The notes beneath the pieces are model-generated. The model was not told the DNA's origin, did not search any database, and saw only the letters and a list, made by a program, of their open reading frames with translations. From Hydrolagus colliei (taxonomy: Eukaryota): DNA of 64,000 nucleotides. This document shows, piece after piece, positions 1 to 64,000 of this stretch. Each line of letters starts with the position of its first letter. Within the stretch, counting starts at the first letter, position 1. The position numbers and the translations under genes were made by a program. The DNA lies in contig CM068748.1 of assembly GCA_035084275.1 (NCBI GenBank), positions 14,322,001-14,386,000 on the forward strand, in the 5' to 3' direction.

Positions 1-580
1 CAACAGGAAAGAATCTTACATTTAATGCTTTAATCATATTGTCAAAACGTCTCAAAACTCTTCAGGATTTATGTAAAATGCAGTGTCTGTGAATTTATCG
101 GGTGGAAAATCTTATTGAAGCAAGCTAGTTAACCCAATGATGTGCATTAACTGTCATTCACTGTATTACAGTGAATCACTGTAAGATCCTAGATAATAAT
201 GAAGTGTAAGTGGTTAAGATATCTACTTTGTAAGTGTTTCGTAGTGTTTCTCCTCTAGCCCCACCCTCTCCCACCCCAGACCACCTAACCAGAAATTAAC
301 CAGACTGCATAATGTAATAAGGACTGCTCTCTCACAAACATGTATGTGCTTGGAATCAGGGATAATACTTGGAATTATAGTTTGTATGATCCTAAATTAT
401 TAAATGTACCATGTAAAATATTTAGTTAGACAACCTATGAGACTCATCTAGAAATTGTATAGCTGAGAAAACTAGATCAAGTGATCTAAAATGTGATTAA
501 ATAGAGGCAAGGCAATCTGTTTGATTTAGCATGGTTACCATTCTGACAGAGTGCATCAAGTTACAGATGTGCTTGATTCA

Positions 581-715
<135 letters not shown>

Positions 716-3460
716 TCATATTCTTCAGATTGTTAGAATGCGCACACACTCTCCCTCCTTGGAGGAACGCATCCCGCTTATCTAATTCTGGAAAATATTA
801 GGCACAGTAGGACAAGACAGGTACCGAGGACATTGCACAAGTACTGAGCTGCCAGCACAAGTTTAGCACTAAACTTTCAGTAGTGGAAATGTGCTTTTTA
901 ATTAAAAAAACACTAGTCTGTACTCAAGATTACATTTGCCATGTGATGGAATGATAATAGATAGTCCAAGTAGTTTTGTTTCATTCCTTTTTTTATTATT
1001 CCTACAATAAACGTGCTGCCAGCTTGTTTGATCCTATACCGGTATGTTATTAAAAGAATCATCAAAATTTCTAAATCGTCCTGACAGCTCGGGATGAAAT
1101 GGTTTCTTTATCAAAGGGAAAAAGCTCAGTGAAGAGATCAGTGTGAAATGTACGCTCTCTACCTGTGTGGTTGTTTCTATGACAACCCTCCTTTTAATTC
1201 CAATTTTTTTAACAGAATAAAGCACTTCTCTCAACTTCCATCTGTAGCGAGCTCCACTCACTTCTTTATAGATATAGCGAAGGCCTCAAGGAGGCACTCT
1301 CAGCACAGAGGTAGGTAGCTCTGAGTAACATCACAGCATTAACCAACATCACCCAGCTATTGTGGTCTTTGGTGACATGGCCGGAGCAAGGCTTATGAAC
1401 AACACTGCACAGGTCTGTTAGGAACCGTGTTACTTTGAACAAGGACACTGCTGTCTGTTTGTTCTACTATGAGATGCTATTTTCTGCAGGATAGTCAAAG
1501 CTGAAGCCAGTCTATAATGAATGGCTTCAAGCTGTGTTTGTTAAATGGCAGGTTTTATTCACTCTGGGAATTACAGGGTGTTTTTTACATTTGTATGTTT
1601 ACATCACCTCCTGTTATTTACTGGTTTGCTACTCTTTGCTTTTTACTTCATAGCAGCTCTATGATAATCCCATTCGGTGGCACAACAGCACTTCTCAATT
1701 TTCATACAAATTAGAACTTAGAACATTAATATTCAGCTCTTGCATTTTCACACACTCTGTAAAGCCATAATCATAGATTTCATGGATAATGGTATATTTT
1801 ATCTGCTGAGGTATTTTTGATTGTACATCCTGCACTAATATTTCACCTTGTTAAATATTGACTCAAAGATACAATGTTTTAAATCATTTGAAGTAAATGT
1901 TTTGAATCATTTTGATGAATAACCATCTTGGGTTGGGGGGGCGGTGTGGGGGTTGCCTCAACATTGATCTGTGAGCCTCAGCAACATGTGTAGATGCCAC
2001 TGCCCACAGTAGCAAATGGGCATTTGAGATTTCCTCTCTATGTTCTTACCTGAAAGAGCACATTTTCCAGCAGAGTGGTCAGCGGACTGCAGTAAGGATT
2101 GGAAATCCTGGCTAAGTTGTGCCAAATTTTATGCCACTGTGCCTTCTTCCAAAAGCCAAATATTTTTAGGCAAATGTAAGAAAATTGTTTTTAGAAAAAT
2201 AATCATAACCGTTTTTTACTTTTTATTTTGTTGTTGTTGTTATTACTAATAACAGGTATCGAGTTGCTGAGGGCTGGTTGCTGGACGTGTTTAAATATAA
2301 ACAGCTTGATGTGATGGGAAGATGATAGAGTGGGTGTTTTGGAAGCATGAAATCGATGGGCCTAAGGGCCTTTCTTATATGATCTTATGAAGGCAAACCA
2401 ATGTGAATAGCAGTCTCACCTGTGAGCACAATCTCAGCATCACAGAGTTACAAAGTGAGCACTTGTTTGCATCAAAGACTAAGCCAGTTTGGCAAATACT
2501 GACTCTACCTTTCTTCATCTTTCCATTGTTTATATTGCTTATAGTATAATTGCCTATTGCTTCTATTATAAATACTGGCTGGTATTATTAACTAGTACGG
2601 AGTTCACATTTATGCAGTCAAAGTGATCTTGCTCCAACCTTCACAACAACAACACCAAAATTACATTTGTATAGCGCCTTTCAAGTCAGGAGGACGTCAC
2701 AGCTGTTGGTTTTGATGTACATTTTCTTTGCCAACAGTCATACTTGATCTATCCTTCCTCCACCCACTCAAATAATAAGACTAATTTCTGAAAAATTACT
2801 CCTTTTATTCTTTGAAGTGCTGAGGTTCCAGATGTACTATGATCATCAGACTCGAAATAGTCCTGGCAAAGAGTGTTTTTCAACATGCCGCATTGTTTGG
2901 TAACTCGTTTGCCTGACAACTGGACACCTGCAGATTTCATATAATTCTGTTTCTCATTGCTACAAAACTGCATTTGTGAATATCTTGCAATGTCTGTTCA
3001 TGGCCTCCACTAATTTAAATGTAGTTTATTAAATATAGTTTGGGCTTCTAAGGGTCAACAGATGACTGGTTACGATAAATTTAGCAGTTGGAAGCTGCTA
3101 CAAATGTTCTGAAATTAGGTCTTCTCTGTTAGAAATTTGCATTGTGGACTTGCTCAGGAATAAAACAAATTGCATCTATGCACTAGCTTGCCTAATGCAT
3201 AATGATGAGCTTTTTGCTTGATTTTGATGGCCTTTCAGACAAACGTCTACCGACCCTCATTTTCAAGGCTCATACATGTATAGTGGTCTCTTGGGCTGGG
3301 TATCGGAGTACAAAAGCACTCAATTGAAGGAAAATGTAGTCAGGAGAAGGAGAGGGGAGATCCGAGAGTGTTAATGTTCTAGTAGCACAATGCCTCTTGG
3401 CTTCCGCTCTGAAATTTTGCATTAATCCAACCATTGGTCCCGACATCAGGGTATACTTAC

Positions 3461-3536
3461 GTGTAAGCTTCAAAATCCCCATTATTGATGGCTTCAATCA
3501 ATTGCTCGGTGATCTTGATGATGTCCTGCTTGCGTG
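3461..3536 (-). CDS. CAMK2G: First hub (association) domain exon (76 nt): [25 protein letters not shown](T)
   Basis: aactttag|CA CGC AAG ... TAC AC|gtaagt; canonical 76 nt. Confidence 0.97.
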
Positions 3537-6500
3537 CTAAAGTTTTTTGGGAAAAAACATACGAGAGTAACATAAGATGCCGCTCTGCAAAATGTCCATC
3601 TTGTGAACTCGGATTCAAGACACCCAAGTGCTTTCAGTGCAACAATTTATCCCATCCACAAGGGCCAAAAGAATGTTTGCTGAACAGCTCAAAGCCCATT
3701 TGTAAATAACTGTGTCCCTTTGTCAGATTGTGTGACAGAGGCTACACAATGCTATCTAGGAACACCAGAAATACAGTGAGTTAAGGCTGCAAAATACTGC
3801 CAAAGTCTATTCACCCAAATTAGACTACATCGCTCCCTCACTTGCCCACTTTAAGGCACGTCTCAAGAGGCCCATTTCTTCCACCATGCCTTCTGCCACC
3901 TTTCTACGCTCTCTGCCCTCCCTGATCCCAACCCCCGCACCCACTGCTCAAGTCCAAAAACCTGACTATCCAGCACTTTGGAACGTCCTACTGATGTGAC
4001 GTCCATCTGGCTATACAAATGTAATTTTGCATTGCATTGTGTACTTTTAAAACTGGGAAAAATATTCAAACTATATCTATCATTGGCATCAACAGCCACT
4101 TAAGTAACTGGGGGAACCTTCCCCATGTCCACTTTGTAAGTTGTATTTATTTTATATATCTATATTGAATTTTTTAGATAATAATTACAAACAAGTAATC
4201 AATTATCAGTCGCTTTCTGTGTGGAATGCCCAAAGGCACAAAGAAACCGAAACAATGCAATCTAAGACCATTCAGTAGAAAAACCAACTCACCAACATTT
4301 GCTTAAATTGCTCTCAACATTAAGGCAGGGAGGTGGGTGTTAAGAAAACAGCACTGAAGATACTAAAAACCAGTGTAGAAGGGATCTAGAAGGAAGTTAT
4401 CAGCGTTTGTGATGAAACAACACAAATACTGGAAACGTGCAATTTGCCTAAACTAAGAATCTCATCACGTCCTCCTAAGGTAGAAATATGCTACCTCCTT
4501 AAACCAGGAGCCATATGCTGCTTTCACCACTTTGACAGGGTTGCTAACCTAGGTGACTTTCACAGTGTGTTAGTGACTCTGTAAACCAGAGCACTTGGTC
4601 TGATCCTCCCTGTATGGAGTTTCAATTTTCACATTCAGTTCAGATCGGCAGCCTCGGGCGGGATTGGGCAACAAAAGAATAATGTCTTGATTCTCTCCTC
4701 CTAACCTCATAGCTTGCATGGCTATTTTGGTCCTGTTTCTATATTGAAATGTCCTTCACCTTCAGGCGTAGGGCCTTCACAATGTGCATACCAGCTACCA
4801 ACACTGTTGGTAACTGCAGTCTCCTTGGGATCTGAACCAGCCTGCCAATAGAATGTCTGAATCGAGCCAGCCCTCTATGGTGGTTTCTGTTTCTGGTCCG
4901 ATTCGTGAGCTCGGTGCGTCCGCAGTATTCCAGGATAGCACAGGACTCTGCCTGTGCTGCGGGTGACGCACAGGCAGAGTGGTTCATCGGCAGGACCTGG
5001 AAGAGCACACCAGACCCTGGGGGCAGTCATCCCACTTAACTTCTGTTAACTGTGCAAGCCAAAGCCCTAACAGGTAGGGTGGTCTTTGCTGGACAAGTGG
5101 AGGGAAGGCTTGCTGGACAGCAATCTCAATGGCAAGCTATCTAGTTTTAGCTGGTTAGACTCCCAACATTACCCCAACACACATTCTGGGGTCCCCAAGC
5201 TTTGGTTCTTGCCAACCTACGTCTAATACTTTCTGGCATTAGATAGGCAGAATGTGTCCTTTCAGGAAGAGGGTGCTCAATCCATTCCAATGTTCTATTT
5301 AACAAACAGACTTGCTCGGGATGGATTGTATTATGCATCTGACATGAAGTCATTTAATATGAAGATTCTCATAGGGAAGAAATCTACTGGTGGACATGTC
5401 TATTTGTACTGTTTGAAAGGAACACTATTGTAGACATGTCACTATTATCAGCGGCCTCCTGACATGAAAGGTGCTATACAAGTGTAGTATTGTTGTGGTT
5501 GTTGTTATCGAGAACGCAATTGCTACATGCGACTGAGAGCTCTCTCTCACTCGTTTTTCTCTCTCTCCTCTCTCTAGCTGAGTTTGTCGGGAGAAAGCTG
5601 AGAGCTAAGCTCACGTGAATTTGAGTGTAAGTGCAGGTGGGGGGGTTGGGGGGCGGGGGGTGGAAGGACCCACTGGATGTTCTGTCCAGCTAATACATGT
5701 CAGCACCGTGGTAGAATACACTACAATTTATGACTCAGTCCACCATAAGAGAACCAGAATTATGCCTCACTGACTCAACATACGATTAGCTTTCCAGTGA
5801 TATTCAAGATTGGCATAACACCTCCAGTTACTGAAGGAAGCCCAACCTTTGTGCCTGTCCCTACTGCACAGATCTCTGACCACTGAGCACATGCTGGTAG
5901 TGTACTGCAGTGGACATATTATGTGGGTCCACAATAAATTTGTACTACAAACAGACCCACACTATCCCGAGATGCACTATAGTAGGGGTCAGCCTGTAAT
6001 TATAGCAATAAATTCTATTAATCTGTCTTTATACTATAAAGAAATGTTATATATTTATATTATACAATTATATAATGTATACGGTATTTCAATAGTAATG
6101 CATTAACTCCAAATCTTTGGAAGGTAAAAAGAATCAGGATTTCTAAACTGTTGGAAATGTCACCAATAAGCCCAGTGCCTTGAGACGTCCTCTTTGCATG
6201 AAATTCGCTATATATGTGTCATTATGTTGCTGATATGTTGTTAGGTTGTATCTCTAGCCAGTGGTTTCTTTGAAAAGTACATTTTATGTAGGTTATGCCG
6301 TAAATGAAATGGGTATATATCCTATTGTACTGCATTTCAACAACACCCACACCAGCACTCTAACCGGTACTCTGCACTCTCCTGTCATGTCCGTATCACT
6401 GCCACCCTGTAACATTATCTTTCCTACCCTTTACCACAAACCGGGGAGGTGGGGAGGTTGAAAGAAGAAGTCCTAAGCATCCTTTAAATCGGTACCAACA

Positions 6501-7230
6501 TGCAAAACACAACACTTGGAAATAATCAACACAACACACCAAAATGTGCTAAAAAAAGAACTCAATTATTTATTTTTGAAAGAAATTTGTTTGCCCAATT
6601 TTGCGATTAATTTGCCGTGAAAAGAAATGAGCAACAGTTGATGGTAGAAATTTAAAGTAAGCTGTTACAGGTATCGTGGATCACAATAAGTCTCAATCTT
6701 AAACACAAGAGGGCGAAGAAATTCTTTAGTCATTAAAGTTAGCGCACCTTGACAGCTTTTTAATGGGGGAAAATAACCCACAAGGAGAATTTCGTTCCAT
6801 AGAAATGCAATTCAAGGAGCCCTTTGACAATAACTTGATAAGACATGACAAAGTCACAGTATTATCAGGTCCTTAGTTTAGAGACACAACACACCGAGTA
6901 AAAACACTCTAAAGGCTCGGTTGTGCATTTCATCAAATGCTTGAAAAAATCTTGAACTCATTCTCTGCCAAAATCAACCACCATGATAATTGCCAAAAGC
7001 AGCTTTAAATAATTCTTTTTAATAAACTATTTTCTATTTGTTTTTTCCCATTGCCATCTGCTCCTGATCTCCAGGCTGCTTGTGCCGGGCTGTGTATCCA
7101 CAGGCACTGATTGCCCTCCAGTGCCCTGCCCAAGTCGCCATTATTCATTTGTGAGCCTTGATAGTGAGTTTCACTCATCTCTAGCGAGTGACACAGCTCT
7201 GAGGTCTGACCTCTGCTCACCCAGCTGTCT

Positions 7231-7261
7231 CACACACAAACACACACACACACACACACAC
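7231..7261. repeat. (CA)n microsatellite
   Basis: cacacacaaacacacacacacacacacacac. Confidence 0.95.
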
Positions 7262-7410
7262 TACCTGTGTTGAGGGTGGTTGGGGGAGTTATAGAAATAC
7301 CATTACCAGGGATCCCAATCACCAATCTCTTGGTCCATCTCCTTCAGCATCAATGCACCATCAGAGTTGCCACTCACCGAAAATATTTTAAAGGTTTATC
7401 TCAGGTCCCA

Positions 7411-7720
7411 ATAATAATAATTCATGCATTTGATATAACGCTTTTCATGTCTTCTAGACGTCTCAAAACGCTGCACAGGATATACTGCAAAGTGAATTGA
7501 CTGTATATTTGTGGGAGAAATGTGGCAGTCAATTGCACACAGCAGTTTCCCACAAACAGTCGTGGATTGAAATGACCAATTTATAATTGTTTTTTTCTTG
7601 AGGGATTATTATCAGGCATGTGGAATAAGGAAACTTACCCAAGGTTTCACCCTGCCTAGAATTGAACCCAAGTCTCTCGCTTGCAAGGCGAGTGCTCTAA
7701 CCACTGAGCTACAGGACTCC
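7411..7720 (-). mobile_element. tRNA-derived SINE with L2-type tail (internally shortened)
   Basis: Head GGAGTCCTGTAGCTCAGTGGTTAGAGCA...GGTTCAATT (A and B boxes); tail ...TGAAAAGCGTTATATCAAATGCATGAATTATTATTAT shared with many fragments in this window. Confidence 0.85.
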
Positions 7721-7986
7721 ACATGAAACTGAAGTGTTAGAAATAATATAGATAAAAAGAAACATTGGCTGTCAACATTTTCTTTTGCATAGTGAGACCA
7801 CAATATGCTTTGACAAATTAATAATATTCAATCATTATTGTTAAGATACTGTAGTCTGCTTTACAGTTAATGTTTTAGGTAGTAGTAGGTACAAAAGATT
7901 TAGTAATGATTCACTCTATCTAAATCTCTGCCAGGTTTAGATACAGAACTGAGCCAGTGCTCAGAAAACCCTTCTGCTTCACTTAC

Positions 7987-8070
7987 ACTGTGTGGGAGGA
8001 GATGCAGGTGGAAACAGCTCTGAATTATCAGAATGACTCACTGTACATGTGAGATCCACAATTTCAGTGG
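7987..8070 (-). CDS. CAMK2G: Candidate linker cassette exon (84 nt): ATEIVDLTCTVSHSDNSELFPPASPPTQ(S)
   Basis: ctgttttcttttccccccacaaatattcag| ... CAG T|gtaagt; multiple of 3; open in the required phase 1-1; sits where gamma and beta carry extra pre-hub cassette exons. Confidence 0.7.
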
Positions 8071-11000
8071 CTGAATATTTGTGGGGGGAAAAGAAAACAG
8101 GCATGAAGATATATATAGATACAGGCCCCAACAAGAACACCAGTAACAATTATGGAATTCAAGCAAATAAAATATGCTCCCATTCTACCAGTGATACCTT
8201 CTATTGAGCTGTGTGATGAAGAAATCACTGCCTACTTCTGACCTTTGACATTAAAATGTTGAAATGGATGAAAATTAAGGTTTGTACAGTGACTCCCTCC
8301 AGTTACTGGCAGGATTCCATGTTTGTGACTCAAGTCTCTCTCAAAAACTTTTGTTAATGAGTTGCCAGAAATTAGATTGCCTTGTGTTATTCTGCAGGCT
8401 CAACAATTAGCTGGGGCTTGCTAACCAAGGTAGACTGACGTCTTGGAAAAGTCAAGTTGGTGGGTTGTGATGGGAATCAAACTATGGGTAGCATTAACCA
8501 TTACTGATCAGAGACATTTTTAATACAAGAGATTCCGATAAAGAAGACTCTACATCCAATTCCAATTTATCTGTCTAGAAACGCCAATCGTACTGCCTTC
8601 CAATTATCATGTCTAGCCTTTTCTTTCATATACAGTATTTATTTCTCCTGCTAGTTTGGCTTCTCCTTGCAACAGCCCCTAACCCGAAGGGTGGCCAGTT
8701 AAAAGTGCCCCATTTGTTCTGTCTTTTGTATTTTATTACTGTTACCGCAAAACAGCAAATTCAACTTTTCTTGTCCCTTTGTTTTTTTGTGTTTTCATCA
8801 GAGGTTCACTGATGTAATGCCAGATGCATCTATTTGTTGAAGGGTTCAGAGAGCAGTGTCAGAGGTGCAGATTTTAACTGAGGGATGAATGCAGAAGTCG
8901 GCTTTTAATACATTATGTATGACTAATATCCATAAAGCTAAAACCTCACAGGTTCCTTTCACAGCAGGAACAATGAAATTACAGATTACATTTCGTGTAA
9001 CATATGATTCATGTTTTTTTTAATTTTGTGCATGTATATATTTCTATATAATCTAAATAATTTGTCTATAACCTATTGCCTATTGCTTAAACATCTGTCT
9101 ACAACAGGATCTATGTAGCATAAGGACAGAGGAATGTTAGGATTTAATGGCCACACTGATTGGTGTTGCTTAGGTTGGGACCATTAGCCTGGCCCATCTC
9201 AGCAATAGGCTACACTGTTGAATTCTCCAGCTGAGAAAACCACATTAAATAGTGTAGGGCAATGAAAAGTCACACAAGCTGTGCACAACTCACATGTGGG
9301 AGATGGGACTTTCTGTTATCCCGTATATACCACTGTCTAGAAATTCGTAACAAAGGCATGTATGAAGTAATTGTAGATGATGGAATATTCAGACCAACTC
9401 AATGTTATATACAATGAATACAACACTACACAATATTGGATTATATCAGGCCTTCCCAGTATCTGCAGCTCAGCAACTCAGGCTCGGTTGCTAAAGTACA
9501 GGAGCCGCAAGGGTTGGGGACAGGAAATTCAAACTGGAGAATGGCTCTCCAGTTTAAATACACCAAGCAAGCTAATGATGAGTGAAATATCCTTACCACC
9601 AACAGAAACACGGAAAATGTTTGTATTCCTGTGCAATAGATGATATTTTTCTTACAAATATGGCAAGATATTTTAACCATCTAATGCTATAATAGATTTT
9701 TTAAAAAAGAAAACGCCTAACATCTGCAAAGAACGAATGACTGAATCATAGTCAGTTAAAGAGGTAGGATGCGATGTCCAGAGCATGTTAAAAAGCTCTG
9801 CAGTGCAGTCATGTAAAATCCGATCTTTTCGCTTTTTATGGCCTTAATTGGAATGTACACTTGGCTGATGGAGAGAAATGCCGCAGTTATACTATTTAGT
9901 TGTTTTGCGAGCATCAAACCACTTGCTCATGCTCGTGAGTGCACATTAGGGAGGACATTTTCCTTTCTGTTGCATCTACTACAGTTATTCTACCGTGGCC
10001 TATGTACAGTAATAGATTTCATAAACTATGACCCCCCCCAAATCACATCCAGCACTGCTGACAAACAATGACAAATGTGCCTTTCTCTCTCTTGGAGAGC
10101 TACCTCAAACTAATTCCTAATGGGCACTTATCCACAACAATGCAATCTGGTACCAATTAGCAGTACATTTATAGTCTTGCTCAGTTAAGGGTATTTCATG
10201 GAACAATCAAACAATCACATTGAGGGGTGAACTTGTCTAATTAACATGTTGGGCTACCATGCTATGATGGATCCAAAGTGCTGGGCCCAGCTGCTTAGTG
10301 GAAAAAGTGGTGAAATGTTTACCATTACTGACGTCTCTCACCTTGATGACATGAGAGACGTCACTTAACCTTTCACTTTAAATCATCTCTTTAAACGTGT
10401 TCTATTGTCCTGCCAGCTTTTTGTGCAGATCTGCAGAGCTGTCTAACCTGCCTTCAGCAACAATGCTTTACAAATGCAAAGCGGAACTGCGTCAATGCAT
10501 TTGTGATGCGATCAGATTCCAATCATGACGCATTTTGTGCAATTGTTTCCTGGCCAAGAAAGAAATGATCACTGGGGCTTTGACCAGCCAGACTGCTGCA
10601 ATCAGATTTGTACATAAGTCACTAATGCACCTATTCTCTGGAATTCTTTTTCCAAATCACTTTTACCATGTGCATTCTCTTTCCCTGCCTTCATTGTATC
10701 TTCGTCCATAGTTTTGATCCACTTCCTTAAATTTCCCTATTCTTCCCAGCTCGGAGATCCCATTGCCTTGATAAAGTGGGTTGAGACGTTAATTTATGTG
10801 AAAGGCACCATGTAAACGCAAGCTGTTTCTGTAACCCAGCACAGTTGTACCTCAGAGTAATATTACCTTCATAAATTGTAAGACACAACTCATGTTTCTA
10901 GGAGCCTAATAAAACTGAAGCCTGATTTTGACAACAAATAACTGGTTATTTGGAATCAAAATTGGTTTGGTGAAGTGAAGGAGAAACTGAAAATATTTCT

Positions 11001-14000
11001 CACTCGACAACTACCCACACAGCTGTCAGAGAAGAGATCCTTCATCCTATTACCTTGAGTTGGATTTGTTATGGGGCACCAAAGGTAAAAGGGGAATACT
11101 CTTTAACTCAGTGGAAAACTTATAGTGAAAATCCATCAAGAACAGCCATTGGGCATGTATTTTTGTTTACACACTGCCTGTTCTCTGTCATGAAACTGGT
11201 TGAGATACAGAGTTCTGTCACACCTTGCTAGTAGAGAAGTGCTCAACTTAGTCAGCAATGCTATGATATCAAGACCCACTTGTACTTACATGATCTGAAT
11301 GAAATGGGTCTCACTCACATGCTCCCATAATGCAACACACTTGCGTGGTAATAACACTTGTATTCAACCAACGTCATGGAGAGAGAAAATGATCCATTCC
11401 TGTGCTGCAAGCCACCGTAAGAAGGTGATAGGCAACTTGCTCAAAGGTTTTAGGGAGACGCTGATCCATAATGGGTCACTAGCAAGTGTGCAATAGGGAC
11501 CTGGAATGGTGTTGGGCTGGTGTGGAGGGGAACCACAAGTTCACATCCTAAAGTTCCATGGTGTACCACGCGGCCTAGCAACACTACTGGTAGTTACGAG
11601 ATTACTAACAGGTGTGAAGGATAAAACTTTATGTATTTGTAGCATAGCAGATTTTAGAAAATGTAACGTAACCAGACCGTGTCTCTCATTCGATACTGTA
11701 CAATTTCCAGTCATTTACACGTGCTTTGAATTGAATTAAAACTCAATCTGGTCACAGTTAAATTTGCAAAAGAAATTAGCTTGGAAAAGGTCAATTCAAA
11801 TCTCAAGCATTAATTCCATGAATATTTGGATTACAATGCTATCTTCCAACTCTGCATGCAATCAAGTCTCTACAGACATGTACTACTTTACTAGTTAGCA
11901 CACAACACGCTAGAGTGCAGCTAAGTGGTTTGCTGCCAACTTACTGAGTGGAATCTCATGGGGTTGGTCAGTATGAACCTGCTCAGCAGTTGACTGATTC
12001 TTCATTACACTTTTACTGCCAGCATCATGGGTTGATACTGGCATTCATTGATGGCAGCATTGAGAAGAACAAACAGGGTCGTTACAAGATAGGAAACATA
12101 ATTAATTCTATTATTACTGAATATAGATGAATTCAAAAAGAATGGCATTGTGACAACTTCAATAACCTCTATTTTCCGCCGCCAGATGTACGGACATAGT
12201 AAAACAGAGATAATAATAAGCTGAATGGTTTCACATTTTCTAAATTTCAACTGACAATCCATAAATCTAAGTGCATAACACATGGAATCAACATCATTAG
12301 ATAGAATATAAATAAATCACATAAACAGTGAATAATGTTGTTAAATGGAAATGGTCTACTAAATATATTGTGTTGTGCAAGGGATCTTTAGTCACTATAC
12401 CCTAGCCTCCAGAACTTCCTGCCTCAATCGCTCTACCTTGTTCCCTCTTTATCTACCTTTAATTCCCCCTTTAAGAATTGCTTCTTTACGCATGCTTATG
12501 GTCACCTCTCCCTTGCATACTGTCCAACCCTGCCATTGTGCAGCACTTCGCGATGCTATCCTGCATGAAGGGTACTATATATACATGCTGTTGATGTTAT
12601 TTGGGATTGAAGGGTAGAACCAGTGTTCTAGTAATGAACAATCCTAAAATACAGTGTAAGGCAATATCACAGCGAGGCTCCCTCTGCATATTCATGCCAC
12701 CACAGCTTCAATATCACAGTCAGCAGACTCACTTAATAAGTTCACCAGACATGCCTGCTCTCTGCTTAATGTGGTACACAGCAAGATGGTTTCACAGTTT
12801 ATATTCGCCAACTTCCGATCAATGCTGTTATGTTGAATAAGATATTTTTGTCTCCTCCCCCTATGTAATTTATTTCTGAACTTGATAAATCTTTAGACAG
12901 TCACACTCACTGTCCGTTACTGAGTATCACCAACTGAATTATCTTTGTTCTAGGAACACACATAGTTAATTTTCTTGCTTCCTTTGTGCCAAGATCACTT
13001 CTTAACTAGTTTGGCAATCTGTTCATCTGCTAATGGCAACTCTAGAGTTACAGTGGGGGGGGGGGGGGGGGGAGGAAATTGCAGCCATCTGGAGTTCCCT
13101 GAATTACTTCAAGCTGCTTTCTTACTGATGCATCACTGCCTGATCACATTACCAAATGTGCCACAGAGTGCTAAAAGCAATTTAACATTACCTGCTGAAT
13201 TAATATTCTCTCTAGGCAAATAACTAAATGTGGGCATAATCATTTTATTTCAATCACAAGAGAGATGAGGAAGACCCTTCAGCTATTCATCCTCCCAGAA
13301 TACCCAGCCTACTATCCTGACACAAGTTTTTTTCATACAAGTCCAACATCCTGACCTGAACCACAGTTCCTGGTAACATACTAGGTTCAAATAGGTTCTA
13401 TTGCAAAAAAAAGTAATGTTGCCCATGAATCCTATTTTAATTCAGCACCTATTGGTCCCCACTATTTTCCACAAGGTTATTTCAATATTGCATGAAGGAC
13501 ACCATCCACACATTAATTTTCAAACTACACTGTTGATATCAAATTATGCTGCTGAGATTTAGCAAACTCTCATCAACACAGTAGTGTTGGTTCAAAATTG
13601 CACAATTGAATCTTCTGCAAAGTTGTAACAAGTGCAGTAGTTCTCTTGAGTAATTTACTGAACATTTGAAGCCTTACAATAACATCGTGAGTAGGGACCT
13701 CTATTGTTCCAGGTTTCATAAGTAGGCTACAATTCTGTTTATTGTCAGTCATTGTGAGATTGTAGTATTTGGACTTGTTCATTATTGCCATCAAATATCT
13801 AGGATTTATCTGCTTTGCCTTATCATGAATCTTCAAGATTGTTCCCAAGGACACTTAAGTGGGTTTGAGCAGAAATGGAAGAATTGATTTTTGACTATCT
13901 GCAAGTGTTGCTTCATTGTCCATTGCTCCCAGAGATACTTTGATGTAGTGATATCTAGAGAGGGAAACATGCTTGTGGCTGTTGCTTTTGGAGCTTTACC

Positions 14001-14311
14001 CAGGGAGTAAAGCCTTCATTGCGTAGCACCAACTAACCACTAATTAAGTAATTATCAAGTTTTTCCTTTGCCACCTTTTTTTTAGCCTTGGCCGTTCACC
14101 AAGATTTCTCCTCTGAAAAAAAAACTGAATTGCTTCAAGTGACTCTTTGGATAGCTGAACCCTCTCATTTTCATTGTGACAAAAAGTCAAAAGTCCAAAT
14201 AGTCCTTATTTTAAACAAAACAGTTTTACTGCTCCTGGTTGTAAGTATTGTCTATAAGCTTGGCCATTGTGGGCAACCAATTGAAGACAAGTCAGTGTTA
14301 GCACTCCCTAC

Positions 14312-14360
14312 CTTTCACTTCTTCGTCTTCAGTTGTTGTATTGCAGCTATCAGTTGATTC
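14312..14360 (-). CDS. CAMK2G: Linker exon (49 nt): ESTDSCNTTTEDEEVK
   Basis: ctcttccttag|GAA TCA ... AAA G|gtaggg; canonical 49 nt; phase 0-1. Confidence 0.95.
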
Positions 14361-17300
14361 CTAAGGAAGAGAAACAATGTCTTAGCCACAGCACATCACA
14401 GGTTTATTCAGTCCATCAAATGGTATAGCATTTCATACAGAACTTGAGAGAAATTTTGCTTCTTTTCTAATCTCACACAGTTGAAAAATTCTAATTTCCA
14501 CATTAGAAATAATGTTTTAATAGGCTTTCAAAGTTTTGATGTAAAATGGAAGCAAATTAAAAGTACTTTTAGGTGTGTAGGTTTTCACTTCTGCAATTGC
14601 CCCATATTTGGACAAACTGTTAAATCATCCAGTGATGCAGTGTATGTTGTGAGATTTCAGCAAAGACTGACAACATTACGGTGATCGTTTCATAGCTCAG
14701 TGTATAGAATACATGAGTTTTTACCTTTCAACGAGGCAGCAGAATCATGTGATGTTTTTCAAGGCAGGAAATTAAATGGTATAATCCTTATGTTTACTAC
14801 AAGTATTGTCAATGTTACCATCAATACAATAACTATCTACTCAGGGAAAAGGATGACTGGTTTTCACTCTAAATCTTATGTTACTGACATAATTGCACAA
14901 TTGCACAGCTCTCACATGTTTTAGAAATTAGGGATTTAATTTTTTTTATTTATATAAAGTTATTATGCATTTTGTTCTTATTGATGAACAGTCCAATAAA
15001 GATTGGAATTACTGGATCTTCTTCCTGAAAGTCATCCAATTCTAATTGAAAGTGTGAGGAGACAATCTGCTCCTGGGCTTCTGCAAATGACATGTGTGTG
15101 TGGAGGGGTGCGGGGAGGGTGGTGGGGGCAGTGTCCTGGGGTAAGGATAAGAAGGTCAAGTGTGAAATGTGCGATCATTCCTATCTCCCTGTCAATGAAC
15201 ACCTTTTCTGTGAGGCATAATGGACTGATGTTCCCAATATTATTGGGTCAGTGGAATTTGCATAATTTAGTTTGCTACATCTGATCTTGTATAAATTTAG
15301 CAAAAATTGTTCCCCCTCAAATAACAAAATGTCTGTATGCCAATGGAGGTAAATGGCATTCATCTGGTAGATTCTGATAACAACTCAAAGCGCTTCACAG
15401 AATATACTGTAAAGTGAATCGACTGTATATTTGTGGATGAAATTTGAGTTCTTATTTCAGCTTTTACTGTCTAAAGTGGAAAGTAGAATAGAAAGCATCA
15501 CACTGTTATTATACCTTTGGGCTTAAATACAAAGGATGATTTGAGATTCCCTTGTAAATCCACTCATGTCTGGCAGTGAATCACAGAGGCCGCAGATAAT
15601 CAATGTTGCAAAGCAGGTTTCTATCCAAAATGAATACGACTGAATGCAGCTCAAAGTATAATAAAGCAAATATTACACGTTTTCAGGTTCCAATGTGTAA
15701 ACTAGTGCCATTTGGGGCTATCACTGCACAATAATGCACTTGGCCATAGGACAGAAACTGACTGATCTTCACAGGTGAAGAACCCTTGGGGTAATTGTTT
15801 ATCGATTAGTTTGCAAGACAGGCAATATTTGTGCAATTGAACACACTGAAGTTGAGTTTTAATCAAAAGAAGAAAACGATTGTCATTGTTTAAATAGAAG
15901 TATGAAAGAATATAAAACTATGATACCTTACTATTCTAGGGAGAAAGCAAATATTTTGTTATCGTACAAAGAACCACATTTAATCTGTTAAATTATTGAG
16001 ATTTATACCCACACATTTTGACTGGAGAATTCAGGAGCTCAGACCCAGCCCTTGTTCAGATGGGTAAAGCTCATTAACTTAGGTTTCTGGTGATCACAAC
16101 TTTAACTCCAAGGAACTAAAGCCAATGAGGAACCCTGAAGTTTGGGTACAATTTAGCTTTGCACACTGTATCCGATACTGCACTTTGGACATCAGCGACT
16201 GTGCATGTCTAGTATTAAATATTCCTAAACCATAGCAGGTACAGTATAAATATCAGATAAACTGAAGCATTTGGCAGCAATTCTTTTTTCCTTTGTCTAC
16301 GTGGAATATATTTAACTAAAATTAAAACTGTGGTACTGTGCACGAGAAGAGATTTCAAGTCAATTTAACAGACCAGAAGTTTTTGTAGGCAAACACAGTG
16401 GTTAAACTATAAGTCCCGGTGAATATTTTAAAGGATAAGACTCCATTCCAATTACAACTTGGCCTACCTTGTACACATGCATTAAGAAAACAATTGTTTT
16501 GTTGGACACTGTTTCAAATGTTTAAGAAAAAAACAAGTGTCATGAACAGAATGCACACTTTCTAGATTTTCACAATACAGTATTTGTCTAAGAACCAACC
16601 ACATGCAATTTTTATCATTAAATGGAGTACAAGTTACTAAATAAGCCCTACTCAGTTATATTTTATTCATAACTATTCATAAAAAAGAATTGTTGATTGT
16701 TAAATAATATCTTCTATATGTACACCTATATTCATATCTTCTGATGGAATGCCAGGATACAATTCATCTTTTTGCAATGACATTTTCTTATCTGTTGGTA
16801 AAGGTCAAGGTTCTATCATCTTGACTAATAGGTTTGGTCCAAGCAAATCTGTGACTTATACAATGCAACCAGAATCTTGCAATTTAGCAGAGAACTTTTC
16901 TTTTAATCATGAACTCATGTTGAGCGACAGCACTAGATGAAGCTACTTGGTACGAGCTGGACAAGCATCAGGATGCTAACCAGTGTTCTGCAATGGTAAG
17001 CTGTGTGATGTGGACTGTTCAGCAGTACCCCAGTGAACACTCTGTTCAAGCCTTGCCCGTTTGCCAACATGTATTTAAATTAGTCAAGAGATTAGTGAGA
17101 TTAATCAAGCATTAGACATCTTCTTCTCATAGCCGTGTCCCTCTGTGCACTCCACATCAGATAATCGAACAGCATACATATGTGCACAGAGGTTGGGGTT
17201 TGAGACTTAAATCCATGATGGCGTTCTGGGTAAGTCAGATATCTGGCTGGCTAAAAAAAACTATTTTGCAATGGTATAAATCCATTAAACGTAAAACCTG

Positions 17301-20300
17301 TGGGATACATAAACTCTTCACAATTACTGTATAGCACTCCTTGCCATCCCCCACTTCACAGCGTTGTGTATGTTTCTCAAATTCATATAAAACATTTCAT
17401 GTCAGTGATCTAAGACAAAAAGCGAGTTTGCTCCTTATTCAACTGGTAGCACAAATACAATGGGAGCATGGTTTACGTTCATTGGAAGTAGATTTGCTGA
17501 AAAAATGCATTCACTTATCATGTTTACTTAAAACTCTCTATTGTGTTGCTGATGATATTGCTGACATCAACTGCATTTAATTTATATAATGAATGCCTAT
17601 TCATACCAACAAACCCAAATGTGTCATTTATGATCAGCACAGAGTGTTTCAGTGAGTGAAACACCAGCATCAAACCACGCGGCAAAGCTCAGAAAAAGAT
17701 GTGCACCGACCATGACATGCAAAATCTGAGATTAGGCACCATCAAATGTAAAAAATGTACATGAAAGGATTTATACAAGGGCTGCCAGAAGGTTGCAGCT
17801 TATGGGGAAATACTGTTGAAGATTGTAAATTAATATTTCAAATAGTGTGAAGCATTCTAATGTTAATGAATATTTGCAATCTTCATTTTGATTCACTTTT
17901 TATTTATCTCTCTCTCAGAGTCTATCCCGGTTGAGATAGGAGTGTATATTCAACACCTGTGTTCTCACTGTACTTTCGTTGTGCAATTGGCTGTGTGCTG
18001 TATTACAATTGTTGACTTTGGGCTGACACACTGTTTTGGCTGATGTACTTACAATGTAGCGTGTGAAAATTCAGGGGGTGTTAACCAATTTATGCTGCTC
18101 CATATGGAAAGTTACTAATGATCTGAGAATCCTCCCACCCCAATTGTCTACTTATCCTTCATTTAGATTTTGAGGCTTTCGACTTGTACACCAAATTGAA
18201 GCATTTATTTCAATAATGCTACTGAAAGTTAGGGAGATGACTGTGCTAAAGTCATTGTAGTCATTATTGTACTTAAAATTGTCCTATATTCTGGGTTACA
18301 TACAGTTCAGACTGGAATGATGTACCTGTTTGATGCTGAAAATAATCTGAATTTTGAACTGGAAAATGATTGTTATTATTGAGGAAACATTGCTTGAATT
18401 TGACAAACATTGAAACAAATTGGTGCCGATAACTGTTCACATCTGTTCACTGGTGCATGGAAATTTGAGAATTGTATTTCGCATCGTAACAGTCTTTCCA
18501 GGAGTGGAAGACACTTGCCAAAGGACAGATTTGATAGTTTAATCCCATCCTGTAAAAGCTCCCAGTTTCTGTAGTTACCTTGGTCACCATGCTTTTACAG
18601 AGCAGTTACTTTCAAGAAAAACTCATAGAAAATATCTCTTTGTTACTTAATATTCATGAAATATACATATAAAGAGTGTTTTTGTCATATGCTTCATGTG
18701 TAATGAACATTTGCATTTTATCTAGAGTTTATCATTTATGCAATCGCTGATGGTCAATGCTTTATTATTAATGCAATAAATGAGCAATGGTTAATAAATA
18801 TTTATGGTGGAAGAAAACATAGTTGTGTTAATCTTTGCAGCAAACCTGAATGCTTTTTTTGAAATGGCACGAAATGGCAACAGATTATTTCCTAAAGCAG
18901 TTCTAAAACCATTGGAAGATCTTTGTTTCTCAACCTATTTCAACCCTTCTGTAAAACTTCCAAACATGACACTTCTTAACACAAAGGGTTAGTTCTACAT
19001 AACTTACAAAGCATTGAAAAACATCGAAAGTTTCTATACATTTACTTCAGCATGTGTTTGTATCCAATTTGTTAATTTAATCCTTTGAGAACTTCATTAG
19101 CACTATTATTTAGAATAAAACAAGATTTTATTTTGTTCATAGAAGCCAGGTAATTAACTACTCGATTAAACATTCATTTATGCCTTTAGTTTAGTGCTCT
19201 GCTTATGCGAAAGAGAGCAGTGAATTATTAATTCAGAAGGTCTAGTATCAGATTTGCTGTGTAGGCTGGACAAATGTCTTGAAGTACACCAAATGCACAT
19301 GCAGCGTTTAGCTGAGTTTCACAACACATTTTGTCAAGGTGCAAATGCCTAATGTAATTCAAAGGCATTTTATTTTGGCAAATTAGCACATTCATATAAG
19401 AAAACATCAAAACCAGCAGTGTGTTTCGTTCAAGCAGTCTCTATGACTAATGTGCTGAAATGCAAGCTGTTACCCTCAGTTACACACCTTTGTGAATATT
19501 GCTTTACCCAATGCACACATCACTGATACATCAGTAGGATGTTCTTTCAACATATCTCCAGAATAAACAACCCATTCTTATAACATGGATGTCCTATGGA
19601 TCCAGGTGTGACATACTTTTATGACGATCAGCGGAAACTTGTCGGACAAGCCAACTGCGACCACTCTTGTCAGTATTTCTAACTAGGTGAGGTATTTTGC
19701 TGTCATACGAGTTTGGTGGTAAACTAATGACTGTGGTTTGATTGTGATGTGATGGGTCTGTTTTAATCAAACTAATGATCTGAATTTAATCTGGTTTTGG
19801 TCACGTGTGGGTAAGAGCATCTCCCCTTCATTGTTCACAACAGTACCATCACCAGGTGAGAGGCTGCGAATCCACAGGCTTCTTTGCTAGTAGAGATGGC
19901 CTTATTGGCAGAAAGGCAAAGCTAGGAATAACTGGATCAAAAAAAATTACCTCTTTCCTATCAATAGCTCCATGGCTTCCAGACTTTCTGTATTCGGTCA
20001 CCAAGATAGGTTTGATTGGATTTACTTAATTGTTTTGAATTGTTCTTTGACTTTTAATGATACTTTCAAACTGTATTTCAACGCCCATTAGATCACGCAG
20101 CTTCTGAAATCGGGAATATGTGGCTGTTGTGAAAATGGCACTGCAATACATATCTGTTATGGCAGATTTAACGGATGAGTCACCAACTCATGAAAGGCAC
20201 AGGAATGGAACCAAGCAGATACTTCCCTAATAGGGAATCTTCTGGAGCCCTTTAGTGGAAAATCTAAAGAATTTCCAAATAAAAAGCCTGGGCTGCACTA

Positions 20301-21261
20301 TGAGCGACAACTAGTTGTCAGTACAGTCACTTGAGCATTGTTTTATAGTGTAGCCAGAGGCTTAAAATGATGAAGATATTAATAATACTGAAGTAATAGT
20401 AAAACCCTGATATTCATAAACTGCTCTCCACCTACACCACCTGCAGCTGTGGAATGGGAGAGTTGTTAAACTGATTCATGTCTGGAAGAGGTTCGGGGAT
20501 GCTTTATTATCCTGTTAATTTGAATTTAGCTGTAATTAATTAACAACAAAATTATATTTATATTGCGCCTTTCACGTCAGGAGGACGTCCCGAGGTGCTG
20601 AATTAAGGCATTTGAGGTTACAAAAATGTGCAACACTCAATGTGTTCCCCTTTATGATCTGAAATTGGAATACATGTTGCAGAAATTAATAGGAACGTAT
20701 TAGAATTCTATATCACACAAGTTGGTTTGAGGGCAAATTTTGCATGTTTTAATTTACTTTGCTTATTCAGGTGTTTTAGGAATGAGATGTCCACAAAAAA
20801 AAACAAAGCATGTTACTGCTTCTAACGGTGATTTTATGGGATCATAAATATTTAAAAGTTTCAACGCATTAAAGCATCGTGGGTTCAACTGTGATAATAA
20901 TTCAGTGCTTACTTAATTCCCACGGCTCCTTACTATTATTGGCATAAAGCAGCAAGTTTTCTGTGTTCAAATGCAATGATGCAGCACGATTTAGTCTGTA
21001 CTTGTCTCTAAATCTAAATTAAATTGCCACTTCCCGGACACTCGAATGATAAGCAAGCCCTTCTGGATATTGGTATGAGACCATTGGCTTAAACATTCGC
21101 AGTTTTATTCATGAAAGTTTCATTTGCATAGAACAAATTCCACTTTCAACAGCTGTGAGTATTCACTGAGTGATAAATTATACAATGAAGCCACATTATA
21201 ACAACTAGATACAGAAGATACATGCTTGAGTCAAGCTTGTAGAAAATGATTATGTCTCCAG

Positions 21262-22545
21262 TAGGGAACGGCGATATGGGAATTTTCCGGATATGGATAT
21301 ATCGGTTGGCTCATATCGAGATATACCGAAATATCGATATTTTTAGTTTTTTCGTACTGCGCATGCGCGCGCTCATCGGTGTGCGCGCGCATTCCTGGTG
21401 CGCGCGCATTCGGGGCCTATCTTCTCAGGAGGTAAATATCATTCTCTCTCTGTGTCTCTCACTCTCTCCATCTCTGTGTTTTTCTGTCTGTGTGTCTCTC
21501 TCCCTCTCTTCTCTCTCACATCCCCCCCCCATCTCTATCTATCTGTATATTATCACATCCACCCCGTCTCTCCCCCCCCCCCGCCGTCCCTCTCTCGCAC
21601 CCCCCACCCCCGTCGTCTCTCCCCCACCACCCCCCCAGCCTTCTCTTTGTCCCTCCCCCCCAAGCCGTCTCTCTCCCCCTCCCCCCAGCCGTCTCTCTCC
21701 CCCTCTCCTCCCCCCCCCCCCGCCGTCTCTCTCCCCCTCTCCTCCCCCCCCCCCCCGCCGTCTCTCTCCCCCTCTCCTCCCCCCCCCCCACCGTCTCTCT
21801 CTCCCTCCCCCCCCAGCTGTCTCTCTCCCCCTCCCCCCAGCCGTCTCTCTCCCCCTCTCCTCCTCCCCCCGCCGTCTCTCTCTCCCTCCCCCCCCAGCCG
21901 TCTCTCTCCCCCTCCCCCCAGCCGTCTCTCTCCCCCTCCCCCCAGCCGTCTCTCTCCCCCTCTCCTCCCCCCCCCAGCCGTCTCTCTCCCCCTCTCCCCC
22001 CCCCAGCCGTCTCTCTCCCCCTCTCCCCCCCAGCCATCTCTCTCCCCCTCTTCCCCCCAGCCATCTCTCTCCCCCTCTCCCCCCAGCCATCTCTCTCCCC
22101 CTCTCCCCCCCCCCCAGCCGTCTCTCCCCCCCCCCAGCCGTCTCTCTCCCCCTCTCACCCCCCAGCCGTCTCTCTCCCCCTCTCCCACCCCCAGCCGTCC
22201 CTCTCCCCCCCCCAGCCGTCTCTCTCCCCTCTCCCCCCCCCCCCAGCCGTCTCACTCCCCCTCACCCCCCCCCCACCAAAGCCGTCTCTCTCCCCCCACC
22301 CCTTGCATACCTGTATATTGTATTCGAGGACTATGAATACAAGATGGCGGCTTTGCACCTCGGTCTGTGCATTGTGTATAGAGATGAGCATTCTGGGTCT
22401 TGCAGTTGATTGTGCTCGCATCCCGATTTTTTACCTCGATATAGCGGTTTTCGATATATCGGTATTTTTGAAATGTCTATATCGGCATATCGATATGAAA
22501 ATCATATCGGGTTTTAGCGATATACCGATATATCGCCGTTCCCTA
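21262..22545. mobile_element. Non-autonomous hAT-superfamily DNA transposon, 1284 bp
   Basis: Perfect 16-bp TIR TAGGGAACGGCGATAT (21262-21277 / 22530-22545); 8-bp TSD GTCTCCAG (21254-21261 and 22546-22553); many subterminal CGATAT/ATATCG motifs; no transposase. Confidence 0.93.
21560..22300. repeat. C-rich minisatellite inside the hAT element; unit about CAGCCGTCTCTCTCCCCCTCTCCCCCCC with variable C runs
   Basis: Directly visible tandem array with more than 20 copies of (A)GCC(G/A)TCTCTCTCCCCCT; boundaries approximate. Confidence 0.95.
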
Positions 22546-23519
22546 GTCTCCAGCATCTTCTCTGTTTCAGGCTATGAGCTTAAACAGAAACAGGTGTTCT
22601 TCATGTAAGGTCTTTTAATGGCTCAGTTATAGCAGAGTCCCCTGTACTTTGCTCAGTGTAGTGTGCACCCAGCACCCACACTTACTCAGGAATACACAGT
22701 GTTCGGTCCAATGTGCTAAAATACTGTGAGAAAGTTAAGTAATTCACACAGTTAAAATATCAATGAAAGACCTCAGGGTAGTCAAGAGCTCAACAGTTAC
22801 ATCTCCAGCTTCCCCCAAATGGATAATTTGATGTTTTAGTAACACAGCTGCCGATTGCCTTCATTGGGGAGTTTTACCAGATTTCAGTTAGACAGCTCGG
22901 TACTGCCCTCTCAAGAAAACTGCAGTTTACAGTCAGCAGGGAAATAAGAACAGGAATTCTACCATTCAAGACATGCCACTTTTAAACCGCACAGGCTTTC
23001 CATTCACGTTAACACTTGAGCAGACTTTATACTGACATGAGCAATGCAGCTTTATCGAGCAGTATCTATTTTTGTTGCCAAATACTGCAGCAGTTTGTGC
23101 CTGAAAGGCTCTACAAACAGCTTCCAGACAAATTGATCTGGAGACCTGGCCAGCATTCCACGTTCTCGCTTTGAACGGCATTATTTTCTTCCTTCACATC
23201 CTCCTGAAAAGATTTAATGTGTCGCCTGAAACACGGCATCTCCAAAAAACAAAGCTTTCCCACAGTCTCTACCTCAGAGATGAGCTAGACTGACACTCGA
23301 TTATTTCCTCAAAATAGTTTTAAATACAATTTTTTTTTGCTAAGAGCGGGTTGTTCTACCAGCACAAGAATGTACCAATTCTATACCTGCTCAGTAAAAT
23401 GTGTGCCTGACAACTTGATGAAGACTAAACATAAAAGATGAATTATTCACAGCTATTTAAAACGTACAAAGAAAGGCGTGTTTTGTTACTGGTTTGACAA
23501 ATGGACATGAAACGGGTAC

Positions 23520-23564
23520 CTTAATGCCATCTGAGGGATTATGGACTACAGTTGTTTGTGGCTC
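23520..23564 (-). CDS. CAMK2G: Variable linker cassette exon (45 nt): EPQTTVVHNPSDGIK
   Basis: cttattcag|GAG CCA ... ATT AAG|gtaccc; canonical 45 nt. Confidence 0.95.
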
Positions 23565-24631
23565 CTGAATAAGCAAGACAGGAAAGAAGTTAGTATTATT
23601 TGGTAAACCTTTATGCACAAATCTTTACTTTATCATTTTTTAAAAAGTACCTCAGTACAAATAGTTTGTCTAAGTCAAAAAATGTCAACCTGAATGTTAT
23701 GCCAAAATACTGACACTAAAACAAAGTTGAATTCCAATGGTTCAAATCTCTCCTGCTATTAGTATAAAAAGAAACCTTTTGACCTGAAATGTTAAACATC
23801 CAATGGCTGAATAACTAGTCTGAGGACCTCACAGCAAATATTTACATTCCAAAGTACTGACTAATATCCCCAACGGACTCCGAGGTTCACAAATCTGCTT
23901 TAACCTCTTATGAGCTTTATTGGCTGTACTAAGTAAGTTCATTGTAGCGCCAAAGTAAAACACAGACTCTGTAAGAATGTACCTATATTATTCATATTGG
24001 GCTTAGTTATCACCAATCAACCATCCCATAGTTTGCCATATTGTGTGGGCAAAGTCGAGAGTGATTTAAGCCACAAAAGAATATGTAACAGCAAATTCCA
24101 TAGACTTGTTTCCTAGTTTGCTTTACTTGTGCTGGACTAGTTGCTTGCAAATATGTACAGGACAATGGCATTCTAAACTTAAATAGTCCTGTTGCTTTAC
24201 TTCCAAAGCAAAATGTATCTTTTATTGGAGCAGTTCCTGTGAACACGTCTTATTTTCTCTCCAAACATTGTGCACTTTTCGAACCTCACATTTCCTTATT
24301 TAGCATCAATCAACCTTCAGTTAAAAATTTACACACAGTATTTGCTACATCCAATGCTTATCCCCTTTAAGTGCACAAAAAACTAATGTTTCCAAACAGG
24401 TTAACTCTTCCAACAATTATCAAAAACTGAGAAAATTAGCACAAATATTCCTTAATGTTTTGGGTTTAAAAGAGAATTTGGCAAACATTTAGCATAATCC
24501 AGAGGAAGGAGGAGAAGGGGAAGGAATAATTGAGGAATTGACTGTCCCCCCACCCAAAAATAAATAAAAAGAAAGGTGACTTCACTAAAACAAAGTTACA
24601 ACATGAAGGAAACAAAGAATTCAGCAGGTAC

Positions 24632-24703
24632 CATTGTGGCTGGTGAAGAAATGTTTTCTTTTGGACTGCTTACTACGTTGTTTTTGCTGTTGTTTGTCTG
24701 TGG
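24632..24703 (-). CDS. CAMK2G: Variable linker cassette exon (72 nt): PQTNNSKNNVVSSPKENISSPATM
   Basis: ttttctgcacag|CCA CAG ... ACA ATG|gtacct; phase 0-0; positional and sequence homologue of the gamma PQSNNK.../beta PQTNST... exon. Confidence 0.9.
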
Positions 24704-27700
24704 CTGTGCAGAAAACAGAGGGTTTAGCTATCAGTACTTCAAAACTGAATGGAGACACTGTTACACCACTTAAGAAATGCAAATACAGCAACTTTCAACC
24801 TTCAGATCCTGATTCAGCTGATCTTGGTGTGGTTCCAAAAAAAATAGAAAAGAAAGTGAAAACTTTTTTTGGAATGTCAGCCACGATATTTACCAGCCAT
24901 TGGTTTATGATTTACTGTCGGCAACAAAAGGTCCAGCGTCCATTTGGCACGGCTGTGATCTGTGGGGGAATGGTTCCTCTACATGGTCATTTCAAGGCTC
25001 GTCGGGCAGCCAGTCACTCTGAACAAACTGTTTAATTCCCTAACCTGCTCCAACTACAACGGTATTGAGAACCGCGCAACCTTCTGTTCACTTTTTACTT
25101 AGTTCACCTTTGTACAAACACACATGGATAAAAAAACGAGAGAAATTTTAGTTCAAGTACTTACTGCTTGGACGTGAGCATACAACCAATGCAACAAGCT
25201 ATATACTATTTCCGTCATGCATATGGCACTCATTGGTGTAAAGATAGATAAATGATGGCAAATAAGGAAATAGCTGACCTGTGGGGTTTTGAAGATGACA
25301 CATCTTGTTGCCAGTTTTTATGATACATATTTTACTGAATATGAACCTCAGCAGAAAATGAATCTTCTTGATTTTTAAAAAAAAGAGTTGTGGTAAAAGG
25401 CTACAATTAGTGCTTTGCAGGTATCACGTAGTTCCAATATAATAACAGCCGCATTTTGTGTTGAGGGTAATTCCCATTAGATCGTTTTCAAACTGAATGT
25501 CACTGTAGACCACCTTGTGCAATGTAAACATCTTTATACAACTTCTCAGAAATCAAAATTCTTCCAGCTTTAAAGAATCGTTCTTTTTTCGTATATTGGC
25601 TTCTTGTAAAACGGTAAATCCCAGCACAATATAAACGGGCAGATTTGTGCGCCTATTTATAGAGATTACTACATATATCATACAAATCAGTACCTCTCAT
25701 TAATGCCGCATGTGATTCTGGTTAAAGAAAGACAATCTGTGACCTAACCTAGGGTCAAATTCTCCCCAGTCAAATTCAGTGTGTGTGTGGGGGGGGGGGG
25801 GGGGGGGAGATTGAAGGGGGAGGAGAAGAGGAGAAAGAGAAGTTTCAAGGGGAGAGATTAATCCCTTAACGTATGAAAAAGGTTCCTTAAACATATTCAA
25901 TCTGCAGATTGTTTCTCATCAGATTACTTACCTGTATTTCAAATTGTAACACAGGCACTGAAGAATACAGTACAGGAAGGACTGCAAAACTAGCAGAAAT
26001 TCCTCTTGCCACAAAGTGTAATGATTGTGACACTGGCAAGCCTACGAAGGACTTTTCCCTTTATACATCATCATAGTAACCCAAGTACTGTAATTTATAA
26101 AGAGAAATTTTGTGTATTTACCGTTGGATGTTCAGATAATTGACACTGTCGAATTGCTAAGAGTTTATGGAGACTTATATACTATGCTGAAACATGAATC
26201 ATATTCAATTAACTATCTCATTCACTACAAAAGAATAGTGAAAACAGCAACTTACTTTCAGCGCACAAATTTTGTACAACTTTTAGTGATATATTTTCCA
26301 TTCAAAGTGAAATGATCTTCAGTGCTTCTCTGAAGTAAACCATATTACACCTAACTTGAAAGCTACATTTGGTTGTATTGAATTACAATTGCAAGACAAA
26401 CACAGTGCTGTGACATGGTAACACAGAGCTTTTGACAGTGAACACACAAAGGTTAATTACAGGCTAACAATCAGATATAAGGCAAGAGAGGTTAGTGTCA
26501 GTGGGTTCGTTCCTAGGAGGATATCAGTGATTCTCTGCATTTGCAGTCAAATGTTGTGAGTCATAGACACCAAACTGCACTATAAAATACAAGTGCAATA
26601 TGTGTTAAACAGTTTCAAGTGTATGAATTTTAGGTGAAATATTTTCAGATGGGAACATGTTTTTGAAACTGTTAAGAAAATGTCTGTAATGTTAATAAAA
26701 ATGACTGACGTTTTCTACCACCATCTTTAATTCTAAGCAAATTCGAGGTTTGACACCTTGGATGACACTATGCAGATCCCTTCCTGTGTGGGGGGTTTCA
26801 GCTATTAACACTGCATGTCCCCTATATCTTTGTTAATCCTTTGAGTGCTGGATGTCCTCTGGAGCTTTCAAAATGTTCAGTTTTTAGAAAGTGTTAGCTT
26901 CCAATGCCGAATCAATCACAAAATTAACAAAATCAAAATGCACCAAATTCACAAAGTAAAATAAAGTGCCGCAATGTTCATACCAATGGTTATACTTGAC
27001 CATGAATCAATACATTCAATACCAGATAAGTACACCCTTGGAATTTAATGTCCCAAACAACTGCACTACCAGAGTAATACTATTGCATAAAATGGTCTCT
27101 ACCCATCCTTCCTCTTCACCATTTACATGGATTGGTGAACTGTTGTATAAATTAAGGTGAGAAGTATTCTCTCCTCTCAGTTTGTACCCAGTAGCAAGAG
27201 TAAGCACTACAGGACTGGTAAATGGCATGAAATTGCATAGGGTTCAGTTATCTAAGATCTGCCCAAATAATGTGTCTTTACACTGAATATCAGAAGAAAA
27301 TCTTGACTCTACCAGGGTGAGAATTCTATTAATCCAACTAGAGCAGATGGACACTGCTATGGTATGTACTCAAGACTACTAACAACTGACTCAATTCCGA
27401 ATCAGATAGCTCTGACCCCATCAGTCTGGACTGAGTGCAATTCCACGTCCCATGTATAAAGGGAAAGTGTGCCAAATCATCCATCCTCTTTATAAGGTAT
27501 TTGTATTGTTCCAATCACATTTGCTGTATGATCCTGTTTGACTGAGGGAGAACAGCCCAGGGTAGACGCATAATCAACTTTGACTAGTAAGATTTGTTTT
27601 CTTACTACTGTATTTGAGACTTTATCCATTAAATTTGGTTTAATCTATTGAAAATTGAACATAAATTGGTTGTGGTACAGAAATACTCATATTGTTACTG

Positions 27701-28246
27701 TGTGCAATTTATTGTAACCTGATTAAAGTCTACTATTTCTTGACAAGCTATGTTTATTGGGATTCAAGCATACTCGTAAAGAAACCTCCCAAATAAAGAA
27801 GAAATATGCTTTGGGTTGCAGACTAATATTTCTGTTTGTGTTAATTCACTGACAAGTGCTAATTGCCACTGGAATCAATCTTGTCAAACAAGTACAAACA
27901 TTGTAGTTTGATGCAGAAGTGCTCCTCCAGTCTTCAAAGGATTACACATGCTTCGCTGATAGATTCTTAGTAAGGCAGAGTTTTTATTCTTTAAAGTGAA
28001 AAACGATGATGATAGAAGAGTCAGTACAATTTCAAAACTGTGCATTTATGCTCCTATAAATGGATAACATGAGCTAAGAGAACGCAGGACAACGTGAGAA
28101 AGGAACAGTACCACAAACAAACAAAAAGGCACAAGCACTCTTAATTTGCCCCAGTGACATCACTGGATGGGATGATCGGGATGGTATGTGCTCTGTGATC
28201 CCGTCGGAGATGAGGTGAAAATTTTTAAGTTGCAAAAGATCCTCAC

Positions 28247-28279
28247 CATTAAATGAACACTGGAACTGGACTTCCTTTT
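28247..28279 (-). CDS. CAMK2G: Nuclear-localisation cassette exon (33 nt): KRKSSSSVHLM
   Basis: ctgttcag|AAA AGG AAG TCC AGT TCC AGT GTT CAT TTA ATG|gtgagg; forms KKRK with the last K of the previous exon. Confidence 0.95.
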
Positions 28280-31200
28280 CTGAACAGTTCAATAAAAGAG
28301 AAGGAAGAGAACAAGAAATTTCCACTGGTTAGATATGAAAAGCACACAGATTGTTGTGGAGGGACAGATGGATTACAACTACATTTTCGGACCAACATAC
28401 ACAGAAAGGTTAAGCTTCTAATCTACCTGGCTCAGTAAAATGATGTGTTTCTTAGCTACCTATGTTTACATATTTACACAGCTAGAAAACATCAAACTCA
28501 TTTCACAGAACGCATGGTGAAATGTTTGTTTGATACAATCTTATCCAAAGGTATGAATGTGTCTCTTTTTTTCTTATACTTCCTGCCTTTTTGCCCATTG
28601 ATGGTAATTCATCAAATGTATTCTGCACAGCAGGTTGTGAGGACTGATTGTTTCAGGGTTTTAATCCATTAGTTTATTATGGAAATAATTATGTTTTAAA
28701 GCCCCATAAACTGGAATAAGAAGTGAATCAATTCTAACTTCTTAAAGATTCTCTTCTTCACCAGCAGAGATGTCTGTCTGAAATTAGCTCAGTACTGAGA
28801 ACTCAAAGCTACCCATCCCCAATCAATATTGATGAGGTAAGTTCCTTTTTTGTTTGCATTATGCTTATGATATGTCAAGTGCAGCCCCCTGCTGCGGAAA
28901 GAGATGGACAACCAGCCCAAGAGAGGGCCTCGCTAGATAATTCAATCTCTCAGAATTGAAAGATAGTGGAGAGGCCTTTACTCCCCGAAGCTGACGAAGG
29001 CTGTGTGGACAGGCACTGATTGGGATAAATGGTAGAATAGATCAAGGAGCAGAAAATCAGTTGGCTGGTAACAAAGTACAGTACTTGTTGTTTCACACCT
29101 GTGTAATTGACTTGCCTGAGCAATTCCTAAAATGTCCACCTCGGATGGAAGGTTTGTTTGATATTTGATGACATTTCTCTGTCTCGTGGCTGTTAGAGAT
29201 TCTAAATCAAAAGAATTTGTCTATTTTTAAACTAATTTGGAACTAAGAACTGTCCTTGAATGTTCAACAACTTAATTTAAAGATGGTGGGGATGGGGGTG
29301 GGGGGAGGAGGAGGAGGAATGGAAAAATATCTTCTACAACACTCCTGTTTAATAGGAAAATAAAAGTATAACCAGGCTAACATCTGAAATGCCTTACGTT
29401 TAAACAACGGGGACTAGTGCCGGCTTTAGCTGATAAATGCTTGGTCTCACTTCTACCTTAATGATCACAAAACAAAATGCAACAGGACATTGTCAGCTGT
29501 CAATTGTGTCATTGGGAGTTGTTGAAGAGTTGAAGTTACTTCCATTGCTTTCTCCATATCAGGACTCAGTTAAAATGCAAATTCTCCATCTCTTGCTTTT
29601 CGGAATTGTTAAGCAACGTGTACAGACTGGGAGAAACAACAACTTCAATTTACACAGCGCCCTCCACACCGGACGGCGTCTCAAGAGCGCTTCAAACAGT
29701 GCAGAGAAAGTGTGACGAGAGAGAGCAGCACATTTACTGTAAAGGCTGACCACTGCTGCTCATCTTCACTGCTGTGAACGAAAGTGTCCACTCAGCCGTA
29801 CGGTCAAAAGGCTCCCAGTCAAGTGTCCGCGCTGTACAATCAGGTAAAAAACAAAGCAGCACACCCAAGCTCAGGTTTTCAAGTGCAGAAGATCAATGAT
29901 AAGTCTTCCTGTCTGAGTGTAAAACGTGAAAGAGATTCTGAGTTTACCTCCAAATTAATTCCTGTGAAGTAGAAGGAGCAATCCTCTAGTATTTCTACTT
30001 TGAATACTGGAGTGATTCTGCTTTACTACTAAGAGGTTACCTCCCACATAGTTTGCACAGTTGTTGCCTTTCTCTTGTGGCAAATGGTATGTGAGAATGT
30101 TCTAGCTGTGGAAGGCATGTATACAGCAAATTTGCCAGGTGTCCGTTGTAACCATTCAAATAGAAAGACACTGTAACCCATTATAACTGTAACCTATCAA
30201 CCTCTTTTTGATTGAAAATATATAAAATTGAGTCTGGTTGTTGTGGTTGACATGGATACATAGCACAAGATAGCAGATGCATTTCTGAGATAAAATACGT
30301 TACCACAGAAACAATGGGCAGGGTTGAGGGTTCCATTTGCTGGCAGTATTTCATGAAAAACCTCAACATTCCTGCATTATTTTCCAGATGACACAGAATG
30401 TAATTGGTATAATCCAAATCAGAGTTAACACTATTAATGTTACAACTTTAGTAATTAATTTTCTGTCACTCAACTGCCAATCGTTCAAAATGAGCACAAT
30501 ATTATTATTTTATAATGCATCCTGCAAATATAAAACCCAAGGGTCACATTTTTTTTTACAAATTTAATTGTGTCCATTTTAAATGTAAGTGTAGAATCTG
30601 GATTGCAATCAATTTACAATTGATTCGTTTTTTCAATTTTTTTTAGATATTTTGGAAACAATCTACAAATGATTCTCACCTATCCTGACTGACCATAGGC
30701 TTTCAAAGTTTTTCTTTTGATCTCTGTATGGAAATATTGAATTACAATTAAGATTCTTACACAATACTGTGTTAATCTGTCTTTTGTAAAGGTTTTCATT
30801 CTGAATGGTGAGTCCTTCGACATAATCATCATCAAGGTACTCAGCAATACAACTCTGTTGGAAAAAATCAGCCAAGTAGCTGATGATTTTGAACCTCTTT
30901 CTCTCTATCCACTCATTCAAATCCCCCATGGGAACATGTGATTCACATATGTATAAATCTTGATCTGGCTGCCTGTGAATGAGTGCTGGAATTAAAAAAT
31001 AATATCTATGTTTGATACAGAGCCTTACCATCAACAATAACAAAATAATAGTTATAGAGGCCTTTCACGTCGGGATGATGTCTCAAGGACCACGTCGGAA
31101 TATCTGGTTCACATGAGTGACACTTTGGCTCTGATTATCAGGCCTCTCATGAGTTTCGAGGCTGGCAGTCCAACACTCAGCTGCTCGAGCCACAGTTTTT

Positions 31201-31760
31201 CCTTCTAAAATTTTTGATTTGATGGCAGATATCCTGTCAAGTCATCTCATTTATAAAATAATCCGCAGGTAGTTTTGCTTCTGTGGTACACAGTTGATTC
31301 CATGGCATGATTTCAAAGTTCGCAACTATATGTGCAGAAAAGGATGCACAATTATCCAAACTGTTCTCTGTCTCATCATTCTTCTTAACTTACAACCGAT
31401 TCTGAAATTGCTCAGCATAATTACAATATGAGCCCCTTTTATGGAGTAGATGAGTAGTCTTGAAACAGGATGCTTAAGACCCTTGTGTATATTGTACACA
31501 TCCCTGCTCTGCAAATGCCTTATTTGCATATGCTAGCTCTATTGGTCAATGATTTGGAAACAAATTCTTGTCTATATTCTGGTTGACAGAGTATCACAAT
31601 TATGAACTGCTGCGTGCAAGGCACCACATAAATCTGTAATCCTGGAATTCTCAAACGTCCTATAGATGAATTATGAGTTCAAGGGAAAAGTCATAATGTG
31701 CTGATGAAGTATTCCCCTTTTCATTTGGTCAGATTTAACTGGGGGAAAAAATGACGGTTT

Positions 31761-31789
31761 GCTGGCTGGCTGGCTGGCTGCCTGGCTGG
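31761..31789. repeat. (GCTG)n microsatellite
   Basis: gctggctggctggctggctgcctggctgg. Confidence 0.9.
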
Positions 31790-32101
31790 TAAACACAAGG
31801 CTGATCTGTGAGTGAGCATGCATAAGCAGCTCTCAAATTCCACAGGAACAGCTAAATCAGGCTGAGACACTAGAGTTACAGGTCATCCAGAAACTCTGAT
31901 CTAGAACATCAATAATTTGCATTCTATTGCAAGAGGAACAGTACCAGAGATTACATAGGGAATAAATTAATTTTATTTATATAAATGCTTGCACCTATAT
32001 CTTACTCTGAAAAATAAATTAAATCATAACAGTGCTTTCTCTTTTACCCTTCACCTGCAATACAATTCTGTACAATACTGATAGTCTTTTTTCAAACTTA
32101 C

Positions 32102-32142
32102 CTTGACTCCATCGGTTTTCTTGTTCAGCAAGTTCTTTGCTG
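32102..32142 (-). CDS. CAMK2G: Linker exon (41 nt): AAKNLLNKKTDGVK
   Basis: tttttacag|CA GCA AAG ... GTC AAG|gtaagt; phase 1-0; matches the AAKSLLNKK.DGVK exon. Confidence 0.95.
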
Positions 32143-34184
32143 CTGTAAAAACAGATTTAACAAAATGTAAATGTTGCATGGATTTAGTTTTGTGAAGTTA
32201 AATTACAGTCATGACGAATTTGACTACTGAGGAAAAAATATTCTTTTGAATTGTAGAATATGTTAATAGAACAAGGAAGCTAGTCACTGTTAAAGCAAAC
32301 TACAAACTGAATTGCGAGCTCAAACACACTCGGTCAGGTAATGGAAGTTAGTGTATGGCTCTTACCTTGGTGTATTACACAGTGAAAAAAGGAAAGAAAT
32401 ATAGAGGAAAAAGAATGATGGTTGAGTTGTATTCTTTGATATTGCACAGTTTATTTCTCAATGTAATCGAGCATCATTCCATTCCAAATGCATGTGCATT
32501 GTGTCAATTGTTGGGAGATGGCGTGAGGAGAGGACATTGCGAAGTACACATGCTAGGCGTGTCCTGGATTACATTATACATTCCATAACCCAGAAATGGA
32601 GTGGATTCCATGAGTGAAATGTCCCAACATGGGTATGGATTGCAGCCGCTATGCTGGCATACAGGGTACATCTGTGTTCCGTAGGGGGAAGAGCTGACTA
32701 AATTCTGAGAGGTGTTAGGCAGGCAATCAATCCTCATGCAGCTTGAGAACGCAGAGGTGAGTGGAAGCACTAGTTGAATGAGATGAAGTCAGTGCAGGAT
32801 CAGTGCATGTAGCAAATTAAAAAAGACCTTCAGTTGAAGTTTTTCAGATTGTGCGGGTGATTGCAACATAGTCTTTCAGAATGAAGAGTACATTAGAGCT
32901 CTTCCTTCACGTCCCCAGAAAAAAAGGCTATATCATACCATGTAATGTATTTCTCACATCAAGGTGAAATACACCTATAGGCAACAGCACAGATAGTAAG
33001 AGACCACCTTCACAAAACATGCCCAGTAGGAGTTACCGAAGCATCTCATACACATACACTTTGTAAAGGAGAATGACAGTGATTGTGAGCAGAGAGTGAC
33101 TTTGTAAAGTATTCTACAGGCTTGTGGCTCGTACCTTCCTCAGGTCTCAAGCAATCTGCTCTTTGTTTACAGTTTGCATCTTGAAGTATGCAGTAATGAT
33201 ACACTAAAGAACACTTTGAAATACTCATCATTGATTTACAATCTCTCGAAGGTTCTTCGATAAGAGTTATCTTTCACTGACCACTAGGCACACCGGAGTG
33301 CACAAAATCTCTGCAGCGCACTGTCGCCTGCCTGTCATTCTCTGCAGTTTATGTTTAAAAATGTGTAGATGTGTGTAAAAATATCCATATGCCCGTTTTC
33401 TGCTCAGAAGGAGTGGCAATAACCAAAAGAGTGCTTTCTGTATTCTGGTAGGAAATTACGGACCATTGTGGAAGGCCCTGAAAATGTTTGAAAGTATATA
33501 TGATGAGATTTTGAGTGTGAAATGTGTAGATTTAGATTGTATAGGTTACTTTAGATAATACAACTGGTCTTTCTTTTTTAGTTAACTTTCTGAAATTGTT
33601 ATTGTGATGTACTTGTTTTATAATAAATATAACCTTTTGACTTTCATTGATAGCATTAAGATGCTTTGATGCTCTTTCAGTCATCTTTCTCCTTCCCAAC
33701 CCAACAACTCCCACCCCAGTCTCCAGCACCAAGCCATTATTGTTAAGTGCCATGGTACTGATTTGAAAGGCTCTGTATAAACCTAAATTTGTATTATATT
33801 AGAAAGATATATATTTTCCCTGTTTTGACGCACGCACCGTCTGTATTTTGTATCGGGCGTATTCTGTCCTGTGCAGGAATGGATTTTCAAGTATTAGTGT
33901 TAAAACAATTAACAAATTCCTCCAATTGGAGGGATGGGGGAGGGGGTGAGGGTTCTTGGGAGAATGTTTCCCAAGAATAAAATGTACTCTACCCAGAATT
34001 ATTTTTTTCTCATGTGCCACTTAAAGAGAAAAATGACTGAATTTGTTTCTCATGAGTTATTTCTGTAAGAGGGAAGCTGGACTTAAGCAGTGATGGAGGA
34101 TGGTCTGGATGAAAGGTCATTCCGAGTTAGGTGAAGTGCTCAGTGTGCATGCTGCTCTTCACGGTGCCGTTCGACACCACATAC

Positions 34185-34247
34185 CTTGCTCAGCCAAACC
34201 AGCAGCAGCTGAGGCCGCCGCAGCTGGAGCAGTGGACTGCCTGCCAA
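34185..34247 (-). CDS. CAMK2G: Variable linker cassette exon (63 nt): VGRQSTAPAAAASAAAGLAEQ
   Basis: ccaatag|TT GGC AGG CAG ... CAA G|gtatgt; phase 1-1; homologous to the VGRQ...GL.(G/E)Q exon of CaMKII gamma and beta. Confidence 0.93.
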
Positions 34248-36142
34248 CTATTGGAAGGGAAGTATTTAGTGACAGGAGCCGCAAAGGCCCAAAGATAAAA
34301 AGAGGAACAGCAAAGCCCCGGTGCTCTTTACCGAATGAACACCTGCTAAATCACATCCATCCTGCAAATATATATTGCACATAAGGAAATGCCTAAGGCA
34401 AAATTACAGGTTAAAATGGGTGCTCTTGAGAGGTTAAGATGTATGTATGTTCTTGAGTGATATTAATCAATGAAATGTACGTCTAACAGAATTAGCTATT
34501 CACTGTAGGAACTGAATCAAAGAGGGGAAGTTCCTGGCAGCAATGTAACCGGTTATCTGCTGCAACGCAATTCAAATCTCAGGAGCATCTGTCGATATAA
34601 TAAGTCGATATAAATTAGCAGGGTTAATGCTTCCTCTCTGCAGTAAGGTGCTGTGTTTCTTTCAACCAAAATACCAGAACAAACTGCCTTCAGAAGTGAA
34701 TGCTCTTTAGGCTGCACTGTTTTTATCAGCAACGGTGACCTTTGCCTTTGAAGGGATATTATCTTCATGTATTTTCAAACTGCGTTTGAAAGACTTTATT
34801 TTTGATTTGAAGCATGGCGAGTGTTATAAATAGCGTTAAAACTCACTAGTGCACTATGAAGGAGAGCTTCTCTGCATCTCCCTCCATCCCTTCCTCCCAT
34901 GAAAAAGAACACAGCAGAAAGGTGTACAAAACACATCTTCATGAACACAATGCTCCTTTAATGTCGCATCGCTAATGCTGCAATAACTTTCTGGTGTTGC
35001 AGATTTGCAGCTCTGCCTTCAATGGCAGCCTTGCAAACTAAACAGGACGATGTCAGTCTCTCCAGAGGCACAGAAGCCCACCCGAGGGGTAGTTTTCTCC
35101 ATGTCTCTTAAAGCACCAACCTTAAAAGGATCCACCCTGCTGCATCTTGACTGCACTTGTAGCCATTTTATTCTACAGATCAGGATTGTAATCTCACACC
35201 ATTGTCCTCTACAGACTTCATCCATTCTGTACAAGGCATGTAGAAAACTAAGATCCAAAGTTGGGGTGAGCCGACCTTGCACATGAAGAGTGCAGACTTA
35301 TATATGTAGCTCGTCTGTTACATCAAATTAACTCCACAGTGTAACTGGAGAGAAATCTTTGGAGATGGCAGGACAAGACAAAACATTGCTGTCTCTACTG
35401 AAGTGGCTGTGCAAAGCCCTTGCACAACAAATATCTAGTGTGACATTATGAGGCAAGTATCCTGACAGCTTAACATACCAGTTTTGGGCAACTCATACTG
35501 TTCATAGCCATCACACTGCTTTCTAATTAGAGAACATTACTAAGATACTGAAGTTTCAACAGGTTTTGAGAAGTATACATGTCCTCAGTGCTAAGAAGAA
35601 TTTCCCTTTCACAGTATTGTGTGAAATCTAAAGTGCTATTTGCTTTGGGTGTATCTGCTGCTGAGAGTCGTTGCTTCTTTTCACAGGTTCTCACACACTT
35701 TAATGTGGCATTTAGAAAATATTTGGTACTGTGTAGAGACAAATGTTATCAACCAAGTCATTTATATTGTACACTTACCTGCAGTTTTTACAATGTTTTA
35801 TTATTTTAAAACAGTTTGTTATCAGTGAAACGTGGGGGAAAAAAAGTGGTCCCAATTAATGCACCTCAACAATTAACACATACCGGTAAACATTTCTTAA
35901 GAACAGAGAAACATTTAGCTTTTGTACTGAGGACCTTATGCAAAATTATTATTACTCTCTTGGCCTTCTCAATACTGAATATGAAAAACAATGTGTTACA
36001 TACATTATTATAAATATATAATGGTGGTAGTTACTATGTTCATGTGTGGTTGATTTGTTCATATATACATTAAAGTTACTTTTAAACAGCGGATGGTGCA
36101 CAAAAAAATATGCTTAAAAAATATTCATTTATACAGACCTAC

Positions 36143-36185
36143 CTGAAAAGTTTCTTGTAGCTAACATTGTAGTAAGAATTGCCCC
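36143..36185 (-). CDS. CAMK2G: CaM-binding exon 12-equivalent (43 nt): GAILTTMLATRNFS (T306/T307)
   Basis: ctgttcag|GGG GCA ... TCA G|gtaggt; canonical 43 nt. Confidence 0.96.
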
Positions 36186-36782
36186 CTGAACAGAAAAAAA
36201 TCGGTTAGTGAGTCTTTGACATGTCACATAATAACCTGCACTTGTTAATGTGGGTAAGGAATCTGTCAGAGTTTGACAGGGGAGAAAAAGGATTTGGACC
36301 TTAACCAGAAGAAATGAAATTCAACCAATTTATTATTCATCATTATTCACAATTTACTTCTTGAAAATTACTTATTAACCACAAGCTGTCAAAAGAGACT
36401 GTGTTTCAAGAGACGCCTTAAAGCACTGGACTCTCTGAATAGTTTAATTCTACAAATCTGAAAAATTAAGTCCAAATCAACCTTTTCTACTCATAACCAT
36501 TAATTCTGGAATCTCTGTTCTCATTTATCTTGCTCTGTTTGGCTCAAAGATTCAATTGTGTATAATTAATCGTTTAATCAGTTTCCCTACATTTCATAAT
36601 TTCAGCTCAGCTATCACTACGTAGCTCTAACTGACTTGACTGACTGATTTCTCAGTTATATTTATGAGCTGGAGACCTGTAGAGACTTGTTCTTGGCAGC
36701 TCGCTGATGGGGGGTGGACAAAAATAGAAATGACAGGGGTGATCCTCTCTAATACTTCTGAACAGTCAGGAATTAAGCTTAC

Positions 36783-36866
36783 CTTGAGCTTTCTTCTTGC
36801 ATTGAACTTCCTCAAACATTCCACAGTTTCTTGACGGTGCATCATTGATGCCACAGTAGAACGTTG
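36783..36866 (-). CDS. CAMK2G: Regulatory exon 11-equivalent (84 nt): [28 protein letters not shown] (MM oxidation pair, T287 autophosphorylation site)
   Basis: ttttcag|CAA CGT ... CTC AAG|gtaagc; canonical 84 nt. Confidence 0.97.
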
Positions 36867-36954
36867 CTGAAAAGTGTAAAGTAATGTTCAGTAGTGTTCA
36901 GTGCAGCATGTCTTTATTTAGGGAGAATAGGTCTGTTAGGTTAAGGGGAGAGAT

Positions 36955-37036
36955 TGAGTTGCTCTTTTCAAAGAACCGGCACAGACTAGATGGGCCGAAT
37001 GGCCTTCTTTTGTGCCGTAAAATTCTATGATTCTAA
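36955..37036 (+). mobile_element. CR1-type 3' tail (similar at about 44120-44195 +; CR1 ORF2-end fragment at about 60600-60760 -)
   Basis: GATGGGCCGAATGGCCTTCTTTTGTGCCGTAAAATTCTATGATTCTA with the ATTCTATG terminal repeat. Confidence 0.75.
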
Positions 37037-37342
37037 GTCATATAAGCACAATTAACATATCTTTGGGGGGAATTGCAAGTTAAAATGATCTTTAACTGTC
37101 TATGCTTTTCCCTGCCGGAAACTGGCAGTAAAATGAATTAACGGCCATTTGTAAAAATTAAGCGAATGGAAGTGTGTCTAGCTAACTTGAAGTGTTTAAA
37201 CTATTTAACAATTGCTTTTCACTCGAAAAGCTACTTTACAATGGAATGTTTGGGTAGATTAAAGGGTAAAAATACAGTATATGCAGTATAATCTGGAAAC
37301 AAATCCCCAAATCACCATTAAAGATGGTGGTGATTTTTTTTA

Positions 37343-37507
<165 letters not shown>

Positions 37508-38913
37508 CTACCACAGAAATGGAATGTAAATGAAAGCAGTCTCTTCCTGTGCAACACAGATTTGCTGGTGCAACCTCATGCCTTACAAATTGGTATAGCT
37601 AAAAGGATGGAATAAACTGTGTTTGTGTAAAGTCTCTTATGTCTTGGCTTGTTTGCCAGTTTCCTGGGTTTTTGGGAGGAAATTAAACTTCAGACTAATA
37701 CTGTAATTAGTGCTTCGGATCCTTTCCTGGGTGTTTTATGTACTACATAATATTGCTTTGGATTGTGTTTCAGGAATGATTTACAAATGGCACGAACAAC
37801 TGTTCAAAGAACATTATTTTTCCAAATCTCATTGAGGAATGAGAATTGAGAGAAGAAAAAGAATCTTGAAGAGATCACTTAGAAACTGTGGATTTACTGA
37901 TATCACAATGAAAAATCCACTTGTCCACTTCAGATTACTGGCTGCAATGTGTTATAAAAACAGTGTAAGTAGTTTTTTGTTCTAACCTCATAACTCTCCA
38001 TTGTTTTCCCTCAGTGAAAGCACCTTGAATGACAGCTAGAGACAGATGTGCAGCAGTGCTGGGTGAACCATTATAAAGTGTTATGTGTGGTTACAACAAC
38101 TAGAACTTCTAGAGTGTCCTTCACATAGATTAACAGCTCAGAGTTTACTGAGCAGAAGGAACGAGCAGGAGAGGTGAAGCTAAAGAAGGTCACAGAGGTA
38201 GTGGTGGTGTGAAGGGATTGGTAATTGAGAAGTAGGTAGCATATTCTTGAAGTCATATGATAATCATTCATAAACTTGACATTTGATTCAGAACTACTTA
38301 TACTGTAACAAGTGTTACATTTTAGGCATCTTGTGTCACTAGTGCTCCTAAGAAACTGTCATAAAAAACAGGTAAAAGAATTCCACTTGTTCAATATCTG
38401 TTGCATTGGCTACAACCCCAGGTACTTTTCTAAAGCTTTTTTTCTGTCCTAAAGTGGAGTGTTTCCGTTTTTAACTTTTATATTTGACAAATTTTGCCAC
38501 AGTGTCAAGATTGCACCGTGTGAGAAGTGAGAAGCTGTTTTCTGAGCAGTAACGATAACATTCATAAAAAAAAAGGTAGAACTGTAGATCCGCAATGTGA
38601 ATAGATTAACAGTTCACACTTTGAATTCAGAGGTGAGGTATAATAACTGATGCACAAATGCGGTTCACTGGAATAACAGCTGGGAGAGGTCTTGACATCT
38701 GTGCGTGACAGCAAGCTTCCTGACTGCCCTGCAATAGACCTAGAAGTACTTCACATTTCAGAATATATTTAGGCTTTGTTGAAACATAAGAAGCACAGAG
38801 ATACAGTACTTCTCTATGGATTGCAAAATCTGGATCTCATTATAAAGGCAACACAATCAAAGACACAATCCAGCCACAAAAGCATGGGATTTCACAAGCG
38901 AATAAGAACACTA

Positions 38914-39132
<219 letters not shown>

Positions 39133-39300
39133 TTAACAAAGATTATACTTTATGGTTACACTAGCAGATGCTACCTAGTAAGGTCGAGGCTGGTAATTAT
39201 TTCATATGTATGCAGGTGGGACTCAACACTCCAGAGAATCGGTTGATCCTTGTAATCTTGTCCACCAGATATATTAAATTATATTAGCTTCTTGACTTAA

Positions 39301-39430
39301 CTGCTGTGCGCAATTGGCTGCTGCGTTTCACCCAAATATACAGTCAATTCACTTTACAGCATATTCTGTGAAGCACTTTGAAACATCTAGAAGATATGAA
39401 AAGCGCTATATCAAATGCAAGGATTATTAT
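39301..39430 (+). mobile_element. SINE 3' tail fragment (similar copies at about 51027-51140 +, 46251-46370 -, 15380-15440 -, 29632-29715 -)
   Basis: GCTGTGCGCAATTGGCTGCTGCGTTTC...TGAAAAGCGCTATATCAAATGCAAGGATTATTAT; similar to the tail of the 7411-7720 copy. Confidence 0.85.
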
Positions 39431-40001
39431 TTCCCTCCCTTCCAATTTCTAGCTTTAAGAGTGTAACAGTTGCTTTAACTTGATTTCAATTGATATTACA
39501 CTACATTACTCCTACCCATGTAGCCTTTCCCACTAGACTCTCTCTTTGTTTGGGTCACTGAGCAGGCTGGGTTGTAGACATCTGTATGGTTACACCACAC
39601 AGGTCTCTGCCACCAAGGCTCAGTCAAAAACTGGCGATACTCAGCCAACAAGAGCAATTGACTGCGCTGTCATTCATTGAGATTATGATTTGAACTCCAA
39701 ATTAGAGCTTGGAAAGTTAGAACAGAGATCAGAGTATTTATTTAAGCGAAAGCGGTAAAATGCAGTGAAATGGTATAACACGTTTCAAGATCTAAAAATA
39801 CTCTGTTTCCTATTTAAACTCAAAGCTTCAAAGTTTGAAGCTTTTTTTTTAATTGTTACTTTTCTGGAGGGTTACTGTTAAATCCAATTTATTAAACATC
39901 TGTGTTTTTGCAATCCACCACTCAGTGTTTTAAACATTTTGTCTTTAGATTTTCATGAAATTTAGCCCCAAAGATTAATTCCAATGAGTTTAACTTTTCT
40001 A

Positions 40002-40124
<123 letters not shown>

Positions 40125-43100
40125 TTACTGAAACAGTCCTCTGCAAAGATGCTTTCTTCCATACATTCATCTTTCTGCAGGCATTTCAAGATTGCAGCAC
40201 AATTACTATTATACATCATACGAATTGTAGCAAGTGTATCCCCTCTCATGGAAAATAAAAGGGAAACATAAATAATTGCGCCATTTGACTGAAAATGATC
40301 TGAGGGTGATTGTGATCAAGGAAAGCTCTTATACTCTGTTGAGAGATATATTGGGAGGAATTCATATCTATGGGACAATGCTCTGCTACTCTGTTAGCCT
40401 ACAAAATAAACATTTTCTCCAATTCACAGTAAATTCTATTAAGTGCTTTAACACATCAGCATCAACTTATTTTTTATTGAACACTCTTCACCTTCACATA
40501 GGTTTAATATCTTAGAACACTTTAGTAAGATGGCCTCCTGTCTTAAAAATGCTATATCCAATGAAGGGATTATTAGTTGTTATTATTTGGAAGTCAAATA
40601 AAAATCATGTAGGTTTCCAAGACAAGGATTAGGGCTCCAACCTGCCTTGATGGCAAGAGAGACCTGATACAGGAAGACTTTAAGAGGGTGAAAACAAGAA
40701 ATAACTGTACATACAAGCTGGAGTTAGAGGGGATCAATCTTACAAGTAGTGGCTGGAATAGTTAAATACATTGATTCATGAAAGAGGATAAATGGATTAT
40801 ATTTACACTAATTTTTCTGGATTTGTCAGCCGGGTGCCTGACACATGAGGAAGCCCATCACCATAGTTAAGAGTATTGAAGCTCTTAAGAATAGTGATGG
40901 GGTTTCTTCATGCATCAGACACTCGGATGACCAAAAACAATTATACAGTGCCTTTCACATCGGGAAGACATTTCAAAGTGTTTAACACTGATAGATACCT
41001 AAGCTGGGTGGGGAGTGGAAAGATAACCGAAAGTGTGATCAAAGATTTGTATCTTGAGTTGTGCCTTGAATGAGAGGTGGGAGGGAGCTGGATGGACTCT
41101 GGGATAGAATTGTAGAGTATAGTTTATAAGGAGCCTGGCTAACCTTGTAAGTACTTTGAAGCTATTCATCACCAATAGAGTCTACAATGCCATTATATGA
41201 TATATGTGCAAAGCCTCAAAGCATGAGTAATAATTGTAATAACAGCTGCCATCAAGCTGTTATGGGGATTGTTAAATATTAATCAAATAAGTTTAGAGAT
41301 GAGTGCATTGAAGTGAAGAAAAAAGGCAGAGAAATTGTGATTTCGCATTTATATAGGGTACTTGGTCTTTAATCTGTATTTATTCATCCAGATTAGCCCA
41401 GACTGCGTAGAGCACAGAGCTGGCTCAGTGATATTCAGACTGCATCATTTCCAAATTGGCCCCAAGATGAAGACTATCCCAGATTTTTTTTTTATCTGCA
41501 GCTAAGATATTCAAGTCTAGGGTTTTTTACTTTTATTATAGTCTATAACATGCTTTCCTTTTTCTTATTATAATTGCTCTGTTGACAGGAAGCAAAGGCA
41601 GAGTGCTTTACATTCCCATTCTGGACATGCAAAGCAATGACTATATATAACCCAGAGGGCATGACATCTAATACATAAACAAGAATGCTGGGGATTAATT
41701 TAATGTGATCAATGATTGTGCTTAAGGTGAAGACCGACAAGGCTTGACCAGAAAAAATTCAATGGCAGCCTCATGAACTGGTATGGTATATTATCTATTA
41801 CATCCTCATACCTCCACCTTATTTACCAATTCCTCTAACCCTGGAGATGAGCCTTGTTTCTCTCCTCTGCTTCAAATTGATAAGTGACACCTGAGAAGTG
41901 TGCAGTACTTCAGGTGAACAGAAAGTACTGTGCAGCTCCAGAATAATTTCTGTGGATTTGAATTCAACTCATTTGGTGTTACAGCCAAACATCCTGTGCA
42001 CAGTAGTTAATGTGAATTATCCACTGCGTAGACCTGACCAATTGACCAATTGGGAGCTTTTCAAAAGCTCAGTTGAATAGACAAGAATTGTTTAATGTAA
42101 CACAGTAGTTTGATACTGGGAAACAGGTGAATTTCTACTGTAACCACCAATGATTATGAAATACCCCCTAACAAGATACTGTACTAGGTAAGCTATGATA
42201 CTGTTGACTGTAAAGGTCAAGGCCAGTAGCATTTTTGAGAGAAAAAAAAGGCAGTGCAAACTTGTCCAAATCATACCAGACTAGAATTATTCTGAGATAA
42301 GTATCATTTGAGCCAAACGTCAAAAAGCACTTCCAGTATAAGATCTCACCCTTCATAGCGCCAATCAGCTGCATGGCCTCTTTGGCTTTGATTTTTGTGA
42401 TGCACTCATTGTATCTGCTCAGTGGTCACTTTATAAAGAATTACTGTTGACAATTCAGCTCTGAAGTATTGGATTACGTTTAATCTTAACATGTTATTTG
42501 CTGGTGTTTCTTTTAGATCAGGGAACAGAAAAATAAACTAAAGTGAGGTTGTGTGTCAATCTAGTAATAATGTATTTGTTTGTTCTGCTGCATAACTGGT
42601 GCAGTGAATGGACACTTTCATCTGCTCAGGCTGGGCTACATTTGAATTCCCATCCAGGGGATGTAAAGCAAGGGTTCTAACCCGCAGTGAGCTCCCTATA
42701 TATATGACCTATATATATGAGGCAGAAAGACTGTATCTATGTAAGTAGGGTACAGCTATGTTTCACTCCCTTTTGAACCACTACATTTGCTTACGGTAAA
42801 TAGGTATTTGTTGAATCTTTGTGACCAATAATGAAAAGTTATACTTTAAAAAACAAACAAGGCTGATAAATAACTGTGGTTAATTGGCTCTGGTGTGGGA
42901 TTGATCTGGTTATTTAGTTCAGGTGTTGGGAAACTTTTCACCTGTTACCAGTTGCTGTCGGCATATTGACAGATGTACCATAATGCCAGAGCATGCTGTG
43001 ACCAGAAAAAGGCGAACAACATCTAGGAAATGTGGCAGGTACTGTCAGCAAAATTCAAAGTATTGCTTCCCTTTTAATTTACACCCCACTGGTTATGAGA

Positions 43101-43414
43101 GAAATAGTGGGCTTGTTTAGTTATGTTGATCAGAAGGGCAGGTTTAATCTCTCAATAGAGATACTACCATATTAAGTGTATCATATGTTTCCCTTTCTTC
43201 AGCTAATGCTGAATGATTCTGTGATTAATGTGTTCATTAATATCTCTAAATATATTGGTGATTTGAGACATATGTAATCAATTGCACCTGTTAGGATTTG
43301 GTTGTGACTAGCTTGGAAGAGGAGACAAAGGATTGTGTATAAACAGCAAAGTGTTTTCAGTTTATATCAGCGATCTTCTCACGGAGATATGGTCTGTAGC
43401 TGGAGAGGGAGCTG

Positions 43415-43951
43415 TGTTACGTTTGTTTTTGCACAGGAACCATCTTGCAAAGGACAATAGGTGAAGGGTCACCTGATGAGTTGAATAAAAAGGAGAAATC
43501 GAGGAAGAAGAAAGGAGAAATTGGAACTTGGGAGTCGCGAATCCATGTTTCAGCTTCGGAAGAAGAGATCAAGACTATGAGTGGAGCAACTCTAGATGTA
43601 CATTGGTACGTGGATATCGAACTGGGAATGGCACAATAATACCTGCATACTTGGAAATCGAACTGAAAACTGTACAACAATACTTGGATACCGTTTGATG
43701 GACTTCTATTTGGATTAATCTGGACATTAAATTGTACCTTGCTACTTTACCTCCCACGGCATTTGGGTTGACCAACTTAAATCATTGTGAACTATGCGTT
43801 GATACGTAAGCATTGTTGTGATAAATACTTTTAATTTCTTATAATTATTACTAACCCGAATTAATAAACATGCATATTAATTGTACAACATTTGTATCAG
43901 TCCTTACTTCACACAGTTCTTTTCCACACAGTTCATATCGAAGATGTGACA
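43415..43951 (+). mobile_element. Possible solo LTR
   Basis: Starts TGTTAC and ends GTGACA; AATAAA near 43863; more CpG than the flanks. No TSD found. Confidence 0.4.
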
Positions 43952-44739
43952 CGAAAAACCAGTCCACACTTATAGGATTCCCCTGACTTTCTGATAAATA
44001 AATGTAACCCCTAAGTACAGTACTAAGCAAACAGACCAGTATCTTTCAGATTTGATTTCTGGCCTAATGTGGAGTTCACTACAGGGGTATGTGGAAAAGT
44101 GGAGGTAAATGGGAATCAAAAGATTGCTCTTTAAAGATCTGGCACATACAAGATGGGTTGAATGAACTTCTTTAATGCTGTAAATTTCTATGGTTCACTA
44201 ATCTCAGTTGGGGTACTAGAAATGGCCTTCACAGCCCAGCCTCGGGAAGGGGAAAATCAATCAGGGTTCCAAATCTTGATTGCTAACCTGCAGCAAATTC
44301 ATGAAATGTGCCTTAAAAAACTTCTGGTGCACCTTCAAAAATTCTGAAATTTACATTGAATTAGTATCAATGTTCTCCATTTCCGTATTAATATTTAATT
44401 CAATTGCAAATATAATGAAACGATTAACTCTGCAGTGAAGGGGGTCAAATAATCCATATATCCAATTATTTAATTTGCTTTTGTATAAGGAAATTATTGA
44501 GTGATTTTCTTTCATCAATCTTTTCAAGTATAATGTAAAGCTTTCTCTCATTTTTTTTCTTTGGCAGTAGAGATTTATTTTTCTACAATGGAACCTTGAA
44601 TAGGAAAGATCTGTGGGTTATTCAATCACTCCGTTGCCGTGGTCACTGGTTTATGTTTGTAATTTACTTAAACAGCTGTAAATGGTTATTTCAACTCTAT
44701 CGCTTGTTAGATATGACTCCATTGCATACCAGAGAACTG

Positions 44740-45100
44740 ACTGGATGACTGGGGTTACAGTTTGGCTGGAAGGATTCCATAAGCATTGACTAACACATCC
44801 GGGATCTCAATCCAGTTCAGACTGATGGCCATCACTGCTAACTGTAAGGGGCCTGGCAAATTGAATCTAAGAAATCTTGACTCAGTTCTCAGTAAGTGAT
44901 ATACAAAACTACTCATAGTTTGAATCTAGTTGGCAGTGAGCTCACAAGAATGGCTGTGGTAGGAACTAGGACACATCAGTTGGGTACACGGTAGGTTAAT
45001 GCACACTTCAGGTAAGGATCACATTAGTTTAGGCTCCTATACCCAGTGCTGGCACTGGAAAAGTGTTCCTTTCTCCCAGCACTGATATCTAAGGTACTTA
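44740..45100 (+). mobile_element. Highly diverged LF-SINE-like element (related pieces at about 27280-27480 - and 11000-11115 -)
   Basis: AATCCAGTTCAGACTGATGG...CTGTAAGGGGCCT...CTCAGTTCTCAGT...ACAAAACT...TAGTTGGCA resembles the LF-SINE head and body; weak, from memory of the consensus. Confidence 0.35.
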
Positions 45101-45622
45101 CTGCTGGAATAACAGCCCCCAAAATGCATCTGTCACCTACTTTAATCAGTTCTCAATCCAAGATAAAGGCTTACAAGCATTTTCATTACATCTGTCATTG
45201 AGAGCTAAGGAACTTGTCTTGCAAACTTTCATAAAATGGCCAGGATTAAACAACCCATTGAATACACTGCAGGAGGATATTAGTTGATTATAAGATATGT
45301 TTGTGACAGACAAAGTCTGTGGTATTGGTGACCTTTGATTCAGACAGGATATGAGGCATATTGTGAGCTTATTGCTTATTCAGAACATAGGTATTCATAA
45401 TTGCTTCAATGCATTTTTTTAACTTGTTGTTTCCTTGTACTCGAAGAAATACAATTAGTTCATATTTCTTTCCCCAGAGAGATGGTCAGTATACAATGTT
45501 AATTTAATAAGCTACATAAATGATGTATGATATTATGCGAACATAACGCTTCTGTAAACCTCAGAGGCCTGCAATTTGGTTTGATCTGGTTTTGAAAACA
45601 TACAAAATCCTTTGTGACTTAC

Positions 45623-45725
45623 CAAACCATGCCTGCTGATCTCCTTGAACTTCGATTGCCAATCCAAAATCTGCCAACTTTACTGCTGCACTCTTACATT
45701 TACTGGCAAGTAGCAGGTTCTCTGG
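45623..45725 (-). CDS. CAMK2G: Kinase exon 7-equivalent (103 nt): [34 protein letters not shown] (DFG)
   Basis: ccaccag|CCA GAG ... TTT G|gtaagt; canonical 103 nt. Confidence 0.97.
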
Positions 45726-45861
45726 CTGGTGGCAAAGCAACATAATTATGGGAAAATAAATAAATTAACAGGCACAATTCAGAGTAAGAAAGTATCCCTT
45801 ACTTGGAATTAGGATTAACCCTAAAACAAACCAGCTATATACCCAGAGCTGACAACAACTT

Positions 45862-46120
45862 AAGATAGGAACAGGAGTAGGCCATTCAGCCGATCCAGCC
45901 TCTTCCGCCATTTAATTAGATTCATGGCTGATCTGTATCTTTACTAATCCTTTCAATTCCAATTTCCCATTTTCTCCCCGTATCCATTAATATGCCGACC
46001 TACCAAAAATTTATCAACCTCACTCTTGAAGGTGTGGGTGGATCCAGCATCCACACGACCTTTTGGGGTAGAGAATTCTACATTTCTACCACCCTTTGAG
46101 TGAAAAAATGCTTCCTAAAG
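45862..46120 (-). mobile_element. CR1 LINE 3' fragment
   Basis: Plus strand ATAGGAACAGGAGTAGGCCATTCAGCC...CATGGCTGATCTG...GGGGTAGAGAATTCTACATT...ACCACCCTTTGAGTGAAAAAA is the reverse complement of a typical CR1 ORF2 end and 3' UTR. Confidence 0.75.
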
Positions 46121-48136
46121 TTCATGAACAACAAGTAATCTTTCAACCTACATGCAAAACATTAGCAAACGTTATTTGATCTTTAATCAGAATTTTTTGT
46201 AGTTCTTGAATTTGTTGGCTTTTATTTTTGCCTTTCTTATATTGGTCTACAATAATAATGATAATAATAGTAGTCCTTGCATTTGATATAGTGCCTTTTC
46301 ACATAGTTGAGATGCCTCAAAGCGCTTCACAGAATGCACTGTAAAGTGGATTGATTGTGTTTTATGGGCAAATACAAATACAGTCAAATGTCAAATACTA
46401 TATCAAATGCAAGGAATTATTGTTTATTGTCTATTTCCCCTTTGTTTAACGTCTTAATAATATTTCTCTTTGCAATCTCCTTGGCTGTTTGTCTGCCTCA
46501 CGTTATGTATTTGATTAGCTGACCCTAACTATCTTTCTGTTCGGCCCCTCCCTCCATGAGTTAATGCACACCACAAGCTCAGCCCTATCATTTAGTTTCA
46601 ATCTTAATATGCGATCTGTAGAGCTAACAGTTACACATGTCAATTTTGTGGTTGCAGTACAATCTGAGGCATTATTAGAATGGGATTTAGGGAGAGGGCA
46701 GTCAAGAATCTTTATGACTCAAACAATTTTTTTTAATGATGGTTCAAAAAAAACATAGCTTGTCTTCACTGAGTGTCGGTAAATTTAATGACTGGTGCAA
46801 CTCCTACTCCATTGACTTTTATAAACACAAACTTTCCTAGCGGCTGTCATTGCAAATCCCTCATACAACAAGGTAAAATTCAATGCATGAAAATCAAAGC
46901 ATGTACAAAACTAGCATTTGAGATAATAATAATAATATGCACCTACTCGTACCTTTTCTTAAAAAAAACTATGTATAGCCCTTGGTATTATTCGAGAGAT
47001 CATTGGTATAATTTCTTCCAATATTATATATGAACAAAATAATTTGTGGTTTGAAACTCCTGATTGTCAGCTTCACAGATTAATTCTCAGGTTCATTTTT
47101 GTTTTCTTAAACTGTGGTACTGCATATATTTTATATCTACAAATTGGGCTTTGAAAACAAGTATTAGCATCATTTAAAAGCTATGTGAACAATCTATAAA
47201 TGTACATTTCCCCACTTCTCAGCGCAGTCCTCCAAGTGTCAATCACCATTCCTAAGAGAGGTGGGGGCAGTGGCCTACCCTTAGAGCCAGTCAATACTAC
47301 TGTTCTCTGTAACCTGCTGAGGGTGTTTCAGGATAGAACTGAAAGCTTATAGCCTTAGAGGGGCTGGGTTCTATTATTGGGCTATATGATGTTTGCTGAT
47401 TGTAGCCAGACAGAGTTAGATGTGTAATTTAGCTTCATTGGTACCAAGCTAAAATAACTTAGGGCTGCTACTCCTGAACTCTGCACCCCCTCCCCTCCTC
47501 CCACTCGAAAATATGTACAGTCTGAGAACAGCTCAGGCTCATCTGAAATTTACAGTGTAAATTAACACCTGAACAATGGCCAATTGGGTGAGTAATTCAT
47601 GGAGTGACCTGACAAAAACTAACAAAAGTCCCCAGGGAGTTTGGGGAGAGAAGGTTGATGACATCTTATATTTAAGGGGGTTCGGGAGGCAGAGCCAAAA
47701 ATAATTCTTAAATAAAATAAATCATATTTGGGAATTCACAAAAGTGATATTAACTGTTTTAATACTACAACTATCAAGTTAGATTAAATAATAATTCATT
47801 TTTATATTCATAAACAGACATCCATTATACATTTAATACAACAAGTCACACACACTGAAACAACACTTGCTTCAGTGATGGACTTACAGCACAATATAAC
47901 CTATTTCACACAAACACAACATCTAACTAACCCTTTGAGCACCAACAGAATACCAATTGGTCCAATTATTTAAAAATCATTGTTTTGTTGCCGGTTTTCT
48001 GACTCTCTTCTCATGAAGGTCAAGGGCAAGCATCCTTGGGTATCCCGTCCAAGTGAGCACTCTTCATGTGGGAGTCAAGACAATCATTGTGGGCAGGCTG
48101 TTTGACAGCATTGCAGCCTAAGCCAACTCTCACCCG

Positions 48137-48258
48137 AGGCCTGAAATCTTGGTTGGTATTCTCTCACAGTTTAGGCAACATGGGAATAATGTCGGAAAAT
48201 TCCATTCCAGGCCAATAGCAATGTTGCTACACAGAACTCCAACGTAAATTTCAGCCCT
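48137..48258. mobile_element. Short MITE-like insertion
   Basis: Imperfect inverted ends AGGCCTGAAAT / ATTTCAGCCCT (10/11 match). Confidence 0.35.
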
Positions 48259-49772
48259 ACGCTGTCCACATTAATATATACTTTCAGTATGGATTGATAC
48301 GATTTTGCTTATCTAACCTGGTTGCTGAAATTTAGTGAACCCAAATGCTACCTCAGCTGAGATTTGTTAATTCAGCACAGTCCAGGATTTGTGAATTTTG
48401 AATCTCCAAAAGATAAATGAGAGAAATCAGCATAAACTATAGGTCATTGGTGCCGCTTCAGTTCACAAAGGGTTAATGTACAATGGCTTTGCAAACTATA
48501 CTGGATGCAAAGCCAGGACACACACACTAGGTGGCACAGGAGATAAGCATTTGACAAAAAGTTTAAATAGTACAGTGCAGTACTGTATTGGCACAGCAGG
48601 AGCAGGAGAGGAATGAGCCAGCAAAAGCATCTCACCATTCTCAATGACAATCCGTGTTTAACATTCTCAAATTGTATTACTGCAGTTTAGAAACAAAACA
48701 GTGTGAAGACATTTCACCGAAGGCAGACTTTGGAGAAGAAATTTAACTAACGTTCTTTTTTAAAAAAAACATCAAATAATGGATGTTACAATTATTTCGG
48801 TTCTCTCAGAACCCTGGGTTGGATGGTGGCATTATGATTTAAGATGGAAAGGTTTTCTCTCACAAAGCTGTTTTTATGGAAAAGCAAATGTTTTCACTTT
48901 TTCAAAACAAAACTTGCCAACAGCACTGGCAGAATATCCACATAAGCTAATGTGTTTTTTGGTCTACTGTTGCTGACTTTTTTTTAAACTGCGTATATAT
49001 ACTATTACTTAAGCACTTCAGATTGCTTTGCTGTTTTCTTGAGAACTTCAATTCTCTAAATTTTCTCAACTCTCTCACTTGAGTAAAAACCTTGTTGCAT
49101 TAAGAAATAGTGAAAGATTCTAGTAGATTGCAAATCAAAATTTGAATGGTATTCAATGCTTGTTTAGAAACAAAAATAAGGCTCTTAGTTGACAGAAAAA
49201 TGATTGTGCTCCAATTATGTCAATAGAGGGATGGGGTAAGATTAATTCGGACTTGGTCCAGACACGTGCGAAGTTTAAAGAACTCACACGTGGCAGTGTG
49301 AGTAAATAAAAAGCCAGGCTTCAGTGCTGCCCTTGGCACAGCTGGCATGACTGTCAAATAACTAGGCTGCCAGGAGATATAAAACATGACAGACCTCAGA
49401 GGAGTTTTGCCCTCCCCAACTCAGAAGGGATGGTGACAGCAACTTGTGATTTATACTGTTAATTGTTACAGTTGCTGTTGTAGCAGGAAATAAAAGCCAG
49501 CCTGACATGCGAGCCACTCGGACCATTCTTATTGATTTGGCAGAGGCAATGGCCAACAGGAATGTGCTCTAGGTGAATGAGGCCAATGATAATGGTCAGT
49601 TGTCTGTCATGAAGTATATCTCTTGGGGCTTTGGGATAGTAGAGATACTTAGGCAGGAAATCTCGAGTAAAGGATTCTTAACAGCAGGTCTTGGACAACA
49701 TGCAATAAGTTTACAGTGCTCCTGTATGAGATGACTGGATTCTCATGCCTTTGTTAGTAGAGAGATACTGAC

Positions 49773-49845
49773 CTTGAGGTCCCTGTGCACTATGTCATGT
49801 TGGTGAATGTGATTAACGCTTTCTAGGATCTGATGAATGCATTGA
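49773..49845 (-). CDS. CAMK2G: Kinase exon 6-equivalent (73 nt): [24 protein letters not shown] (catalytic HRD)
   Basis: ttttgcag|T CAA ... CTC AAG|gtcagt; lies within ORF 49743..49961; canonical 73 nt. Confidence 0.97.
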
Positions 49846-52779
49846 CTGCAAAACAAAGGGTAGGGAAAAGACACAAGGCGTGTTTGGGAGAAGGAAAGGG
49901 AGGAGAAACCATAGGATCTGTGAATGCCAAGGAAGTGAAGAGACAACAAGCTATCGCACATTGCACAGCAACAATACCCGTGATGTTCAGTCTTAATAAA
50001 ACAACTATTCCATCTGGCATTGGTAACCCGGAAAAAAACATATCAATGGTCAATTGACGTCATATCCGACAACAGGAAAAACATTAATCATATAGATTCT
50101 TTACTGGGCACTTAGATAAATATGGGCAGTTTCAGGTAATTAATAAGTCAGTTGATTTTTTAAAAAGGTTTTTTTCCACGTTGTATTTGATTGCATAGTT
50201 CACATCCTTCTGTAGCCACTCTTTCCACATAGCAGATTTTTTTGACACGGAGGTGTTTTAAAAATAAATCGGGTTTAATGTTTGCCGAGTTGAAAATGTT
50301 TAACAGCTATTTAATCCTGGTGATCCTTGAGGTACCAACAGATGATATTTCCATGTGGAAAAGTGAGTCAACTGAAACAGGCAACACAAACACAGAGATT
50401 GATTCAAGTGTGTTACTGAAGCACCGGCACAGCTTCGAGAGAAGCGTCTGTGAAAATAAAACTGCCGACCACAGAGATCACTGGGTTAATCCCAATCCTG
50501 AATGAAAGTTGCACTGTACTGCCGTTTCTGTGCACGGAACACAATAAGCATATACACAAAATGACCAACAGTCAGTGCTGTTAAATCAAAGAAAGCAGTA
50601 ATATGTCAGCAATTTTCACAAGTCAAACATTTCTGCTTCAAGTTTTGTTGACAAAACAGAAGGAGGTTCGAAAGTGCCCCAATGCTATTACAGAAATGAA
50701 ACATTCAAATAACAAAATATGGATTCGCTAACTTAACTAAAGTTTTGTTTAAACATTGGATAACTGATCAGTTATTCAGATGATGCACTGACCAAAGATT
50801 CAACAATGGATGAAATCAATTATTCTTTAACAAAATATGTGCATCGTTTTCTCAGCCCTGCAAAGCACCTCATAAAGCAAGCCACAGTTCTATTTATTAA
50901 GCAAAAACAACTTGACAGTAATTTGACCCTCTGTAAGGTAGTCAATATTGCGTCACGCAAATCCTTCAGAAAATCTGTTTGGGAATAAATTGAAGAACAT
51001 TGGGTTGGAGTTGAGTAATGTATACAGCACCCAAATATACACAGTCAATTCACCTTACAGTATATTCTGAGAAGCTCTATGAGACATCTATATAAAAGAT
51101 GTGAAAAGCGCTATATCAAATACAAGGATTATTATTATTAATGTTAGCTGTAAAGATGTATTACTTTTGGAACTTGGGAGGGTTCTTGTACATAAAGTTT
51201 GTTGGAGCGGGGAAAGTGGTCTGCCTCTCTCTGAAAATCATGTGTTAAATTCGTGACAGAGCTAAATTGTACTTAGTACTTGCATTTTTTGGGGGGTCCT
51301 CGGTCCTTATAGAAGGAATAACATAACAGGTGTTGCATTTTTCTCCTTCTTATGTTCTAAAGTGTATTGGCAAGCAAACATTAACCTGCACAGTGGTAGG
51401 TGGTGCTGACATCAAATTGTCCTGTATCTTTCCAGAAAGCTTTCTCCCCATAAAGCTGGCAACACTATAAAATTCAATCTCATAACAAATTGCCTTTGTT
51501 TCACAGTTGAGTGGATTTTTTGACACGTTTGCCCTGCACTTTATACACTAAAGGAAATGTTGTTACATCCAGATGATGGAACTGGTACTTGAATTTTGCT
51601 TCATGTGGAGTAGGCAAGAAAGAAGGAATTTCCTGCTGCAACGGCATTCAGAAAGAATCTCTAGATGAGAGTTTTGGATGAGGCCTTTACACTGCTTTTT
51701 CCTTAGAATTAGTGAAGAGCTGGTTCGTGTCCAAGAGTGAGAGACTTTTAAAAAGCCTTGATCTTCAAGCTCATTCCATAAATCAGGACAGTAAAATCCT
51801 ATCCTACTATGATATAATTCATTTTCTACCTTAATCCACGTTTTGTTTGGCTAATATTGAAGATATACAGTGAGATTTTATTCCCTATGCTGGCAACAGA
51901 TAGTAAATATTCTGAACTGAGGTGCACAGTTACTGCATTACAGTGGAGATTACTGCATTACGGTGTGCAGAGATGATTGCATTTCCTATTTCACTGTGTG
52001 CAAGTGTAGTCGGTGTTAAGACTTTCCTTGGCGCTTTGGACACCAGTTTACAAGGATAACATCCATTTTCAGGGAAAGCTTGCCTGCTCTTGGTGGAATA
52101 TTTTGAAAGAGGAGTTTAGTAACATGTAAGGAAAGTAAGGAAAGCATTGAGGCAGAAATTAAATTGCTGGATTAAAAGGATTCCCCAAGAAACCATCTCA
52201 ACATAAAGAGTCAATGTGAAGGAATACAGAAAATTAGCAAAAAAAATTAAAAAGACAATGATTTTCTGAATGGAATGCAAAATTTAAAATAAGAAATTCA
52301 GTGTTCCAGTATCCCCTGTACAACTTGCATACTATATATACATAATATATAGATATATACACACATGCATACATAGATAAAATGTAGAATATATTTCCTT
52401 GGGATCTTGATTCAGTTTCCTCGGGAGACTATTAATAGTAATGAGGCATTTTAGTACTTCTTGTGACATCATGTGAAGCATGCTATCTCTCTCCTGACTT
52501 TCACCTTTGTTCTGGAAAGCATGAGTCAGAATCTGATCTAATAATACAGGGAGACTGCAGATATTAAGCATGCATTTAAAATTCAAGATGTATTATTCTC
52601 TAAAAGAGCATCGTGTTCCCTATCCAACCTTTCTCTCTTCCTTTCTCCTACTCAAGAGTATGAGTCTAACTCAAGTGCTGTCACTAGCAGTTCTCTGATC
52701 TATGATATACAAGGTCATTCTTGATGTGAGGGCCTTTGGAGTGAACACAATACAATCCCAGGGCTGCCTGCTCTCACTT

Positions 52780-53400
52780 GCACTCTTTCCTGCTTGTGAG
52801 TGAGTTGGTCACTCATTCTTGAAAAAGACTGAGACCTCTTGATAGCTTCTCGGAAGGGTGCGGACTGTAGTTTTGAAAGGAAATAGGAATAGTGCCAGAA
52901 GATACGGAATGGTTGACTACATCTGTAATGAAGGGCAGAGGAGGTGGCAATTGGGTTGTCGGAAGCTGGGTAGGAATAGGATGAGGTGGGGGTTATGAAA
53001 CCAGGTGGTGGGTTTGATGTTGGAGATGAGGATAGAGTGGGATGAAAGAGTGGGATTAAAGCAACTCATCTAGAGGAAAAAGCAACTGATTAAGAGGGAA
53101 AAAAAGGCATTTAGAGCCTTGAAGGAAAATAACACAGAATTAAGTCTGATTCGACAACAGAAGGTATTCTATCAAAGGAGTAAAGGTGGCAAATGTATGC
53201 CAGGTGTGTGCATGGGGATGGGGTGCGGGAAGAGGATATAGTCAGGCAGATTTTAATGATTTTGGCGAAGCCCAAGCCTGCCTTCATTTAGTATCAGAGG
53301 TGAAGATAGAGAGGGCTTGAGGAGGAGGGGAATTGAGCAGGTGAACAGACCAACATAAATGTATGGTGGAAGTTGATCTATTTTTGTTGAGGCCTAGCAT
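52780..53400 (-). mobile_element. Probable decayed L2 LINE internal fragment
   Basis: Purine-rich plus strand (C/T-rich sense strand) typical of L2 ORF2; no open frame left; boundaries approximate. Confidence 0.4.
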
Positions 53401-54671
53401 ATTTGTTTTTAAAAATACAAATACTTTCATGTGCATCCGCAATCACTGGCATGTGGGAGAAGAGGGAATCAACCGAAGGTGACATTACTTGTGAGAATGA
53501 ACATCTGCCTTTATTTTGTGATGTGGAAATAATGATAAATGTATCCTATTTCTCTTATTCCCACACATGTAGTATGTTAATATTTAATTGGCCTGGTTAA
53601 AAATAGTTCACAAGAAGTCTTATTTTACTTTCCTCTCCTGAGAACCAAATGTATTGCAGCGAGAAATCCACTCGGGGGAAACGCTACAGTATTAGACACA
53701 GCCAGTGAGACACTTGTGTGTGTTTGTGTACAATGCTCATGACTCTCTGGTGCTGTGCAGGAAACAAACTTTCACTCTTGAGTCATGACTGAGATGTGAT
53801 TTTGCTGTGCAACATTCACTAGAATAACTAAAGGAACTGCTGATAAAAGGCCACAAACAAATCTCTGTGGAGCACCATAAAGCAGTGAAAGGAGAGACTT
53901 CATCACACATCCATTGCTAAGGCCTTTGTTTGGTGGTCTATAATTTTCTGAGGGACAAGTGGTTCTGTGTTGATGAGCAATGTTAAAAAGGTCGCTGTTG
54001 GCTGAATGTGACTAAGGCATTATATTCAGCATGATACGACTCAAACAAAATGAACCACGATCCAATTTTTGCAAACTGCTAATCTTTTTTCCCCAAATGG
54101 AAAAATAACATTACTCTAACTCAGTGGACGAAGAACAGTTTGGTAAAGTTTAATTTCTTTCTACGGTTTGCATTTAAAATATATATATACTATATATACA
54201 GTACTTGAATAATAATTTTGTGTAAACTAGAATTGTTATCAAAATATGTAAAATAAGTGTTTTATCAAAAGTGGAATATTTCAAGCAGTAAATATTATGA
54301 CATAAGCAAGTTAAATATCCAAATTACATTTAGCACCATGACACTGATGTTAATTTCAATATTGAATGCAAAAATATGCATGAGAATTGTAACATAAACA
54401 GTAAATTTAAGGGGTTTATCTGTGCCTCTAATGGGAATTGTAAGAGTTCAATTGTCTCTACATGCAACATTGATCTGGGTAAGATTACAAAGATCTGATG
54501 TTTCCTCATGGTGACAGGCCAGGTAGTACATTTCTGACTCATCACTTCTCATTTCATTATAAATCACTCCTCACACGCGCTAAACCCTCACCTGCGCAAA
54601 CATCTGCCTGTGTATCACCCCAACTCCTGAGTAACACTCAGTTTCAAGCCAAAATGGTTAACCTGAGTTTA

Positions 54672-54685
54672 GTTTCCATGGCAAC
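54672..54685. promoter_or_regulatory. RFX X-box motif
   Basis: GTTTCCATGGCAAC fits the palindromic consensus GTTNCCATGGNAAC. Confidence 0.55.
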
Positions 54686-55619
54686 AACAGTTGTTGATTA
54701 AATCCCTTTTTGTTTGGTTTGATTCCTAGTGCTGTTCTGAGTGAAGTGATTTGGGCTGAGGCAGTAACCCGGGGTAGGGAGGGCAATATTAAACTGGACC
54801 ACACACCTGATAACTCCATCTCACCATCACCCCAATGAGAGGTGAATGTGTTTGTGGGCAACAGATGAAGCTCAAGCTTGGCTGGCTAACATGTGTGGAA
54901 ACTTTTCCAACAGGCTTAAGGGTATCCAAACCGAACTGAGAATTCCATGCAAATCACCTGCATGTGGAGATTCGGGGAATGGAATGTGCACTCTCTCCGT
55001 TGAAGGATGCATCCCGCTTATCCCCGCACTCTGGTGTAGAGCAAGGGAGTGTAGGGAAACTTAGAAATAATTCATGAAGCAAAGTGCATTCAGGAGAGGA
55101 AGAAGCAGAGATAAAGAGTTTGAATTTTTACACAAAAGTGTTTAGATTTCTAATAGGGCTGTGATTGACTGCATAAAGTGTGCTAGGATAACATGTTGTA
55201 TCTGCTGTGGAAAGTGATCCTCATCAGTACATCAATATTGCATGTTATCACCTAGCAATAATTCTAAAACAGTCCCTGAAGTTTGCAGAAATAATTTGGA
55301 TTGGATTATATTCCTTAACCAAGGATCTCATCTGATCTGTGGACTGAATGGCTGCCCAGCAGAATGCTTGTTGTCAGCAATGATGAATTAAGCACCAGTT
55401 GCACAGTATTTAGAACCCCCCTTGAGATGCAGGGAGCCTTCTCTGACCTGGAATAAACAGAGCACATCACTGCTGATGACGAGTTCAGAAAGTTGTTTCA
55501 CTTGTGTAGCAGCTCAGTCCTGCAGACTAATAATCACTGTGGGGAGGCCACTGTGTATCCAAAGGTGCCAGACACTCCAGTGCTGCTGAACTCTAAATAT
55601 TCACCACATCTTGGAAAGA

Positions 55620-55940
55620 AACTTGGTCCTGGGTACAATTTCCAGGAGAATACGGCTTTGCTTTGGGAGCCTATTTAGCCCCACCCTACCTCAGCGACCT
55701 CTTAACCCTCTAGCAACCTGTCCACTCCCTCCACTGAACGTGCTCTGTCCTGCTCCATGTCCCCCAGCCCACCCAACCAATGACAGGTGAGCCTTCAGCT
55801 ATTCTGCCCCCAACCTCTGGAATTCCATCTTGCAATCCCTCTGCCTCGCCTCCTTCCTAGCCTCCTTCAACCCCAGTGCCTTGGGACGTCCTCTTGACGT
55901 GAAAGGCGCTATACAAATGTAAATTTGTGGTTATTGTTGC
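55620..55940 (+). mobile_element. L2 LINE 3' end fragment (similar at about 3785-4035 +, 12400-12600 +, 40935-41110 -)
   Basis: GCCTTCAGCTATTCTGCCCCCAACCTCTGGAATTCC (AFS...P.LWNS motif of the L2 ORF2 end) followed by GGGACGTCC...GTGAAAGGCGCTATACAAATGT tail. Confidence 0.75.
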
Positions 55941-56880
55941 AGTTGTTTTTTGGGGAGCCTACTTGGGTTCATTTGAAATGTTCCAAGTGATTGTGATGAG
56001 CTTTTGTTCCAAGGGGGAATCAGAGGCTAACTCAAAGCAATAGGCGTGTCTTAACGGTTTCCTGGGTTTCCATTTCTTTAGCTGAAGTCTAGGGAACCAG
56101 AATGCTCTTGTTTACGAATGAGAGAAGCTGGCAACATGTATGTTGCTGAGAGCAGCAGAAGAACTGTCTCCAGAACATTTATCTACTGAATCAGCTCCTC
56201 CTCCTCATCAGGAAACACTTTATTCCAAACTACATGCAGCTCACAGGAACCCCCGCTGGCCTTTGAGAGCCCTCTACCAGTAACACGGGCTGAAATTCTG
56301 TACTTCTTTTTGTCAATATTTCCTCGTATTATATTTACACAGGTTCTAAAAGGATTTAATGAAACAACAAATTGCTGCCTTGAGCAAGGCTCAAATGGTC
56401 AGGCATACAATTAGGAATCGTTAAATGAGTAGTGGGGTGCGAACGGGGATAGTGATACTGTGGAGGAACGGATTTGATATCCTTTTCTTGTATCAGGTTT
56501 GCATTGCTAAATTAATAACATTCTTGGACTAGAATTTGTGGTGCCGAGTGATTCAAATCAGTATGTAAATGCTGCACACTATCACCTGGTCATAATTCTA
56601 AGATAATCCCTGAAGCTTGCAAAAATCATTTGTAGCTGGAATTTCCTGAAACTGTTATTACGCTGCTATAACTTCTAACTAACAATGAGGGTGGTTCCAT
56701 TCAATCAGCACAGAAAATCTTGAGAAATAGAGAGAGAGAAAGCAAGACAGCACTTTGAATCATGATATATTCTTCCTTCTGTTTGCCTCAAGTAGCATTT
56801 GTGTATGGTTACAACCCCACATCCCTCCATTAACCAAGAGTCCACTTGAACGTTGTAATATTTACAGTTACAACCATTCA

Positions 56881-57300
56881 TGTGTGGCTCAGTAGTTAGC
56901 ATTTTTGCCTGAGTTGGAAGTTTGTGTGTTCAAGCCAACAAAGTCAGTCTAAGATGACACTCCAATACAGTGCTGAGGTGTGCTTTACTATTGGGGGTGT
57001 TATCTTTTGAATAAGATGTTGAATTGGGATCCTGCCTGCATGCTCTGCATGTTCAGGTGGATATTAAAGATACCTGGCAATAATCAAAAAGAGAAGGGAA
57101 TAGTGTTCTGGCCATTCTTCTGGCCAACAATCCCATGGACAAAATTGCTCACTTACTTCATGGCTGCTTGTGGATTGTTATGCACAAATTGGCTGTAATG
57201 TGTACCAATAAACATACAGTCATTACATTTCACAGTAAATTCCTGTGAAGCACGTTGGGACATCTCGATGGCGTGATAAAGGCTAAATGGAAGGATTATT
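56881..57300 (+). mobile_element. Diverged near-full-length DeuSINE-like SINE (SacSINE1/AmnSINE1 type)
   Basis: tRNA-like head TGTGGCTCAGTAGTTAGCA...GTTCAAGCC; central GACACTCCAATACAGTGCTGAGG...TCAGGTGGATATTAAAGAT; tail GCACAAATTGGCTG...GTGAAGCACGTTGGGACATC. Family recognised from memory of the consensus. Confidence 0.75.
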
Positions 57301-59363
57301 GTTAATCACATCTCAGACCCTGGTTAAAAGGAATCACAGCTAATGTAATTGCTTGGTAACATGCTGACTATGGATATTAGAGACAGCAGTATTAAAGAAA
57401 GAGGGAGCTAAAACAAACAGCCTTGCAAGGCAAAGAACAGTGACAGTTTCCCTGACCAACTCAGAGTAATTCTTGTTAATTGTAAATTGCTGTGGCTCAC
57501 AGATATGCATTTAAAATAACTCTAAATATCTGTCCTGGGGTTACAGACTTGACCTCAAATGTGCACTATTATCCATTTCCTCAGCTTTGTATGCCGCTGC
57601 ATATTATTAGTCATTTATGTGAACCATTTCAGTACTTTTGTCTTGAATCACAATCAATACTCACATAATGTGGCTTGTGATTATTAGAGATTTTCAGGGA
57701 TTAAGACCCATTTTATTAAATAACAGCAGCTAAAGGCTTTCTTATTATCCAACATAAAGCATGCTCTCATTTTGTAAGTCCCCATCAACGGGTTTTTGAT
57801 AAAATAGCTTGCAGCCCGCTTCATCCTGACCTGATAGTAAGCCCGCCTTCCTCATGCAGACATCTTTGTTATTTGCTTGTTTACATGTTGTCACTGGGGT
57901 TATGCTGTGCTATGCGTAAGAAAAATGTAATTGCTTGTCTAAATATCTATAAGTAAATGCATTATTTTACAACAAAAATACCCTCAAGCTAAACACAAGT
58001 CACTTAATCTTGACCCTGTTAAGTAAATCAGATTTCCAGTGCATACATTAAATGTCAAACACTTTGGAAGACAGCCACCAGTAGAAAGTTGCTACTGATA
58101 ACTGTATTTCAGTTATTAGTAGCAACTGCATTTTTACATTTCTTCCATCCGCATTTGGAAATTCTCTGATCTATGTAATGTACACTGTATAGCATGGATA
58201 GAATTTAAGCAACTTTCCAATCACTCTTATTTTAATAATGAATATAATGCGTTTCATTTTGCATCATTCCTTTTTTAAAAAAAAAGCCCAGGTGGAATGC
58301 ATAGATAGAGAACCCAGAGCAACTGCATTGGAGAATTAGGGATGAGACAATGCATTAAAAGTTGTGATTTCAAGGCAGAGAGGAGGAGCATACAACAGGG
58401 CAATTTGGAGCTTGAATGGAAAGTTCAGAAGAGCAACTGACTACAATGACGTCCATAAAATAGAGACAGAAGGGCTCAAGAGTGAGACAGGGAAAATAGG
58501 CATTACAATTGATCCAAAGATTATCTAACAGACAACAAACTGCAGTAAAGACTCAGGAAACTCAGGACTGATTGTGTTGAATTTATATTAATTCATTAAT
58601 TGATATTAATGCATCGATTATTGGACAACCAGCAAAGTTATTTTCAAGGGACATCAAATGGGTCTTTTCCCACAAATAGTATCCACATCGGCAATCATGG
58701 TTGTCTTTGTGAGTTACTAAACTACAGATGCAAACACAGGGCAGTAATTGTATTTATGGTATGAGTTAATCCAATGTTTCTGGTCTTCTCATGAGGAGAT
58801 GCTATCTTTCATTATGTTTGATCAAAATCTGATATCACTAAAGTGAAGACTTAATGTTAGAGGACCAACCGTATTCAGACAGGCTATGCCCTTGGGTTCC
58901 CTGCTCACCCAATTTCAAGAAGAAGCTAGAAAAAATGACATTAAGTTTGAGGAAAGTCCAATGAGGCTTTCAAGGTTATTGAAGTAGTGAGTGTGTTTAC
59001 ATTCACAGCTCATTGACAACTCCAGCAGATGAACTGTGGCACCATGTAAGTACGTGTCCAGTGGTTAAGCAGAATTTAAATAGATATATCCTGCACATGT
59101 TGGGAGAAAAGTCAAATTACATTTCATTCAAACATTTATTTAACAACCTATATGTGCAGAATATTAGATACATACTAAAGCAAAGACTTTTCTCAATCCA
59201 AAATACTGGCCCAATCTCTGCGACTTTTTGAACTATTCCCTAGAGACTATGTATTGAAGATCACTTACAGCATGAAAAGTCCTCACTTTCTGTTGAATTT
59301 TCATTAATAATGAATATCCTATTGGAAGGACAACATCAACCCAGCATATTGTGGGCTACCTAC

Positions 59364-59429
59364 CTTGCGTCTGCTTCACTGTAGTATTCCCTGGCCACGA
59401 TATCTTCAAAAAGTTCACCTCCGGTAACC
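59364..59429 (-). CDS. CAMK2G: CaMKII kinase exon 5-equivalent (66 nt): [21 protein letters not shown](S)
   Basis: tgatag|G GTT ACC ... GCA AG|gtaggt; canonical 66 nt; phase 2-2. Not in the ORF track. Confidence 0.97.
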
Positions 59430-60553
59430 CTATCAATTAAAATAAGATTCAGAAATTGAAGAGTGAAAGCAGTAATCAGAAGAGCTGAGTGATTACACCT
59501 GACTACGCTTTGAAAGATGCCCTCCCACACACCTCAGCTCCTCTGGGGTAGAGCCAGAACTACCCCAGTGACAGAGTTAATCAGGTATCTGAAGCAAGGA
59601 TCATCAACGTCTCAGCTCATTTAGCTCCAGTATCTGCAAGGTGGCCATCAAATGAGATGGGTTTCCAGGAGCAATTGTACTGATTATGCTGGAGACAAAT
59701 GCACAGTAATTCTCCAAATCACAATCCCCAACAATTCACAGAGAATTCAGGTTTGACTTGACTTAACAATCTCCATCGCTGAACATAATGTATTCTCCAT
59801 TTTACAGGGAGAATCAGGAGCAGGCTGTCTACCATCTACAATAGTATTTTTTTCTGTTTGAGAATTCAGCATTATTCATTAACCTTCCACTCAGAATATA
59901 TCTGAATTATTTTCAGTTTGGGTTTTATTACGACTAACAAGCAGAGCCGAGTGTCTGTTTCCATGTAATCAGCAAACAGTCAAGGATAGGAACAAAGACT
60001 GTGTTCTTCAAATCAAATGTGCTTTAAATTGCTACTGAACAGCTCCAATGTGAACAAAGAGGCAGGTATTTTGAAATGCACTAATGATGGTTAAATGTTT
60101 GGGTATATTATTGGTTACATAATCAAATCTGCCTTTAGAACGATCAGATGGGAGAGGCACAGAATTGATCACATTTACTTTGATATTTTCAATAGTAATA
60201 CATCATTCATGACAGCGGAAGGTTGATCGACTGATTTGAATGCACTCAATCTAGGAAGCACAAAGTTAATGCTATCCCAGAATCCACCTGCTATAGATCC
60301 TAATCTATTCAGTATAGACATATACTAGGTTATGTATCCAAATTAAGAGAACTTGCAAGACACAATGGCTGCTTTAGGCCATTAAACTACCATGTGCCAT
60401 TGAGTGTATCTGCAGATCTCTTTTTTTTAGCAGGAGTGTAATTTGTTTCAGAAGATTTTATTTCATTGGGTGAATGCTAATGGTTTACATATTTTTCATT
60501 GTTGTGGGCAAACCCTAACATTGATCATTTAAGTAAACCAGCTGCCAATATTT

Positions 60554-60572
60554 TACCACCCCCTGGTGGCCA
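60554..60572 (-). promoter_or_regulatory. CTCF-type motif
   Basis: Minus strand TGGCCACCAGGGGGTGGTA, 17/19 match to the consensus TGGCCACCAGGGGGCGCTA. Confidence 0.65.
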
Positions 60573-63500
60573 GCTCAAGCATGATCTTGGTTTGGGAGGT
60601 ATTTCTTGGCTTCAACCATCCTCCCTGGCAACCTGTTCCATTAGTTAACTACTCTCTGGATAAAGAAAAATGCCTTGGTGTTTATCCTAAAGTTACCATT
60701 TGAAATCCTAAATGTCTGTCCTCTTGTTCTACTGTTGTTGTGCATCCTAAAGTACATGAAACCTATTTTTTTCAAAAGAAGATAAAGTTTAGCAAGTTGT
60801 TGCTTGATGCCAGCTGTTCATTTCCATCAAATTGCTTGGTCCCTCTGGCCTTTAAAGAATATCTTGGGGGTAGTTTCCCCCCCAAAATGATTTTTACCCT
60901 TTCAGATGCTGAACAAGCAGCACAGATTTATAAAAACAGTGAAGCTTCCAGAAACAGTCGATATCCGCTAGTAACCTCCATTTGCCTTACAAAATACACA
61001 ATCACTAGACACAATCACTAGTATGTCCTGTGAAGCAATTTAAGATGTCCTCTCAACATTGAAAGCTTCTATATTGAATGTAAAGATTACTGTTTTTATT
61101 GAGACTAATTTTAAAAAGTGGGTGTAAAATATATGATTATATTCACTAGCAATGTGAAACATATGCCCTGGTTTAAACCAATTGCTGTTTTTCGTAAGAG
61201 ATTTGCATCAGAGTTTACAGAATGATTTATGAAAAGTCAATGGCTGAAAAGAATACATACTACTATTTATGGTGTGTGTTTTTTCAACCACGTGAAAGAA
61301 ATTCCAGGAGTCCTGCACCCTCTTTGCTGGGAGATTTGATCCTTGGATAAATTTCTATTCTCTGTGTGTTTTTTATTCATGTTGCCTAGTGCAGTTAAAT
61401 ACAGTCTATATCTTGCTTCTGAATCCTTTTTTATGGTCATACTTTGAATGTCTTAATAAATCTCATGAGGGAGCATTACATTATTTAGGAAATTGGGATG
61501 GAAACCTGCTCTGTGTTTCACTCGGATGGGGTGGCATTGACAACGGAACAAAACCTAGTTGGATTTATATTTATATTTCTTTAACAGTTCAGTTCTTCAA
61601 ACATTGCATGGCAATGAGAAGGTCAGAGAATGATGCCCATAGAAGGATGGTGAACTGCGTATTTCTGCTGTGCTTCTTTTAAACAAAAAGTCCCCAAAGT
61701 GTTGTGTGAACATTTTTTAAGCATGAAAGCCCATGGTAAAAAAAATTGCGGCATGAATCCCTTGGGCTCAACGACATGTTCTCTTCAGCCAAGTGGAACT
61801 AGTCTGTTTGCTGCCATTCAAGTGCATGAAAGGCTTAACAGTCACCAATATCAGTGCCATTTCCCAACTAAATTAGATTGATGGCCAGTCCCATCATTCT
61901 AATTCTAACACAATAGTTTCCCCAATATAAAATGATGCAATCTACCATAGGACTCACACGTGCCGTTCGCTCAAAGTCTGCCACTACCGTTCGCAGTTCT
62001 GGATTAACAAAAATACTGCATTTAAAAACACAGAGCTATGGATGAAGAAATTGGGAACAGGGAATTAATCTGCTCAACCTTTTATTTAAACTTTAGTTAT
62101 TTATGGTCAAAACTGACTCATTTTGATTGGCTCACAGGTCGGGAGAGGGGGGGGAAATTCTGGCAAAGAAAATAAAAATTCAAATAAAAGAGAGAAAATA
62201 TTAGAAAGGTGTTGTATCAAATGCAAGGATTATTATTATTCTAAAAATAGTTAAGATTGCTCAATGCCTAACTTGTTGTATGTCAGTGCTTTATACAGCA
62301 GTTACTGTACCTGAGCCAGTGATCTTGAGATCAGGACAAGCAAGGCTTTTTAGGCGCAATCTCCTAACTTCCTTTTAAGGAATGTTAGAATTCCTGTGAC
62401 CTGGAATTCTAATCCGGAAGAATGCATTGGTTCCATAGGTCATCATCATGTACTTTTGGTTATCAGAAAGAATCTAATTTGAACAATTCTGATTCCTTAT
62501 TAAGGATTGCCTATACAAAAACCGCCCCTCTTTCCACCCCCACTTCATATTTTAATATTGACATTTATGAGAGTGTCTGAGCCATGAATGTCTATCTTTT
62601 TATAAGCGGAATGGGATACCAATGTTAAGTAAATTTGAGAGGCCTGTTTCACACTGCCGGTAATTTCCAAAATAATGGACTGCCACAATTTAAACCCTAG
62701 GTATGAATTTTTAATGGAAGCAATCCGATAACTGCAATCTGCGTCTTTCACTTACACTAAACGGCGCTGGCTGATTTAATTGAACAAATTCATCATGCCT
62801 TTACGGAAGTATAATTCAGCTGTATGAATTTTCTGGTTGGTTTAGTCAAATATTCTGAGATGGAAATTACAATTTATTGTCCAGAGAAATGTACAGGCTT
62901 TGTGAAATGCTTTGAGACATTTTCCCAACATGAAAGGTGCCATTTAAGTGCAAACTATTATTGTACCACACCTTTTTCTATATAATTAAGTCCTGTCTAA
63001 AACGGGTTTGGTTGCTCACACCGCAGCAATTCTCAGCCTCCAGATGAACAATTTGACGGGTGCTTGCACCCAGAGGTATTTATGAATGCTGACAATACCA
63101 TTTAATCATGTGAAGCATGCTCTGCTTACGATCCAACTGCAATACTCTTCCAAAGAACTGACAGTGGTGGTTAACTGGTTGGACTGCCATCATTCATCAC
63201 TTTGAGGGTAAAATCATTTCAATATCATTCGGTTTCTTCTCAGGGTGTGACATTGCAAAATTCTCAGAGACAACGTCTTAAGCAAAATAAGGCATGTACA
63301 CAAAGGTAAGCATAGCCTGTGCCCAGAATCAGAATGTAGTCCCAGGAAATGGGACTCGGCAAACCCTTCACATTTTATTATCACTAGGTATTGGCTTTCA
63401 TTTATCTGGGAGTCAATATAAAATTTCCAACAAGGGTTTCATCTATTTACAAGGGTTTAATACAACATTCATTTTCAGAAGAGCTGGACATGTGCTCATG

Positions 63501-64000
63501 TTGCTTTTCTGGTATTGACAAAAAACGGCAACACTACTTTGAACAATAGAATGTACTGAGTACATGTTTCTACTGACAAAACTCAATCTAATGTCATCTC
63601 CTTAAAAATTCCATTCACACACCTCAGCGAAACTAAAATTGCTTCAATTAACTGAAAAAGTCAAGCTTTAACTTGCCACAGCAATGTATAAATATTTTAA
63701 CGCTGCACCTTTTAATCTTTACTAGACATTGTGACTGCATCAGAGTTCAAGGTTGTCTGTGAATGTAAATTTCACATTGCCCATCTTTGGTAGAATTATT
63801 TTCGACAGATTTATTTCACTTTTATTACTCTTTAATTTGAAATTAACACAAAATCATCTCTGTCCAGAAACATTATAAGTTCCCACTGCAAAATACTTTG
63901 TGTCCAATTAGGTCTGCATACAGTATTATCGGTATATTTTCCTATGGCTATAATTTGGCTTTGTAAGCTTTAATGTCTTGCTGACAGGATCCTGTGCTAG

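Follow-up and report, generated by a model that had tools for sequence, protein, structure and literature searches.

An optional pre-hub exon of chimaera CAMK2G with a conserved PxSP motif and probable kinship to the beta-M exons

Linker cassettes of described CaMKII genes

The CaMKII linker is alternatively spliced and predicted to be disordered and the hub that follows it builds 12- to 16-mers, according to the available text of PMC12474881, which sees sensitivity as tuned by the linker part adjoining the regulatory segment. Closest to the exon described here (exon B) are the beta-M exons of CAMK2B (v7a-c; human exons 19-21), which the accessible portion of PMC11106974 presents as muscle-specific, MBNL1-dependent and marking a neuromuscular-junction isoform; in the same models, and in the same portion, inclusion of gamma exon 19 shifts and is regulated in muscle. 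As to the origin of these exons, the part of PMC5882894 at hand calls three beta exons unique to beta, whereas that of 10.1101/721589 calls the beta-M exons homologous to gamma exon 19. The latter excerpt also reports that the Ca2+/CaM EC50 of human beta stays in the range of the linker-less form (14-31 nM) when all three beta-M exons are included.

Exon B resembles the beta-M exons in occupying the last pre-hub slot, in its phase (1-1), in its Pro/Ser/Thr-rich tail and in an acidic position 6 followed by hydrophobic residues, and its donor region is similar to that in the beta gene of the same genome. It differs from them in that it belongs to a gamma gene, is present as a single copy, is shorter (28 vs 37-43 residues), lacks RRGS and has an invariant Cys and His-x-Asp-Asn that are not found in beta-M. 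We do not count exon B among the beta-M family. Our literature search found no paper on pre-hub exons in cartilaginous-fish CAMK2G. Tombes 2003 reportedly surveys variable exons in all four genes, which may reduce the novelty.

Two optional exons ahead of the hub in chimaera CAMK2G

The window, i.e. the whole 64,000-nt stretch of Hydrolagus colliei DNA that was analysed, holds one of the four CaMKII genes in this genome. In a tree of shared exons, built with gamma and beta references only, the window gene groups with Callorhinchus, shark and tetrapod gamma (support 87/84), the gene on contig C44 falls beside beta of bat and herring (94/90), and that on C1 pairs with C19. Together with RefSeq CAMK2G names, the tree upholds the gamma assignment that had been made in a sequence-only reading of this DNA. 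Within this CaMKII gene, exon B is flanked by the core acidic linker exon on its upstream side and by the first hub exon on its downstream side. The features concerned are as follows, X1 being a run from a related organism that we guess to be RNA.

7987..8070, minus strand: exon B, an 84-nt cassette exon, phase 1-1, 28 codons, with a conserved PxSP near its 3' end
8071..8100, minus strand: exon B acceptor, with a pyrimidine tract (8100-8083), a short A-rich spacer and CAG
7981..7986, minus strand: exon B donor, GTAAGT, the exonic -1 base being T; no X1 difference listed
11945..12037, minus strand: exon A, the other cassette exon, 93 nt long and upstream of exon B, phase 1-1, with a weak acceptor and a GTAAGT donor
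14312..14360, minus strand: acidic core linker exon (human exon 18 equivalent), the upstream partner, with spliced ends in X1
3461..3536, minus strand: first hub-domain exon (human exon 22 equivalent), the downstream partner
28247..28279, minus strand: nuclear-localisation exon (human exon 15 / v3N equivalent), another linker exon
23520..23564, minus strand: another linker exon (human exon 17 equivalent)
7864..8424, no strand assigned: stretch around exon B alignable in X1, including both flanking intron parts

Exon B is real, and its splice sites are middling, with a pyrimidine tract that is set back and a T at donor position -1. The sequence-only reading was correct in its coordinates, the length of 84 nt, the CAG acceptor, the T|GTAAGT donor, phase 1-1, the stop-free frame and the peptide, and joining exon B between 14360-14312 and 3536-3461 preserves the frame and yields that same peptide. 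To call its acceptor strong, however, was an overstatement: pyrimidines make up 17 of the 18 bases in the tract (8100-8083), which lies about 10 nt away from the AG, and a crude acceptor score amounts to 0.4 bits as compared with 5-6 for the beta exons. When a strict filter (YAG, pyrimidine-rich upstream sequence, GTAAGT, frame kept, no stop) was run over the 10,775-nt intron, the sense strand gave two candidates, both of them real exons, and the antisense strand none. Applied to 300 first-order Markov simulations, the same filter found 0.06 candidates on average and never two, a chance estimate to be taken as a rough guide since the filter was drawn up with exon B already in view. Searching the own genome with the exon B peptide retrieved a single match, exon B itself. 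We also considered 'CAG-T-GTAAGT' as a recursive splice site and dropped it, since the frame does not survive a 1-nt exon and the Gln in question is replaced by Leu in one shark variant.

The second real exon, exon A, was not part of the sequence-only reading and came to light through 31 extra residues ahead of exon B in Callorhinchus models; 30 of its 31 residues are those of Callorhinchus model P0005. It is exon A, not exon B, that occupies the first slot after the core exon, and all four A/B splice combinations (4/4) keep the frame open. A 40-codon exon B query matched four of five candidates, all of them Callorhinchus milii CAMK2G models (93% identical), and exon B shares 25/27 residues with the Callorhinchus models of the XP_042192829-37 series. 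The exon is already in RefSeq CAMK2G models from Callorhinchus and seven shark assemblies. As an exon, exon B is ordinary: CaMKII linkers consist of such cassettes and databases have it modelled.

Among the matches listed, 34 cartilaginous-fish proteins carry a pre-hub insert, which comprises A and B in 15, B alone in 14 and A alone in five, so that exon B is found in 29 of these 34, from eight assemblies distinguished by the lengths of their contigs; the models with B alone are, among the same matches, from sharks only. Callorhinchus accounts for six insert-bearing models (five with both exons, one with exon A alone), and P0015, an aberrant Callorhinchus model, was left out of the isoform counts. 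For the direct junction 14312->8070 that had been proposed, this means that none of the six Callorhinchus insert models uses it, whereas 14 shark models do contain exon B alone. All of these are computational RefSeq predictions on which inclusion of exon B rests, and going by them exon B would almost certainly be part of some transcripts. Skipping is seen in the five models with exon A alone and as a skip junction in X1, where a contig that ends its exon at 14312 runs on, by inspection, into the start of the 3536 exon; hence a form without A and B exists. Among the X1 contig ends listed there is no inclusion junction for exon B or exon A, both of which occur in unspliced contigs; this is no sign that the exons are silent, as 16 loose ends and 10 pieces lie outside that listing. 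A further run, X2, is probably the source DNA itself and does not enter the counts.

X1 differs from the window at two of 84 exon B positions vs 19 of 218 in the flanks (Fisher p 0.07) and at one of 93 exon A positions vs 19 of 273 (p 0.03). Both differences in exon B are non-synonymous, none is synonymous, and the residues become those of the Callorhinchus proteins, which means that X1 is not independent of the Callorhinchus protein match. The alignable flanks of the two cassettes span window positions 11749-12114 and 7864-8424, and the intron between them is mostly uncovered. At the peptide level, exon B comes in seven distinct variants including that of the window, with 15 of 27 positions invariant. 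PxSP is kept in all seven while its neighbouring residues change, which suggests that the putative proline-directed site proposed earlier is conserved; also invariant are the Cys and His-x-Asp-Asn. The pattern I-x-D-L-x-x-T-V, on which the sequence-only reading had built, is not conserved: sharks have S-V/L-E-L and only the L is invariant.

Elsewhere in the window, very high-copy repeats that are probably SINE-like occupy 7480-7724, 2640-2700 and about 5150-5500 (summed contig depth 1e4-1e6), one of them ~260 nt downstream of the exon B donor. Positions 21519-22261 form a G/A-rich low-complexity tract with several open frames on the minus strand, likely a simple repeat.

Relatives in the paralogs and in bony vertebrates

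The pre-hub introns of the paralogous genes in this genome (G000) contain the exons listed below; those of beta, gamma and delta share the same slot and the same phase.

L016:8608-8721 and 7886-7996, minus strand: two beta-M-type exons with RRGS in CAMK2B (contig C44)
L017:2889-2960, minus strand: 72-nt exon (A') upstream of beta-M, resembling the herring beta insert; the bat beta model is without it
L028:4635-4736, plus strand: delta candidate exon in the CAMK2D pre-hub intron (contig C1), 102 nt, phase 1-1, stop-free

In CAMK2B the 72-nt exon thus shares its intron with both beta-M exons, which contain RRGS and measure 114 and 111 nt. The delta candidate, top of seven in its intron, has a good acceptor and an AGT|GTAAGT donor like that of exon B, and its likeness ranks 3/428 to exon B and 2/428 to the second gamma exon of bony vertebrates. 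A database search with it returned no match (0/1 candidate, 0 among representatives), both being weak negatives, and the 376-nt alpha pre-hub intron gave no candidate exon. CAMK2B has also kept its nuclear-localisation exon (L018:1406-1444, minus strand, C44), an exon reported for fish and whale shark in the available part of PMC5882894.

Kinship with the beta-M repeats was ranked over 264 kb and 428 candidate exons, or 423 after taking out five self-matching beta candidates, the decoys being mostly intron pseudo-exons. With a bat plus herring beta-M query, exon B ranks first of 423, as it does with bat repeats only or those of the own genome; taken separately, its residues 2-13 rank 3/423 and its last 10 residues 1/423. 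The group score of gamma-B vs beta-M stands at z 4.3 against shuffles, and single shark exon B variants score z 0.6-2.9, below the chimaera exon. At the DNA level, a donor-anchored test against 136 other GTAAGT sites places beta B2 first, the delta candidate third and beta B1 seventh, rank 2 going to an unrelated pyrimidine-rich site, and gamma B compared with the delta candidate gives z 4.0 over codon-shuffled DNA. Anchoring the DNA comparison at the 5' end instead gives weak ranks (637 and 1230 of 10,066). Exons A and B are unlike each other (z -1.2), and exon B is single copy with no near-identical tandem.

Resemblance to beta-M, as claimed before, is above chance by rank (1/423) and by group score (z 4.3), but hhalign of gamma-B vs beta-M is not significant (probability 0.24%, E 0.16), nor is any of all 21 group pairs, and RRGS is missing. 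The RRGS/RRSS motif is present in 5/5 beta repeats and 0/4 gamma-B peptides; PxS/TP occurs in 2/5 beta-M repeats and is absent from the delta candidate. Pro/Ser-rich composition contributes to the score, because the beta A' exon nearly equals exon B on the whole-exon test (8.0 vs 8.3), its N-terminal test giving rank 149; at the hub, the exon B tail has four Pro in its last eight residues. To our minds, these sequence comparisons suggest that exon B quite probably shares ancestry with the beta-M exons and the CAMK2D look-alike, and that the beta-M link drawn by the sequence-only reading was probably right in ancestry and wrong in its details.

In bony vertebrates, CAMK2G models from coelacanth, amphibians, reptiles and marsupials contain two pre-hub inserts that are used singly or together among the matches listed. 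The mammalian 38-aa exon is part of the first insert group and, although human CAMK2G exon 19 (38 aa) is like exon B an optional pre-hub gamma exon of phase 1-1, it shows no sequence likeness to it (z -2.4, rank 189/428) and fits exon A better (z 2.1, rank 16); shark A vs coelacanth A gives z 4.0. It is not the counterpart of exon B, and correspondence to exon A is more likely on these scores. By the protein models, it is the second insert (43-45 aa) that sits in the exon B slot, directly pre-hub. This second exon is like exon B in following an A-type exon and in being used alone or with A, yet it is longer, has no PxSP and is of marginal similarity (z 1.7, p about 0.05 (0.053), rank 30/428). 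A recognisable copy of the 43-45-aa insert is present in a dolphin model, and the insert is absent from the human exon list in the accessible part of 10.1101/721589.

These data bear on the strongest alternative, namely that exon B arose independently in the gamma lineage and owes its likeness to phase, position and Pro/Ser-rich composition; it would then have as its orthologue either the second pre-hub exon (43-45 aa) of CAMK2G in coelacanth and tetrapods or no exon at all. The non-significant hhalign result, the lack of RRGS and the near-equal score of beta A' would agree with this, as would a bony-vertebrate exon in the same slot with similar first few residues. However, each end of exon B by itself resembles beta-M (ranks 3 and 1 of 423) and the bony-vertebrate second exon is less similar to it than beta-M is, so that we regard an independent origin as rather unlikely. 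Moreover, exon B could be at once an orthologue of the second exon of bony vertebrates and a paralogue of beta-M.

Returning to shared ancestry, we tentatively propose a wider scheme for which doubts slightly prevail: a pre-hub module of two exons may go back to the ancestral vertebrate CaMKII gene and predate the genome duplications, in which case beta-M would be no beta invention. Of the second exon of this module the chimaera would then retain two copies in beta, one in gamma and one in delta, the last being the unannotated 102-nt exon, and human gamma exon 19 would stem from the first exon, lost in mammalian beta. The contribution of this locus is evolutionary and consists of the module of two exons together with a possible exon in delta. 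Between uniqueness to beta (PMC5882894) and homology to gamma exon 19 (10.1101/721589), as the available texts have it, the chimaera genes suggest a third answer, a module older than the four paralogs.

A predicted phospho or docking tag beside the hub

On balance, we favour a reading of exon B as a frame-preserving CAMK2G exon, the second of two optional pre-hub exons, which is conserved between chimaera and sharks, likely derives from the same ancestral exon as beta-M and, if spliced in, would provide a predicted disordered PxSP phospho/docking tag. Inclusion would expose E-L-F-x-P-x-S-P-P-T together with the invariant Cys and His-x-Asp-Asn beside the hub; these motifs may recruit a partner or accept a proline-directed phosphate, whereupon the location of the kinase would change while the ease of its switching-on by Ca2+/CaM would be left unaltered. 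We take PxS/TP to be an ERK-type consensus and PxxP the core of SH3 sites, and no basic residue flanks the PxSP of exon B. Whether inclusion is confined to certain tissues and presents as many as 12 copies of the motif set per holoenzyme, relocating the kinase and not retuning its Ca2+/CaM activation, strikes us as a close call that falls just on the doubtful side. An AlphaFold model from a 25-sequence alignment was uninformative (mean pLDDT 38, kinase included).

Alternatively, exon B could be a real cassette that acts on activation: a longer linker would move the acidic core exon farther from the hub, with an altered Ca2+/CaM sensitivity or a holoenzyme of different compactness as the result. 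In alpha and delta constructs, sensitivity does change with linker length and with the position of charges, going by the available text of PMC12474881, and exon B brings four acidic and no basic residues. The same text, however, attributes the effect to the segment-proximal linker, and a plain spacer needs no 15 invariant residues. Furthermore, beta variants with 0 to 217 linker residues have EC50 values of 14-31 nM, data that stem from human beta and not from gamma, and alpha-41 equals alpha-30, so far as the published text could be accessed. Given these human beta data in the accessible part of 10.1101/721589, lengthening of the linker, which the sequence-only reading had put forward, is improbable as the main effect, and we consider an action on activation unlikely.

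Less probable still, indeed very unlikely, is a scenario where exon B persists chiefly for a splicing-regulatory role at the RNA level, or as an exon of rare use, and its peptide is of little function. While the X1 contig ends listed hold no inclusion junction, the flanking intron is alignable too and both X1 differences change the peptide, this sits poorly with length, frame and 15 residues being kept from chimaeras to sharks and with the 29 models that include exon B. Least likely of all is that exon B gives a SUMO-interaction motif (I-V-D-L-T, which presumably fits the SIM consensus) or a modification or metal site built on Cys/His: the motif is present in the chimaera sequence and Cys, His and Asp are invariant, but motif positions one and three are altered in sharks.

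As for the favoured tag, beta (RRGS plus Pro tail) and shark gamma (PxSP, no RRGS) may serve as natural variants that separate the motifs. Near exon B, YGCY occurs three times upstream and not downstream, an uninformative count. Downstream of exon A there is a single GCATG, at a distance of 86 nt.
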